Below are positions 1 to 64,000 of a stretch of DNA of 64,000 bases, in pieces. The stretch covers positions 608,001-672,000 of the forward strand of contig CAVTRN010000002.1 of the NCBI GenBank assembly GCA_963737155.1, given 5' to 3'. The first letter of the stretch is position 1. Each line of letters opens with the position of its first letter. A program made the position numbers and the translations under genes. A model generated the notes under the pieces. It had not been told where the DNA came from. It did not search any database and saw only the letters and a list, made by a program, of their open reading frames with translations. Origin of the DNA: Nitrospirota bacterium (GTDB lineage Bacteria; Nitrospirota; UBA9217).

Positions 1-2699
1 TCCGAGTCTGGGTCGCGGGCAGCGCGTCCGGCGAGGAAGCGTATTCTATGGCTATATTGCTGATGGAAGAAATCGTTACGGCCCGAAAAAGCTGCCCGGT
101 GCAGATATTCGCGACGGATATCGACGATGAGGCACTGGAAATCGCCCGGCATGGAGTTTATCCGGAGAACATAGCTGTAGACGTGGCGCCCGAGCGCCTA
201 TCGAGGTTCTTCATCAGGAATGACCGGGGCTATCAGGTTAACGAACAGGTCCGCAAGTCCGTGGTATTTGCGTCCCAAAACTTGATCAATGACCCTCCCT
301 TTTCTAAGATGGACATCATTATTTGCCGCAACCTCCTCATCTATCTGGATGCCGAAACGCAGACTAAGCTCATTCCGCTATTCAACTTCGCGCTCAATCC
401 CGGTGGGTATCTGTTCCTGGGCAAATCGGAGGGAATCTGCGGTCAGAACGACCTGTTCGATGTTGTCTCGAAGCAGGCGAGGCTTTTTCGCCGCCTTAAC
501 CCAACCCGCCCTTATGTCTTGGATTCACCGATATTGCCGGGGAAGAAGAGGGCGCTGCCACTCGCCGGGCCAATAGCGGTTAAGCCTCCGGTGACCGCAT
601 ATGCGGACATAATCCGGCTGGCAATGCTGAATCATTTCGCGGCCGCCGTCGTATTGGTTGACCGAACGGGACAGATTCTCCAGTTTCATGGTAATACCGG
701 CAAGTATCTCAATATGCCTACAACCGAGCCCAGCCTGAACCTGCTGGACATAGCCAAGGAAGGGCTTCCCACACGGCTGCGCGCCGCATTTTATAAGACG
801 CTTCAGGATGGCATGACAGTTCTGCTAGATAATGTTCCGATCACTCGAGATAGAGATAGCTCATTCGTTCGTGTCACCATTGCTCCGGCGCCGCAGCGGG
901 GCAGCGAAGCACCGCTGTTTGCCGTGATCTTCGAGGATATTCCCCGTCCATTGGCTCCAGCGGCTGAGCAGATCCAAAGTGGCGAGAGCGAGTCAGCAGT
1001 AAAGCAACTCGAAGATGAATTGAGGGCTACGCGGCAGGAACACCAGGTAACTATCGATGAGCTTCAGGCGTCCAATGAAGAACTTCGGGTTTCCAATGAA
1101 GAGGTTGCCTCCACCAATGAGGAATTGCAATCCACAGTCGAAGAGTTGGAGACATCCAAAGAGGAATTACAATCAGTTAATGAAGAATTAAGCATTGTAA
1201 ACAGCCAGCTCCAGGAGAAAGTCGAGAAATTGGATGCAGCCAACAGCGACATCGCCAATTTTCTTGAATCCACACAAATTGCCACGCTTTTTCTGGATCG
1301 TGATCTGCTGATAAAGCGCTTCACTCCTGCGACTACGAAGGTCTTAAAATTGATTTCTTCGGATACGGGCCGACCAATAGGCGACCTGTCGACGAACTTC
1401 ACCAACTTCGACCTGCCGTCCGATGCCCGCTCCGTAGCGGTGCAGGGGAATGTTGTAGAGCGGGTAGCGCATCATGCGGATGGCTCGCGCTACCTGGTGC
1501 GCATCATGCCATACCGCATGCAGATGGGTGAGATTGCCGGTGTTATTATTAATTTTGGCGATATAACCCGGTTGAGCCGGGCTGAGCAACAGACCCGACG
1601 GCTGGCCACAGTCGTGATGGATTCCAATGATGCTGTCCTTCTGTTTGATTTAGATGGAAAAATCCTGACGTGGAACCGGGGTGCCCAGGATATGTATGGG
1701 TGGGGCGAGGCGGAAGCCTTACGAATGACCATTCGCGACATAGTGCCTCCCGACAAGGTCGCTGAAGCCACCGATATTTTCCGCCAGCTGTCAGCGGGGG
1801 AACGCGTTCCTTCTTGCGAGAGTCAGCGCATTACGAAGAACGGCCGTATATTGGATATCTGGCTGACTGCCACATCAGTGTCGGGCGAAGCTGGCAAGAT
1901 TGTGGAGGCGTTTGCCACTACGGAACGTGATATCGCCGAGAGCAAGAAAGCCGCGCAAAATATGTTGGCGCTTAACGAGCAATTGAAGCGCCGAGTCGCG
2001 GAACTGGACACTGTTAACAAAGAGCTCGAAGCCTTCACCTACTCCGTCTCGCATGACTTGCGAGCGCCCCTTAATTGGATATCGGGATTCTCCCAACTTC
2101 TCTTTGAACAATATGCGGACAGGTTTGATATGCAAGGCAAAGACTTTCTTACCCGCGTCAAAAATGGTTCGAACCGTATGATCCAGCTTATCGAAGACCT
2201 CCTGCGGCTGTCGCATATATCACGGCAGGATATCTCGTTTGTGGACTATGATCTGAGCGGTCTTGCTTCCAGCGTCGTAAAAAGCTTTCGAGATGCCGCT
2301 CCTGCGAGAAATGTCAAGGTGGTTATCGCTGGAGGTCTTCACGCTACTGTTGATCCCAATCTTATGAGGATAGCGCTTACGAACCTGTTTGACAACGCCT
2401 GGAAATTTACTTCGAAGATCGAGAATGCACATATAGAGTTCGGGGCCGCAGAAAAAGACGAGAAGACCGTTTATTTTATCAAAGACAACGGTGCCGGGTT
2501 CGATCCTTCCTATGCCGACAAGATGTTTCTGCCTTTCCACCGGCTTCATTCTGAAAAGGAGTTCGAAGGAATGGGAATCGGTCTCGCCATTGTCGAACGG
2601 ATTATTCGCCGCCACGACGGAAAAGTCTGGGCAGAGGGAGAAGTTGATAAAGGCGCAACAATCTATTTCACGCTGGGACAGGGAACAAAGAATAATTGA
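1..2699 (+). CDS. CheR methyltransferase-PAS-histidine kinase hybrid (CheB/CheR-fusion type), 5' end outside window
   Basis: The frame is open from the window edge (RVWVAGSASGEEAYSM). It has CheR motifs (IFATDID, DPPFSKMDIIICRNLLIY), a coiled coil (NEELQS repeats), PAS domains, H-box SVSHDLRAPL and HATPase boxes (NAWKFT, DNGAGF, GMGIGLA). Confidence 0.93.
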   Translation, partial: RVWVAGSASGEEAYSMAILLMEEIVTARKSCPVQIFATDIDDEALEIARHGVYPENIAVDVAPERLSRFFIRNDRGYQVNEQVRKSVVFASQNLINDPPFSKMDIIICRNLLIYLDAETQTKLIPLFNFALNPGGYLFLGKSEGICGQNDLFDVVSKQARLFRRLNPTRPYVLDSPILPGKKRALPLAGPIAVKPPVTAYADIIRLAMLNHFAAAVVLVDRTGQILQFHGNTGKYLNMPTTEPSLNLLDIAKEGLPTRLRAAFYKTLQDGMTVLLDNVPITRDRDSSFVRVTIAPAPQRGSEAPLFAVIFEDIPRPLAPAAEQIQSGESESAVKQLEDELRATRQEHQVTIDELQASNEELRVSNEEVASTNEELQSTVEELETSKEELQSVNEELSIVNSQLQEKVEKLDAANSDIANFLESTQIATLFLDRDLLIKRFTPATTKVLKLISSDTGRPIGDLSTNFTNFDLPSDARSVAVQGNVVERVAHHADGSRYLVRIMPYRMQMGEIAGVIINFGDITRLSRAEQQTRRLATVVMDSNDAVLLFDLDGKILTWNRGAQDMYGWGEAEALRMTIRDIVPPDKVAEATDIFRQLSAGERVPSCESQRITKNGRILDIWLTATSVSGEAGKIVEAFATTERDIAESKKAAQNMLALNEQLKRRVAELDTVNKELEAFTYSVSHDLRAPLNWISGFSQLLFEQYADRFDMQGKDFLTRVKNGSNRMIQLIEDLLRLSHISRQDISFVDYDLSGLASSVVKSFRDAAPARNVKVVIAGGLHATVDPNLMRIALTNLFDNAWKFTSKIENAHIEFGAAEKDEKTVYFIKDNGAGFDPSYADKMFLPFHRLHSEKEFEGMGIGLAIVERIIRRHDGKVWAEGEVDKGATIYFTLGQGTKNN

Positions 2700-2799
2700 T
2701 GAGGCGGAGGGCGAATAGGAGGAAAGTATGCCGCTATTATTTTCGACGGCCATCAACAGTCCGCGCTACACAGTCCTCATTCATACATAGGAGAGTATT

Positions 2800-3207
2800 A
2801 TGCAACCAGTAATCCTCATCATAGATGACAGCGAGGACGATTTCCTGTTAATGAAAGCGGCACTTTCGAAGACTAGGCGGAATTTCAGGACGGAAGTCGC
2901 CTCGAGCGGAGAAGCTGGCCTCACACTCATCCGGGAAGGGAAAACACCGCCTAAGCTGATCCTGCTCGACCTGAAAATGCCCAGGATGGACGGGATCGAG
3001 GTCTTGCGAAAAATACGCGATGACGAGAGTTTGAGCAGCATTCCGGTGATCATCGTTACGAACTCAAAGTTGGAATCGGATGAACAGGCAGCCTTAAAGG
3101 CGGGAGCAAACGGTTTTCTGCACAAGGCAACAGATCTCGATCAATTCAAGAGGGATATAGAGCGTATAATAGACCGTTGGTTGGACGCGAATGCACCTCA
3201 TATGTGA
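2800..3207 (+). CDS. Single-domain response regulator
   Basis: IIDDSEDD, LLDLKMPRMDG and FLHK motifs; GGAG RBS; lies directly after the kinase. Confidence 0.92.
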   Translation: MQPVILIIDDSEDDFLLMKAALSKTRRNFRTEVASSGEAGLTLIREGKTPPKLILLDLKMPRMDGIEVLRKIRDDESLSSIPVIIVTNSKLESDEQAALKAGANGFLHKATDLDQFKRDIERIIDRWLDANAPHM

Positions 3208-3504
3208 TATCAATTACGATTGTATGTTCCAACCGGAACATGTTAAATGATTCGCTTTATCGGAATTGCAAACTTTGGATGTGGTACGATGATGTAATCT
3301 TTAACAAAGTGTTGAAACGCGGTTGATCCATCAAGAGAATATTGAGGCAGTACGGGTTTAACTAATTCGTCAATTATCCAAATTGATACCCATTCACAAT
3401 AGCCCAGTCATATTGACCGACCAAGTGTCGCAATTTCGTCTTTTATTGCAGCGACTTATGATAAATATATTTATTTTCAGTGAGTTAAACCTATTGATAC
3501 TCTG

Positions 3505-3520
3505 TGGCATCGTGCTTGCT
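3505..3520 (+). promoter_or_regulatory. Sigma-54 (-24/-12) promoter candidate
   Basis: TGGCATCGTGCTTGCT has the correct GG/GC spacing, with an AT-rich IHF-like stretch upstream. It is ~130 bp before the 3652 gene. Confidence 0.6.
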
Positions 3521-3651
3521 TATTCAATATTGGCTCGTTCCGTCACAAAACAGCTTATTCAGGTGGTGACCACCTGTTACGCTAGGCTGCATCTGCCGAT
3601 ACTGCTCGGTCGTCCCCGCATGATCGACAGGATCTTGGGAGGTAGGAATCC

Positions 3652-4131
3652 ATGGAAGACCACCATAACAGTATCCATAACCCCGTCGGATCACCGACAG
3701 GAGATCAGCAGCAGACTATTCTGTTAGTCGATGACGACAATGAAAGCTTGCAGGACATGTCAGAGATCCTGCGGATGAGTGGCTACAGCGTCGCAGTCTT
3801 TCACGAAGCGCCTTCAGCACTTTATTTTGCTAACCGCGAAGTCAGGAAGTTCGATCTCGTAATAACCGACTATCGCATGCCGGGCATGAACGGCCTGGAA
3901 TTAGTTGAGGCCCTGAGACGTCTGCTTCCCGATGTACCGGTGATCATGCTCACTGCCCACGGTGACATCGACACTTATTTCAAGGCTTTCAAACTAGGCA
4001 TCTTCGAATACATCAACAAGCCAGTGAACGCGAGCGAGTTCCGCAGAATCGTAAAAGTCGCACTGGAGAGGGGCATTCATGAAAGGGCTCCTGCCATCCC
4101 GGAGGCCCTAACAGAAAACCCTGATCGATGA
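3652..4131 (+). CDS. Response regulator receiver protein
   Basis: LVDDD, ITDYRMPGMNG, MLTAHG and YINKP motifs; GGAGG RBS. Confidence 0.9.
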   Translation: MEDHHNSIHNPVGSPTGDQQQTILLVDDDNESLQDMSEILRMSGYSVAVFHEAPSALYFANREVRKFDLVITDYRMPGMNGLELVEALRRLLPDVPVIMLTAHGDIDTYFKAFKLGIFEYINKPVNASEFRRIVKVALERGIHERAPAIPEALTENPDR

Positions 4132-4455
4132 AGACGAACAATTATACAATGTTCTTTTCAATCATCGAAAGAAGATAATGCAAATCTTATTTTCTTAGGG
4201 CATTTACTGCATGGTAAAGAATGGGAAAATTATGAGTAAATATCGGGACAAAAGAATATTCAACGTCGATAAGAGACAATGTAATGTGTCATATAACATC
4301 TTGGGCTATTAAAAACTGTGATAAAGGGATCATGTTTGTGCTTGGGCAATCTATGAAAAAATGTCATTAAATTCAGACAATAAACAGAGAGGGAAAAAAC
4401 AAGCCCCGGTTGTTATGGCAGAAAGCCTGAGTTCGGCGAAAATCTTGCCATCATC

Positions 4456-5022
4456 ATGAATTCCTTTTATATCGAACAGTCAATCCTTAATGCCATGAAC
4501 AAAGCAATCAAAACAATGCAGGACGGCGGTAAACTGAGAATTAAAACCTACGCTGCAAAACGGCCTAGCCATCTTTTTGCCATCATTGCAATCTCTGGCG
4601 GCGGCCCCGGGATTGCTGCTCAGAACTCCAATGACATCATGTCGAATAGTAACGGCAATGGGAGAGGATTCGGGTTCCGCGTCACCCATAATATTCTCAA
4701 GCGCTACAGCGGCTACATGGAAATTGATCGCAGGAAGGATGAGGCAACACCATTTCGTTGTTCATCCCCGGTCAGTAAGACGCCCAGTAATCGAAATGAT
4801 AAGCAACGAAACAATTTTTTCGTAGACGAGGAACCAAAAGCCGTTGGAGTGTTTTCAGCGATATTTCAGGAAGAAGACAAATGCGATGAGATGGATCAGG
4901 GCGAGCACCGAGCGGCGAGATCAGGTCCATGGTCTCCAATATCAATCTCCGGAATAAAAACGTGCCTATTTTTTATTCATCGGGGCTGTTATATTCTGGA
5001 TGATGCGAAAGATTCCGGTTAA
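4456..5022 (+). pseudogene. Decayed histidine kinase HATPase domain plus start of a receiver domain
   Basis: Degenerate N/G1/G2 boxes (ILNAM..GGKLRIKT, GGGPGI, GRGFGF) are followed by a REC-like FVDEEP; conserved residues are eroded. Confidence 0.55.
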
Positions 5023-5055
5023 ATCAGACCGCGGAACTATCGCGGGGAGAGGACT

Positions 5056-7170
5056 ATGAAGAACTTGCATATAAATGTGCTCGCGATCGAAGACAATCCG
5101 GATGATGCCGAGTTGATCCGGCGGATGCTGGTAAAGGTGAGAGAGCCGTCTTTTACTTTCGTCCAGGCGCCACGGTTGTCTGAGGGACTCCAGGCCCTGC
5201 GCGAGGGCTCATTTGACATCGTGCTCCTGGACCTGGGGCTTCCTGATAGCCAGGGTATGGACTCGGTCCTGAAAATCAGGATGCAATCGCCTACTATCCC
5301 GATCATCGTATTCACCGGTATTAACGACGACGAGGTTGCCCTTAAAGCCCTGCACCTGGACGTTCAGGACTACCTGACAAAGGGGCAGATTGACCATAAT
5401 CTCCTGGTGCGCTCCATACGGTATGCCATCGAGCGAAGACGGGCCGTCGAAGCGCTTCGGAACAGCGAAGCGCGCTTCCGCCGCCTAAGCGAGAGCGGCA
5501 TTATCGGCATAGTATATTTCGATGCCGATGGGCGGATCATCGATGGAAACGATACGTTTCTCGCGATGATCGGCTCCAATCGCGAGGATCTCGAGGCAGG
5601 TCGAGTGCGGCGCTGGGGACGTTTGGTCCCGCCGGAGTGGGAAGCGAGAATGAGAGAAGCATCTGAGGAGTTCAAGGCGACGGGCCGCATCACGCCCTAC
5701 GAAACGGAATATATCCGCCGGGATGGGTCGAGACTCTGGGGTCTTTTTGGCGCAGCGAAACTCGATGGGCAGCCGAGCGAGATTGCCTTCATCGTGGACA
5801 TCACCGCACGCAAAAAACTCGAAGAAGAGATCACGCATATGGCCCACCACGATGTTCTGACTGGTCTGCCGAACAGGAGACTGTTTATGGAACTGATGCG
5901 TTTTGAGATCGCCGAAGCCCGCCGCAATCGAACGAAAACGGGCCTCATGTTCCTCGATCTAGACCGCTTCAAGGTGGTTAACGATACGCTGGGCCACGAG
6001 GCGGGCGATCAACTACTGAAGACGGTGGCAGAGAGGCTCCGGGCCACAATTAGAGATTCGGACGCCGTTGCAAGGATCGGCGGAGACGAGTTCAGCATCC
6101 TTCTTGCGGGCATCACGCGTCCGGAGGACATCACTGAAATTGCCCAGAAGATCCTGGACGCGTTTCGGGAAAAATGCATTATTGCAAACCACGAGTTCAC
6201 CATCACGACCAGCATGGGCATCAGCGTTTATCCTGATGACAGCGATACCATTGAATCGTTGTTCCGGTACTCGGACATTGCTCTTTACCATGCCAAGAAC
6301 CGGGGCAGGAATACGTTCGAGTTCTACGATCCGGACATCAACCGGCGATCAGTCGATCGGCTAAAATTTGAAAATGCCCTTCGTCGGGCCATGGCGCATC
6401 GGGAGCTCATGGTTTACTATCAGCCGCAGATCGACATTGGAACAGGGATGATTGTCTCGGCCGAGGCGCTTGTGCGCTGGAAGCACCCGGAACTGGGCTT
6501 GCTTGATGCAGGCCGTTTCGTACAGACCGCCGAGTCCATCGGGATAATCACGGACATTGATGAATGGGTAATACGGTCCGCTTGCATACAGCTCAAGACG
6601 TGGCTGGACGCCGGATATGCTCCCTTTTCCATTGCGGCAAACCTCTCTTCCCGGGCATTTCAAAACACTGGCTTTGCGGCTACGATAACGAGGATCATTG
6701 ATGAAACGGGAGTGCCCCCACATTGCATTGAAATCGAAATTACGGAAAGCGCTGCTGTAGTGAATATCGAGGGAACGATCGCCCGCCTGTATGAGCTGGT
6801 GCAGAAGGGGATCCGTATCACCATTGATGATTTCGGCACGGGTTATGCATCTTTGAACAATCTGAAGAGGCTGCCGTTTCAGAGGCTCAAAATAGATCAA
6901 ACGTTCGTTAAGGACATTGCTCACAATGCGGATGATCGGGCGATTGTCGGCGCCGTGATCGCAATGGCCCATCAAATGAAAATATCTGTTGTTGCCGAAG
7001 GCGTGGAAACTGCGGACCAGCTATCCTGCCTCACTGAAGCCCGGTGCGATGAGGCACAGGGATACTTCTTTAACAAAGCGCTGCCCCCTGGGGAATTCAC
7101 CAAATTGATGGCCGGACAAAAGCACCTGAGCGAAACGGCTATACCTAAGTTCAAGGCTTCCCGCTCTTAA
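5056..7170 (+). CDS. REC-PAS-GGDEF-EAL c-di-GMP signalling protein
   Basis: REC (LLDLGLPD), PAS, intact RIGGDEF, AEALVRW and DDFGTGY motifs. Confidence 0.95.
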   Translation: MKNLHINVLAIEDNPDDAELIRRMLVKVREPSFTFVQAPRLSEGLQALREGSFDIVLLDLGLPDSQGMDSVLKIRMQSPTIPIIVFTGINDDEVALKALHLDVQDYLTKGQIDHNLLVRSIRYAIERRRAVEALRNSEARFRRLSESGIIGIVYFDADGRIIDGNDTFLAMIGSNREDLEAGRVRRWGRLVPPEWEARMREASEEFKATGRITPYETEYIRRDGSRLWGLFGAAKLDGQPSEIAFIVDITARKKLEEEITHMAHHDVLTGLPNRRLFMELMRFEIAEARRNRTKTGLMFLDLDRFKVVNDTLGHEAGDQLLKTVAERLRATIRDSDAVARIGGDEFSILLAGITRPEDITEIAQKILDAFREKCIIANHEFTITTSMGISVYPDDSDTIESLFRYSDIALYHAKNRGRNTFEFYDPDINRRSVDRLKFENALRRAMAHRELMVYYQPQIDIGTGMIVSAEALVRWKHPELGLLDAGRFVQTAESIGIITDIDEWVIRSACIQLKTWLDAGYAPFSIAANLSSRAFQNTGFAATITRIIDETGVPPHCIEIEITESAAVVNIEGTIARLYELVQKGIRITIDDFGTGYASLNNLKRLPFQRLKIDQTFVKDIAHNADDRAIVGAVIAMAHQMKISVVAEGVETADQLSCLTEARCDEAQGYFFNKALPPGEFTKLMAGQKHLSETAIPKFKASRS

Positions 7171-7282
7171 CCGCGTCGCACCACGACGGATTAATCTGCG
7201 GGAGTACAGGTGATCGATCTGTTATATCCTGAATGATATGATGGGTTCTGTTTGTAATGCATGGTAACGACTCTTTCCTGGA

Positions 7283-7320
7283 GTCAAAGTGCCACGGGCT
7301 TAATCCCGTGGGTATCTACT
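7283..7320 (+). mobile_element. Orphan IS200/IS605-type end hairpin
   Basis: GTCAAAGTG-CCACGGG-cttaat-CCCGTGG-GTATCTACT parallels the right end of the IS200 at 50061-50098 (GTCAAAATG-hairpin-TTATTTACT). Confidence 0.5.
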
Positions 7321-7416
7321 GAAATTACATAACATACGTAGAATAATGTTTAAAAAAATGTTCGATACCCGAGATCGGTCTAAGATAAAAGGATAATTGC
7401 TTTCAAGACTTGCGAT

Positions 7417-8091
7417 ATGAACCAATTAAATGTAAAAACTCAATTTAATAATGCAGCTGCACTTTACGATTCACAAAGAAAAATATTTATTCCATTTTTG
7501 GATGATTATTACGAATCCGGTATCAATTACCTCTCTATAAACAATTTTAAACGCATTTTAGATTTAGGTGCTGGTACTGGATTGCTAACTCAGAAATTAA
7601 GAGAATATTATCCTGATGCTCAATATTCACTTGTGGATATTTCAGACAAAATGCTTGAAATAGCAAAAAAACGCTTTAAAAATATATCCGATATTGAATT
7701 TATAGCAAAGGATTATTCGGTTAATTTCCCTAAAGTAAAATCTGATTTAATTGCTTCAGCGTTATCAATTCACCATTTGGATGAATCAAAAAAGAAAAGT
7801 TTGTATAATAACATTTTCAGATCTTTAAATAAAAATGGATATTTTTTAAATATTGACCAATATAATTCAGAGAATAATAAAGTGAATGATCATTATGAAG
7901 AATTGTGGATTAGCAGTATTAAGGAATCTAAATTAAGCAATAATGATTTTAAGTCTTGGAAAAGGAGAAGAGCAATAGATAAAGAAACTACGGTTGAAAA
8001 AGAAATATCCAGATTATCAAAAATTGGTTTTAAAGAGGTTGAATGTGTATATAAATATTGGAAATTTGGAGTAATCGTAGGGAAAAAATAA
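7417..8091 (+). CDS. Class I SAM-dependent methyltransferase
   Basis: ILDLGAGTG, VDIS and SALSIHH motifs; markedly AT-rich relative to neighbours. Confidence 0.9.
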   Translation: MNQLNVKTQFNNAAALYDSQRKIFIPFLDDYYESGINYLSINNFKRILDLGAGTGLLTQKLREYYPDAQYSLVDISDKMLEIAKKRFKNISDIEFIAKDYSVNFPKVKSDLIASALSIHHLDESKKKSLYNNIFRSLNKNGYFLNIDQYNSENNKVNDHYEELWISSIKESKLSNNDFKSWKRRRAIDKETTVEKEISRLSKIGFKEVECVYKYWKFGVIVGKK

Positions 8092-8699
8092 GGTCTTGCA
8101 AGTCGCTTCACACTGAAACGTTCTATAACTTCTTTATGTAATCATTACGAGCGAAGCGAAATAAGGCCGGGGTTTGTAAGCTATTGAAAAATAAAGATTG
8201 CTTCCCTGGAAATTCTGGCCTAAAAAAATGATTTATAGCCACAACGACTTACTCACGCTATATCGCCTTGTGCCGAAGTTTTTAATCGACGTTTCCTTCC
8301 TGCCTCTCACGAGTTTGCAATCTTTGTCAACGCTGCAATTATCAAAACAGCTTTCGATTGTACATCTACCCATCCTTACCTAATATGGCAGCATTGACTT
8401 GAATCTGCAACAGGCATATATTTGTAAAAGATAGAACAAGGAATCAACCAGACCGGGGGTAAATGATTTGAGGTTTATGGCATGGCGGGTGAATAGGTCA
8501 TGAATAGTGTCGGTAAAAAAGCTGGACAAGTCATCCAGGTTGTTGATTTAAACAAAGATGTACGCACCACAAACACAAAGAATAAATCATTGGTAGGGGA
8601 AATGGTCCATATTGCACTGAATTATGCAGCAAAAGAATCTCCGATTGATTCTCGGCAGGTGTTTCCCCAGTTCATGAGATTCGTTCCAAGGCCACTGCC

Positions 8700-9980
8700 A
8701 TGAAACAGCTCAAATTGCTCTTATCGCTGATAATAATCATCGCATCGGTTATTTTATGCCATCAAATTATTTTAAATTCAATTTCCAACCAAAAAGACAA
8801 AACCGATTATGCCGAACTCAACAATGTCAAATACGGTCTTCTCAGTGTTGAAGAATGGAAACAACAAATTTTCGCAATTCTTACCGAGGAGATAAATAAG
8901 CTGTATTTGTCAAATACGAATGAGCGAGAGCTCCGAAAACATATCGAAGTTCTGTTGAATAAGCTTATTGATGAAGTCAATAATAAAATCAAGGAAGAAA
9001 ACAAAGGTTCTTTGGAGGGTCAGTTCAAACAATCTCTTATCAATATTCTTATCAGTCCGAAAGATATTAAGAAAGGCATTCCTGAATATGCGGATGCTAT
9101 TATTCATGAGATGACAAAATCGAAAACAATGGACCAGATAAAGGCCATACTGAACAAACAGCTTAAACAATATGTTAATCAGACCTTTGCCACGCAGGAT
9201 ACCTCTCAATTAGACCTCATTATTCTTCGGACTGGTTCCAAGGACATAGAAGACGCGAAGATCAAGCTCAATCAGGCAATTCCGATCAAGCATGATCTGA
9301 TTGTTAAGGAGGTTGTCCTGTTGATCATTCTGTCGGTCATTCTTTTTTGCTTGCCCGGTTTTAGCAGGCAACCCTTGGCTCCCTCCCAGTATATACTTCT
9401 CGTTCTGTCTCTAATCATGCTGCTGATAGCTGGCGTAACCACGCCCATGATCGATCTGGAAGCAAAAATTACGCGGATGAGTTTTGTTTTGATGGGGCAT
9501 CCCCTTCATTTTGAGAACCAGGTATTGTATTTCCAAAGTAAAAGCATTCTGGATGTGTTTTGGATTATGATAACTCATAATGATATTAAGATGAAATTTG
9601 TCGGGGTCTTGCTGGTTACCTTCAGTATTGTTTTCCCCCTGTTAAAAATAGTCTCGTCAATGGGATATTATTATAACTATCCCCGAGCAAGGGATAACCC
9701 GGTGGTCAAGTTTTTTGTCTTAAAATCCGGGAAATGGTCGATGGCCGATGTAATGGTGGTTGCAATATTTATGGCCTATATCGGATTTAACGGGATTATT
9801 ACCAGTCAATTCAGGCAGTTCAGTCGATCAAGCCTTTCAGACCACGGACTGGAGATCTTAACGACGAATGGCACCTCCCTTCAACCGGGGTATTTTCTGT
9901 TCCTGACTTACGTTCTATTGGCGTTATTTTTCTCAGGATTCCTGATCAGAAAACCTCCCCTGCCAGAAAACCAAAGGTGA
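8700..9980 (+). CDS. Paraquat-inducible protein A (PqiA)-domain membrane protein
   Basis: C-terminal TM region with FSIVFPLLK and GKWSMADVMVVAIF PqiA motifs. Confidence 0.8.
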   Translation: MKQLKLLLSLIIIIASVILCHQIILNSISNQKDKTDYAELNNVKYGLLSVEEWKQQIFAILTEEINKLYLSNTNERELRKHIEVLLNKLIDEVNNKIKEENKGSLEGQFKQSLINILISPKDIKKGIPEYADAIIHEMTKSKTMDQIKAILNKQLKQYVNQTFATQDTSQLDLIILRTGSKDIEDAKIKLNQAIPIKHDLIVKEVVLLIILSVILFCLPGFSRQPLAPSQYILLVLSLIMLLIAGVTTPMIDLEAKITRMSFVLMGHPLHFENQVLYFQSKSILDVFWIMITHNDIKMKFVGVLLVTFSIVFPLLKIVSSMGYYYNYPRARDNPVVKFFVLKSGKWSMADVMVVAIFMAYIGFNGIITSQFRQFSRSSLSDHGLEILTTNGTSLQPGYFLFLTYVLLALFFSGFLIRKPPLPENQR

Positions 9981-10001
9981 ACAGCCCTGAATCCCCGACA
10001 G

Positions 10002-10662
10002 AAACCGCGCCTTAAGGCCAAGGCGTATCTGATTCGGTTTGCGGATGATGCGATATCGGGGTTCGCAGGAGAGTAAGACGCCTTGAAGGCTACCTAAGCG
10101 GTTTGCGCGATACGGACTGTCACTCTATCCAGATAAGACCAGCGTGGTCAACTTCACCAGGCCGCTCCGTATCAACCCGCAAGCTCATGAGAAGGTGTCA
10201 TCCAACTTCCTGGGGTCCACGCACGATTGGGGAATGTCTCAGAATAGAACACTGTCAGTTAAGCGCCGTACGGAGAAGAGTCGATTGGTTCGGGCGCTCA
10301 AGAAAGTGGCTGAGTGGAGCAAGAAGAACCGCCACGCACCTTAAGTGAGCAATACAAGAACCTAACCCGGAAGCTTCAAGGGCACTACGCTTATTACGGA
10401 ATCACGGGCAACACTCATCCTCTTTTTAGTTTTGGCCAGCAAATTGTCTAACTTTGGAGAAAATAGCTGATGGGGTGGACACAGGGCACGTGGATTTCGT
10501 GGGAACAATTACATCGCATGCTGAAAGTCTATCCACTGGCACGAGTGAGAATCGTTCACCGCCATAATTAGCGAAACTATGACATGAAGAACCGAATGTG
10601 TGAATCGCACACGTGCAGGTCTGTCGGAGGCCTGGGCGGGTAACCGGCCGGGTCTGCCCGGA
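10002..10662 (+). mobile_element. 3' remnant of a group II intron (degraded RT/maturase plus domains V-VI)
   Basis: Reads KPRLKAKAYLIRFADDA (RT5), LSLYPDKT..F, FLGSTH and LQGHYAYYGITGN (X domain), broken by stops/frameshifts. Domain V GAACCG-AATGTGTGAATCGCACAC-GTGCAGGTC starts at 10589 and a domain VI-like hairpin runs to ~10662. Confidence 0.88.
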
Positions 10663-11090
10663 AACGCTTCTTCCTGATACTGGTGAAGTTCCTATTTTTC
10701 GAAACAACTCGATTTGCAACCTGTATACGACGCTCTGCGCAAAAATATGTTATATATGTGCACATCTAGAATCACTGATCGGTGAATATCCCCCTTACAA
10801 TATTTATTGTTTCAAGCACAATTCCTTCTTGTCAGCATTATTCACTCCCAATTGAATAACCTATCTGTAACGCAATCTTAACTTGAACTATGCAAAGATA
10901 CATGATAAAAAACAATTACCCATTCGATTCATACCTTTTTTGACTTATTTTTTTTATAATTAGCACTTGTTCACATGTGATGTTGGGCCCGGGGTTTCGG
11001 GGGGATAGAACGCAATATAGCACGATTATGGCTCGAAGACGCGAACTATTACAAATGGTTTATGATGATATATTCAGGAGGAAGCTCTCA

Positions 11091-11867
11091 ATGAAAAGAT
11101 CTCAGGGTGTTGCAATTGTTTCCGCAGTGTTGATTATGTTTTTTTTCGCGCCTGCATCTCGGGCAGCTGGAAAAAGTGACGAGAACGTTGCCGAATGCCT
11201 CCAGCTTGAGAGGAAAGATGCAGACTCACTCGTCAAAAAAATCGTACCCGAGGGCAACACTGTGGATGTTAAAGAGTCGCCTGTCAAGGGGGTGTGGCAG
11301 ATCGATGTTGAAAAAGGCGGGCAGCGCGGGTCAATCTTTCTAGATTGCTCGAGAAAATACTTGGTCCAACTCGTGGAGCTCGATGCCTACCTCAAGCAGA
11401 TGCAGGCCCAGCAAACCCCTCAGAAAGTTGATGTCTCGAAAATTCTTCTCGATGACTCTATTACGGTGGGCGCGAAGACCGCAGTAAAAAAAGTGATAGT
11501 ATTCAGCGATCCGGATTGTCCTTATTGCAGGAGGCTCCACAAGAGCATAAGTCAGATCATTGTGAAGAGGCCGGATGTTGCTTTTATTGAGATTCTTTAT
11601 CCTTTGCCGATGCACAAGGATTCCCCCAAAAAAGTCCAGTCTATCCTGTGCTCTAAATCCGTGGAAATGCTCGATGACGCTTTCTCGGGAAAGACGATCC
11701 CCGAGCCACCCACGAACTGTACGACGGCTGCGATGGAGCGAAATACAGCGCTTGCCCAGTCGCTCAATTTCAGTGGCACGCCGACTATAGTGCGCGATGA
11801 CGGGACTGTGATGTCCGGAGCTCTCCCGGAAGACAAGCTGCTTGAGTGGATCGACAAAAAACAGTAA
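11091..11867 (+). CDS. dsbC: DsbC-family thiol:disulfide interchange protein
   Basis: Signal peptide, FSDPDCPYC active site and GTPT motif; start placed at the ATG after AGGAGG. Confidence 0.85.
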   Translation: MKRSQGVAIVSAVLIMFFFAPASRAAGKSDENVAECLQLERKDADSLVKKIVPEGNTVDVKESPVKGVWQIDVEKGGQRGSIFLDCSRKYLVQLVELDAYLKQMQAQQTPQKVDVSKILLDDSITVGAKTAVKKVIVFSDPDCPYCRRLHKSISQIIVKRPDVAFIEILYPLPMHKDSPKKVQSILCSKSVEMLDDAFSGKTIPEPPTNCTTAAMERNTALAQSLNFSGTPTIVRDDGTVMSGALPEDKLLEWIDKKQ

Positions 11868-12040
11868 CCTCTGAGCTAGCGGTAAGATTGCAAGGGTTTG
11901 AGGGCGAAGGCAGGCTCGGCAGCCGACGAGGAGACCGCTGAACTGGATGACGATTTATCACGGCACCCTAAAAAAAACGTGGAATATAATGCTGGCATCG
12001 GCTTTAGTTTATGGCCAGAATGTCCACTAGGTATTAAGTG

Positions 12041-12313
12041 ATGCCTAAAGACATAATCATAACGTACAGTCCATGGTATGTAGATCGACTGCCGCATATC
12101 GTGACGGATGGGTACGGACAGGCAACCAGCGCTATCTCTGCTTGATGTCCGGAAAGCAGATCACCAATGGTTTTCGCACGGGAGTCAAGAAAACCTTCAG
12201 GCTTTGTCTGCGGCAACATCATGCATCTATAGGGGGTTGACCACACAACTGTAAGTTTGAGGTATTCGCGATATCCTGACTGCAGGACATGCACAAAAGT
12301 TTCGATGAGCTGA
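12041..12313 (+). pseudogene. Decayed small double zinc-ribbon protein (InsA-like ribbon + topoisomerase C4-like finger)
   Basis: Across frameshifts it reads ..VCRSTAAYRDGWVRTGNQRYLCLMSGKQ.. and ..VCGNIMHL*..LRYSRYPDCRT.. Confidence 0.5.
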
Positions 12314-12412
12314 AGCCGTAAGCTCATTTCTTAAGCGCTGATAATGAAGCATATCGGAAATCGGTATGAGCATCTCTATCTATTCTTCCAAAGTTCGGAT
12401 CAACAAACATCA

Positions 12413-13633
12413 ATGGCAAAACTTGAATTTCCAAAAGGATTCTTCTGGGGAGCATCAACAGCCAGCCATCAGGTTGAGGGAAACACTCAAAACCAATGGA
12501 GTAAATGGGAAATATCGCTGGGGCGAATGGCGCAATTGGAACACGACGGCCTCATCGCTAAATACGGTAAAGAGAACTTTATTTCCGGACCAGCGGCAGA
12601 TCACTTTAATCGTTACGAAGAGGATTTCCGCCTGGCGCAAGAGTTTGGCCATGTGGCAGCCCGGGTTTCAATCGAATGGTCTCGCGTTGAACCTCAAGAA
12701 GGGTATTTTGATGCAACAGCAATTGAGCATTACCGTCAGGTCATAGCGTCCATTCGCAAAAATGACATGGAACCCTTTGTTACGCTCTGGCACTGGACGT
12801 TTCCGATCTGGTTTAGGGACAAGGGCGGTTTTGCCACTCGAAAGAATATAAATTATTTTGCGCGGTTCGCGGAGAAGATGGTTGTTGAGCTGACGAACGT
12901 AAAGTTTTGGATCACATTAAATGAACCCGAAATATATGCGAAAAATAGTTACTCAAACGGTGTATGGCCTCCTCAAGAAAAAAGTTTGCTCGTTACTTTG
13001 AAAGTTTATTACAATCTCATCCAAGCACATCGATTAGCATATAAAAAGATGAAAGATGCTAACTCCTCTGCACAGATTGGCATCGCGAAGAATAATGCTT
13101 ATTTTAAAGTGTGTAAAAATCAGTTGCATAACGTTATCACGAAAAAATTCCTGGATTGGAGCTGGAATTATCATTTTCTTAATAAACTTTCCCGAATGCA
13201 GGATTTTATCGGACTCAATCATTATTTCTATATCCGCATAGGCATAGACCGTCAAACTAGTCAAAGTGAGAATCTTAAAACCAGTGATATGGGATGGGAA
13301 CTATACCCGGAAGCGATATATCACGTCCTTAAAGATTTAAAAAAATATAAGTTGCCGATTTATATAACCGAAAATGGTCTTGCTGATGCGGAAGATGCGC
13401 AGAGAGCATGGTTCATAAAAGAAACCTTGGTAAATGCCCATCGCGCTATTTCCGAAGGTGTCGATGTTCGCGGATATTTTTACTGGTCGCTTATGGATAA
13501 TTTTGAGTGGGATAAGGGATTCTGGCCGCGTTTCGGGTTGATTGCAATCGATTATCCAACGCAAAAACGAACACCGCGACAGTCTGCGATGGTTTACAAA
13601 GATATTTGTAAAAACAACGGATTCGAACACTAG
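12413..13633 (+). CDS. Glycoside hydrolase family 1 (beta-glucosidase/galactosidase)
   Basis: FPKGFFWGASTASHQVEG, TLNEP (acid/base), ITENG (nucleophile), DNFEW. Confidence 0.95.
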   Translation: MAKLEFPKGFFWGASTASHQVEGNTQNQWSKWEISLGRMAQLEHDGLIAKYGKENFISGPAADHFNRYEEDFRLAQEFGHVAARVSIEWSRVEPQEGYFDATAIEHYRQVIASIRKNDMEPFVTLWHWTFPIWFRDKGGFATRKNINYFARFAEKMVVELTNVKFWITLNEPEIYAKNSYSNGVWPPQEKSLLVTLKVYYNLIQAHRLAYKKMKDANSSAQIGIAKNNAYFKVCKNQLHNVITKKFLDWSWNYHFLNKLSRMQDFIGLNHYFYIRIGIDRQTSQSENLKTSDMGWELYPEAIYHVLKDLKKYKLPIYITENGLADAEDAQRAWFIKETLVNAHRAISEGVDVRGYFYWSLMDNFEWDKGFWPRFGLIAIDYPTQKRTPRQSAMVYKDICKNNGFEH

Positions 13634-14632
13634 AAATTTCTACCTATGAGTAGCCGCAACAGTTGATAATTGAGTGATATCGCTATGATTGTTTTTGGAT
13701 ACGTAAAATTTGAAAATATTTATAGATTCTCCTTAATCATCTAACAATCGAATAAAATAATACAACAAGAATTATGCTCATCAGAGGATGTAGCGATATT
13801 CAACGAGGAAAATGAACAAAGGCCAGCGCTATGATTATTGGACAGACATTGCTTTTTAGAACGATCAACATGAGCATGGTGTCGATGAGACTGGTGCGAT
13901 GGATCGAGATGGCCAAGATTTTTCTCGGGGTGCCTCTGCTTCTCTCGGGAAATTTCGCCCCCGTCTTAACATTGTCGCATTACAGGTCGTCTGCATCTTT
14001 CGCCTTGCCCTGTTTTTGCGTGAATTGACTTTGATCGTGGCCCATTCGGATTGAACGGCTATCATAATTGCGCACATTATCGAAACGCTTCTCGATATTC
14101 ACAAGCTGCACCACGCTGTACCTGTTTCTTGCCGAGGAGGGAATCGCGCTGACAACCCCTCGACACAATCCTCCTCTGGGCACCTATCATGATAGCCTGT
14201 CCTCTCAGACGTTCCTCAGGAAATCATTTATCGACATATTATGTCACCGGTACAATTCTCTATTTTCGCAAGAGAAAGAAAGCGTACTGGCAAATGCGGC
14301 ACTATATGCATTCAACTATATTCTTTTCAGAAACTGGATAGCCGTTACAGGATCATTCGTTGCAAGTTTATTCCAGGTGAAGACCTATCTGCAGGGAAGA
14401 TGTTCCTAGCTGTTTCGATTGAACAGGCCCCAACCGATGATATCGTGTTTACGCTTGACATCGGGTATTATCATGTACCGGACTTTGATTGGCATAATAA
14501 ATATCTGCAGTGCCGTGACCGGGGGATGGCTGACGTGATTTGGGTGAAAGTCGAGATACCATGGCTTAGCAAAAGAATGCGCTTCGGCATCAAATTAATT
14601 AGGGTAAATGTTATTACTGAGGAGGTGCAAAA

Positions 14633-15640
14633 ATGCGTTTACGCCAAAGTTTACTCATCTGTTGGTTTGGTGTCCTCATAACTTGCAGTCAAGCGTTCGC
14701 TTGGGGACCGGATGGCCACCATACTGTGGGTGCCATCGCAGATCGCCTGATTGCCGGTTCTCACGCCGCCCGGGAGATCAAAATGATCCTAGGTGACCTC
14801 AGCCTGCAGGACGCTTCGGTTTGGGCTGACTGTGCCAAGGGCATTGATCCTCGTAAGAACTACACCTATCAAACGGAAGGTAAATACCCGGAGTGCAAGA
14901 TTTACGAAACTCCTGCGCTGGAAGCGGAAATGAGTGACTTCGTCCGCCGAAATGACAAGAACTGCACTCCTAAACCCGGTGAGGAATCATGCCATAAACA
15001 GTATCATTACACCGACGTCGCCATTCAGCACGACCACTATGACCGTAACTTTGTCGGTACACGCGACGACGACATTGTAGCGGCGATAGCTGCTGCAACG
15101 CATGTCCTGAAAGGAGAGCCGGCACCTGTGCCCTTCAGTTTTAAAGATAAACGTGAAGCGCTCCTGGTGCTAACCCATTATGTCGGAGACATCCATCAAC
15201 CTCTGCATGTCGGCGCCGTGTACCTTGACACAAAAGGAAAGCGCATCAATCCCGACACAGGCATTTTTGATCTGAAGACCAGCACCCGCGGGGGCAATGA
15301 GATTACAGTCATAGGAGAAAGCTATAATCTTCACGCCTTGTGGGATGGTATTCCAGCGTCACTGACCGTTTCCCACATGACCGCATTCCTTATAAAGAAG
15401 GCGGCGAAGATCCCTGTCACGGATGGTCAAATTTACGACTGGCCCGCAACGTGGGCTAGCGATACAGTCGGCGTGGCCAGGCAGGCTTTTAAAGGTCTTG
15501 TATTCAGTAGCCTGCAGAACGGTCACTGGAGCACGACATTGCCAGCGACGTACAACAAAAAGATGTATAGTATGAAGCAGAAACAACTATTAAAGGCCGG
15601 TGCTCACTTAGCGCAACTGCTGCAAGCAATCTGGCAATAA
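14633..15640 (+). CDS. Secreted S1/P1 nuclease
   Basis: Signal peptide followed by WGPDGH, WAD, HYTD, HYVGDIHQPLH and LHALWD zinc-binding motifs. Confidence 0.92.
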   Translation: MRLRQSLLICWFGVLITCSQAFAWGPDGHHTVGAIADRLIAGSHAAREIKMILGDLSLQDASVWADCAKGIDPRKNYTYQTEGKYPECKIYETPALEAEMSDFVRRNDKNCTPKPGEESCHKQYHYTDVAIQHDHYDRNFVGTRDDDIVAAIAAATHVLKGEPAPVPFSFKDKREALLVLTHYVGDIHQPLHVGAVYLDTKGKRINPDTGIFDLKTSTRGGNEITVIGESYNLHALWDGIPASLTVSHMTAFLIKKAAKIPVTDGQIYDWPATWASDTVGVARQAFKGLVFSSLQNGHWSTTLPATYNKKMYSMKQKQLLKAGAHLAQLLQAIWQ

Positions 15641-15849
15641 GGTGGATGGCGGAGTTGCTATTTTCTAAATGACGCGAAGCCGTCTCATTGCAATGCATGG
15701 TATCTTATCCTTCCTAATGCTCGCGACAGTTTCATCTTTTTAGAATTGCAGAATACTTATAGAAATATGAAATCAATAGAAGCAGCCAGCTAACTAATTT
15801 AGTTAGGCATTTGAAAACACGACCCGCTCGCGAGATGCAGGAGAAATGC

Positions 15850-16734
15850 ATGAAGATCGAACATCATTTACTGCACCGTAATGGTCTGAACTGGCATGTA
15901 GTGACTACTGGGCCAGCGAAGGCACCGCCGGTCTTTCTTCTTCATTGTTGGACCGGGAACTGGACCATGTGGCAAACGACAATGGAGCGACTATCGGGCA
16001 AATATCGTTGTATCGCTCCGGACCAGCTCGGCTTCGGGCGCAGTGACAAGCCGCAGGGTAATCAGTATCGGATTGCCTGGCAAACCGAGCGAGCCAGATT
16101 TATTTTGAAATATTTCGGATGCGCTCGTGCCCACATCCTTGGTCACAGCATGGGTGGTCAAGTTGCACTTACATTGGCGGCGCAATATCCTGAAATGGTG
16201 ATGCGTCTTATCGTCATGGATCCAGTTGTTACCAAGCATTTACATCTGTTGGCCTATCCGTTAATGCTGTATCCAACCTTAGCCAGACGTGGCATCGAAT
16301 TTCCCTACCGATGGATATATACGCTGGGAAGCCGATTCCCCCAGCTGGGGATTCAACTGCTGCGGGCTTTATTTCCACACCCAAATCAGCAACGTGAAGC
16401 CGCGCTGTATTGGTTAGGGCAAATGGGAGCTGATGGGCAGCTAAATTCTTCCGCCTGGGCTGCCAAAGCCATTGTGGAGTGGAATGTGAAACCGCTGCTG
16501 AAAAACATCACCGCTCCAACGTTAGCCATTTGGGGGATGAAAGACCGGTTAGTGCCCGTGAGGCAATGTACCATCCTGGAGCAAGAGATCGCCAACTGCC
16601 GTACGATACGCATCCCCGATGTCGGACACTTTCCGATGATTGAAGCATTCGGAACGTACATTAGAGAGATCGACCGGTTTTTGGCAATGGATCGGGGTGA
16701 CATTGGAATGCAGGATAATAACGTTGAAGTATAA
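15850..16734 (+). CDS. Alpha/beta fold hydrolase
   Basis: PDQLGFGRS, GHSMGG nucleophile elbow, Asp (GMKD) and His (VGHFP); start codon uncertain. Confidence 0.9.
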   Translation: MKIEHHLLHRNGLNWHVVTTGPAKAPPVFLLHCWTGNWTMWQTTMERLSGKYRCIAPDQLGFGRSDKPQGNQYRIAWQTERARFILKYFGCARAHILGHSMGGQVALTLAAQYPEMVMRLIVMDPVVTKHLHLLAYPLMLYPTLARRGIEFPYRWIYTLGSRFPQLGIQLLRALFPHPNQQREAALYWLGQMGADGQLNSSAWAAKAIVEWNVKPLLKNITAPTLAIWGMKDRLVPVRQCTILEQEIANCRTIRIPDVGHFPMIEAFGTYIREIDRFLAMDRGDIGMQDNNVEV

Positions 16735-16924
16735 AGCTTCAATGGCAACTATCCGGTGGAGGTACTGGTAGGAGATGTTATATTCCGAGATGAAGATAAG
16801 GATTTTGGTTGAAACGAATAGTGTTGGAACACTCCCAGAAGTTGTTGCGGTCGCAATTTGTTGTAACTCAAAAACCTACAACTTGTATTTTTCAGCGCTT
16901 ACCACATAAGCCCATTCAACAATG

Positions 16925-17172
16925 TGTAATACCAAAATAGAAATGTCCTATTTCAAGATGCCAGGGCTGTTCTTCAATTGTCATAAGAGCCTGCATTAAT
17001 GCACCTGGAATTGCCCTACGTATCATAAACGACGTAAAAGCAGTGGAATCAGAGATTAATGCCCTGAGATCCCTAAACAGATCAGTTTGATTACGGCTAG
17101 AGGCGCATTTAATGTAAAAAAGTTGGACATTTCTATTTTGGCATAGTAGGACATTTCTACTTTGGGGCAACA
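16925..17172. mobile_element. 248-bp MITE derived from an IS1202-like (ISNCY) element
   Basis: TGT...ACA termini with IR TGT-N4-CCAAA(A/G)TAGAAATGTCCTA; the motif is repeated twice at the right end. A 16-bp direct repeat AGCCCATTCAACAATG flanks it at 16909-16924 and 17173-17188. Confidence 0.85.
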
Positions 17173-17240
17173 AGCCCATTCAACAATGTTGACATGGACT
17201 GGAATCAGGCATATATTCTCCGATAAGTAGCGTGATGATG

Positions 17241-17256
17241 TGGCATATTCATTGCC
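17241..17256 (+). promoter_or_regulatory. Sigma-54 promoter candidate
   Basis: TGGCATATTCATTGCC has correct spacing and lies ~105 bp upstream of the 17362 gene. Confidence 0.55.
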
Positions 17257-17361
17257 AAATAGCATCATCAAACCAGCGTAATCTAGGGAACTACACAAGG
17301 TCTGATATGGTGTCGGGCTCTACATAACTCGAATACTCAATAAGAATCTAAGGAGGCACAC

Positions 17362-17826
17362 ATGGGTTACGTAGACTCACAGCTTCTCCCCGGTGAAAAA
17401 GTTGTTTACCGCTCCAAACTTCATTGGCAAGTCTTTCTGCTTCCCGGCTTCTTCGCCAGTATCGTACTTCTTGCGTCGATATACTCATTCGTCAGTGGGA
17501 TCAAAGGAGTTGGACTGTTCTTATTAATATTGGCGGTATACTTAATTCTTGTTCCTTTCATCAAAAGGGCTAATTCAGAATTCGCGGTCACGAATAAGCG
17601 CATTATCGTCAAACTTGGGTTCTTCACGACTCGCACATTGGAGTTGCTGCACTCGAAAGTCGAAACTATCAGCGTGTATCAGGGATTGTTGGGAAAGTTG
17701 CTCGGCTATGGTGACATCGTTGTTACAGGGAGTGGCGGCACACGAGAAGAGTTTAAGGCAGTTGCATCACCACTCGAACTTCGGCGTTCTGTTCAAGCGG
17801 CATCAACGTCGGTAGCTGACGTCTGA
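17362..17826 (+). CDS. Bacterial PH-domain (bPH_2) membrane protein
   Basis: LLPGEKVVY..LHW, two TM helices, EFAVTNKRII and LLGYGDIVV; AGGAGG RBS. Confidence 0.85.
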   Translation: MGYVDSQLLPGEKVVYRSKLHWQVFLLPGFFASIVLLASIYSFVSGIKGVGLFLLILAVYLILVPFIKRANSEFAVTNKRIIVKLGFFTTRTLELLHSKVETISVYQGLLGKLLGYGDIVVTGSGGTREEFKAVASPLELRRSVQAASTSVADV

Positions 17827-18479
17827 AAAACGATTGCACTGAACACGTCTTTGCGGCAAGTGGCCATTTCTAAATCTCAAGTTGTCGTCGCGCCAGTGAA
17901 TTAACTACTTTCATGTGCCAACGGCCAGTACTTCGCGCATAATCTAAACGCTTGTTGCTGCAAGCTCGCAGGGTTATCAGCCTCCGCGATCAGCGAGGTT
18001 ATATAGAGTTCTCGTTGCAGTTAGCGGTCAAGAAACTCAAACCTTAATCTAGGCGTTCTAAGTTCCAAGCAAATAAATTATCCTGTAAAAACTGGCAACC
18101 CTAAGAAGAACATGCGATTTTAGCTCATGCCTAAAGAGTCAGGCAAGCAGCTATGTTTAAAATGATTTTATAGGCAATTCAATCTGAGATTAGGATTGCC
18201 GAAATTAATGGTTCTTTCTGATAGTTAGGCTGAATCAGACAAATTGGGAGTGCACTGAGTTTTATTCTGTATCGTTCAATGACAGGAATTAGGCAAAAAA
18301 ACTACCTGAAAAGAATAAAGACCATTGTATTATAGTATGCAGATGCTGGATTTCCGTACCAATTGGAACGAGGTATAATAATATTCTTACCTGCCTAGAT
18401 CTGATGATGTGATCCGTGTTGTTTTGCGTGCAGGGAAGTAGGTAAGTATAAGGTTTTGCGAAAAGGAGGTCAGGGTATC

Positions 18480-19043
18480 ATGAATGATCATGCTAGACTA
18501 AGAACTCTTGTCATCATGCTCTCGATCACGGTGACATTTTTCATCGCTGATTCTGTTGCAAACGCATTGACAAAAGCTGAGATTGATGTCGGCATCGCAA
18601 CGACCTTGTCCCGATTCCGGAAGGATATCAAGGGAGGCTCCGAATATCTAAAGGCAGCGAAGGGCGTGCTGGTCATGCCACACATCACTAAAGCCGCCTT
18701 CATTATCGGCGGGCAGTACGGCCAGGGTTCTCTTCAAGTCGGCGGCAAGACCGTCCAGTACTATAGCCTCGGGTCGGGCTCACTGGGATATCAGATCGGC
18801 GCCGAGCAGTACGACATGATCATTGTTTTTATGACTGAGGATGCACTTAACAAATTCCGTAAAAGTGATGGTTGGGAGGCAGGCGCGGACGCAGAAGTAG
18901 CACTTATTCATGCGGGGGCCACCGCTTCTGTTGAGACACTCAAGACTCAGCATCCCGTCGCGGGATTTGTCTTCGATCAGAAAGGTTTGATGGCAGGAGT
19001 CTCTCTCAAAGGAGACAAGTTTACACCGATTTATCCTAAGTAA
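18480..19043 (+). CDS. YSC84/SYLF lipid-binding domain protein
   Basis: AKGVLVMP..KAAFIIGGQYGQG, GYQIGA and GLMAGVSLKG; signal peptide. Confidence 0.88.
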   Translation: MNDHARLRTLVIMLSITVTFFIADSVANALTKAEIDVGIATTLSRFRKDIKGGSEYLKAAKGVLVMPHITKAAFIIGGQYGQGSLQVGGKTVQYYSLGSGSLGYQIGAEQYDMIIVFMTEDALNKFRKSDGWEAGADAEVALIHAGATASVETLKTQHPVAGFVFDQKGLMAGVSLKGDKFTPIYPK

Positions 19044-19182
19044 GACGTTTTTGCGGAAACATCTCCCGTCTGTGCTTCCACGCTACTCCTTAAGATAGGG
19101 GAACTCATAGACGCAGAACTTTAGAACTTGCTTCAAACGGACGTTCATGACGAAATGACTGGGAGTAAAAAAAGGAGGCTGT

Positions 19183-19400
19183 ATGAGGAAGATATTACTA
19201 TTGATTGCTTTCGGAGAAGGGGCCTGTATCTGATGTTCGCTCTCTTAACTCCTGCAACAAGTAATGCCGAGGTAGACGTCAATATTAAAATTGCCTTGCC
19301 CGGGGCCCAGGGCGGTTCATTCCAGCATCCCCTATGATCGTGATCCTCAATACTCATGTATATTATCCACCTGACGTTCAGGTGGCTATTTTCTATTGAC
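19183..19400 (+). pseudogene. Frameshifted small exported Pro-rich protein
   Basis: AGGAGG RBS, then a signal peptide, AEVDVNIKIALP and ..MIVILNTHVYYPPDVQVAIFY spread over different frames. Confidence 0.5.
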
Positions 19401-19439
19401 CGAACACTCGGTTTCAAGGAAAACTAAGTTCAATATTGT

Positions 19440-20015
19440 TTAGTGTTGCAACTCTCTTTTTGGCATCAGATGCTTATTTCTCTTCTTATGTAATATGATA
19501 CCGATATATATGTTCAGCAGATTGGATCTCTCGAGGAATGGAATCGGGGGTTTTCCTCTTCTCATCCCCATTTTTCGCAACTCATTTATGATGTCACTGT
19601 TCCACTGATCATAGACCAGTCCCTTAGTGAGGGCAGCCCGTGCTTCCCTTCGCTTGCCCGCTACTGCATATGCTTTGCCGAGATTATAATAGAACACCGC
19701 ATAGAACGCTTCTTCATCAAAGGACCCTTTGGTTTGGAGCTTTTCAAGCGCCTTCTGACAGGTCTCAATACCCATGCGGTATTTCTTTTCCACAATCACT
19801 AAAAGGCACCCGTAATAGGAGAGAAGGACCGGTTCGTCAGGGAAATGAATTATTGCCTGCTGCAATAATGAGAAAGCTTCCTTATGCATGCCGGCGCGCA
19901 ACTGAGCCTTCACCTGACGGAAATATTCAACCGGTTTTAAGGGAGTAAAGCTAGAATGATATAGCGTATTGGTGTGTTCTGCATGAATAGTGCTGATGTG
20001 TTCCTTCACAAGCAT
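19440..20015 (-). CDS. Tetratricopeptide-repeat protein
   Basis: TPR-like helices (FYYNLGKAY..G.RREA..AL.KGL); GGAGG RBS. Confidence 0.75.
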   Translation of the reverse strand: MLVKEHISTIHAEHTNTLYHSSFTPLKPVEYFRQVKAQLRAGMHKEAFSLLQQAIIHFPDEPVLLSYYGCLLVIVEKKYRMGIETCQKALEKLQTKGSFDEEAFYAVFYYNLGKAYAVAGKRREARAALTKGLVYDQWNSDIINELRKMGMRRGKPPIPFLERSNLLNIYIGIILHKKRNKHLMPKRELQH

Positions 20016-20576
20016 TTATCCTCCTTTGGAGTAGACATGAAACTCAGGTCATCTTGAATGCGTGGTTCAAATTTATCTAATACTAATACTCGAAAATTGG
20101 AAACTCAATTGCTCCACGGATGCCAACTTTGATTCAAACCGGTAGATGTGCTCATAAAGTAGTTAACATAGACCGTGGTCGCGCTGAAGAAAAAAAGTTG
20201 AACTTAAAAAATTACGGTCGTTATAGTTGCCTTGGCTCCTACAGTATCTGCCCTGTTTGAGCCCCACGGAAGAAAAACGTATATGTGTGCATGATAAGCA
20301 GTGAATTGATGCAGTCGAGAGGAGATACAGAACTTACTCGTTATTTGCTGGATCCGAAGTGATGACCATGTGAGCATTTCCTGCAGCTACATGAGTTCCC
20401 CGATTGTATAACGTAGTGATTGTTAAAATTGTTGGTTCACTAAACGATCATTGTCTAACGAAATCCTGTCAAATGCAATCAAACAGCTCAAGAAATATCC
20501 AGTAAAGGAACCGCTTAACAAAGCATTTTCTTTATGTTATTATGACACTTGATGTTGGTGGTCGGGTTTCAGGCAA

Positions 20577-20622
20577 CTTATATCCCGAAGTTCGTCGGGT
20601 CAAATCCGGTCGCCGCCAACAA
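20577..20622 (+). other. Degenerate copy of the 3' half of tRNA-fMet (att-site-like scar)
   Basis: CTTATATCCCGAAGTTCGTCGGGTCAAATCCGGTCGCCGCCAACAA aligns to the canonical tRNA-fMet CTCATAACCCGAAGGTCGTCGGTTCAAATCCGGCCCCCGCAACCA with about 8 differences; the 5' half is absent. Confidence 0.7.
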
Positions 20623-21061
20623 ATTTATCGAAGGGCTGCGGCATCACTGTATACCCTTGATCATTTTTATGGATCAGCATGAACTTTTGTCACAACGCGT
20701 TCCCTGCCGCCATATTAAAGTTGTAACAGAGTTATCCCGTCGGGAGAATAGTGTCAATTCGTGATATCGCCTTTCCCTCAGGCATAATAAAATATAGGAA
20801 CGGTTTCGTTCTTGATTACAAGGAGTGTATCGGCAATAAAGTCACGGCGGTTAAAAATATCTTTATGGATACAACCGTCGTCGGGATAGTGAAATCTTTT
20901 TTCGTTATGATAATTCCCCCGAGCCACGTGCACGCCAATTATAGACGTTCCCTCACCAACATCATATCGGAAAGAATAAACTCGTCGCGTCCGAGCCTGC
21001 TTTACTTGTCTGCCGTTCTGGAAGGAATCGAGGGAGCACAGACTGAATCGGAAAAATAACT

Positions 21062-23722
21062 ATGAACCAGGAATTGTTATCAGTCATTCTGCCTCACGGA
21101 TCTATCCTGCTGGAATGGACAGAGGCCCAGGAAAAAGTCAGTAAGGACCAGGAACTTCTCCAAAACGAAATATTCCGCCGTTTTGCCGATGCACCGGATG
21201 GGGCATTTCTTTTTCTCGGATTCTGCAATAAATCAGTTCCTCTTACACCTTCCCTCAATTATTGGCGCATGGTATGCGGACTTTTCGCCAGGAAGCTCAC
21301 TCAAACTCCCGATCTGGAAATCCTTCGTCATAAGGTCAAAGTTAAAATCAGCGAAGATATATTAAACCACATACTTGAATCAGCGCCGATGATGACGGGC
21401 GTCGAGTATTTGACCAGAGTGGTCATTGAAGATCTCTGGCAGCGGCTGCATGCTGAATTTCGGAAGGAGATTGAGCAGAGGAAAGGGAGCGTTGAGGAAT
21501 TCATTAAACAGTACAGCCCCGATGTTCACCTGATCGGGAGGGTATTTTTTCACCTAGTAGAGAGCAAAAAGGACGAATATCCTTTTGCATTTATTGCTAC
21601 GTATACGACGGGGTTGAACAAACATGGCAAGTCGCAGCACCTCCCCCTGACGCATGCTCTGCAGGAATATGGAAAGGATGGCGCAAAGCTGCTTGATTTG
21701 CTGGTAGCGGTTAATAGAGCGGCAAAGGAAAGCATACTGATCGCGCAACTTGTTGAGAGCGGAGAATTGTTCCATCCCCTCGCTTGGTCAGCCAAAGAGG
21801 CATATACATTTCTCAGTGAAATTCCGCTTTACGAACAGTCGGGTATTTTGTGCCGCATCCCCGACTGGTGGAAGCGCGGCGCAGCAAGTATAAAAGTAAA
21901 CATATCTCTTGGCAGCAAACAGCCATCAACTGTGGGTATGGATGCTTTGTTGACCTTTGACATAAGCCTGCACCTGGAGGACGATCAGATATCCTACGAT
22001 GAGGCTAAGCGGCTCCTGGATGCGTCTGAGGGGCTAGCGCTGATCAAAAACCGCTGGGTTGCAGTAGATCACAACAAACTGCAACAGACCCTTGAAGCCT
22101 ATGAAAAAGCGAGAAAACTTGCCAATCGGGATGGCATAAGTTTCCGCGACGCCCTGCGGCTTGAGCTGAACCCGGGAACGCAATTAAATATTCCCGCAGA
22201 TGAAACGAGCGTTAGTGTTACGAGCGGACAATGGCTAGATACTGTCATGACGCGAATGCGCAGCCCTGAATCAATCGCCCCTGTAAGCCTGGATTCTTCA
22301 TTCAAGGCGGAATTGAGACCCTATCAGCAGAAGGGAGTAGCGTGGCTCTCATTCCTCCAGTCTCTCAGGTTCGGTATGTGCCTTGCCGATGATATGGGAC
22401 TGGGCAAAACCGTACAGGTACTTGCGCTGCTTCAGAGCCTGAAAACGAAGGGGGAGAAAGGCGCAAGCCTGCTTGTGGTTCCCGCCTCCCTTCTCGGAAA
22501 CTGGGCATCAGAAATCCAGAAGTTTACACCAAGTTTAACATACACCGTTGCTCATCCATCGGGAACGGAAAATAAGAAGACGATGCTGAGGGACAAGAAC
22601 GAACTCGACAGTTTAGATCTCGTGATCACAACCTATTTGCTGGTGCAGAAATATGAATGGATTCAGTCGTACGAATGGAAGTGTGTAATACTTGACGAGG
22701 CCCAGGCAATCAAGAACTCCGGAACCAAACAAACGAAGGCGGTTAAAAAATTGAATGCTGGCAACCGCATTATCATGACTGGTACGCCGGTTGAGAACCG
22801 GCTGTCTGACCTATGGTCACTATTTGACTTCATTAATCCCGGTCTTCTCGGAAGCTCACAGGAGTTTGGACGCTATGCCAAGAGCCTGACCAAGAACACA
22901 GAGGGTTATGCGCGGTTGAGGAAGGTCATCAGTCCTTATATTCTGCGGCGGCTTAAGACCGATAAGACAGTTATTTCTGACCTGCCGGATAAGGTTGAAA
23001 TGAAGACCTGGGCCTCTCTCGGCAAAAAACAGGCGATCCTGTACCAGAAACTGGTAGACGATCTCCGCTATGCTGTGGAAACCGTTGAGGGCATCCAGAG
23101 GAAAGGAATCATACTGAGTTCGCTGATGAAGTTCAAGCAGCTGTGCAATCATCCTGACCATTATCTCGGTACCGGAACATTCGAGGAAAGTGAAAGCGGG
23201 AAATTTGGCAGGTTGCGAGAAATCTGCGAGACAATTTATGAGAAACGGGAGCGGGTCCTCGTGTTTACGCAGTTCAGAGAAATAGTCGAACCTCTCAGCG
23301 GTTTTCTGAGGACTCTGTTCAAGCGGGAAGGCCTTATCCTGCACGGCGGCACGGCAGTGGGTAAAAGAAAAGAGATCGTTGCGCGTTTTCAGGGTGAAGA
23401 GTATATCCCCTATATCGTTCTATCGCTCAAAGCGGGTGGTGTTGGGCTGAATCTGACCGCGGCGAACCATGTTATCCATTTCGACCGGTGGTGGAATCCG
23501 GCAGTTGAAAACCAGGCGACGGACCGCGCGTTTCGCATCGGTCAGAAGAAAAACGTGGTTGTGCATAAATTTATTACCAAGGGGACTGTCGAAGAGAGGA
23601 TTGACGAGATGATCGAAGGTAAGATAAGATTGTCGAACGAGATCATTCAATCCGGCAGCGAAGCGTGGATCACGGAAATGAGCAATAAGGAGCTGCTGAA
23701 GATGTTCGCATTAACCATTTAA
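21062..23722 (+). CDS. SNF2-family DEAD/DEAH-box helicase
   Basis: LRPYQ, LADDMGLGKT, ILDEAQ, TGTPVEN, GGVGLNL and QATDRAFRIGQ motifs. Confidence 0.95.
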   Translation: MNQELLSVILPHGSILLEWTEAQEKVSKDQELLQNEIFRRFADAPDGAFLFLGFCNKSVPLTPSLNYWRMVCGLFARKLTQTPDLEILRHKVKVKISEDILNHILESAPMMTGVEYLTRVVIEDLWQRLHAEFRKEIEQRKGSVEEFIKQYSPDVHLIGRVFFHLVESKKDEYPFAFIATYTTGLNKHGKSQHLPLTHALQEYGKDGAKLLDLLVAVNRAAKESILIAQLVESGELFHPLAWSAKEAYTFLSEIPLYEQSGILCRIPDWWKRGAASIKVNISLGSKQPSTVGMDALLTFDISLHLEDDQISYDEAKRLLDASEGLALIKNRWVAVDHNKLQQTLEAYEKARKLANRDGISFRDALRLELNPGTQLNIPADETSVSVTSGQWLDTVMTRMRSPESIAPVSLDSSFKAELRPYQQKGVAWLSFLQSLRFGMCLADDMGLGKTVQVLALLQSLKTKGEKGASLLVVPASLLGNWASEIQKFTPSLTYTVAHPSGTENKKTMLRDKNELDSLDLVITTYLLVQKYEWIQSYEWKCVILDEAQAIKNSGTKQTKAVKKLNAGNRIIMTGTPVENRLSDLWSLFDFINPGLLGSSQEFGRYAKSLTKNTEGYARLRKVISPYILRRLKTDKTVISDLPDKVEMKTWASLGKKQAILYQKLVDDLRYAVETVEGIQRKGIILSSLMKFKQLCNHPDHYLGTGTFEESESGKFGRLREICETIYEKRERVLVFTQFREIVEPLSGFLRTLFKREGLILHGGTAVGKRKEIVARFQGEEYIPYIVLSLKAGGVGLNLTAANHVIHFDRWWNPAVENQATDRAFRIGQKKNVVVHKFITKGTVEERIDEMIEGKIRLSNEIIQSGSEAWITEMSNKELLKMFALTI

Positions 23723-23743
23723 CGGCACTGCTAAGGTGGACCT

Positions 23744-24652
23744 ATGAGATATTGGGGATTTCCGCGATATGTCAGCAAAGCGGAGAAGCAGACGAAGGCT
23801 GCAAAGAAGCTTGAACAATTGAAGAAAAAGCGGGACGTGAGGCCGATTATTCTTCAGGGCAGTGCCATTGCGCGCACCTGGTGGGGTAAATCCTGGAACC
23901 AGAATTTGGAGCGGTATGCTGATTACAGCAACCGCATTGGAAGGGGACGAAGTTATGTCCGCCATGGCGCCGTTCTGGATCTCCAGATCGGCAACGGTGA
24001 GATCAGGGCGCTTGTGCAAGGTTCGAAGTCCAAACCCTATGAGATTCTTATTAAGATCGGGAAACTCAGCAAAAATACGTGGGAACATATATCATCTTCC
24101 TGTGCCGGGATGCTCGACTCCGTATCGGAACTTCTTGCGGGAGATTTTCCGCAAGAGCTTGGTGAACTGTTTCTGCAGCGCGATGCCGGACTCTTTCCTG
24201 CGCCAAAGGAAATTGTTTTCGAGTGCTCTTGCCCCGACTGGGCGAGCATGTGCAAACATGTTGCGGCAACACTGTATGGCGTCGGCGCGCGGCTCGATGA
24301 AGATGCTACGCTTTTTTTCACGCTCCGCGGCGTTGATACGGCCGATCTCATCAGCAGAACGGTTTCAAATAAGGCCGAGAGCCTGCTCGAAAAGGCAGCG
24401 AAAAAGAGTTCCCGGATTATCAACGATGCCGACCTTTCCGCTCTGTTCGGAATAGAGTTGATTCAAGGCGATAGAACTGTCGCCGGCGATGCGGATAAAA
24501 AGCCCCTTAAAAGTTCCATAATCATAAAAAGGACAAAACGCCCGAAAAAGGCGAGAAAGATTAGCGGTGTTGAAAGGAAACGAAAAAGCGCTGGAGATAA
24601 AGAAAAGTCAGTCCGGCCCGCAAAAAGAGCGAAGAAAAAACAAGCTACATAG
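23744..24652 (+). CDS. SWIM zinc-finger protein (SNF2 partner)
   Basis: TWWG, RIGRGRSY, CSCPDWASMCKH and a basic C-terminal tail. Confidence 0.92.
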   Translation: MRYWGFPRYVSKAEKQTKAAKKLEQLKKKRDVRPIILQGSAIARTWWGKSWNQNLERYADYSNRIGRGRSYVRHGAVLDLQIGNGEIRALVQGSKSKPYEILIKIGKLSKNTWEHISSSCAGMLDSVSELLAGDFPQELGELFLQRDAGLFPAPKEIVFECSCPDWASMCKHVAATLYGVGARLDEDATLFFTLRGVDTADLISRTVSNKAESLLEKAAKKSSRIINDADLSALFGIELIQGDRTVAGDADKKPLKSSIIIKRTKRPKKARKISGVERKRKSAGDKEKSVRPAKRAKKKQAT

Positions 24653-24777
24653 AATATGGCGTCCTCCGCTGAATCTGTGGTGCTATTTAGATAACGAATC
24701 CGTATTTGTTCTGTATAAAGCTTGAATGTGGCGTTTCTGATATGCCGAACGCTGATAACTTAATAGGGAGCCAATTT

Positions 24778-25074
24778 ATGATGCCACAAAATCTAAATCA
24801 GGCAATAGAAATATTTTCCCGTTTCGAAGTGTCGTTTATTCTTCTGGGAGTATTTTTCTTCTGTGTTTGGCTAGTCACGATTATAGATATTGTAAGCAGT
24901 GATTTTAAAACTGATGCTGATAAAATCATATGGTTCTTTTTTGCGATCTTAATTCCGCCAATCGGAATTTTGCTTTACTGCTTTATCGGGAGAGCACAAA
25001 GGAAAGATTCGGGTATTAAAGACAAGCGCTATCGATCGGGTACGCGATATAGGGACATCGGACGAGATGATTAA
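24778..25074 (+). CDS. PLDc N-terminal-like small membrane protein
   Basis: WLVTIIDI....F.....KIIW......PPIGILLY..IGR pattern; start uncertain. Confidence 0.7.
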   Translation: MMPQNLNQAIEIFSRFEVSFILLGVFFFCVWLVTIIDIVSSDFKTDADKIIWFFFAILIPPIGILLYCFIGRAQRKDSGIKDKRYRSGTRYRDIGRDD

Positions 25075-25324
25075 ATTTACGACATATTTGGCTTCCCATG
25101 CGAGACCCGAACGAGCTGGCTTTATGTTAAAAATACCAGATGCATTCTGAACCGTACTTCAAGCCGAGAACGTGTGCGTGATTCAGAGGTAAAGTGATAT
25201 TTACTATGATCTAAAAAACAGGACTACAACCGGAACTTAAAGTTAAAAACACGTGTTGCTTGCTATATGCCGGAGGATTTGAGAGCGAAAATCGTGAAAT
25301 TGTTTTATTGCAAATATTCTGAAT

Positions 25325-26002
25325 TCAATATTGGTTTCTTATTTCTCTCTTTGTGATATATTCATAAAAGCTATTTCCCACCGCAACTCCAATTACTGTT
25401 CCAAAAATAGCGCCGGCCAAAAAGTCGGAAAACCAATGAATGCTTATGGATACTCCGAATCCTATGTAGAGTGCGTAAAAAATTGAAAGGTATTTTACAA
25501 TCTTATTTTTGGGATACAGCATCAATAGCGTTATGGCCATAGCAAAGGCAATAGTCGTGTGCGAAGACGGCCAGCCCCAAAATACCCCGCCGCGCAGAAA
25601 CCCAAACCGAAATTCCCGACTGCTATCAATAATATCCTGCGTGAGTAATCTTGGTGGATGAACTCTTCCTGTAAATGATTTGTAAAAGGAAGCGATGAGC
25701 AGGCCTATGATAGCTGATTGACCTAAAGCATAAGCTGTACTTATTACTTTCAAATTATTTCTCACTTTGCCGAAGGCATAGAGAGCTAAAGGCACGATAA
25801 TTGGCAGACGACTACCGAGCCTGACAGCCGGGAAGAGAAGCGATTGTAAAAGGGAACTTCTGGCAGATTTAAAATAGAGCCAGTCAAAGCCTGAAGTTAC
25901 GATGACGTATGTAAGAATAATGGCCAGAAGATGCCAGAGGAGATTATAACCTCGAAAGCATTTCATGACATTCTTTGGAAGATTAAAGAAAAAGACTGGC
26001 AT
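25325..26002 (-). CDS. PAP2-family phosphatase
   Basis: K..TGR..P, WPSSHT and HWFSD motifs. Confidence 0.88.
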   Translation of the reverse strand: MPVFFFNLPKNVMKCFRGYNLLWHLLAIILTYVIVTSGFDWLYFKSARSSLLQSLLFPAVRLGSRLPIIVPLALYAFGKVRNNLKVISTAYALGQSAIIGLLIASFYKSFTGRVHPPRLLTQDIIDSSREFRFGFLRGGVFWGWPSSHTTIAFAMAITLLMLYPKNKIVKYLSIFYALYIGFGVSISIHWFSDFLAGAIFGTVIGVAVGNSFYEYITKREIRNQY

Positions 26003-26329
26003 AAAGTCATGACCACCGATAAGGAGCCTTATTCGCCTGACTAAAAAGTCTTTTCATTCCTGACCCGCACAAGCAAGGAGCTGGCAGGTTTATTAAAAAC
26101 CATGTTGCTAATGAGGCTCCACTCATTGTAGTCAGGCCAGAAATCAGGAAGCAACGAATACTACCATTGGTCATGTGTTCCACAATTGTCGGTTATTAAC
26201 TGGCTATGCTATGATCGATATAATTGCTGTACTATAAGACATGATAGACGTAAGAATCAACCGTCGTAAAAGTTATGCATTCTAATCGATTTGTCGAAAG
26301 ATTTGATTCTAAATTTAAAAAGCGGTTAT

Positions 26330-27912
26330 GAGCCTGTTGCTCAAATGCCAGCATAGCCGTTTATGATCGCCCATATGGGATAGTGCCAGACTGCAAATGG
26401 GGTATCTCTGCGAAGCACACGGCATGAATCAGCTGTCGTTTTCGTTCTTTATACTGCCATCTGGGCCGCAATCTCTTTGCCGCTTCGCCAAAGCTTCAAG
26501 AGATTGTGCGTCGCGCAGATGAGTTTCCATTCCTGGGAGCAGGCTTCAATCCCTCGGCGCATGTAGTGCCGGATGCCGCGATTGTCTTTAATCTGGCCAA
26601 AGATCGGTTCGACGGTCTGGCCTCGTTTCTTATAAAGCTCTCTGCCCCGCTTGGTCAGGAGCTTCCTCTCCATCCTCTGCCGGAGTGTCAGGCTTTTTGG
26701 TATCCTCCCTTGGGGCGGGGATGATGCGGCGGCCTCTTTACGTTGCTTCCAGTCTTTCTTGGTTGCGATAAGATGTTCGGGACCGTCGGGAGTGATGGCC
26801 GCAAAGTTCTTCTCACTTGCGTAGCCGGCATCGCTCAGAGATATTTCGATCTTCAGTTCTTTTTGCAGGGCGATCTCGTTTAAGTTCTCCTGGGCCTTCT
26901 GGATCATGGGATGCAGCTGGTTGATGTCGTTTTCCTGGTTCGTGACCTCGGCGGCGATGATGATCTGCTCCTTGGTGACCACGGCCTGGCTGTTGTAGCC
27001 CTGAACATATCCGCTTCGGGTTTTCATGATCCTGCTGTCCGGATCAGTCATATTGGCCTTCGCTTCCGACGATGGCGTCGGATCAGGCTCCTGAGGTTTG
27101 CGGCCCCGTTTCTTGCTGCCGGTTTCAGCCTCTTGGGCCTGTCGTTCTTCGATCTTTGACTGTTGCTCGGCTGCTGCCTCTGCAGCCTGTTCTTCCAACC
27201 GCTTTTTGCACGCGGCAAGGCGGGCTCTGCGGCTGGTTCGGTCGGCAAGTTCATCAGGAAGTTCGTCGCCCCGTTTGTTTTGGCCGTACTGCCGGTCTTC
27301 CTCGGTGTCCTTGGCCTCCGCTTCATCGAGCATCCTCTTCACTTCCTGCTCGATATGTTCGTACGTGCGGTTGGCTTCCAGGGCTGCGTTAGCCTTTATC
27401 TTGCTCTCGTCAAGGGCCACGATGCCGACTTTGACGAGCCCGGCTTCCTTGCAGAGCTTGAGCATCTGTTTGAACAGCCCCTCCAGTGCCTGGCCGTTGT
27501 CCTTCCGAAATCGGCTGATGGTGCAGTGGTCCGGAACTTGGTTGGCGGCAATTACCTTGAATCCGATGTCCCGTTCGCAAAGCTTCTCGATCTCACGGGA
27601 TGATCGGATACCGAGGCTGTAGGCATATAACAGCAGGGAGACCATCATTGACGGCTCAAAAGCTGCCTGGCCTTTTCCGTCCTGACGGTATTTTCGGTAG
27701 AATGCCGTAAGATCCATTTCTGCCACGACGTCAAGGACCATCCAAACAAGGTCCTTGGATGGCAGCCACTCCTGCAAGGTGGGCGGCATGAGATATACTT
27801 GATCTCGGTTACAGTCTTTGAAATTGTAGGCCATCCAGCGTCTCCTTATATGCGTGATGACCAATACTATACTATTCGTATATTAATGTCAAATGATTTA
27901 TGCAACAGGCTC
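26330..27912 (-). mobile_element. IS1182-family insertion sequence, apparently intact
   Basis: IRs GAGCCTGTTGCTCAAAT / GAGCCTGTTGCATAAAT (15/17 match); 4-bp TSD TTAT at 26326-26329 and 27913-27916. Confidence 0.93.
26449..27834 (-). CDS. IS1182 DDE transposase
   Basis: SSREIE, PDHCTISRFR, TDPDSRIMK, GYNSQ, DAGY and VEPIFGQIK motifs. Confidence 0.93.
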   Translation of the reverse strand: MAYNFKDCNRDQVYLMPPTLQEWLPSKDLVWMVLDVVAEMDLTAFYRKYRQDGKGQAAFEPSMMVSLLLYAYSLGIRSSREIEKLCERDIGFKVIAANQVPDHCTISRFRKDNGQALEGLFKQMLKLCKEAGLVKVGIVALDESKIKANAALEANRTYEHIEQEVKRMLDEAEAKDTEEDRQYGQNKRGDELPDELADRTSRRARLAACKKRLEEQAAEAAAEQQSKIEERQAQEAETGSKKRGRKPQEPDPTPSSEAKANMTDPDSRIMKTRSGYVQGYNSQAVVTKEQIIIAAEVTNQENDINQLHPMIQKAQENLNEIALQKELKIEISLSDAGYASEKNFAAITPDGPEHLIATKKDWKQRKEAAASSPPQGRIPKSLTLRQRMERKLLTKRGRELYKKRGQTVEPIFGQIKDNRGIRHYMRRGIEACSQEWKLICATHNLLKLWRSGKEIAAQMAV

Positions 27913-28299
27913 TTATAAGGACCGTATTTCGCTATTTCTGCGCATGTTTTGCAAAAATCGCAATAACCGTTAGAATCGAGACTTAAGGCCTTGGGATAGA
28001 ACGTTGGCTTCGCACAAAGAGGCAGGGCTATGCCTCGCCGCATCCAAACGTTCTTGCTCACTTTATAGCATAGAGCTTACCATCATTCGACGCTATGTAC
28101 ACGGTCCCCTCAGCACCGATCACGGGGGAGGAGTACAAGTTACTTCCTGTTGTATAACTCCACTTGAGCGTGCCATTAGGGTTTATGGCATAGAGCTTAC
28201 CATCATTCGACGCTATGTACACGGTTCCGTCAGCACCGATGGCGGGGGAGGAGTATAAGTTACTTCCTGTTGAATAGCTCCACTTGAGCGTGCCATTAG

Positions 28300-29944
28300 T
28301 AACTAAAGAATCAAAAGCTTCTCAAAATGGGTAGAACAATTTGGTGAATATGCATTAAACATGCGCCAGTTGCGGGATTACAGACATATTTCGGATGGTC
28401 AATCCCGCAGCGATAACAGCCTTGCCGAGTTTTGAAACGTAGTACTTGTATGTTTTGCCGACTTTCCGAATAATGCCGTGGACGTGAAGCCGTTTCAGAA
28501 TTCTCGTCATGGTACTGCTCGTCACGGATGGCAGCTGTTTTCGTAGAGATTTATTCTGAAGTCCGTTGATGTTGAACTCGCCGCGGGCGAGAACCTCGAA
28601 CAGTTTGAGATCATCGTCGCTGAAGAGATTGAAGCCCTTGTAGGAACGGTCGCCTGTTTCCACGGTCTTTGAAATTTTATCAAGGTTATTGATTCCCGCG
28701 CTTTGGTCGTCGAACGTGGAGATGAACTCAAGATAACGGCGGTTCGAGGCCTTGAAGATCGCCGTAAGGTCAAACAGGCTGTAGATGTTCTTCTTCATGG
28801 GTGCGTTCTTGTGGACAGGATCTCCGATCCGCGACTGGACTTCCCGATAGTGCTTGAACTCCGAGACGTCGTTGGTCGTGGTCTCAATCCGGAGGATGCT
28901 GCCGAACTTGTCGTACATCTTGATGGATGAAGCGCCCATATGGTGCTTGATCCGTGTTCCCTGAATTCGGGTGTTGAAGTTGTTGCCCATTTCGCCTTGA
29001 TAATTGCCGTGGAGCTTCCGACCCAGAAAGGTCGCGATATTCTCCGGTTTCACGGAGTGAATGGCGGTTCGAACGATTTGCTCATACAACGTGTGCAGGT
29101 CCGATTGCTTCTTGAAAACGATGTCGGTGGCATATTCCACCTGCATAGTGCTCCAGTGGTAGGTAAGTCCGTACCCGTTACCGACCGGGCAGTATTGTTT
29201 AGCGAATCTGTCCAGTGCATGGTGTAAGTCCGACACCTTGATGCTGTCAGAAAGCTCCTGGGCTTTGGGAAAATTATCGATAGAGAGAAACGCGTTCTCC
29301 CGAAGAACATAGGGGATTTTCTTTTTTGCCAATTTCGCCGCCAGCCAGTTGTGGCCGTTCATATAGAACTGGAGCCGGAACGGTGCCCAGGTGGGAACGC
29401 GGAGGTAGCACAGGCCGAACGTCTTGTCGATGAAGTAGAAGTAATAGTGGAGACACTTTCCGGAATCATACTTGAGAAAGGTCTTGCCGGTGTTTTTGTC
29501 GTGCCAGGGTTTGTAGCTGGTGCAGGCTTCCATGGCCGAGAAGATATGAACAAGGCCGGGTTGCTCGCCACGCGCTTTGATGATTTCTTTGATCCGGGCC
29601 TCTTTACGGAACGCACCCAGCTTGCGGATGAACTCGATCTCAATGCTGTTCTCATTCGCGAGGCCCTCAGCGTTCTCCCGGACTTTTTCCTGAAGCGCTT
29701 TGGCGAACTGGGCATAATCGAAAATCTTGATCTGTCGGGCATAGAGGAATGCCGTCATCCCCTTATCGAAGCACCAGCCGGGCAGCGTGCCCTGCATGAT
29801 CATGCGGTCATAGCAGGATAGTGAACCGGCTATTTTATCTTGGTAGCGTTCAGGAATCATCATAGCAACCTCCATGACTACAATGAGTAGAGCCTTCATT
29901 GTATCATGGTTTTTATAAAACCTCTTGGTTCCGGCTTGTCCGGG
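28300..29944 (-). mobile_element. IR-less insertion element bounded by CTAA, encoding a Rep_trans-like protein
   Basis: TTAG (CTAA on the minus strand) occurs at 28296-28299 and 29945-29948. The rejoined empty site GCCA-TTAG-GGTTTATGGC is identical to the neighbouring intact repeat unit. No terminal IRs. Confidence 0.9.
28355..29863 (-). CDS. Putative Rep_trans-like tyrosine transposase with C-terminal winged HTH (502 aa)
   Basis: QVEYATD / IKMYDK / LRIETT resemble the RxDxAxD / IYxK / RxE motifs of pT181-type Rep_trans proteins. C-terminal wHTH (MTRILKRLHVHGIIRKVGKTYKYYVS). Sole ORF of the element. Confidence 0.7.
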   Translation of the reverse strand: MMIPERYQDKIAGSLSCYDRMIMQGTLPGWCFDKGMTAFLYARQIKIFDYAQFAKALQEKVRENAEGLANENSIEIEFIRKLGAFRKEARIKEIIKARGEQPGLVHIFSAMEACTSYKPWHDKNTGKTFLKYDSGKCLHYYFYFIDKTFGLCYLRVPTWAPFRLQFYMNGHNWLAAKLAKKKIPYVLRENAFLSIDNFPKAQELSDSIKVSDLHHALDRFAKQYCPVGNGYGLTYHWSTMQVEYATDIVFKKQSDLHTLYEQIVRTAIHSVKPENIATFLGRKLHGNYQGEMGNNFNTRIQGTRIKHHMGASSIKMYDKFGSILRIETTTNDVSEFKHYREVQSRIGDPVHKNAPMKKNIYSLFDLTAIFKASNRRYLEFISTFDDQSAGINNLDKISKTVETGDRSYKGFNLFSDDDLKLFEVLARGEFNINGLQNKSLRKQLPSVTSSTMTRILKRLHVHGIIRKVGKTYKYYVSKLGKAVIAAGLTIRNMSVIPQLAHV

Positions 29945-31159
29945 TTAGGGTTTATGGCATGGAGTTTGCCATCATCCGGCGCTATGTAAACGGTTCCATC
30001 AGCACCGATGGCGGGGGAGGAGTATAAGTTGCTTCCAGTTGAATAGCTCCACTTGAGCGTGCCATGGGGGTTTATGGCATAGAGCTTACCATCATTCGAC
30101 ACTATGTACACGGTTCCGTCAGCACCGATGGCGGGGGAGGAGTATAAGTTGCTTTCTGTTGAATAGCTCCACTTGAGCGTGCCATGGGGGTTTATGGCAT
30201 AGAGCTTACCATCATTCGACACTATGTACACGGTTCCATCAGCACCGATGGCGGGGGAGAAGTAAACGTTACTTCCGGCATGGAAGCGACCGAGAGAACT
30301 CACGCCGGTGTCAGCTCCTACGGCGGGGGAGAAGTACGCATTACTTCCAGTTGAATAGCTCCACTTGAGCGTGCCATTCGGGTTAATGGCGTAGAGGTTA
30401 CCATCATTCGACCCTATGTACACGGTCCCATCAGCACCAATGGCGGGGGGGGAGTACAAATACCCTCCTATTGTAAATCTCCACCTGAGACTACCATTGG
30501 GGTTTATGGCATAGAGATTAAAATCATCCGACCCCACGTACACGGTTCCGTCAACACCGATGGTGGGGAAGGATGACACGGGGCTTCCTATTGAGTAGCT
30601 CCACTTGAGTTTGCCATCGGGGTTTATGGCGTCGAGCTTGTTATCCCCCGAACCTACGTACACAGTTCCATCAGCACCGACGGCCGGGGTGGACTCCACG
30701 AAATTTCCAGTTGAATAGCTCCACCTGAGCATGCCTGCCGTAGCACTCGTATCTACTTGGCTTACCCCGGTTAATTGAATATCCCGTTGATGTTCAGGCC
30801 AAGGGCTGGCGCTGGCAACGTTCACGCCGCTCATACCGCTTATCGCGTACGTTGCGTCGCTAACCGCACGGCCCCGAGCTCCAGTAGCAAGTGAGATGGC
30901 GATCAGGATAAAAGGGATCACTTTGCAGAGGGCGGCGCGAAAGTTGTGCACGGATGACCTCCTCTTGCATTGTCCTAAACCTCCGCGCTGTCCTGAACGG
31001 AGGCCAGAATAGGCGTAGTACCGCACCTTATCGTCAGAATGCTTCGCTGTATTCGCGAAAGCGATGAACCTGGCGTTCATAACACTGCTCTTGCAAATTA
31101 TGCTGCTATTGCTCGGGATAAAACTTCGGGGAAAGCGGATCAAACCAACCAGGCACCTC

Positions 31160-31593
31160 CGCACTCCGCGTTCTCGGCCAGAGCTTGAGCCTCCTTGAAA
31201 CAAGCACGGGATAGGTGTATTTGGCGAGTTCTGAATGTCCTGATTTCTTCAGTGCGGTACCTTCGACCTCGTTGCCAGGCGCTTAGATATCAGGATCGAG
31301 ATACTCCGGCGTGTATATCAGAAACCGGCCACTTGCTCCATTTTACGCGCATGGGCCTGCCCCGGTAATCAAGGGGTGCCTGATAAAGGTCGATCAGCAA
31401 ACCTTCTGCCAAGCCGCTGACCGCGGCGCTATTGCCGCCGAGAATGACGAAATTCCCCTTATACATGGGAGTTTGACTGCGGCATTTCAAAGGTGATGGC
31501 CTTGTCCGTTTTTGCAACGAGATCCTTCGAAATCTGATAGATGCAGTCCTGGAGAAGCACGATACAGCCGAACAGCAAAACCATCGTCTTCAT
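31160..31593 (-). pseudogene. Decayed Slp-family outer-membrane lipoprotein
   Basis: Across frames it reads YKGNFVILGG, QAPLDYRGRP, GRFLIYTPEYLDP and YTYPVL....KLWP, with frameshifts and a stop. Confidence 0.65.
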
Positions 31594-31694
31594 AAGCGAC
31601 TATTTTCTTGAGACCGGCCCGACAATTGCCGCCCTGTCGCTCCGTATCCTGGTCCCGCACTCATCGGGGGAACATTATCTCTTTGCAAGGTCGC

Positions 31695-34363
31695 TCAGGG
31701 GCCCGGGTTCGGTCCGAGCGTAACTTGAACAAACCCGTCCGGTCGGATCCACTGGGCAAAGGCTTTTTGAACCTGTTTTGACGAGATGCGTAGGTACTGT
31801 TCGGCGGCCTTCACAGGTTCGTCGAGCGGCAGGTCTTCCTGGGAACGGGTAAGCATTCCCTGTGCGATGTTGTCCATGCTTGCCTCCGAAAGAGGCAGCT
31901 GTCTTACCAGCAGGATTTTAGCCTTCCGCAATTCAGTTTGTGTAACAGGGGCAGTTTGCATTGTTCCCAGGTCGCGTTCCACCATGGTACGGGCCTTGGC
32001 AACGTTCGGAGGATCGCAGGCAAAGAAAACTCCGAAAAGCGAGCGGGTCTTATTCGCTTCGATGAAGGACTCCACCGTATAGACCAGTCCGGCCTGCTCG
32101 CGCAGATCATGATACAGCCGGGAGGCGTAAAATGCTCCCGACAATACATGATTGCCAAGCACAAGTTTGTAATAGTCGGGGGAGGAGCGCGTGATACCCA
32201 TCGTCTCGGCCAGCGTTACCTGGTCCTGGATCTGCTCGCATCGGGCACCGTGTCCGTGGAGGGCTTGTTGGACGGTACGGGGGCGAGATCCGTTTCCGGC
32301 TTGCTGCCGTGCGACTGCCATAAACCAAGATACTTTTCAACAATGTTCCTTGCTTGCTCGGGAGTTGTCTGACCGATGACAACAATCGTTGTCAGGTCGG
32401 GGCGAAACACGGTATCATAATAAGACCTGAGGTCTTTTAAGGAAAGCTTGCCTACCGTCTCGGGCAAAGCCTGACGGAGGGATGGATCATTTTTGGGATA
32501 GAGCGCTTCACGCATTGCGCGTCGTGAAAGATAGGAAGGGCTTTTTAGCAGACCGGGCAACGAGCTTACTTTTTGCTGCCGCAGGATTTCGAACGCGGGA
32601 TCGGGTAGCGCAGGATTCAGCAGATTGTCGGCAAGAAGCTCTATGCCGCGGTCAAAGTGTTCGGAGAGAACCTTAACCGAAAAACTCGTGCCTGCTGAGA
32701 TGGTTGCTCCGATGTCATCTTGTGCCTTCTGAAATGCCAGCCTGTCCAGGGACGTTGTGCCGTAAGAGAACAGGCTTTGCAGGAGTTCGGCGACCCCTTC
32801 CTTACCCGCGGGCTCTTCAAGCTCCGGTTTGTTCTTGATTCGGCCCATGACCGTTATCGTCGGGCTCACGTTTTCCGGTTGAACGATCAAGCGGATACCA
32901 TTGGGCAATGTATAGAGCGTGGGTTTGACTTTGGAAATCGGGACGCCGGGCAATGATTCAACTTTCCTTGCCCAAACAGGAAGTTTGGCTTGAGTGGTCC
33001 CCGTCGGGGCAAACGATTCATTGCCGCCAAACCCGCTTGTTGACACTGGTTTTCCCGAAGGGCTAGGTGTAAGTACGGCGGTAATAGCAGCATCATTTAC
33101 AAGGTATTCTTTGAGAACGCGGTTCACGTCTGCCACGGTTACTTTTTTGATCGCCACGATATCGTCATCCGGAGAGGAACGGCCCTCCACGGCAAGCGCC
33201 TGAGACCAAACCGCAGCGAGCCCGGAAATGGAGTTGGACTGAAATTCGACTTCCGTAATCTCATGGCGCTTTGACGCCTCAACAATGTCGGCTGGGACGC
33301 CGTTTTTCACGTAATCGGACACTATATTTTTTATTGTGGCGACTAGTGCGGAACCATCTCCTCCGGAGGGAAACGCTGCTGTGGCGTATCCGAACGATGC
33401 CTTTGGCAGTGACCCGCCATCGAATCCGGTAAAGAGCGCCTTGCCTTCGGTAACCAGCGTATAGAGGCTTCCCCTGCTACTGTCCAGAACATCAGCAAGG
33501 ATCTGGCCAGCGGCATAGTCAGGGCTGTCGTAGCCGGGCAGACGGAATGCCACGATGGCAAGCCCGTAGGGAAGGTCAGTATCGAGCTTGATCTCAGTTG
33601 GCTTGAGTGCCTCGAGATGAATCTGCGGGCGCGCTGGCAAATGTTTAGAAGGGATCGATTCGTACAGTTCCTTCACCATTTTCATGGTCTTGGCCGGATC
33701 AACATCGCCTGTAATAATAAGAATGGCATTGTTCGGTGCATACCACGTATCATAGAAATTCTTGAGCATCGCACCGGTCGTCTTGTCGAACGAAGGGCGC
33801 GTTCCCAGGGCATCATGGGCATAGGGCGTATTGCTGAACATGTCCTCCAGAAGCCGTATGGAAAAAACGTACTCGGGACTCGAAAGGTCCCGCGCCACCT
33901 CCTGCTCGATTGCTCCTCGTTCTTTCGCCCAAAGCTCTTCTGAGTCGAGGACGCCGCGCATGCGCACCGCTTCCACGTGCAGGGCAATATCAAGGTCCTC
34001 CTTGGGTACCGTAAGGAAATACTGGGTTACGGTCTGCTGCGTGTCTGCGTTGAATTCGCCTCCCATCAAGGCGGTAACGTTTGCAAGCTGGGCGGCAGAC
34101 ATCCCCGGGTTGCCGCGAAACATCATATGCTCCTGGGCATGAGCCATTCCCGGAAACCCATCGGGCGCTTCATCCGAACCCACGAGATAGTTCACTTCAG
34201 TGGTGACTACGGGCGCCAGGTCATTCGGCACGATTACCACCCGCAGACCGTTCGCAAGAGTCGCGCGGACAACATCAACGGCTGCGGTTGCCCGCGTCGG
34301 CGTCGGCAAAAGCAGAAACCATACGGCTGCGCCCCATAGGAAAGTTGCTTTCCAATTATGCAT
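31695..34363 (-). pseudogene. M16 (pitrilysin-family) zinc peptidase, split by a single frameshift near 32231
   Basis: HAQEH zinc motif and four M16 domains. VPDASR continues as (V)QDQVTLAET in another frame, consistent with a 1-nt deletion (real or a sequencing error). Confidence 0.85.
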
Positions 34364-34433
34364 ATGAATTCCTTTCTGTTTGATTTCATCCCTGTCCATC
34401 TTCAAGAGGAAGAAAGGACGAGAGCCTCATTTC

Positions 34434-35894
34434 TTACTGCTGTATCGTGAGATAGACCGACCCGCCGCCCCGGTAGACCAACAGGAGGACCGTGTCGTGC
34501 CTGCCGATCTTCGAAACGATCTCCTCGTATTCCTGCACGCTCCGGATGGATTTGCGGTCCACTTCCTGGATCACATCGTTCGCCTGCAGCAATCCTTGGG
34601 CCGGACTGTCCGACCCGACTTCGGTGACCACGACCCCGACGATACCTTCCGACAGGTCCAGCTTGTCCCGCAGGCTCGGAGTGAGCTCCTGGACCGTGAC
34701 TCCCTTAAGCGCATTCTCGTACTCCGTCTTCTTTACTATTTGTTTTTCTTTATACTCGCCGAGTGTTGCCGTAATCGACTGTTCCTTCCCGTTCCTGATG
34801 ATCTTGAAATCTACCCGTGTTCCTGGCGCCCTGTCTGCGACCATATTGCGAAGGCTCGTAACATCGGGAATCTTTTTACCGTTCATTTCAGTGATAAGAT
34901 CGCCCCGCTTGAAGCCCGCCTTGTCCGCGGGACTGTCGTTTTCGACGCCTGTTATCAGGGCGCCTTCCGTCTCCTTGATCCCCAATGATTTAGCAAGCTC
35001 GGGTGTAAGGTCCTGAATGCTTACGCCTAGCCAGCCGCGGATCACCTTGCCGTATTTGATGATGCTGTCCATGACCGTTTTCGCCATGTCTGACGGGATG
35101 GAGAACCCGACCCCCATGTAACCGCCACTGGTCGAAAAAATCGCCGTATTGATTCCCACAAGCTCCCCGCTGCCGTTTACCAGCGCTCCGCCGGAGTTGC
35201 CCGGGTTGATCGCCGCATCGGTCTGGATGAAATCCTCGAAATCGGCCAGCCCGATGTTCGAGCGGCCCACTGCGCTCACGATCCCCATGGTAATGGTCTG
35301 GTTCAGGCCAAAGGGATTGCCGACCGCCAGCACGATATCGCCGGTTTTCAGTTTGCCGGAATCACCAAACGAAAGGGTCGGCAGATCTTTCGCATTGATC
35401 TTGATCACAGCAAGGTCCGTTCGCGGATCAGTGCCGACGACCTTGCCCTTGAATTCACGCTTGTCATAGAGGATGACCTTGATCTCTTCCGCACCCTTTA
35501 CTACGTGATTGTTCGTCAGGATGTAACCATTTTCAGATACAATTACCCCGGAGCCGAGGGCCGATGATTTAAATTTCCGCTTCTGCCCCGGTTGGCCAAA
35601 CTGGTCGCCGAAAAAATGTCTAAAGAGGGGGTCGTTGAACATGTCGCCGAAGGGGTTGTCCTCCATGGTCTCGATCGAGGTCGTTGATATGTTCACGACC
35701 GCAGGGCGTACCGCCTCAGCGACCTCAGACAGGGCTTCGCTCAGCCTGCTGAGCGTTTTTATAGATTCCTGCGATATGACCTTTTCCCTGGCCGACACAA
35801 CGCCAACCGCGGAAAAACTTCCTGTTAGAAAAATCGCTACTGATAAAGCAAGAGAGTTGCGTAGGAGTGTAGTATATTTCTTCTTCACAAACAT
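34434..35894 (-). CDS. degP: DegP/DegQ (HtrA) periplasmic serine protease with two PDZ domains
   Basis: LGSGVI, TNNHV, DLAVIK and INPGNSGGAL motifs; two PDZ domains. Confidence 0.95.
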   Translation of the reverse strand: MFVKKKYTTLLRNSLALSVAIFLTGSFSAVGVVSAREKVISQESIKTLSRLSEALSEVAEAVRPAVVNISTTSIETMEDNPFGDMFNDPLFRHFFGDQFGQPGQKRKFKSSALGSGVIVSENGYILTNNHVVKGAEEIKVILYDKREFKGKVVGTDPRTDLAVIKINAKDLPTLSFGDSGKLKTGDIVLAVGNPFGLNQTITMGIVSAVGRSNIGLADFEDFIQTDAAINPGNSGGALVNGSGELVGINTAIFSTSGGYMGVGFSIPSDMAKTVMDSIIKYGKVIRGWLGVSIQDLTPELAKSLGIKETEGALITGVENDSPADKAGFKRGDLITEMNGKKIPDVTSLRNMVADRAPGTRVDFKIIRNGKEQSITATLGEYKEKQIVKKTEYENALKGVTVQELTPSLRDKLDLSEGIVGVVVTEVGSDSPAQGLLQANDVIQEVDRKSIRSVQEYEEIVSKIGRHDTVLLLVYRGGGSVYLTIQQ

Positions 35895-36312
35895 TGATAG
35901 CCTCCCGATGAGATGTTCTTTCGGATTAAAGAATCTGTTTTTAAGTATACTACATAAAAATCTGAAAGGAGGGCTTGCTACACAGGAAAGCCATCATGGT
36001 TGCAGGTGCAGGATTTATGCAACTTAAGTTGCAGAGCTTATGCTTAAAATATAAATTTTGTATTGAAGTTTAGCAATACTCAGCATCCTAGAATTTAGCC
36101 GCAAAAATTCTGCGCCATTCCCCCGGAACGCGGATTCCCCTTTCTTGACGACGCTTCCTATACTGGCCATAGCTTCCAATCGTCCGGCTAAAGTCCGCTT
36201 TGAACGGGATATAATTAAGAGCTAGCCGCTTTATGAACTTTGTTCGGTAGATTTTGGAGGTCGTCGAGGTTTGAGCCTTCCTTGCCTTGGTGCACAAGGC
36301 ACACTGTGAGGC

Positions 36313-37290
36313 TCAATATTTAGCAGGATTTTTCGTTCCCGTCACTATGACCGTTTCCCCAAGTGCCTTTGTTCTGATGCCCTTGAATCCCGCCTTCGTG
36401 AGCCATCCTCTTATTTCCTGGACCGTATAGGACCGGCCGGTTGCGGTATTTACGAGCATATTTACGGAGAACAGAGCAGCTGGAACAGGATGGGCCCGGT
36501 CCTTTTCGAGCAGAAATTCATGGATAACGATCCGGCCCGCCGGTCTCATGGCATCTCGTGACTTCTCAATGAGCGCCAGGCTTTCATCGGCCGAGAGAGA
36601 ATGAACAATTTGACTGATGAAGACAAGATCGTACCCGCTGCCGAAATTATCGGTATGAAAATCTCCGACCGCGTAATTAATATTTTTAAAACCGTGTTCG
36701 CCTACGATCTCCTTCGCGATGGCTATTGCTTCCGGAAGATCAAACACGGTGACTTCGATTTTATTCCGGGCAAGTTCCATGCTATACGTTCCCGGGCCGC
36801 CGCCTAGATCGAGCGCGCGCCTGACTCCCTTGAGGTCGATGGCCGATATGACTCCTTTCGCCCGAAATATTGCATTGTTATGCATGGCCCTGATAAAAGA
36901 GTTGTAATCACGCCCTCCTGAACGGTTCGGCAAGCCGGTTCTTACGACTTCGTCCAGGCCGGACCAGCTCTTCCAAAGACTGTCGGCATGGCGCAACATG
37001 TCCCCCTGATACAGAGGGCTGCCCTTTACCAGGAACTTTCTAGCCGTCTCGGTGTTGCGATAGGCATCACCCGATTTTTTGAGCAGCCCCACTGCGCATA
37101 TGGCATCGAGCAAGATCTCCATGGCCCGCGGATCAGCGCTTAGAATGCGAGCTATATCCTTGGCGGTCTTCGGAGCCTTCAAATGATCGAATATCCGGTA
37201 ATTGTTGGCAGTGAGAACCACGCGGGAAGCCCTGAACCCTCCCCAAAGATTAGTAAACTCCTCAATTTGCTTTGTAAGTTTCTTACTCAT
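36313..37290 (-). CDS. O-methyltransferase (Methyltransf_2 with dimerisation domain)
   Basis: LDLGGGPG, FDLP, GDF and N-terminal wHTH dimerisation region. Confidence 0.9.
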   Translation of the reverse strand: MSKKLTKQIEEFTNLWGGFRASRVVLTANNYRIFDHLKAPKTAKDIARILSADPRAMEILLDAICAVGLLKKSGDAYRNTETARKFLVKGSPLYQGDMLRHADSLWKSWSGLDEVVRTGLPNRSGGRDYNSFIRAMHNNAIFRAKGVISAIDLKGVRRALDLGGGPGTYSMELARNKIEVTVFDLPEAIAIAKEIVGEHGFKNINYAVGDFHTDNFGSGYDLVFISQIVHSLSADESLALIEKSRDAMRPAGRIVIHEFLLEKDRAHPVPAALFSVNMLVNTATGRSYTVQEIRGWLTKAGFKGIRTKALGETVIVTGTKNPAKY

Positions 37291-37512
37291 AATGCTTCCC
37301 CCTTCCCGGCCCTATGTACGAGTTCATCATAGGGAAAAAGGCTGTGAAAGTCAAATGCGACAAAGGGAACGTTAGAGAGCTCCGGCTATCACGCGAAATG
37401 GCTCACGATATAGATATACTCATTCGAATATTGAATTTTATATTTTTGGGCTCATAAAATATCGTTACAGGAACGATACCCTGAACAGAAGAGTTAATTT
37501 GCTTAACTGACA

Positions 37513-37688
37513 ACTGTCAGGACATCGTGGACACGGATAAACCGCCGCAACATCGAGGCATTATGCTGGTTTCCCACTTGACCATGTAATGATCAAAGTC
37601 TTTCTCCTAATGCGGATGCAATTAAAATCGTCTCTCTGAATTTCGAGCAACCTCACTTAAAAGAAAGCGTCCACGATGTCCTGACAGT
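37513..37688. repeat. 176-bp segment bounded by perfect 20-bp inverted repeats (MITE or invertible segment)
   Basis: ACTGTCAGGACATCGTGGAC at 37513-37532 and its exact reverse complement at 37669-37688. Confidence 0.8.
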
Positions 37689-37840
37689 AAAAACGGTCCA
37701 CTATCTTGTTGTTGCCTCGCTGAATCTAGGCAACGCTTTACCAGAGTTTCTCGTGATTGCCGGAATGCGAAATTCCTGCTCACTATAGAATTCTCGCGTA
37801 TCTGTTATACTTTAATTGAGACCTTTGATTTGGACATTGT

Positions 37841-38902
37841 ATGAATAAACTATCTTTTATTTTGATCACCATTACGTTTCTGTTTTGTCTTTCAACAGAT
37901 GCTCAGGAGTGGCGGGATGTTGCTCCCGGCGATTCCGTAACGTTGCCAAAGGACCTTTACGTTCGGAACGGATATCGCACTCAATGGTGGTATTTCTCGG
38001 GCCATCTGTACGACGCGCATGGGAGGGAATTCGGGTATGAACTCACGTTCTTTATCGCAGGCGTTCAAAAGAGAAAATATAAATCGAAATTTGGCGTGGA
38101 CACGATCTATCTCTCTCACTTCGCAATCTCCGATATCGAAGGAAAAAAATTTTATCATTCCAGCAATGCTGATTCCGGGGCATACAGTTTCGCAGGAGCG
38201 GACAGCGCAAAGCTGCATGTATGGATAGACAAGGACGGATTGGAAGGAAATTTGAAAAGGATGCACATTACGGCACACGCAAACAAGTCGGATCTTGATC
38301 TCGTCCTCTTGCCAAGAAAGCCTTTTGTCTTGAACGGCGACAGGGGGTATTCCCGGAAATCCGAAGAATCGCCGCTTATCGCGTCACTCTACGTTTCCTG
38401 CACTGACTTGGAAACAACAGGGACCTTGAAACTGGGCACTATTCTTTTCCCAGTGACAGGCAAGAGCTGGTTTGACCGGGAGATCTCGTCACAAGGCCTG
38501 GCGAAGAACGAGGTTGGGTGGGACTGGTTTGCGGTGCAGCTCGATGACGGACAAGAGATCATGCTGTACGTTATAAGAAAAAAAGACGGGTCACTTGACC
38601 GATACTCCTCCGGGACACTGGTAGATACTGAGGGCAACTTCAGGCATCTTGAAAAGGGTGATTACCGGATTGAGGTTATCAGATCGTATTCTTCGGAAAA
38701 GACCAATATTCGCTATCCTTCGAAATGGGAAATTACGATTCCACGGGAAAAAATGCGGCTCGTTGTCACCCCCTTGATGGAAGACCAGGAATTTACGGGA
38801 GGACTGATGAGAGGGAATTCATACTGGGAAGGTACATGCAAGGTTGAAGGCAGCGCGCAAGGACGGGCGTATGTGGAATTGACGGGATATGAAAAGAATT
38901 GA
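37841..38902 (+). CDS. AttH/CrtC-like lipocalin-domain secreted protein
   Basis: QWWYFSG, WFDRE, GWDWF and YWEG..RAYVELTGY motifs. Confidence 0.88.
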   Translation: MNKLSFILITITFLFCLSTDAQEWRDVAPGDSVTLPKDLYVRNGYRTQWWYFSGHLYDAHGREFGYELTFFIAGVQKRKYKSKFGVDTIYLSHFAISDIEGKKFYHSSNADSGAYSFAGADSAKLHVWIDKDGLEGNLKRMHITAHANKSDLDLVLLPRKPFVLNGDRGYSRKSEESPLIASLYVSCTDLETTGTLKLGTILFPVTGKSWFDREISSQGLAKNEVGWDWFAVQLDDGQEIMLYVIRKKDGSLDRYSSGTLVDTEGNFRHLEKGDYRIEVIRSYSSEKTNIRYPSKWEITIPREKMRLVVTPLMEDQEFTGGLMRGNSYWEGTCKVEGSAQGRAYVELTGYEKN

Positions 38903-39076
38903 ATCTGCCATGGGGAGACACGGAAGCGCAGAGGAAATCCAGTACATTGGGCACTGAAAGGCCATGCCAATAATTATCTTTCTCTCCGCGTCTCTGCTAG
39001 CACTCGTGTTTCGGCAACGGCAGGGTGTGTCCCTGTGGTGTATTTCATTGCTAAACTCTATGTTTGATGAGGATAT

Positions 39077-39724
39077 ATGATTCAGCTTGAAAATGTCGAA
39101 AAATATTACGGTGCCAGGGCCGTATTCCGCGGGATCAACCTTGTTGTGGACAGCGGAGAGTTCGTTGCAATCATGGGCAGTTCAGGCTCAGGGAAGTCCA
39201 CGCTCCTGAACCTTATCGGAGGCATGGATGTTTTGGACCAGGGCAGGATCATAGTGGACAGAGACATCGTCTCATCGTATACCGAAGAAGAGCTCACGGT
39301 CTACCGGAGACAAAAGATTGGTTTCATATTCCAGTTCTTCAACCTTCTGCCGAATTTAACGGTCTCTGAAAATATCGAGATGCCGCTTCTCCTGAACAAC
39401 GAAGAGCATAAGGAAGTCAGGGTAGCGGAATATTTGCGAATGGTCGGTCTCGAAGGAAGAGAGAACGACTATCCCTCTGCCCTCTCGGGAGGGGAGCAGC
39501 AGCGGGTAGCCATTGCCCGGGCGCTCATTCACGAGCCTGGAATCATTCTTGCCGACGAGCCCACGGGCAATTTGGACAGTAAGACTGGTGGGTCAATAAT
39601 GCAGTTGATACAAATGGCAGCCGCACGAGACAGAAAGACCATTGTACTGGTAACCCATAACCAGGCCATAGCGGAATCTGCTGCCAGAATCATCAGGATA
39701 CGGGACGGGGCGCTGTTACCATGA
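39077..39724 (+). CDS. ABC transporter ATP-binding protein (LolD/MacB-like)
   Basis: [18 protein letters not shown] and [10 protein letters not shown] motifs. Confidence 0.95.
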
Positions 39725-42246
39725 GATTTGCGAAACTATTGAAACGAATCGTACTCAGAAGCGTGAAAGAAGAACGGTTCCTTACCGCGCTGTCCGTTGT
39801 CGGCATAGCACTCGGCATTGGCCTTTTCTTGGGAGTAAATGTTGCGACGGAGAAGGCATTAGGGTCATTTGAAACAAACATCAGAGGAATCAATCCAACG
39901 TTCAACTACGAGGTCGTGGCCTCTTCGGGGATTGATTTCCCCGAGGAAGTGTATAAGTCCGTCAAGGCAATCGAGAACAACAGCTTGCCGATCTTGGCTG
40001 TAAACGCCTCTCTCTCTGCCTGGAATGAAACAATCAATATTGAGGGAATCTATACAATAAAGGCTCTCGCACTGACCGGTTTGTCCGGAGAACAAAAAGT
40101 CGATATTGAGGATTTTATCAAAAACCTGAACGGCCTGATCATAACAAGTGAATTCGGCCGAGTGCACAATCTCAAAAAGGGAGACTCCCTCAGCGCCTAC
40201 GTTTACAATAAGGAATACCGCCTGCTGATCGTGGATATGATCAGCGATCCTTTAGTCCCGGAGAACAGGGTATTTATGGACCTCGGGAATTTTCAGGAGT
40301 ATTTTCATAAAACCGGTTCACTCACCAGAATCGACTTGAGTGCGGATGCAAAAGAGGCAGCGGAGATCGCACGGGTCATTCCTCCAGGGCTTATTATTGA
40401 GAATAAAGAGCAGATCGTCCAGAACCAGAAGGCGCTCGTTAACGGTTTTCGGCTCAATTTGCGATTCGTCACGTTTCTTGCCGTACTTGTGGGAGTTTTT
40501 CTCCTATATAATACCATTTTTATCTCCGTTGTTAAACAAAGGGCGGAGATCGGCATTCTGCGTGGGCTCGGCATGGACAGAAAAACCGTTGTCGCCCTTT
40601 TCTCAATTCAGGGCTTGTTGCTCGGCTTCTTCGGCTCGATGCTCGGCATCGCCTTCGGACAGCTCTTTGCATGGTTTTCCATCCTGGCAGTGGAGAAGAC
40701 AATCACCCGTTTCTATCAAAGCGTCGCAATCTCCGATTTTTTCATAACGGGAAAAGATATGCTCTTGACTCTGCTCTTGGGCCTCGGTGTATCCTTTCTC
40801 GCCTCAATCATGCCTGCGTTAGAATCAGCCAACGTGAGACCGAACGAAAGCTCGCGGGAAGGTACGTTCGAGCAATCCTATAAAAGCCGGCAGAAGTATC
40901 TTTCAGTCATTGGCGCCATCGCAATCCTGTGTGGGGCACTTATCATCTACGCTGACTACCGATTCGTCCCGTTTCCTTTCCCGTGGTTGTCATATGCGGG
41001 GATAGTTCTATTTATAGGAGGCTGCACGCTGAACGCGCCGGCATACCTGGGGGCAAGTCTGGAAGCATTTCGGAGACCGTTCTACAAAGTGTTCAAAGCG
41101 AGCGCACGCTTGGCAATCGGAGACACAAAGGGAAGCCGCTACCGGTTCTCGATCGCGCTCATGAGCGTTGCTGTAAGCTCCGCCTTGATTGTTGCAATCG
41201 TTACGTCGGTTCATTCGCTGAAAACCTCTTTCATCGATTGGATCAACACTTACATTGTTGCCGATGTTTACATAAGTCCCGCATCCTGTGCGTCGAATTT
41301 CTGTTTTTCACCCCTCGCTGATGAAATCGTAAAGTCCGTGGAGGCCCTTCCGGGCGTGGAACATGTCGGAAAATATCGCGCAGTCCATCTTGATTTTCTT
41401 GGCCAAAAGGTTGTCGCAGGGTTCGGGAATTCGGAACTTCTCTGGAAGTACCGGCCTCATATCAAGCCGGAAGAAAAAGACCGGCTGCAGAGGCTTGCGC
41501 GATACCGGGAGATATCAGTCTCCGATTACCTGAAGGTAAAATACGGTTTAAAACGAGGGGACGTAGTACATCTCCAGACGCCAAAAGGTGAAGTCGATTT
41601 CACCATCAACAATACTTCAATCAGTTATTCGACGATGTCCGGCTTCATCTATATGGACAGGAGATGGCTCAAGGAATATTGGGGACTCGATGATGCGACA
41701 CAGCTCAGTGTGTACCTCGCGAAGGGACAGTCCGCCGTCAAATTCAAGCAGCAACTCGAGCATGCGATCGGCAACACCCACACACTCGATGTATCGGACA
41801 ACAATGAACTCAGGCAGGCCGTGCTCGGGATCTTCGACAAGAGCTTCGCGCTCACCTATACCATAGAGCTGATTGCTATCGTCATCTCCCTTATCGGCGT
41901 GGTGAATGCCCTTCTCATCCTCGTATTCGAGCGGAAACGGGAGATTTCTATATTGCGGTACCTCGGAGCGACGTGGCAACAAATCAGGCAGGTCATGGTC
42001 CTGTCAGCGGGTATCATAGGAATAGCAGGAATTGCGCTCGGCTTCCTAATGGGGTTCGTCATCAGCATCGTGATCACGCACGTGATCAATAGAGTCTCAT
42101 TCGGATGGGAAGTAAGCGTCCGAATGCCGGTTCTCACTGTTTTTCTGCTTATGACGCTGCTGCTCGTAACGACGCTCTCCGCCGGCCTTGTGCCTTCCTA
42201 CTTTGCTAGAAAAATTGACCCGAAAGCCTTCATCAGTTACGAATGA
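39721..42246 (+). CDS. ABC transporter permease (duplicated MacB_PCD/FtsX)
   Basis: Two FtsX-type halves (EIGILRGLG; EISILRYLG); overlaps the ATPase stop codon (ATGA). Confidence 0.92.
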
Positions 42247-42533
42247 CCGCATAAGGCATGGTTATTCCAGTTTCTCATTTTACTGCATTCTTAAAGAATG
42301 ATGGATGAGCATTGACCTGTCAAAAACGGGATTCACAAGCATCGATGTTGCTGCCCCGGCCGTCGACCTCTAAACTATCACGGTATGGGATAAATGCGCG
42401 TCACACGTCACGTCATGAAATAACGTATGCGGTTCAGGCCCGGCCGTTGCGACGTCCACCAGCTCGCATGCAATCGAAATTAGTCGAAACTACTCGTTAT
42501 TTCGAGGTGAGACTTAAAATCGCATTGATTTCG

Positions 42534-42938
42534 TCATAGATTAGACACATTCGTTCCTAACAAGCTGTCCAGAACGCTCTCTAAATTTTCCCTGAATTTG
42601 GCAAGGTCTGTTACCTTGTGCAGGAAATTGTCTGCCCCTGCCTTGATGGCTGCATGTTCGTCCGATTGCAGAATGGAATGTGTGACTATGACCACCGGAA
42701 TGCTGCCGAAATTCTTGTCGCCGCGTATCTTTCGTAGGACCTCGATGCCGTCCATCCCGGGCATCTTGAGGTCGAGAAGGATCAGGTTTGGAGGGGGGGC
42801 CCCCTGCAGGAGCGCGAGGCCAGCTTCTCCGCTCGAAGCAACCTCTGTTCTGAAACCTCGTGCGATTTTCGAGAGTGCCATTTTCGTCAACAGGACATCG
42901 TCTTCGTTGTCGTCAACTATGAGGATTGTTGGTTGCAT
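42534..42938 (-). CDS. Single-domain response regulator (paralog of 2800-3207)
   Basis: IVDDNEDD, LLDLKMPGMDG and FLHK motifs. Confidence 0.92.
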   Translation of the reverse strand: MQPTILIVDDNEDDVLLTKMALSKIARGFRTEVASSGEAGLALLQGAPPPNLILLDLKMPGMDGIEVLRKIRGDKNFGSIPVVIVTHSILQSDEHAAIKAGADNFLHKVTDLAKFRENLESVLDSLLGTNVSNL

Positions 42939-43036
42939 GATAATCTCCGATTAATGTGAACTCTGTTAACGAGAACTGTTGACAGGTCATGAAACACTGG
43001 CGTCACAATCGTCCCTCATCAGTCAGTCCTTTTTCT

Positions 43037-46000
43037 CTATCCCAGCGTGAAAGAGATTGTAGCCCCTTTCCCGATTTCTCCCTCTGCCCAGACACTTCCT
43101 TCGTGGCGGCGAATGATCCGTTCGACAATAGCGAGACCGATTCCCGTTCCCTCAAACTCTTTTTCTGAATGAAGCCGCTGGAAGGGAAGGAACATCTTCT
43201 CGGCATAGGCAGGATCGAACCCGGCGCCGTTGTCTTTGACGAAATAAACGATCTTCGAGTCTTTTTCTGTAGCACCGAATTCGATGCGCGCATTCTCTGT
43301 ATTGGAAGTAAATTTCCAGGCGTTGTCTAACAGGTTTGTAAGCGCTATTTTCATGAGGCTGGGATCAACAACGGCGCGCAAGCCTTCGGCGACGACCACC
43401 TCGACGTTTCTCGCAGGAGCGCTTTCGTGAAGGTTGTTAACAACGGTGAATGCAAGTGTGCTTAAATCATAATCCATCCGCTCGATATTCTGACGTGATA
43501 TGTGCGACAGCCTCAGAAGATCTTCAATAAGCTGACTCATCCGGTCCGAGCCGTTCTTGATGCGGGCAAGATAGTCTCTGCCCTGTGCATCGAGCTTGTC
43601 CGCATAGTCTTCATATACAATTCTGGAGAATCCCGATACAGTCCGAAGGGGCGCTCTCAAATCATGCGACACGGAATAATTGAAGGCATCAAGCTCCTTA
43701 TTCACAGATTCAAGCTCCTGGTTCCTGGCCGCCATGTTTGCGTTCAATTGAGTGACATCCGCTTCGGCTTTCTTTCGCTCGGTGATGTCGAAAAACACCA
43801 CGGCGAAGCGGTTAGGCTCCGTCCGGTAGACGCTGACGTCGTAGCAACGCCCCAAGGGCCCGAACCATTCCTCAAAGCGTGCTGGTTCCCCGGTAAGGGC
43901 CACCTTCCCGTAGCGTTCGAACCAAGTGCGCTCTGCTGTAGGAAACAACTCGAGCGTGGTCCGCCCGACAATATCCGCGGCCTTCAGACCCGTATGATGC
44001 TGGAACGCCGGGTTGACCTCCAAATAGCGGAGATCAATGGGCCTCCCCGTGTCATCCAGGATGATCTCGTTGATCGAGAATCCCTCACTCATCGTATCGA
44101 AGAGGTTCCGGTATCGCGTCTCGCTCGCCCGAAGGGCCGTCTCTGCCGCTTTGCGTTCAGCTCTTATCCGAAGGGTCGTGATCCCGTAAGACAGATCGTC
44201 CGCCAGTTCAGTCAGCAATTTCACCTCTTCCTCGGAGAAGGGATCGGCTTCTTTGGAGTAGATGGTGATCGCCCCGAACACCTTGTCGCCAGACCACAGC
44301 GGGAAGACGATCGAGGATGCATAGCCGCGCCTGTGAGCCTCTTCACGCCAAAGCGTGAAAGCGGGATCGGTCAGCATGTTTCTGCAAACTGCGACTTTGC
44401 CAGTGCGGATGGCCATGCCGGTTGGGCCCTGGCCCCGTTCGGTGTCGGCCCACGTTAGCTGAAGTGTTTCAAGGTAACCTTCCTCGAAGCCTGCGTGTGC
44501 AACGGGACGAACTGATTTTGCATCGTCGTTTTCTGCAAAGCCTATCCAGGCCATGCTGAATCCGCAGTCTTTAACGATAATCGCGCATACATTACTCATG
44601 AATGATGTTTCGTCTTCGGCGCGGCTGACAGCCTTTCTGCCGTTACTGAGGGCTTTTAGTGCCCTATTTGATTTGTGCAGTGCCTCCTCTGCCCGCTTAT
44701 ACTCGCTAATATCATTGAAAAGAATTGCGACATTTTGGTCCTCCGGGTTGCCGACGCGATATGCATAAACATCATACCAGCGATTTAATGCTCTGGCTTC
44801 GTTCACAAAACGCAGCGGCTCACCGGTCAACGCGATTTTCCCATAAATCTCGAACCAATGTGCCTCATGAGCCGGGGCAAGCTCACGCATTAATTTCCCC
44901 GTCGCTTCATGAAGCCCGGTTTGCTTTTCAAACGCTGCGTTGACCTCAAGGAAGCGGTAATCGACGGGCCTGCCCTGCGCGTCAAAAACCATCTTGACGA
45001 TGCAAAAACCTTCGTCCATCGTGTTAAACAAATTGCGATATCGCTCTTCGCTTTCCTGCAGCGCCTCGTCAACGCGGAACTTCGCCAGCGCTACAGCAAG
45101 ATAGTCTGCCAGCTGTTCCCAGAGGCTTATCGTCGAGGAAGTAAACCGTCCCTTTCGTCTATCGTTCAATTGCAGGAGGCCCAATCGTTCTTCTCCAAGT
45201 GTTAGGCCGATCAGGGCAACCGACTCGTATCCCTCGCCGTTGCACCGGTTGCGTGTCCGGGCCTGCCTATCCGCTTCCGTTGTAGTTGCAAGCAGCGCGG
45301 TAGTGCCGTTGGTCCAGAAGTTGCCTCTTTTCGTAAAGAAGGGTTTCGACGGATCGAACCGTCCGCAAATCACGTTGCCGCACATGCACGCCAGAATAGG
45401 ATTACCGGCGCTATCGAGGATAGGATTCCCCTCCTTGTCGCAGGAGCACAATCTGTTCTCCAGCTGAACGAACTCATTCGAAAAGCCTCGTGTCTCAAAA
45501 TAGGGGTAGTCGTGTTTTTCACGAAGCCTAATGCCCACGGCCTCGCAGCCTGAATGTTGCTGGAAAAAAACCGTTGCTGCCCGGACCAGATCCGATGTCC
45601 CCCCGCATTCATTCACGAGACGCAGGAATGCCACGGTTTTCTCCCGCTCCTCCTGTGCCCGTTTCCGTTCGGTGATGTCGTGAGCGATCTTGGATGCGCC
45701 TATCGTCTTTCCGTTTGCATCCCTGATCGCGGAGAACGTCAAGGAAACGGGAATAATCGCGCCGTCCTTCCGCATCCGTACAGTCTCGAAATTCTCTATG
45801 TGTTCGCCCTGCGATAACCGCATCAGAATTTCGGGAACTTCGTCTGTATGCCCGGGAGGGACAAGAAGAGAAATATTTTTGCCAATCATCTCCTCCGCCG
45901 TATAGCCGAAAATTATCTCTGCGCCCACGTTCCACGTCTGAATAACACCATTCAGGTCCTTGCTGATGATTGCATCTTCCGCGCTCGCGACGATGGCCGC

Positions 46001-48832
46001 CAGACGACCCTGTACCTCCTCTGCCTTCTTGCGCTCCGTGATTTCATAGGCATAAATGCGCGCGACATTGAATTGAGGAATCAGTTCAATGTTCTCGCTG
46101 AAGAACCTGTCCTTGATCATGATCTCGCGATAGATGGAGGATTCGCTTTTTTTCTCCAGGTCTTTTAAAATGATATCCATGTCTTTCGGGAGGAATACCA
46201 ATGTTTCTCCCGTATTCAGACCCTGGTTTTCAAGGACCTTTTCCGTACTCAGATTAGCGAAGATGATGTTGCCGGAGGCATCCACCTCGAGAACCGGATT
46301 CGGATTGAGCTGCGGAAATGAGGCAAGGTTCTGGGTGCGTTCCTCTGCATGTTTGAGTTCGGTAACGTCGTTGTAAGTAATGACGACGCCCTCTATGCGG
46401 TTGTCCGCGGTGCGGTAGGGAAGCGTTGTTCGGACGTACCATGTGCTGTTGATCCTGATCTCCTTAGTAATCGGCACAAGTGTTTCAAGGACGCTCTGCG
46501 TGTTGACTAGGAGGTCTGGTCCGAGGTTCTCCTGGGACAGGTCAATGATCGGGCGACCCACATCCGAGGGGATCAGCTTGATGAGATTTGATATTGCGGG
46601 GGTATATCGCTTCACGCGGAAGTGGATGTCCAGAAAGATTGTGGGGATGTTCGTGCTCGCGAGGAAGTTGTTCAGATCGTTGTTCGTTACGTCCTGCTCC
46701 TCAATCTTGCACTGGAGTTGGGAGTTTACCGTGATTAGCTCTTCGTTCAGCGATTGAAGCTCTTCGCGCGACGTTTCGAGTTCCTCGTTCGCTGCCTGCA
46801 ATTCCTCGTTCGAGGACTGGAGCTCTTCGTTAAGGCTTTTTAGCTGTTCTATGTGGCTCTGAACGTCACTACGGGTCGCGGAAAGCTCGCTTTCAAGCTG
46901 GTGGATCGCAGTTTCATCGATTATAGTGGCATCGGGCTGCGCAGCGACTTCTTTCTTTGAGGAGGCGCCTTTCTCCTGAAAAACGACGATGAGCAGGTTC
47001 TCCTGCGCCTTCGTAATCCTGAGCGAGACTTGTCTTTTGCGGTTGTCATCTCCCGCCATGCTCGTGCGGATTGCCACCGGTTTATCTTCCTTGTGCGCTC
47101 GGTAGATCGCTCCGCGCAACCTGCTTCGGATGTTCTCAGGCACAAGCTCTAAAAGGCTCTGGGTCGGCACACCGCGGGGCTGGCGAAGATAGCGGTGTGT
47201 GGGACCGTTGTGGTAGATGATCTCGTGATTGTGGTCTATGGCCACAGAGGCCGGTCCGTATTCTTCAAGCAGTTTATCCTGGATGATTTCTGTGATAGAT
47301 CGACTCCTCACCATCATTTGCTCTTGTTTGGCGGGCAGCGCCTGTCGTTCTGTTGTATAAGGGACCGAGATAGGAAGTCTCGAAGCAAGTGTTGTCTCGA
47401 TCTTCAAGTATACACGGCATTGCTTGTGGCCTATGCTCTTAAAGAGCGAGCTCTTTCTGCCCACTGTTTCTGCGTTTCCGAGGAAGAGGTAGCCGCCCTC
47501 TTTGAGCGCGTAGTGGAAGAGCATGATACATTTTTCCTGGGCCTCGGGCTCCAGGTAGATAAGGAAGTTCCGGCAAATGATGATGTCGAGCTTGGAAAAA
47601 GGGGGGTCGGTCAAAAGGTCCTGCTTGGCGAAGACCACGCACTCCCGCACGTCCTTGTTGACGACAAAAAAATTGCCGTCATCAGTTGGAGTAAAGTACT
47701 TCTGTACATACTCTTGTGAAACGTCCGCTGCTATGCTCGCGGGATACTTGCCGTCGCGCGCCTTCTCCAGCGCACGGTCGTTTACGTCTGTGGCGAAGAC
47801 CTGGATATCTCTTTTTTTTCCGGCTAGACCGAGTTCCTGCAGAAGCATCATGGCGATGGAGTAAGCCTCTTCGCCCGTGGCGCTCGAAGGGGCCCAGACC
47901 CGGACAGGAAGGTCGGTGCGTACGGCAGCGATTTTCCGAACCGCCTCCATGTTCAGTGCTTTCCATGCCACCCGATCGCGGAAAAAAGAGGTTACGCCGA
48001 TCATGAGGTCGGATGCGAGAAGGGCAGCCTCGAAGTCACTGGTTGAGATGAGGTCCAGGTAATCTTTGATCGCTGAGAGCTCGTGAAGGTACATGCGTCT
48101 TCTGATCCTTCGGCCGACGACACTTTTCTTGTAGTTGTTGAAGCGGGAGCCGGTCTTCTCCTGGAGTATCCGGAAGAAACCATCGTATTCTTCCGGCGTG
48201 ATCGGGTACTCGCGGCCAACAGCGGTTTGGCCGATTCCCTGGAGCTTAAGGAGCTCCCCCGCCACGTTTTCGGGAGAGAGCACGGCATCCGCCTTGCCAG
48301 TTGCGATAGCCGCAAGCGGCATGCTGTCAAATTCCGCGGTCTGTGGGTCCTGAACGATCACGGTTCCGCCGAGTGACCGGACGGCCTGGCAGCCGCGGGC
48401 CCCATCGGTGCCCGCGCCGGAGAAGATCACGGCGATGGACCGTTCACCCGCATCTTCGGCGAGGGAGGCAAGAAATTCGTCAATAGGAAGGTGGATAAGC
48501 CCCTCGGGATGGACGGTCGTCCGGAAAAGGCCGTCCCGTAGGCGGACCTCCTTGCCCGGCCGGGAGAGGTATAGTCTTCCGGGCTGCACCTTGAGACCGT
48601 CGGATATCTCCTGGATGACAAGAGAGGGCTGTCTTGCAGAGATGAGTTCGGAGAGAATACTCTTGTGTTTCGATGAAAGATGCTGGATGAAGACCAGGGC
48701 GAAGCCGAAATCGGTCGGAAGAACGGAGAGAAACCGCTGCAGGGCGCCAAGGCCCCCTGCCGAGGCCCCGATGCCCACGATCGGGAAAGAAGGGCCCGAG
48801 TTCATATTCGTCTGGGTATTTCCCGATTGCAT
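43037..48832 (-). CDS. CheB-CheR-PAS-GAF histidine kinase (1931 aa)
   Basis: CheB (GASAGG, QHL, GTDG), CheR, coiled coil, several PAS domains, two GAF domains, H-box SVSHDLRAPL and HATPase. Confidence 0.95.
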   Translation of the reverse strand: MQSGNTQTNMNSGPSFPIVGIGASAGGLGALQRFLSVLPTDFGFALVFIQHLSSKHKSILSELISARQPSLVIQEISDGLKVQPGRLYLSRPGKEVRLRDGLFRTTVHPEGLIHLPIDEFLASLAEDAGERSIAVIFSGAGTDGARGCQAVRSLGGTVIVQDPQTAEFDSMPLAAIATGKADAVLSPENVAGELLKLQGIGQTAVGREYPITPEEYDGFFRILQEKTGSRFNNYKKSVVGRRIRRRMYLHELSAIKDYLDLISTSDFEAALLASDLMIGVTSFFRDRVAWKALNMEAVRKIAAVRTDLPVRVWAPSSATGEEAYSIAMMLLQELGLAGKKRDIQVFATDVNDRALEKARDGKYPASIAADVSQEYVQKYFTPTDDGNFFVVNKDVRECVVFAKQDLLTDPPFSKLDIIICRNFLIYLEPEAQEKCIMLFHYALKEGGYLFLGNAETVGRKSSLFKSIGHKQCRVYLKIETTLASRLPISVPYTTERQALPAKQEQMMVRSRSITEIIQDKLLEEYGPASVAIDHNHEIIYHNGPTHRYLRQPRGVPTQSLLELVPENIRSRLRGAIYRAHKEDKPVAIRTSMAGDDNRKRQVSLRITKAQENLLIVVFQEKGASSKKEVAAQPDATIIDETAIHQLESELSATRSDVQSHIEQLKSLNEELQSSNEELQAANEELETSREELQSLNEELITVNSQLQCKIEEQDVTNNDLNNFLASTNIPTIFLDIHFRVKRYTPAISNLIKLIPSDVGRPIIDLSQENLGPDLLVNTQSVLETLVPITKEIRINSTWYVRTTLPYRTADNRIEGVVITYNDVTELKHAEERTQNLASFPQLNPNPVLEVDASGNIIFANLSTEKVLENQGLNTGETLVFLPKDMDIILKDLEKKSESSIYREIMIKDRFFSENIELIPQFNVARIYAYEITERKKAEEVQGRLAAIVASAEDAIISKDLNGVIQTWNVGAEIIFGYTAEEMIGKNISLLVPPGHTDEVPEILMRLSQGEHIENFETVRMRKDGAIIPVSLTFSAIRDANGKTIGASKIAHDITERKRAQEEREKTVAFLRLVNECGGTSDLVRAATVFFQQHSGCEAVGIRLREKHDYPYFETRGFSNEFVQLENRLCSCDKEGNPILDSAGNPILACMCGNVICGRFDPSKPFFTKRGNFWTNGTTALLATTTEADRQARTRNRCNGEGYESVALIGLTLGEERLGLLQLNDRRKGRFTSSTISLWEQLADYLAVALAKFRVDEALQESEERYRNLFNTMDEGFCIVKMVFDAQGRPVDYRFLEVNAAFEKQTGLHEATGKLMRELAPAHEAHWFEIYGKIALTGEPLRFVNEARALNRWYDVYAYRVGNPEDQNVAILFNDISEYKRAEEALHKSNRALKALSNGRKAVSRAEDETSFMSNVCAIIVKDCGFSMAWIGFAENDDAKSVRPVAHAGFEEGYLETLQLTWADTERGQGPTGMAIRTGKVAVCRNMLTDPAFTLWREEAHRRGYASSIVFPLWSGDKVFGAITIYSKEADPFSEEEVKLLTELADDLSYGITTLRIRAERKAAETALRASETRYRNLFDTMSEGFSINEIILDDTGRPIDLRYLEVNPAFQHHTGLKAADIVGRTTLELFPTAERTWFERYGKVALTGEPARFEEWFGPLGRCYDVSVYRTEPNRFAVVFFDITERKKAEADVTQLNANMAARNQELESVNKELDAFNYSVSHDLRAPLRTVSGFSRIVYEDYADKLDAQGRDYLARIKNGSDRMSQLIEDLLRLSHISRQNIERMDYDLSTLAFTVVNNLHESAPARNVEVVVAEGLRAVVDPSLMKIALTNLLDNAWKFTSNTENARIEFGATEKDSKIVYFVKDNGAGFDPAYAEKMFLPFQRLHSEKEFEGTGIGLAIVERIIRRHEGSVWAEGEIGKGATISFTLG

Positions 48833-49069
48833 AAGGCCTCCGGAAATGCTTTGCTGAAAGGCGTAAGGTATAACAGTTTATCACAATGATTGGGGGGATG
48901 TAAATGGTATTCAGAATTTGTATTACGAACATGAAACTTTAGGGGCATACGAGAATGCCACTCCGTTCACAGTGTTCTGCATCTTTCTTTAAAGCAGGAA
49001 GGCACTCTCAATGGCAGTAGAGCAGGTAGATAATCAGAAGAGGACAAATGGCATTGGGCTATTGAATTG

Positions 49070-49310
49070 CTTTTGAACTTGCTCGTAAACCAGGCGACTA
49101 AGTCTTCACTCTTAATCGAGGTATTCAGCACCTCCTCATCATATAGCGCGTAACGTAGATCTGATTTTCGTTATTTGGCAATGACTATGACCGCTGCGTC
49201 CGACTTTTTTCCGCACCGGTTCGCACAATGTCAAGACTGGTCATTTTCAACACCTGCTTTGCGCTCGTAAACCTATGGGGCTCGTCGATGGCATCCAGCA
49301 CCTTTGTGAA
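49070..49310 (-). pseudogene. IS110-family transposase fragment
   Basis: AIDEPHRFTSAKQVLKMTSLD..; ..K*RKSDLRYALY.., with stops and frameshifts. Confidence 0.6.
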
Positions 49311-49560
49311 GCTCGGTTTGATTTCGATGTTTACAAAAGATGAAACAATCATATATATTTTAGGAGAGATCACTCTTGTCCAAAATAGGTTTTATAGTGG
49401 ACAGTATTTTTATGGTATGGCTAGCAGCTCTTAAATCGAGAGCATTCCAAAGCATGATAAAAGCAGCTATTAGCGGCCCTGTGAGCGGCTTCTGTCAGGA
49501 AAACCGTAGATACCCTTGAATTCTGGAGTTTTGGACAGCATATTTATAAAAAACATCCTT

Positions 49561-50098
49561 GAATACCCAGCAGCTTGCTGCTGGGATGAAAAGGATATCC
49601 TGACGAAGTCAGGATGATTTTCTGATACAATACGGGCCATGAGCCCATTGAGAAGAAGCAGACATTGTGTCTATGATCTCAAGTACCATTTCGTATGGAT
49701 ACCGAAATATCGTAAAAAACTGTTCGACGTTCGGATGACGAAACGATTGAAAGAAATCTTTCGTGAGATAGCTGAACAGTACGATTTGGAAATAGATACG
49801 ATGGAAGTCATGGATGACCATGTACACTTGTTTTTGGTTGTTCCTCCGAAGTATGCGCCTGCGAAGGTAGTACAAATGATTAAAAGTATCTCCGCCAGAA
49901 TAATGTTCCAAGAGTTCCCGGAGATAAAGAAAAAGCTCTGGGGAGGGGAACTGTGGAACGATGGTTACTTTGTCCGTTCGGTTGGCGACAAAGTAACGGC
50001 GGAAGTGATTGGAAACTATATTCGGTATCAGCATGATGAGCAAATAGGTTTTAGATTCTAGTCAAAATGCCTCGCAGCTTGCTGCGGGGTTATTTACT
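49561..50098 (+). mobile_element. IS200-type element (tnpA only)
   Basis: Subterminal hairpins CCCAGCAGC-TT-GCTGCTGGG (49566-49585) and CCTCGCAGC-TT-GCTGCGGGG (50070-50089) flank tnpA; exact ends are approximate. Confidence 0.88.
49639..50061 (+). CDS. tnpA: IS200/IS605 Y1 HUH transposase
   Basis: YHFVWIPKYR, DHVHL (HUH), LW..GYF and YIRYQ motifs. Confidence 0.95.
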   Translation: MSPLRRSRHCVYDLKYHFVWIPKYRKKLFDVRMTKRLKEIFREIAEQYDLEIDTMEVMDDHVHLFLVVPPKYAPAKVVQMIKSISARIMFQEFPEIKKKLWGGELWNDGYFVRSVGDKVTAEVIGNYIRYQHDEQIGFRF

Positions 50099-50183
50099 TC
50101 CGCGCCATGTCTATGCCAGCTGATATTCCCTTTTGGCCCTTCAAATTAAGTGTCATGAAATTGAATACGATTACTTTTCTCAT
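50099..50183 (-). pseudogene. 5' fragment of a dihydrofolate reductase/RibD C-terminal family gene
   Basis: AGGAGG RBS then MRKVIVFNFMTLN..GPKGNISWHRHG, broken off at the IS200 end. Confidence 0.6.
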
Positions 50184-50349
50184 GTTGCCTCCTGTGATTT
50201 ATTTCCCGGCAACCACCGTCAGCGTACTCCTTGATTTGAGCATATATATATTGTATTCGGAAGAATTCCCTGGAGATGTCAATGATGCCGTATAGGCAGA
50301 AAAACGGGTAGAGCACTGCCGAATACTGCTGAAAATTGTGATGTTGGGC

Positions 50350-50418
50350 TGGTAGCTAGCTAACCATTACCCTGGCCGGACCTCCACCGGCTAGAATAGA
50401 TAAGCTTGCTTGGCGCAC
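50350..50418 (-). mobile_element. 5' end fragment of a group II intron
   Basis: Minus strand reads GTGCGCCAAGCAAGC...CTAGCCGGTGGAGGTCCGGCCAGGGTAA: a GUGYG start plus a domain I-like hairpin. Confidence 0.65.
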
Positions 50419-50602
50419 CCAAGAATGGAAACTTCGACTGGATCAGGAAGGATTTGTAACCATGCAATACAGCCAGAATCTTTCACTTGACTCTGAAAAC
50501 AACCGATCCAAAGACCAGCTACAGTAGTACCTGAATACCGGGTTTCGCTTTTGCTCTACTCGACAAACGAAACTAGTTTTTTTTAGCGATCAGATTACCC
50601 GG

Positions 50603-50965
50603 TCATTTTTCGTCTTGCTTAGACTTCGCGGTCCGCTGGGGGTCCCCTTGCTTTAATGCGTCGAGGAATTCTCTGACAGGCGTCGGGTCGTATTTCCGCA
50701 TCAGCGTGCCTATATACTGCATCTGCCGGCTAAGAGGATTGTGTTTTTTAATGGTCCTTGCTGTTTTCACGGCAGCCAGGACGTTCCCAGGCAGATCGAT
50801 CCGTTTGAGCTGTTCATCCGATAACTTCACAAGTCGTTCACCCAGATCCTGCAATGACAGCGCTGCCTTCTTCTTCTGCGTTCTGCTTAAACGCACCGAC
50901 TGTTCACCGTGCACCTGCCCAGGCTGCACAGCTTTCTTCATCTCTTTTTTGTGTACCAGTCCCAT
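50603..50965 (-). CDS. YjgA/DarP (DUF615)-like protein, N-terminal portion only
   Basis: SRTQKK....LQDLGERLVKL and RQMQYIGTLMR motifs; 120 aa. Confidence 0.8.
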   Translation of the reverse strand: MGLVHKKEMKKAVQPGQVHGEQSVRLSRTQKKKAALSLQDLGERLVKLSDEQLKRIDLPGNVLAAVKTARTIKKHNPLSRQMQYIGTLMRKYDPTPVREFLDALKQGDPQRTAKSKQDEK

Positions 50966-51009
50966 ACTTCAATCCTCGCAAACTTACATTGTTTTCAAAT
51001 ATCTAGTTT

Positions 51010-51025
51010 AGCAATGAATATGCCA
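51010..51025 (-). promoter_or_regulatory. Sigma-54 promoter candidate
   Basis: Minus strand TGGCATATTCATTGCT, 45 bp upstream of the darP-like start. Confidence 0.6.
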
Positions 51026-51085
51026 TTTCATTTAAACAACCTATTGACGAATATATCCCTGATGCTAATCGATGTCAATGACATC

Positions 51086-52429
51086 GTATGGCAAGCCTCT
51101 TTAAGGTAAATTTGGTTTGTCGAAGACCAATATTTGCCGCAGGAGGACATTCCCATGAACAAGTTTAACGGTATTTTTGGACAGATTCTACAGATATTTC
51201 TCGTCAGGAATTTGTCAGGGCCGTACGAGAAACGATATCCGATAAGGGTGTAAAAGGATTCAGCTGTTGGGGCCAGTTCGTTGCGATGGTGTTCTGTCAA
51301 TTAGTCCAAGCGCACTCGATACAGGAGATTTGCGGAGGACTGGAAACCTGCCCGGGAAAACTTAAGCACTTCGGTATCGATGCAGCGCCCAAACACTCCA
51401 CCCTGGCTTATGCCAACGAGCATCGGCCGTGGCAGTCGTATCAGTAGGTGTTTTATCAGTTCTTGGCCAAATGCCGGGTACTGGCACGAGGCAAGAACCC
51501 GTTTCGGTTTAAGAACAAGCTGTTCAGCCTCGATGCCACGACCATTGAGCTTTGTGTGACATTATTTGACTGGGCGAAGTTTCGGCAGACGAAAGGTGCG
51601 GTCAAGTTTCACCTGTTTTTGGATCATGAAGGATATCTTCCAGTCTTTGCCAGTATAACCGAAGGGAATGTGCATGAAGTGAACATCGCGCATAAGCTCA
51701 CGTTTCCCAAGGGTTCCATACTGGCAATCGACCGTGGGTACGTGGACTATGAACAGTTTGCACAGTGGACGGATGCGGGAATATTCTTTGTCACGAGAGA
51801 AAAAGATAATGCCGCCTACCGGGTTGTCGAAAAACGAGAGGTTCCCAGCAACCGGAATATTATATGTGATCAGCTCATCGAGCTGACGGGCTACGAATCA
51901 ATCAAGAAGTGCCCGCATACCTTGCGACGGATAGAGGTCTGGGACGAAGAAAACGAGCGAATAATCGTTTTGTGGACGAATCATCTCGCCCTTGGCGCGA
52001 CGACCATAGCGAACATTTACAAGGACCGTTGGCAGATTGTGGTATTTTTCAAGACGATCAAACAGAATTTGAAAATCAAGACATTTGTGGGAACAAGCCG
52101 GAATGCTTTATTGACCCAGATTTGGACAACATTAATCGCGATCTTGGTGTTGAAGTATTTGAAGTTCCGATCCACGCTTGGCCGGTCACTGTCGAATCTG
52201 GTTGCCATGCTCCGTTACAATCTCTTTACGTATCGAGACTTGTGGAGGTGGCTAGATAGCCCGTTTGAAACGCCGCCGATAGTACCTTCTGCGGAGCAAC
52301 TTGTATTGAGTTATCGGTAATTGGACAGCAGAATGGGGAACCTGGATCGGAGCAAATGGATTTACCTGACTAAAAGCATTGATTGTCGAGGGTCAGCTTC
52401 AGAAAATCAGATTATCTTGGACAGCACTG
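51086..52429 (+). mobile_element. Inactive IS4-family element
   Basis: Transposase 51155-52320 has an early frameshift, a TAG at 51445 and RWQIVVFFK (catalytic Glu lost). The right end is TTGGACAGCACTG; the left IR was not found, so the left boundary is approximate. Confidence 0.85.
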
Positions 52430-52478
52430 AGGAAAGATAAATACTGAATCGTAAGAGGTGCGCCTTATTATTAAGAAA

Positions 52479-52832
52479 TCAAGCTGTCCTTTTTAAGAAT
52501 ATCAAGGCGTCATCCTCATCCGCAAAGACATCTACACGCTTCATGAGACCAGTCATCTCGAAAATTTCGCGTTGGAAATCGTTCATATTGGTGAAACAAA
52601 CACAGCCACCCCTTGCGGATGTTGTCTGTAAGATACTCAAGAAGATTGAGATTCCGCGTGTATTTATCAACTCGACGTTGGAAAAATTTATGATGAATTT
52701 TTTATAACCTCTGTCGAGAAACTGTTCACTGGCTTTTTCGATCTGATGCGCGCCTACCTCACTGAGGTAACCTCTCGGAACCATGACAGCAACGTCCAGT
52801 TCTGATTTTGATGATAACGAGAACTTAATCAC
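52479..52832 (-). CDS. STAS-domain anti-sigma factor antagonist
   Basis: INFSNVELINTRGI and IFEMTGL motifs; GGAGG RBS. Confidence 0.85.
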   Translation of the reverse strand: MIKFSLSSKSELDVAVMVPRGYLSEVGAHQIEKASEQFLDRGYKKFIINFSNVELINTRGISIFLSILQTTSARGGCVCFTNMNDFQREIFEMTGLMKRVDVFADEDDALIFLKRTA

Positions 52833-53094
52833 AGCCTGTTGCCCTCCCTGCTACATATGTCCCAAAATATCCATTCTAAACAACAATAAAAGGTCAAACT
52901 CTCCGTCAGTAATTATCCTTCGGCACCTCGACCATCTCATTCTTTTAATATCCACCGCGTTCTGTCACACACTTGCGAAGGGTTTGAGTTTATCGCTTCC
53001 TATTTAAACATACCTGCGGGAAGCTGTCAATATATCCAATGGCTAAAAACTGAAATTCTACACCAATGCTGAAGTCAAATCATGCAGAAAGAAC

Positions 53095-53613
53095 TTAAGG
53101 CCTGACTTGTTCAACAAATCTACCTTGATATTTAGCATGACCGTCGCATTTTTCAAAGATAAATTGACAGATCGTGGTACCGGGATATAAGGCCAATGGT
53201 GCGCGTCCTAAATTTACTATTTCCAAGACTTGATGGTTAGAGATGCCTGGATGCATAAAACCTGCTGTAACATGAACTGCTAGTCCGAAGCGGGCAAATC
53301 TACTTCTCCCTTCAAGTCTACCAGATATGTTATCGGCAAGAGTAATTTTTTCTTTAGTGATTCCCAAAATCATCTCACTTGGCTTTACAACTATATAACC
53401 TCCATCTTTTACATGAACAGCATTGGTTATCTCCTGGAAATAAGAATCATTTTTTACATGATAGATCTTTGATCGTTTTTTAAATATCCTGAAATCATTG
53501 CCTAGAGTAAGATCAACAGAACCAGGTCCAATCTGTGATTTATGAAGGGGTTCGATACTAATCAAATTATTTTTTAAAGCTTTTTGGATTTCCTTTCCGA
53601 TTAGCACGCTCAT
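53095..53613 (-). CDS. dcd: dCTP deaminase
   Basis: SVDLTLG, GRSRFARFGL, AGFMHPG, LEIVN and ICQ motifs. Confidence 0.9.
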   Translation of the reverse strand: MSVLIGKEIQKALKNNLISIEPLHKSQIGPGSVDLTLGNDFRIFKKRSKIYHVKNDSYFQEITNAVHVKDGGYIVVKPSEMILGITKEKITLADNISGRLEGRSRFARFGLAVHVTAGFMHPGISNHQVLEIVNLGRAPLALYPGTTICQFIFEKCDGHAKYQGRFVEQVRP

Positions 53614-54558
53614 ATTACTTAAACCTCTCAATTTATTTATTTTTCAATCAGTATTAGAAATTTGCATCCATCATGGATTCTCAAGATGTCCATCTCGCAG
53701 TTCATCTCCGGCAACATCTTTCGTCTTTGCAGGATTATTTTTTATTATCAAAAGCGAAGCAAAAGACTACGGTCATTAGCACGTGGATGAATGCGTCCCT
53801 CCTGTTTATGATGGAGAGTATTTCTGCAGCATTTATTCCCGCGTCAAAGAATATGCTAATTTCATCGATTTGCAACCTGCACTGCGGGCAGCTCAACCCC
53901 CGTAGCCGCTGTATTCGATCTTTTCTGATTCTGGTGGGTCCATGTCTTTGATGAGTTTCCTTCAAGTCTTTGATTTTAGCCGTTTTGTGAGGGCTTAGGC
54001 GCACAACGTCTTCGTGAACCCTTGGTGATAAAAAAATATTGCATTCTTGTTGTACTGTAGCCAGATTAATGATCAATGTCAATATGATGTTCTATGTGAT
54101 GAGTACAATTCCCGATGAAGGTTGGCCAACGTAGCCATAAATACATCAGCTTGCCCAACAAATAGATTGCTGCAGGTAAGAGGATCAGAAACGGAAGCAC
54201 GTTTCAATTAAATAAATGCATGCCAGAGATGAAGGAAGATTTATTGACTTCAAACTTCAACCGGTTAAGCGATACGTCTAAGGTATTTGTAGCCCCATAA
54301 GCTTCTGCAATCCAGAAGAATATACCATAAAAAAAGAAAATGAATTTATTTTGACCGCATGAGATTACCCAAAAGGCCTGCATCTTTAATATATGTTTGG
54401 ACCGTATATTTCTTCTCTAAAGTTTAGCAACCCGTCCGGCCTGAAAGTCTGCAACGTGACAGGCATTCCTTGGATTTACGGTCTAAAGAATTACTTCGCT
54501 AAACCAATATCACCGTGACTAAAAAAATGATATGCTACAATGGGATAAAGGGCGTTGC

Positions 54559-54861
54559 ATGAAAAGAATATCTATATTTATGGCGGTCAATATACACCTC
54601 CTTGCGTCTTGCCCGGTTATGCATATGGATGTGTGGAAATAGGGATTGGGATAGGATCGGTATGGCTGTGGTGTGGGCCGCCCGTTGTTATCCCGCAATA
54701 GGCCCCGCGTATACAAACAACAGGCGCCTCAGGCGGATGAACAACAGTATTACTGGTATTACTGTCAGGATACCAGGGCCTATTACCCGTACGTAAAACA
54801 ATGTCCCAGTGGGTGGCTTAGGGTTGTTCCAAACTCGAGTGCGCCAAAGGGAAAGGAGTGA
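54559..54861 (+). pseudogene. Decayed small exported protein with YWYYC..YYPYVKQCPSGW C-terminus
   Basis: The conserved-looking C-terminal motif is intact, but the N-terminus is broken across frames. Confidence 0.55.
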
Positions 54862-54867
54862 CGGCAT

Positions 54868-55260
54868 ATGGTGAAATTCAAGCAAATCATCGTGATATTT
54901 ATTCTTTTTCTGGTCGTGGGTGGATGCGCCACTTTCCCAACAGGGCCGTATTTTAATGAAGCGCCGCAGTTTGTCTATTCGCCTGAACTCGGTTTGTATG
55001 TTGCAGTCGGAGTTCCCGATGACCTGGTCTATACGGGGAATGATTACTTCTACTCTTACGGTGGACGTTGGTATCGCGGGCCATATTACAATGGCCCGTG
55101 GGTGCCTGCTGCCAGGACGGGTTTCCCGCTGGCTTTGCTCAGGTACCGGATTGACCAAATCCGACATTACCGAGACGCAGAGTTCGGACGATATAATCAG
55201 GATAGAGTGCACTATCGCGGACGATTCTACCGTCCCGAATTTCGCGGTGAAAGACGGTAA
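54868..55260 (+). CDS. Tyr/Arg-rich lipoprotein of unknown function
   Basis: Lipobox VGGC after a hydrophobic signal; GRWYRGPYYNGPW motif. Confidence 0.7.
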   Translation: MVKFKQIIVIFILFLVVGGCATFPTGPYFNEAPQFVYSPELGLYVAVGVPDDLVYTGNDYFYSYGGRWYRGPYYNGPWVPAARTGFPLALLRYRIDQIRHYRDAEFGRYNQDRVHYRGRFYRPEFRGERR

Positions 55261-55262
55261 AT

Positions 55263-56897
55263 CCTAAAAAGAGCAGTTACCCTCAATCAGAGCCACTTAT
55301 CCACACCATAACGGCAGAAGTTCAGGCGCCTGCAACGGTTTTCCACCCAGCAGTTTGAAAAATGCACGGCTCAAGATACGTCGCCACCGTTCACCTGGAG
55401 TCAACTGCTCCGCAGTTGTTTTCAGGATGGCTAGAAAGCGGGATATCTCATCGAGAATGCGTTGAACTTTTCCAGAGCTTGCGTGCGCACTCGTGATGGT
55501 CATCATGGTCTGCCCTTGATGGCGTGTTTGTTTGCCAACCGCATGCAGAAGAAGTGGACGACTCGTAATTGCCTCCAAGTGTTTGTCCGGATGAGCAAGC
55601 CTCACGAAGAGCGACCACCAGTTGTAAACTAATGCTACGGTCCGCGCCATGAAGCCGCAGCGCTTAAGGTCCCGGGTCGTATATCCGCCCCACCCCCACT
55701 GATTCTTCAACTCGTCAAAAATATTCTCTGCATCCGCACGATCACGGTAGTGTTGGGCGATTGTGAGAATCTCGTCTTTGAGGGTGGTGGCTAGTACTGC
55801 ATACTCATATCGCTTGGCAACTCCGGGCGCTTCCACAAACCCAAGTTCCATCTGATCCTTCTGCTGCAGGCTTATTGCTACGTCTCCCGTGAGCACTCGT
55901 CGAAGGATAATAACGCGACGAGATTTCTGCCATCCCATGAGTTGAAGGGATTCTTCCACACCCTCCCAGCCCTGTCCGGCATCTACCCAATCGTTACTAT
56001 AGAATGCCTTCTCAATAAGCCTCCGCACGTTCTTCGTGAGGCGTAGCTTCACGAGATAGGGCAATTCTTTTTCTTCTGCCTGACTCATGAAGCCGTCCGT
56101 GCCCCAGCCTGAATCCCCCCGGAAAAAGGCAGGCCAAAAGCGACGCGGGAGTCGTTCCAGAAGCTGCCATAACCCCGGGGTGCTGTAACACGTTGCTGTT
56201 TTGTTTCCGGCCTGCACCTCAACATCCAAAACAAGCCGGGTATTGGCCATCAGGTAACTGTGATAGGTGTGAGACGGCCTGCCGGGCTTATGCGGGTTGT
56301 AACCAATGACCGCGCCCTCTTGTTTTCCGTACAACGGTTTGACTGTCGTATCTCCGTCCATAATCCATGGCATGCACAGGAGGGATTCATAACATCGCCT
56401 CATGTGCTCAGTAAGCCATGAGATGCCGGCATGCTCATCCATCTGCTTAAATCCCCGCCGTACGGTGTCTTCGCTCACGACCTTCGTCATGCCGAGTAGT
56501 GCCGGGTTGACATTATCGCTTCGAACGCTCGTCATGTGGGAATAACGATGGTGACCGGCTAGAACGGACAACAGGACTGTACCGAGAAGATCGCGCTTCT
56601 CGGGTGCGTTAGGACTCGTGTAGTGCAGTGGACAGTCTGCTACCCATGGTTCGTAGATTCCACCCGTCTTCAAAAAATCGATGAAGAACGCCAGCTGGCC
56701 CATTGGCGTAACGGCTGCTGTTGAATCCCATTCAACATGCACTTTTCCTGCAAAGGTATCGACTGCAATTCTATCTGTTTTATCTGTAGGTGGAGATGAA
56801 ATCGAGTCACCCATTGGGTGAGACCTCCTTGTTGAAAGAAGTATCATAGTATCCAATAGTTAACTCAGATTTGCAAGGCCCAACTGCCGTTTATAGG
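55263..56897 (-). mobile_element. IS1380-family insertion sequence, apparently intact
   Basis: IRs CCTAAAAAGAGCAGTT / CCTATAAACGGCAGTT (13/16 match); 5-bp TSD TAAAT at 55258-55262 and 56898-56902. Confidence 0.88.
55297..56814 (-). CDS. IS1380-type DDE transposase
   Basis: MDGDTT, GYNP, RGDSG and YRDRADAENIFDELK motifs; AGGAGGT RBS. Confidence 0.88.
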   Translation of the reverse strand: MGDSISSPPTDKTDRIAVDTFAGKVHVEWDSTAAVTPMGQLAFFIDFLKTGGIYEPWVADCPLHYTSPNAPEKRDLLGTVLLSVLAGHHRYSHMTSVRSDNVNPALLGMTKVVSEDTVRRGFKQMDEHAGISWLTEHMRRCYESLLCMPWIMDGDTTVKPLYGKQEGAVIGYNPHKPGRPSHTYHSYLMANTRLVLDVEVQAGNKTATCYSTPGLWQLLERLPRRFWPAFFRGDSGWGTDGFMSQAEEKELPYLVKLRLTKNVRRLIEKAFYSNDWVDAGQGWEGVEESLQLMGWQKSRRVIILRRVLTGDVAISLQQKDQMELGFVEAPGVAKRYEYAVLATTLKDEILTIAQHYRDRADAENIFDELKNQWGWGGYTTRDLKRCGFMARTVALVYNWWSLFVRLAHPDKHLEAITSRPLLLHAVGKQTRHQGQTMMTITSAHASSGKVQRILDEISRFLAILKTTAEQLTPGERWRRILSRAFFKLLGGKPLQAPELLPLWCG

Positions 56898-56940
56898 TAA
56901 ATAGATCTCAGGGAAGAACAGAAGCGAGGCAGTCGGTGTG

Positions 56941-56990
56941 AAAACAACCAAACGCGGAAACAGGTCATCCTGTCCGCGTTTGGTTGTTTT
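56941..56990. terminator. Bidirectional intrinsic terminator-like hairpin downstream of gltB
   Basis: 18-bp IR AAAACAACCAAACGCGGA...TCCGCGTTTGGTTGTTTT. Confidence 0.7.
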
Positions 56991-57147
56991 ATGCAATTTA
57001 ACATCTTTTGACTGTTTTCCGCCAGAAACCCAAAAAAATTTCTCTTGTGAATTCTGCCCTCGAAAAATTTTATTACAATTCTACGATCTAATTTGCACCT
57101 CCGGCTGGACTCGGTTTTTTCGCCTGCGGTTTATGTACAAGAATATC

Positions 57148-60100
57148 TTACTTCGGTATGACCTTTTTGAATAAGTCTGCCCTGACGTCGAAATAGGCGA
57201 GGATCGATTTGGCGAGGAGACTCTCCGTGTAAACACGATGGGCCTCGATCAGGGATTTCAGGCGTTCCTTGTCATTGTCGTCACAGTCTAAAGCCGTAAC
57301 GTATTGCGTATTCAACCGGCTGACCAGCACGTTGTCCTCATCGAGGACATACAGGGTTCCGCCGGTCATGCCCGCCCCGACATTAAACCCGGTCGGGCCG
57401 AGTACAACCACCTCGCCCATGGTCATGTATTCGCACAGATGCTGTCCCGCGCCTTCGATCACCGCCGTTGCACCGCTGTTTCGGACACAAAAACGTTCGC
57501 CCGCCTGACCTGCGGCAAAGAATTCACCGCCCGTTGCCCCATACAGAACCGTGTTTCCCATGATTACCTGTTTATGGGGTTCTCTGACGCAATCCGGTCT
57601 TATCACTATTTTCCCCCCGTGCATTCCTTTCCCGACATAGTCATTCGCCTCGCCGATTAAAATGAGTGTAAGGCCTTTGTGATTAAATGCTCCGAAGCTT
57701 TGGCCGGCGGAGCCTTGAAAGATGAGTGTAAGAGTGTCAGGAGGAAGCCCGTTTTCGCCGTACTTCCGCGCGATGTGATAATTGAGTCGTACCGGAATGC
57801 TCCTGTCAATATTCCGGATGGAGTACTCTTTTTTTACCGGAGTTGCTGTTTCGATAAAGGGCAGAACATCGGACAGGATCTCATCGTTCATCGTGGGGGA
57901 GGGATTATCATTACGGAATTGGGCGCTCCGAAGGGGCTTGCCTCGTCTGAAAAAATCAAGGAAGGGATCAAGCTTGATCCGCTTTGAAGCCGGGAAGTCC
58001 TTGTGATCGATAATCGTGAGAAGATCGGTCCGGCCGATGATCATATCCAGTCTACCGTATCCCATTAGTGCAAGGATCTCGCGAACTTCACCCGCGATGG
58101 AGTTAAAAAGAGACATCACTCCTTCACTCGTTCCCCTGAACCGGGACCTAAGCTTAGGGTCTTGGGTAGCGACACCGGTTGGGCAGGTATTGAGATGGCA
58201 CTGCCGGGCCATGACGCAGCCCGTAGCGATCATAGTCTCGGTGCCGAATCCGAACTCCTCTGCCCCCAGGAGTGCGGCGATGATGATGTCCTTGCCTGTT
58301 TTGATACCGCCGTCAACCCTGACCCTGATCCGCTCCCTGAGGCCGTTGTCGATCAGAATATGCTGCGTCTCCAAGAGTCCCAGTTCCCAGTAACTGCCTA
58401 CATTCTTGATTGAGGTCAATGGCGCGGCGCCGGTGCCGCCTTCATTTCCGCTGATCTGTACGATGTCAGCATACGCTTTTGCAACGCCTGCAGCAACGGT
58501 GCCCACCCCGATTTCCGATACGAGCTTGACTGCCACCTGTGCTTCGGGATTCGCCTGTTTAAGATCATGAATAAGCTGGTTCAGGTCTTCGATAGAATAG
58601 ATGTCATGGTGCGGGGGCGGTGAAATGAGGAGTGTGCCGGGTTTGCAATATCTGAGGCCAGCGATGTATTCATCCACTTTAAGCGCCGGGAGGTGGCCGC
58701 CTTCTCCGGGCTTTGCACCCTGCGCCATCTTGATCTCGATCTCGCGAGCCGAGGCAAGATAGTACGGTGTTACGCCGAAACGGCCTGAAGCTACCTGCTT
58801 GATGGCGCTGTTTTTTACGGTCTGGAATCTCTTTGAATCTTCACCGCCTTCTCCGCTGTTACTGCGCATGCCGAGACAATTGCAAGCTTCCGCGATGGTC
58901 TCATGGGCTTCCGGGGAAAGTGCGCCTACGGACATAGCGCCAGAGGTAAATCGTTTGAGGATTGATTTACCGGACTCGACCTTATCGAGAGAAAGGGGTT
59001 TGCCAGTCCTGTAACCCAAAAGATGTCTTAAGCTCGCGGGTCGTGCGTTTACCAAAGTAGTAAAGTTTTTGAAATCAGCGGGGGCACCGCTCTTGACGAA
59101 TTTAATCAAAGCCTGGACAGCGGGAGCCCCCCAGGCATGCCATTCCCCGTCTCGCTTATAGCGCAAGAATCCGCCCGGATCCATAACAGGGCCAGGGGTC
59201 TCAAAACCTGAAGAGTGCCGTTTGAGGAGAGAATCCTCGATCGCCTGAATGCCGTCCGATTCGATTCCAACCGGGATTTTTCCGAAGTAATCATGGACAA
59301 AATCCTGATTAAGACAAATTGGGTCAAAGAGTTGCGCGCCGTGATAGGAATTGACGGTCGATATCCCGTGTCGCGAAATCACTTTGAGGAATCCGTCCTC
59401 AAGTGATTTTTTGAAGTTGCGGGCCGCATCGGCAAAGGTAATATTGATCTCGCCTCGCGCGACAAGGTCTTTAATCGTCTGGAAAACGAGATAAGGACAG
59501 ATGGCTGACGCACCGAAACCTATGAGGCACGCGATATGGTGCACGTCTCTCGCTTCCCCTGTTTCAATAATGAGGCTCGCCGCATGGGCAAGATCCTTTC
59601 GAAACAGTCCCTGGAATGATGCCGCCACGGCGAGAAGAGACGGGATCGCAACCCTTTCTTTTGAAATGCCCCGGTCAGACAGTATGATGATCTCTGCGCC
59701 GGAAGCAACCGCATTCGTAACGTCATTCATAAGCGTTGCAACACCGGCTGAAAGATCAGTCGCGCCCTTCGCATAGGTGATCGGAACCTTCCTTATCTTG
59801 AACATCCCGCTTTGTTCGATCTCGGCGAGATGGTCGGCGCACAAGACGGGCGACTCTATCTGGAACCGTCTGGCTTGCTCCGGTGTCTCCATGAGGAAAC
59901 TTTTACGACCACCGAGGTTCATGAAGAGCGACATGACCATTCTTTCCCTTATGGGATCAATCGCGGGATTGGTGACTTGGGAAAAGCGCTGCTTAAAATA
60001 TTTGAAGAGAAGCTGCGGCTTTTCAGATAATGGCGGGATCGGAGTATCGTCACCCATCGAGAAGGTCAGTTCCGTTCCGGTCTCGGCCATGGTCTTTATA

Positions 60101-61458
60101 AGCATCTGCAACTCTTCAGCGGTATATCCAAAAGCAATCTGTTTTCGCACAAGGTCTGGATCCGGTTCCGGTGTGCCCGTACTTTCGAACAAACGGCCTA
60201 TGCGGTGGTTTTTAATCCAAGCGCGGTAGGGTTTTCTGCGTGCGAGTTCTTGCAGTATCTCTTTTGTCTTTTTGACCTTTCTCTTTGTGAAATCAACCGA
60301 GATGGTATCTCCCGGGCCAAGCCTCCCTTTTTCAAGGAACTTCCTTCCATGGAGGTCGATCATGCCTGCTTCTGATCCGCAGACCAGGACATTGTCTTCA
60401 GTCAGCGAATATCTGAGCGGCCTGAGGCCGTTCCGGTCCAGGTGTGCGCCCACCGTATCTCCATCTGTGAACACGATTGCGGCAGGACCGTCCCAAGGGG
60501 ACATCAAGAGGGACGAAAATTCGAAAAAGGCTCGCACTTCCGGGTTAAGATCCATGTGCTCCCAGGCAGGAGGAATGCAGAGGTTTACGGCGTGCTCCGG
60601 AGAAAAGCCTGAGCGTATCAGGAGTTCGATGATTTTGTCAAGAGAGGCGGAATCGCTTTCGTCATAAAGGACGAAGGGTGCGAGAACTTCCCTATTGTTT
60701 TCAAATCCGCTGAGAATTTCTTTTTCCAAGGCCTTTATCCAATTTCTGTTTCCCTGAAGGGTGTTGATTTCTCCATTGTGGCCAAGCACGCGAAAGGGCT
60801 GGGCTAGACACCACTCAGGCAGGGTATTTGTGGAGAAACGCTGATGAAATATGCAGAAAGTTGATTCGAAAGCCTCGTTCTTCAGGTCGGGATAGAACCG
60901 GTCTAGCTGGGGTGCGACGAGAAGGCCCTTATATAGTATTGTTTTTGAAGAGATACTCGGAATGCATATGTCCTTGCCTAGTTTATTTTCGATTGCCTTC
61001 CTTGCAAAAAAGAGCTTACGTTCCCGATCCTGACAGAATACGCCCTCTGTATCGATCAAAAGCTGCCTGATTCTCGGTTTTGTTCCAAGAGCCGCTTGAC
61101 CGAGCGCATCGTCATTGGTGGGCACATCGCGCCATCCCATAGGCCTGAAGCCGCATGTCGTGAGAGCTTCATCAATCTCGTGCTCCACAACGCCATAGAG
61201 GAAAAAAGTGCCCACGGCTAGGTTCCTGATATCGGAGATGGAAAAGCCGAGTTCCCTGATTATCGTATCAAAAAATTTCCGCGGGATTTCGGTGATGATT
61301 CCGGCGCCGTCACCGGTTTTGCCGTCGGCGCCAACCGCCCCGCGGTGCGTGAGGTTCTTAACCGCCTCGATGCCCCAAGCGACAATTTGCCTGTTGCTTT
61401 GGCCGGAGACGCTGCAAATAAAACCGACACCGCAGCTTGAATAAGGATTATTTCCCAT
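57148..61458 (-). CDS. gltB: Glutamate synthase large subunit
   Basis: N-terminal CGVGF (GATase II), HQRFSTNT, HNGEIN, FMN domain (KMAQGAKPGEGG), C-x5-C-x4-C 3Fe-4S motif and GXGXG domain. Confidence 0.97.
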   Translation of the reverse strand: MGNNPYSSCGVGFICSVSGQSNRQIVAWGIEAVKNLTHRGAVGADGKTGDGAGIITEIPRKFFDTIIRELGFSISDIRNLAVGTFFLYGVVEHEIDEALTTCGFRPMGWRDVPTNDDALGQAALGTKPRIRQLLIDTEGVFCQDRERKLFFARKAIENKLGKDICIPSISSKTILYKGLLVAPQLDRFYPDLKNEAFESTFCIFHQRFSTNTLPEWCLAQPFRVLGHNGEINTLQGNRNWIKALEKEILSGFENNREVLAPFVLYDESDSASLDKIIELLIRSGFSPEHAVNLCIPPAWEHMDLNPEVRAFFEFSSLLMSPWDGPAAIVFTDGDTVGAHLDRNGLRPLRYSLTEDNVLVCGSEAGMIDLHGRKFLEKGRLGPGDTISVDFTKRKVKKTKEILQELARRKPYRAWIKNHRIGRLFESTGTPEPDPDLVRKQIAFGYTAEELQMLIKTMAETGTELTFSMGDDTPIPPLSEKPQLLFKYFKQRFSQVTNPAIDPIRERMVMSLFMNLGGRKSFLMETPEQARRFQIESPVLCADHLAEIEQSGMFKIRKVPITYAKGATDLSAGVATLMNDVTNAVASGAEIIILSDRGISKERVAIPSLLAVAASFQGLFRKDLAHAASLIIETGEARDVHHIACLIGFGASAICPYLVFQTIKDLVARGEINITFADAARNFKKSLEDGFLKVISRHGISTVNSYHGAQLFDPICLNQDFVHDYFGKIPVGIESDGIQAIEDSLLKRHSSGFETPGPVMDPGGFLRYKRDGEWHAWGAPAVQALIKFVKSGAPADFKNFTTLVNARPASLRHLLGYRTGKPLSLDKVESGKSILKRFTSGAMSVGALSPEAHETIAEACNCLGMRSNSGEGGEDSKRFQTVKNSAIKQVASGRFGVTPYYLASAREIEIKMAQGAKPGEGGHLPALKVDEYIAGLRYCKPGTLLISPPPHHDIYSIEDLNQLIHDLKQANPEAQVAVKLVSEIGVGTVAAGVAKAYADIVQISGNEGGTGAAPLTSIKNVGSYWELGLLETQHILIDNGLRERIRVRVDGGIKTGKDIIIAALLGAEEFGFGTETMIATGCVMARQCHLNTCPTGVATQDPKLRSRFRGTSEGVMSLFNSIAGEVREILALMGYGRLDMIIGRTDLLTIIDHKDFPASKRIKLDPFLDFFRRGKPLRSAQFRNDNPSPTMNDEILSDVLPFIETATPVKKEYSIRNIDRSIPVRLNYHIARKYGENGLPPDTLTLIFQGSAGQSFGAFNHKGLTLILIGEANDYVGKGMHGGKIVIRPDCVREPHKQVIMGNTVLYGATGGEFFAAGQAGERFCVRNSGATAVIEGAGQHLCEYMTMGEVVVLGPTGFNVGAGMTGGTLYVLDEDNVLVSRLNTQYVTALDCDDNDKERLKSLIEAHRVYTESLLAKSILAYFDVRADLFKKVIPK

Positions 61459-61741
61459 GAACACGCCTTTTTATGTATCACTGCTCATTTTCTTCAATTG
61501 TAGCAGGTGTTATAAGAGGTTGCCGGGACTCACTCGAATACGATATGAATAGAAGGGATCTGACGTTCCCATAGCTTTCAGCTATTATTGATTGTGGCCT
61601 GAAATATTTATCACTTATCATCCGCCCAGAGTCGGGCTGAAAGCACGTAAATTTGCAATATAATGGAAAAAAATACTGTGAATGTCGCGCGATGGCTAAA
61701 TGTTACGAATTGGGAAATATCGGCAAAAAGGGAGAACAACA

Positions 61742-62040
61742 ATGACTTACGTCCTTGTTAAAGAGAGAGCCAAAGATTTTTCGAAGTGAATAGAAATTTA
61801 GAACGCTCGCCAGAAGATTCGCATTGAGGCGGGATCGAAGACAAATATGTTTTACGAAGCGCTAGTGATTGCAATGAAGTCATACTTCTGTGGGAGGTCA
61901 AGGACATGGCCAGAGCAAAGGCTTTCATTGACGCACCACAATTGCGGGATGTCATGGAAAAGACAGGTGTCATCGGAAAATCTGATATTTACTACCTGAA
62001 TGATGACTATGGAGATTTAGCAAAAGCTTCCGGTTTTTGA
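61742..62040 (+). pseudogene. Decayed small cyclase/ABM-like protein
   Basis: MTYVLVK..DFSK*.. then NEVILLWEVKDMARAKAF..PQLRDVMEKTGV...DIYYL, with stops and a frameshift. Confidence 0.55.
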
Positions 62041-62347
62041 TGTCATTAATGCGAGCCGAGGTTTTTTTGTAATTTCGGACAGACATGTTGTAGGGCACTT
62101 CAAACTTATTTTTCTTGGTGCTACGCGACCACATCCTAAGCACGAAGAGATGTGACATGCGGATCAAGGGGGAGGATGCGCAGAGATTTTAAGGGGAGAA
62201 AAATTGCTGTCTCTCACAAGTCGATTGAGTTGTAAACTAGGTGAGAGTAATAGCAGCGATTGCGGGTCGCGGGAGCGTAGATGCCGATGTGAAGTATGGG
62301 TGAGGATGCAGTCTGCCTTATACGCCAAGCTAAAAATAATGGAATTT

Positions 62348-62385
62348 AATAAGGCCCGTCAGTCAATTGACTGACGGGCCTTATT
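62348..62385. terminator. Perfect 38-bp palindrome, probable terminator
   Basis: AATAAGGCCCGTCAGTCAATTGACTGACGGGCCTTATT is its own reverse complement; it lies downstream of the cytochrome c gene. Confidence 0.6.
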
Positions 62386-62570
62386 GTGTATCGACGATGT
62401 TCCTATGCAAATCACTATTTTGACCCGCTCGAGTCTGTGAGATTAGTTGTACGCAACGCATAACATGCCGAATCGCCATACACGGACCTTAACGCACGGT
62501 TGGTGTGACAGGAAAATTCTGTGAGGGACCAACCGACGTCAACGTTTTTATCAGGACGGCTTACTTCTTA

Positions 62571-63158
62571 TCACTGTTGAGGAGGTAGGGCCATAACGGG
62601 AGCGGGAACCTTATTCGTGATCGGCTTAAGGCTTTTGAGATAAGCAAAAATCGCTTTGAGATCCGCGTCCGTAAGTTTGGCATATTCGTTCCAAGGCATG
62701 GGAGGCAAAATGTCTCGCCCCGATCCCATGAACTTGCCGGTGCGTATAATTTTAATGAATAGTCCAACGTCCCAAGTTCCTGTTCCGGTTTCCGGATCAG
62801 GTGAAAGATTGGAAGTATAGCTTGTACCCCAAGGGCCGACCCACGCTGTTAAACCGTTGTTTGTGATGGCCCCCCATTTATTCGGGCCGAACATATCAGG
62901 TGGAATTGCGGGCAGGTTTTCATCGGATGGATGACCCGAAAGTAGCCGTGTCTCATCCAGGACCGGACCGGCGGGAGTCATTTTCTTCGGGGTATGACAG
63001 TCGTTGCATCCACCCAAAGTCACAAGGTATAGGCCTCTTTTGATGAGCGTTTTATTACCTTGTGCCGCCTTTTGTTCTGCTGTAAACGAGATCTTTGGTG
63101 CGAGGAACAAGCTGAGTAACCCTATCATTAGACATACTGCAAAAATTATCTTTTTCAT
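62571..63158 (-). CDS. Periplasmic c-type cytochrome (one CXXCH)
   Basis: Signal peptide, RGLYLV..GCNDCHTP, NLSPD..TG and PPMPW motifs. Confidence 0.88.
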   Translation of the reverse strand: MKKIIFAVCLMIGLLSLFLAPKISFTAEQKAAQGNKTLIKRGLYLVTLGGCNDCHTPKKMTPAGPVLDETRLLSGHPSDENLPAIPPDMFGPNKWGAITNNGLTAWVGPWGTSYTSNLSPDPETGTGTWDVGLFIKIIRTGKFMGSGRDILPPMPWNEYAKLTDADLKAIFAYLKSLKPITNKVPAPVMALPPQQ

Positions 63159-63921
63159 CCCATGATCTCCTTTCGTAAGGTATTTGGCTCTTGGTACGGA
63201 AATATGAGTTGATACATTTTAATATTTCTTAGTACGATCATTGCGGACGAATTGAAGTAAGGCAGATGGTTGTAACAATTGCAAGATTGAGGCTGCTGTG
63301 TGCTTCGTTCCGGGCAAAGGTAGCTCGTAAAAAAATCAATCCTCGACCCAATACTATCGGCTTAAGCTAATTACTGTAATGATAGCAGATACTCTTTAAC
63401 GTTTCAAGGAGGTCTGGATATGCATTCTAGGAATATTGGAATTATGGCTTAGACTACTGTTGGAAATTTCATTGAGTTAAATAAATGTGGGCCAGATTAT
63501 AATGGAATTAGACTCGCAGGGACGATTCTTGACAGTTTCTTTAGCACAGTACACGCTTTTTCGCGCACTCCAAACTAATAAAAAGGGGTGGGTTTGAGTC
63601 GTAGTCCTGCTGTTTTTTACCCTTGAAACCGCCGCGTGAAGCAGTTATACTCTCCCCGATATTTTTACATAAAATGCCATGGGGGAAGCGGACGAGAAAC
63701 GCCTGCCGAGATCCCCGGACGGCTGATCAGAAACCGATTCTGTAATGAATCCCTGGCGACAGGTAATCGAATATCATATAATCAACTCAAAGCTGGCCTC
63801 CTGGTTTCCGATGGCGAGCGAAAGGCCTTGGCCGAAATCAATATTGGGAAAATTCTGAAAGGTATTTGGCAGGAAGAAATAGAAAATTAGATTTAGAAAG
63901 GGGAATTCGCGGTTATTACTT

Positions 63922-64000
63922 ATGATGGATGATATTTTATTTGCAAAAGGGTTGGTTATCGGCTTTCTGATCGCTGTACCCGTGGGACCCATCGGCCTAC
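63922..64000 (+). CDS. LysE-family translocator, 5' end only
   Basis: KGLVIGFLIAVPVGPIG N-terminal LysE motif runs off the window edge. Confidence 0.75.
   Translation, partial: MMDDILFAKGLVIGFLIAVPVGPIGL

What the first reader, a model, noticed from the sequence alone, without database searches (positions are those of the whole stretch)
28296..29948. Candidate new class of insertion sequence: Rep_trans-like tyrosine transposase inserting at CT^AA
Seen: a 1645-bp segment sits inside a repeat gene with CTAA (coding strand) at both junctions. Excising it with one CTAA recreates a sequence identical to the adjacent repeat unit and restores the reading frame, so the boundaries are base-exact. There are no terminal IRs. 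The upstream end reads CTAA-C-CCGG-ACAAG-CCGG-AACCAAG and the downstream end reads ...TTAG-TTA-CTAA (a mini-hairpin). The single 502-aa ORF shows no recognisable DDE, HUH, serine or tyrosine-recombinase motifs, but has QVEYATD...IKMYDK...LRIETT and a C-terminal wHTH. Established, from recall: pT181-family Rep proteins and MOBT relaxases (Rep_trans fold; ICEBs1 NicK, Tn916 Orf20) use RxDxAxD, YxK (catalytic Tyr) and RxE motifs, and nick at a CT^AA site near a hairpin. Inference: this is an autonomous element using a non-HUH Rep_trans nickase for single-strand/rolling-circle transposition. The CTAA would then be a cleavage-rejoining core, not a target duplication. Such proteins would easily be mislabelled as HTH regulators. 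I know of no standard IS family built on Rep_trans but cannot confirm novelty.
Basis: partly seen in the sequence, partly recalled or inferred. Interest (0 to 1): 0.92.

Follow-up and report, generated by a model that had tools for sequence, protein, structure and literature searches.

The report
Insertion sequence with Rep_trans-like tyrosine transposase
This is an active 1.6-kb jumping gene whose only protein looks like the nicking enzymes of rolling-circle plasmids rather than any known transposase, and whose many relatives across bacteria are annotated as regulators or hypothetical proteins.

Summary
Window 28300-29944 is a 1,645-bp element with no terminal inverted repeats. It has 7 near-identical copies in this genome, each bounded by C-CTAA on the left and CTAA on the right.

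Its 502-aa protein matches no Pfam, NCBIfam or PHROG family above cut-off, only a weak C-terminal winged helix. It belongs to a very large family: 7,065 clusters at 50% identity. Databases label these proteins MarR/ArsR regulators or hypothetical.

A confident AlphaFold model (pLDDT 94.5) shows two beta-alpha-beta4-alpha modules, the TBP-like fold that the literature describes for Rep_trans. Conserved residues lie on the equivalent strands: D19, QxExAxD, KxYxK and RxE, against Rep_trans D46, RxDxAxD, RxYxK and RxE. Foldseek finds viral TBPs and an Inoviridae "REP". It lists no solved Rep_trans structure among the rows shown, and sequence profiles find nothing.

Junctions from five element lineages give CCTAA at 55 of 55 left ends. 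Right ends read CTAA 44, CTCA 3 and CTTA 2 of 49. In one genome the odd third base matches unoccupied copies of a repeat target, CCT(C/T/G)A. So the element reads AA...CT and joins at CT^NA without duplicating the target. CT^AA is the published Rep_trans/MOBT nick site.

I found no description of such an IS in print. Biochemistry is untested.

The parts
28300..29944 (-). The insertion sequence proper (1,645 bp between the two CTAA). On the junction evidence the mobile unit reads 5'-AA-C-CCGG...GTTA-CT-3' on the minus strand. That places it two bases off this interval, at 28298-29946.
   Evidence: 7 full-length copies at about 100% identity in the genome. Boundaries are identical in all 7.
29945..29949 (-). 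Left (upstream) junction, C-CTAA on the coding strand. CCT is read as target-derived and AA as the element's first two bases.
   Evidence: CCTAA at 55 of 55 distinct left flanks in five lineages and at 85 of 90 left-end contexts overall.
28296..28299 (-). Right (downstream) junction, CTAA. CT is read as the element's last two bases and AA as target-derived.
   Evidence: Right junctions read CTAA 44, CTCA 3 and CTTA 2 of 49. In G157 the variant third base matches unoccupied repeat targets.
28355..29863 (-). Transposase gene, 502 aa plus stop.
   Evidence: Homologs align from residue 1 to about 500.
28664..29863 (-). Residues 1-400: predicted TBP-like / Rep_trans-like nuclease core. It has two beta-alpha-beta4-alpha modules followed by two long helices.
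   Evidence: AlphaFold pLDDT 95.2, pTM 0.91. Foldseek BFVD: TBP at E 1.5e-5 and Inoviridae 'GST REP' at E 3.9e-4.
28913..28915 (-). Codon of Tyr317 (KMYDK), the proposed catalytic nucleophile.
   Evidence: Invariant in 68 of 68 aligned homologs down to 29% identity. It lies in strand 312-319, the position of RepD Y191 on strand 10.
28364..28618 (-). Residues about 416-500: C-terminal winged helix-turn-helix.
   Evidence: Weak Pfam hits to HVO_A0261_N, HxlR and MarR at 438-485, all below cut-off. The PDB profile search hits a MarR at E 0.0083. Foldseek hits MarR/ArsR/HxlR chains with probability about 1.0.
29931..29943 (-). CCGG-ACAAG-CCGG, one base inside the left junction. It could be a 4-bp hairpin, or two CCGG sites nine bases apart.
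   Evidence: Conserved as CCGG-N5-CCGG in 48 distinct left-end sequences from many phyla, with a variable loop. It folds. CCGG is its own complement, so covariation cannot test the hairpin.
29919..29930 (-). AACC-AAGA-GGTT, a second small inverted repeat.
   Evidence: AACC-N5-GG(T) is present in most non-Lachnospiraceae lineages and is replaced by AAAAG-TTTTT in Lachnospiraceae.
29872..29909 (-). 14-bp imperfect stem-loop in the 5' leader, ending at the ribosome-binding site GGAGG. It may occlude translation.
   Evidence: The 111-nt left-end stretch (window 29850-29960) that contains this stem folds at -16.4 kcal/mol, z = -3.4, and 0 of 200 shuffles fold as well. Lachnospiraceae copies have CCTCC...GGAGG in the same place. 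The function is inferred.
28296..28306 (-). Right-end motif TTAG-TTA-CT^AA. The family consensus is T(A/T)AG-N3-4-CT^AA.
   Evidence: The fold of this end alone is not significant (z = 0.56).

Best explanation
Window 28300-29944 is one of seven identical copies of an autonomous insertion sequence.

Its single protein has two parts: a C-terminal winged helix and a metal-dependent tyrosine nuclease with the TBP-like fold of Rep_trans initiators and MOBT relaxases. I read it as a very distant relative of those enzymes.

Proposed mechanism (inferred). The enzyme cuts one strand at CT^AA at both ends. Tyr317 becomes linked to the 5' phosphate. D19, E243 and E327 hold the metal. Strand exchange then releases or copies the element strand 5'-AA-C-CCGG...TAAG-NNN-CT-3'. 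Its joined ends recreate CTAA next to the CCGG-N5-CCGG motif, so the junction resembles a plasmid origin. The same chemistry inserts the element between CCT and (A/C/T)A of a target.

Consequences. No target bases are duplicated. The 'CTAA at both ends' is half target and half element at each junction.

What is shown: mobility, exact ends, the crossover position, the fold class and the motif placement. What is inferred: the tyrosine chemistry, a single-stranded or rolling-circle intermediate, and the role of the wHTH in recognising the ends.
For: Mobility:
- 7 full-length copies at about 100% identity, with identical ends.
- 12 full-length copies in a Lachnospiraceae genome and 7 in an Acidobacteriaceae genome.
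- Patchy among relatives, found in 4 of 40, some decayed.
- Contigs of public runs stop at the element's ends.

Ends are conserved across phyla although the proteins are only 57-60% identical. The left end is CCTAA-C-CCGG-N5-CCGG-AA and the right end is TAAG-N3-4-CTAA. A plasmid copy at 48% identity has the same ends.

Crossover position:
- 55 of 55 left junctions read CCTAA.
- Right junctions read CTAA 44, CTCA 3 and CTTA 2 of 49.
- In genome G157, 11 unoccupied repeats read CCT(C x8, T x1, G x2)A-CGGTCGCGG, and none reads CCTAA.
- Occupied ones read ...CCT-AA[IS]CT-(C/T)A-CGGTCGCGG.
- Two loci read C-CC-AA at the left and CTAA at the right.

Protein:
- pLDDT 94.5 and 95.2, with two beta-alpha-beta4-alpha modules.
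- Carr 2016 describes Rep_trans as two five-strand modules with TBP connectivity.
- Invariant or nearly invariant residues lie on the equivalent strands: D19 (beta1; RepD D46), Q241xE243xA245xD247 (R140xD142xA144xD146), K315xY317xK319 (R189xY191xK193) and R325xE327 (R212xE214).
- Foldseek BFVD gives TBP at E 1.5e-5 and Inoviridae 'GST REP' at E 3.9e-4, both probability 1.00. This is the same pattern that led to the published Rep-Arvir/Rep_trans link.

CT'AA is the conserved nic site of MOBT relaxases and of Rep_trans origins. pT181 carries CTCTAA between CCGGCTA/TAGCCGG arms.
Against: - No sequence-level link to Rep_trans. Pfam PF02486 is not hit by the query or by any of 68 homologs. A PDB profile search finds only MarR wHTH. 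hhalign against 5 Rep_trans proteins gives probability 0.3%.
- The Foldseek PDB searches give no hit at E <= 0.001, and no solved Rep_trans chain appears in the rows shown. The best is TBP at probability 0.84-0.90.
- TM-scores of the BFVD hits are low (0.24-0.28) with rmsd of 12-19 A, so the similarity is local.
- I could not superpose coordinates, so clustering of the motif residues in 3D rests on strand adjacency only.
- In Rep_trans the nick lies in a hairpin loop. Here it lies beside a 4-bp CCGG repeat whose pairing cannot be tested.
- There is no strict strand bias of the IS608 kind. The coding strand is on the G-rich strand in 3 of 7 copies here and 4 of 12 in G001. It is 0 of 7 in G157, where the skew is weak.
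- Two loci have variants at positions the model assigns to the element: L023 left CTAC and L057 right TTAA.
Confidence: 0.7

Rival explanations
1. It is a real insertion sequence, but the protein is a hydrolytic, metal-dependent transposase on a new scaffold. It would make a 2-bp 'CT' target duplication at CCT|AA sites. The conserved tyrosine would be structural or DNA-binding, and the resemblance to Rep_trans would be convergent.
For: CT is present on both sides of nearly every copy, which a 2-bp duplication would also give. Invariant acidic residues D19, E112, E243 and E327 could form a hydrolytic site. There is no sequence homology to Rep_trans.
Against: Two loci have CC at the left half-site but CT at the right (L054 and L092). 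There are no terminal inverted repeats. There is no RNase-H-like or other transposase domain. The five-motif correspondence falls on equivalent strands, including KxYxK against RxYxK. The site is identical to the Rep_trans nic sequence.
Confidence: 0.15
2. The ORF is only a DNA-binding regulator or accessory protein, as the databases label it. The 1.6-kb unit would then be moved by an enzyme encoded elsewhere, such as a host recombinase or another element's nuclease.
For: Source names are MarR/ArsR family transcriptional regulator. There is a genuine C-terminal wHTH.
Against: The wHTH covers only about 85 of 502 residues. The other 400 form a conserved, confidently folded domain with an invariant Tyr and acidic residues. 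The ORF and the same ends travel together across many phyla. The ORF is the only gene in the element. No PF02486 protein is found in this genome to act in trans.
Confidence: 0.05
3. It is the integrated remnant of a small rolling-circle plasmid or filamentous phage, and the protein is a replication initiator, not a transposase.
For: The fold and motif class are those of replication initiators. The best named Foldseek hit apart from TBPs is an Inoviridae Rep.
Against: All copies found lie in chromosomes or large plasmids, at many different sites with base-exact ends. There are no other plasmid or phage genes in the 1,645 bp. The element interrupts a host gene precisely.
Confidence: 0.05

Closest known systems
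Rep_trans initiators (pT181 RepC/RepD, RepSTK1) and MOBT relaxases (NicK, Orf20, RelSt3), Pfam PF02486
   Same: The catalytic domain is TBP-like with two modules. An acidic residue sits on strand 1, then (R/Q)x(D/E)xAxD, (R/K)xYxK and RxE follow on the equivalent strands. A helix-turn-helix type DNA-binding domain is added. The site of action is CT^AA next to a GC-rich inverted repeat.
   Different: There is no detectable sequence similarity. The protein is larger, with a core of about 400 aa. There is no helix between the Tyr strand and the RxE strand. It carries an extra conserved patch on module 1: E112, Y141, Y143 and R155. The nick site is not in a hairpin loop. It sits in a multi-copy IS, not a plasmid origin or an ICE oriT.
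IS200/IS605 (HUH Y1 TnpA, 'peel and paste')
   Same: Both lack terminal inverted repeats and make no target duplication. Both insert at a short fixed tetra- or pentanucleotide that abuts the left end. Both have small subterminal palindromes and a tyrosine nucleophile (proposed here). One lineage here targets REP-like palindromes.
   Different: The protein fold is unrelated and there is no HUH motif or family match. The protein is about three times larger and has a wHTH. Both end sites are the same sequence, CT^AA. No strict replication-strand bias was seen.
Rep-Arvir (DUF7845) initiators of archaeal viruses and plasmids (PMC13107129)
   Same: Both are TBP-fold nucleases recognisable only by structure, and both are joined to a MarR-like winged helix. 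The Foldseek behaviour is the same: the PDB search gives only wHTH hits, while BFVD gives viral TBPs and an Inoviridae Rep.
   Different: Rep-Arvir proteins are replication initiators of viruses and plasmids. Their Tyr motif is different (KHYYM). No Pfam DUF match was found for this family. The present family sits in insertion sequences.
IS5 / IS1182 / IS701-type DDE elements with 4-bp YTAR-like target duplications (target preference recalled, not taken from a call)
   Same: Both are small single-gene elements flanked by CTAA-like tetranucleotides.
   Different: Here there is no DDE domain and no inverted repeats. The two flanking tetranucleotides differ in 5 of 49 right-junction sites, which shows they are not a duplication.

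Membership tests
Rep_trans (PF02486) / MOBT | Match to the Pfam Rep_trans profile | tested here: not met
   There was no PF02486 hit for the query at E <= 1 or for any of 68 homologs at E <= 0.01. hhalign against 5 Rep_trans proteins gave probability 0.3%.
Rep_trans (PF02486) / MOBT | Crescent-shaped ten-strand sheet made of two five-strand modules with TBP connectivity | tested here: met
   The secondary-structure order is beta-alpha-beta4-alpha twice. Foldseek hits TBPs at E 1.5e-5 and probability 1.00, and at probability 0.84-0.90. The definition comes from Carr 2016.
Rep_trans (PF02486) / MOBT | Direct structural similarity to solved or annotated Rep_trans proteins | tested here: inconclusive
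   Inoviridae 'GST REP' scores E 3.9e-4 and probability 1.00, but with TM 0.24. No Rep_trans chain appears among the rows shown of the two PDB searches. No coordinate superposition was possible.
Rep_trans (PF02486) / MOBT | Catalytic motifs: D on strand 1, RxDxAxD on strand 6, RxYxK on strand 10, RxE on strand 11 | tested here: met
   D19, Q241xE243xA245xD247, K315xY317xK319 and R325xE327 lie on strands 11-26, 236-250, 312-319 and 323-330. The form is variant (Q for R, E for D, K for R).
Rep_trans (PF02486) / MOBT | Nicking at CT^AA | tested here: met
   The crossover is placed between T and the third base by comparing junctions with unoccupied targets. The published nic site is cited. This is genetic inference, not biochemistry.
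Rep_trans (PF02486) / MOBT | Covalent 5'-phosphotyrosine intermediate and dependence on a divalent metal | not testable with these tools
   This needs purified protein.
IS200/IS605 | HUH Y1 transposase (Y1_Tnp family) | tested here: not met
   No such Pfam or NCBIfam hit. The fold is different.
IS200/IS605 | No inverted repeats, no duplication, and a fixed short target at the left end | tested here: met
IS200/IS605 | Strong orientation bias with respect to replication | tested here: inconclusive
   The coding strand is on the G-rich strand in 3 of 7 copies (own genome) and 4 of 12 (G001). It is 0 of 7 in G157, where skew values are only 0.006-0.05.
DDE insertion sequences (IS5/IS1182/IS701 type) | DDE/RNase-H-like transposase domain | tested here: not met
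   No DDE family appears. As a positive control, the neighbouring gene at 26449-27864 does hit DDE_Tnp_1 in the same library.
DDE insertion sequences (IS5/IS1182/IS701 type) | Terminal inverted repeats and identical direct target duplications | tested here: not met
   There is no terminal inverted repeat. The left and right tetranucleotides differ at 5 of 49 right-junction sites, and the difference is target-derived.
IS110 (DEDD) | DEDD_Tnp_IS110 / Transposase_20 domains | tested here: not met
   No such hit.
MarR/ArsR transcriptional regulators (the database label) | Protein consisting of a MarR- or ArsR-type wHTH that scores above the family cut-off | tested here: not met
   MarR scores 13.2 bits against a cut-off of 24.6, and HxlR 14.4 against 20.8. 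Both cover only residues about 438-485 of 502.

The most novel reading that the evidence does not exclude
This is a further catalytic class of prokaryotic transposase: a TBP-fold, Rep_trans-like tyrosine nuclease. It defines a very large IS superfamily found in at least ten bacterial phyla and in an archaeal MAG, and genome annotation hides it as 'MarR/ArsR regulators'. It would move by nick-and-rejoin at CT^AA with no target duplication. The conserved TAAG near the right end could pair with positions 1, 2 and 4 of CTNA and act as a DNA guide for the cleavage site, which would explain why the third base is free.
Probability: 0.55. Interest if true: 0.9.

Novelty: categorically new. Interest (0 to 1): 0.88.

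Why it matters
Transposases are classed by catalytic fold: DDE, DEDD, HUH, serine and tyrosine recombinase (list recalled). Rep_trans enzymes are so far known from plasmid and phage replication and from conjugative relaxases. A 2026 paper added archaeal virus initiators.

An IS family built on this fold would show that the second family of rolling-circle nucleases was also recruited for transposition, in parallel with HUH enzymes.

It would re-annotate thousands of protein clusters now called regulators or hypothetical.

It would explain a common cause of assembly breaks: many 1.6-1.75-kb contigs begin exactly at CCTAACCCGG.

It would also offer a compact single-protein system that inserts DNA at a defined 5-nt site without duplication.

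Tried and rejected
- Sequence routes to Rep_trans all failed: Pfam, NCBIfam and PHROGs, phmmer and profile searches of the PDB, and hhalign against 5 Rep_trans proteins, namely the pT181 RepC fragment and four genome hits.
- The ESM Atlas gave only unnamed 'hypothetical protein' clusters.
- Foldseek against the PDB, with the full model and with the core, gave nothing at E <= 0.001.
- The homodimer job (residues 1-498, two copies) returned 'no answer', with score 0.09 against a mark of 0.42. It is evidence neither way.
- Sequencing runs: no RNA holder was listed. All four runs laid were contigs. They stop at the element's ends and show two other flanks at 29949, but no circle junction and no empty site.
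- The apparent short or long 'derivative' elements in genome G155 and the 'interrupted' copy in G002 turned out to be scaffold gaps, runs of N. I rejected them as evidence for non-autonomous derivatives.
- My first reading of locus L021 as having a TTAA left junction was wrong. Its real left end is CCTAA, further upstream.
- I sought an orthologous empty site in same-genus genomes for two copies. At L001 the relatives lack both the IS and an adjoining 620 bp. At L006 the flank is itself a repeat. Neither gives a clean empty site.
- The right-end subterminal hairpin (TGCC...GGCA) is present in some lineages only and is not claimed. The fold of the right end is not significant.
- There was no Rfam match and no consensus promoter or terminator.
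- Literature searches found no Rep_trans or TBP-fold transposase and no paper containing the element's end sequences. The library lacks most subscription journals, and ISfinder could not be queried.
- Supplements of Carr 2016 (alignment S5) and of PMC13107129 were not seen.

Full report
1. THE OBSERVATION

On the + strand the window reads ...gtgccaTTAG|taactaaag...gtccggg|TTAG|ggtttatggc. The two TTAG lie at 28296-28299 and 29945-29948, with 1,645 bp between them.

The neighbouring uninterrupted repeat reads gtgccaTTAGggtttatggc. Deleting the segment plus one TTAG in a script gives a 20-mer identical to the one at 28170. The exact match extends 24 nt around the junction. The deletion also restores a 513-aa open frame. 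The broken host gene encodes a PQQ/BamB-type beta-propeller.

No inverted repeat joins the two termini. The only long ORF lies on the minus strand at 28355-29863 and encodes 502 aa.

2. IT IS MOBILE

The 1,645 bp occur 7 times in the genome at about 100% identity, always over positions 1-1645. In coding orientation every copy reads c-CTAA|CCCGGACAAGCCGG...TTTAGTTA|CTAA. A C precedes the left CTAA in 7 of 7 copies, and a T follows the right CTAA in 6 of 7.

Among 40 relatives, 4 carry a match. Three of these hold decayed copies with stops, and one holds an intact 59% relative. Contigs of four public metagenome runs end at 28295 and 29949, and two of them continue into other flanks.

3. THE PROTEIN FAMILY

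No Pfam, NCBIfam or PHROG family reaches its cut-off. Only weak wHTH hits appear at residues 438-485.

The family is nonetheless very large:
- 8,000 of 8,000 scored candidates pass E <= 0.001. Sources name them 'MarR family transcriptional regulator' or 'hypothetical protein', and most lie on contigs of 1.6-2.5 kb.
- An exhaustive search finds 7,065 representatives of 50%-identity clusters at E <= 0.001, and 771 at E <= 1e-30.
They come from Bacillota, Acidobacteriota, Nitrospirota, Thermodesulfobacteriota, Chloroflexota, Planctomycetota, Spirochaetota, Cloacimonadota and others, plus one ANME-2 archaeal MAG.
- RefSeq plasmids label relatives 'ArsR family transcriptional regulator' or 'hypothetical protein'.

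In 68 full-length homologs down to 29% identity, the invariant residues are D19, R20, G103, E112, Y141, Y143, G150, P161, N169, N190, E243, F250, Y317, R325 and E327. D247, K315 and K319 are at least 90% conserved.

4. THE FOLD

AlphaFold2 with this alignment gives pLDDT 94.5 for the full protein and 95.2 for residues 1-400. The order of elements is:
- strand 11-26, helices, then strands 103-122, 127-146, 150-157 and 164-169, then helix 170-180;
- strand 236-250, helices, then strands 292-299, 302-309, 312-319 and 323-330, two more strands, then helix 360-381;
- a winged helix at about 416-500.

This is the beta-alpha-beta4-alpha unit twice over, which is the TBP fold.

Foldseek against the PDB gave nothing at E <= 0.001. 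TBP 1mp9_B had the highest probability among non-wHTH hits (0.84 and 0.90). No Rep_trans entry was in the rows shown.

Against BFVD, 7 hits pass E <= 0.001. They are headed by a giant-virus TBP (E 1.5e-5, probability 1.00) and include 'GST REP [Inoviridae sp.]' (E 3.9e-4, probability 1.00, TM 0.24).

PMC13107129 (I read passages) reports the same pattern for the archaeal Rep-Arvir family: wHTH-only hits in the PDB, with viral TBPs and a PF02486-bearing Inoviridae Rep in BFVD. That paper confirmed the catalytic Tyr and acidic residues by mutagenesis.

5. THE MOTIFS

One search gives the RepD residues:
- D46 on strand 1 (metal ligand);
- R140, D142 (metal), A144 and D146 on strand 6;
- T176, Y178 and G180 on strand 9;
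- R189, Y191 (nucleophile) and K193 on strand 10;
- R212 and E214 (metal) on strand 11.

The present family has:
- D19 on the first strand;
- Q241-V-E243-Y-A245-T-D247 on the first strand of module 2;
- G302-T303-R304 on the third strand of module 2;
- K315-M-Y317-D-K319 on the fourth;
- R325-I-E327 on the fifth.

The pT181 RepC fragment read from L020 shows RLDLAFD, RIYNK and RVE (output).

The order, the strand assignment and the every-second-residue spacing all correspond. The residues differ conservatively: Q for R, E for D and K for R. Differences from Rep_trans are the absence of a helix between the Tyr strand and the RxE strand, a much larger protein, and a second conserved patch on module 1.

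6. WHERE THE DNA IS CUT AND JOINED

Elements whose proteins are only 57-60% identical to this one keep the same ends. The left end is C-CTAA-C-CCGG-N5-CCGG-AA. The right end is T(A/T)AG-N3-4-CTAA. A Paraburkholderia plasmid copy at 48% identity does too.

I counted distinct flanks of five multi-copy lineages whose boundaries are fixed by copy-to-copy alignment. The left junction is CCTAA in 55 of 55. The right junction is CTAA in 44, CTCA in 3 and CTTA in 2 of 49. All five variants are in Acidobacteriaceae genome G157.

G157 has 7 copies that are 100% identical inside. There, 4 full copies and 1 partial copy sit in a REP-like sequence. Eleven unoccupied copies of that sequence read (c)cgct(c/t)-CCT-N-A-CGGTCGCGGTTC, with N = C eight times, T once, G twice and A never. 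A reversed-pattern control gave 0 matches. Occupied copies read ...gcgctt-CCT-AA[element]...GGTA-CT-CA-CGGTCGCGGTTC.

So the A at position 3 of the left junction belongs to the element, and the C or T at position 3 of the right junction belongs to the target.

Conversely, two single-copy loci (L054, L092) read C-CC-AA at the left and CTAA at the right. That places the first two bases of the left junction in the target and those of the right junction in the element.

The crossover is therefore CT^NA, the element is 5'-AA...CT-3', and nothing is duplicated. PMC9371924 (I read passages) states that CT'AA in the loop of a GC-rich hairpin is the conserved nic site of MOBT relaxases and is identical to the origin site of Rep_trans plasmids. 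pT181 carries CCGGCTA-CTCTAA-TAGCCGG.

Single-copy loci add right junctions CTAT, CTAG and CTAC, read from the conserved TAAG-N3-4-CT context. These are less secure.

Two loci do not fit the simple assignment: L023 (left CTAC) and L057 (right TTAA). They would be changes in the element itself.

A distant subfamily on a Mycobacterium riyadhense plasmid, 20% identical, has two copies at 96.6% identity. They begin CTAC plus a long GC-rich inverted repeat and end ...GCGGCTAG. CTA at both junctions and a GC palindrome at the left end thus persist across the superfamily.

7. MECHANISM

Steps shown:
- exact ends;
- no inverted repeats;
- no duplication;
- a fixed CCT half-site and a looser NA half-site;
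- an invariant Tyr and acidic residues on a TBP-like sheet.

Steps inferred:
- Tyr317 attacks between T and A and binds the 5' A.
- Two cleavages and a strand exchange seal the donor (CT + NA) and close the element strand into a circle. The circle's junction is CTAA next to CCGG-N5-CCGG.
- Alternatively, synthesis primed from the flank's 3'-OH displaces a copy, as in plasmid rolling-circle replication. That would leave the donor copy in place.
- Integration is the reverse reaction at CCT^AA.
- The wHTH probably reads a subterminal motif. CCGG-N5-CCGG could equally be two sites one helical turn apart. CCGG is self-complementary, so hairpin and direct repeat cannot be told apart.
- The conserved TAAG before the right-end CT could pair with C, T and the fourth base of CTNA. 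This is only a hypothesis.

Orientation relative to replication is not strict. The coding strand lies on the G-rich strand in 3 of 7 copies here and 4 of 12 in G001. It is 0 of 7 in G157, where local skew is weak. This argues against an obligate lagging-strand-template mechanism of the IS608 type, but the numbers are small.

8. COMPARISON AND NOVELTY

By function, the element works like IS200/IS605. By enzyme, it resembles Rep_trans/MOBT and the Rep-Arvir family.

It fails the sequence definition of PF02486, so I do not file it as a member of that Pfam family. I read it as a structurally related, separate family.

It fails the defining tests for the other candidates:
- DDE elements: it has no DDE domain, no inverted repeats and no true duplication.
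- IS110: it has no DEDD or Transposase_20 domain.
- MarR/ArsR regulators: the wHTH scores below cut-off and covers only a small part of the protein.

NCBIfam, which from recall holds models for the ISfinder families, gives no hit. Seven literature searches found no transposase of this fold. A 2017 review lists Rep_trans proteins only as initiators and relaxases, and PMC13107129 does likewise. ISfinder and subscription journals could not be checked.

9. VERDICT

It still lacks sequence-level or coordinate-level proof of homology, and any biochemistry.

Noticed in passing
L043:4555-4630 (Pseudomonadota MAG, right end of a family member): There is a perfect tandem array of 9.5 copies of the octamer CTAAGTAC exactly at the element's right end. 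Each unit is bounded by CT^AA. This could be a footprint of repeated nick-and-rejoin between two adjacent CTAA sites, or plain slippage.
   Followed up: partly
Genome G157 (loci L137, L150, L152, L154, L157-L167): A REP-like motif, (c)cgct(c/t)CCT(C/T/G)ACGGTCGCGGTTC, often near a complementary arm, is a preferred target of the element in this Acidobacteriaceae genome. It holds 4 of 7 full copies plus one partial. The cut lies a few bases 5' of a GC-rich stem, as at the element's own left end.
   Followed up: partly
window 26449-27864 (minus): An unrelated DDE transposase gene (DUF772 + DDE_Tnp_1/DDE_Tnp_1_6, IS5/IS1182-like) lies next to the 3' end of the same beta-propeller gene. The locus has therefore been hit by two different insertion sequences.
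   Followed up: partly
window 26040-26134 (plus): This is a degenerate solo left end of a related element: CTGA-CCCGCACAAGC... followed by an 86%-identical copy of the leader stem-loop. No ORF follows it. A similar solo piece lies at genome C2:750472-750546.
   Followed up: no
window 55264-56763 and genome C2:1021531-1023030: A repeat of at least 1.5 kb, matched at five places in the genome (four other loci at 99% identity), ends at a TTAG/CTAA. At C2:1023031 the element studied here sits exactly at that terminus, so another mobile element's flank served as its target.
   Followed up: partly
Loci L026, L030, L044, L048, L055, L067, L083, L085 and others: Many public contigs of 1.64-1.75 kb begin at base 1 with CCTAACCCGG. 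One has coverage 1619 in its name. The family is a frequent cause of assembly breaks and collapsed repeats.
   Followed up: no
Residues 103-169 of the protein (window about 29357-29557, minus): A second invariant patch (E112, C137-L-H-Y-Y141-F-Y143-F, G150, R155, N169) lies on module 1 of the sheet, where Rep_trans has no catalytic residues. It could be a DNA-binding surface or hold a second tyrosine.
   Followed up: no
Genome G155 and G002 (loci L186-L191): Scaffold gaps (runs of N) sit inside copies of the element and make them look shorter or longer than 1.64 kb. Their flanks are still cCTAA...CTAA.
   Followed up: yes
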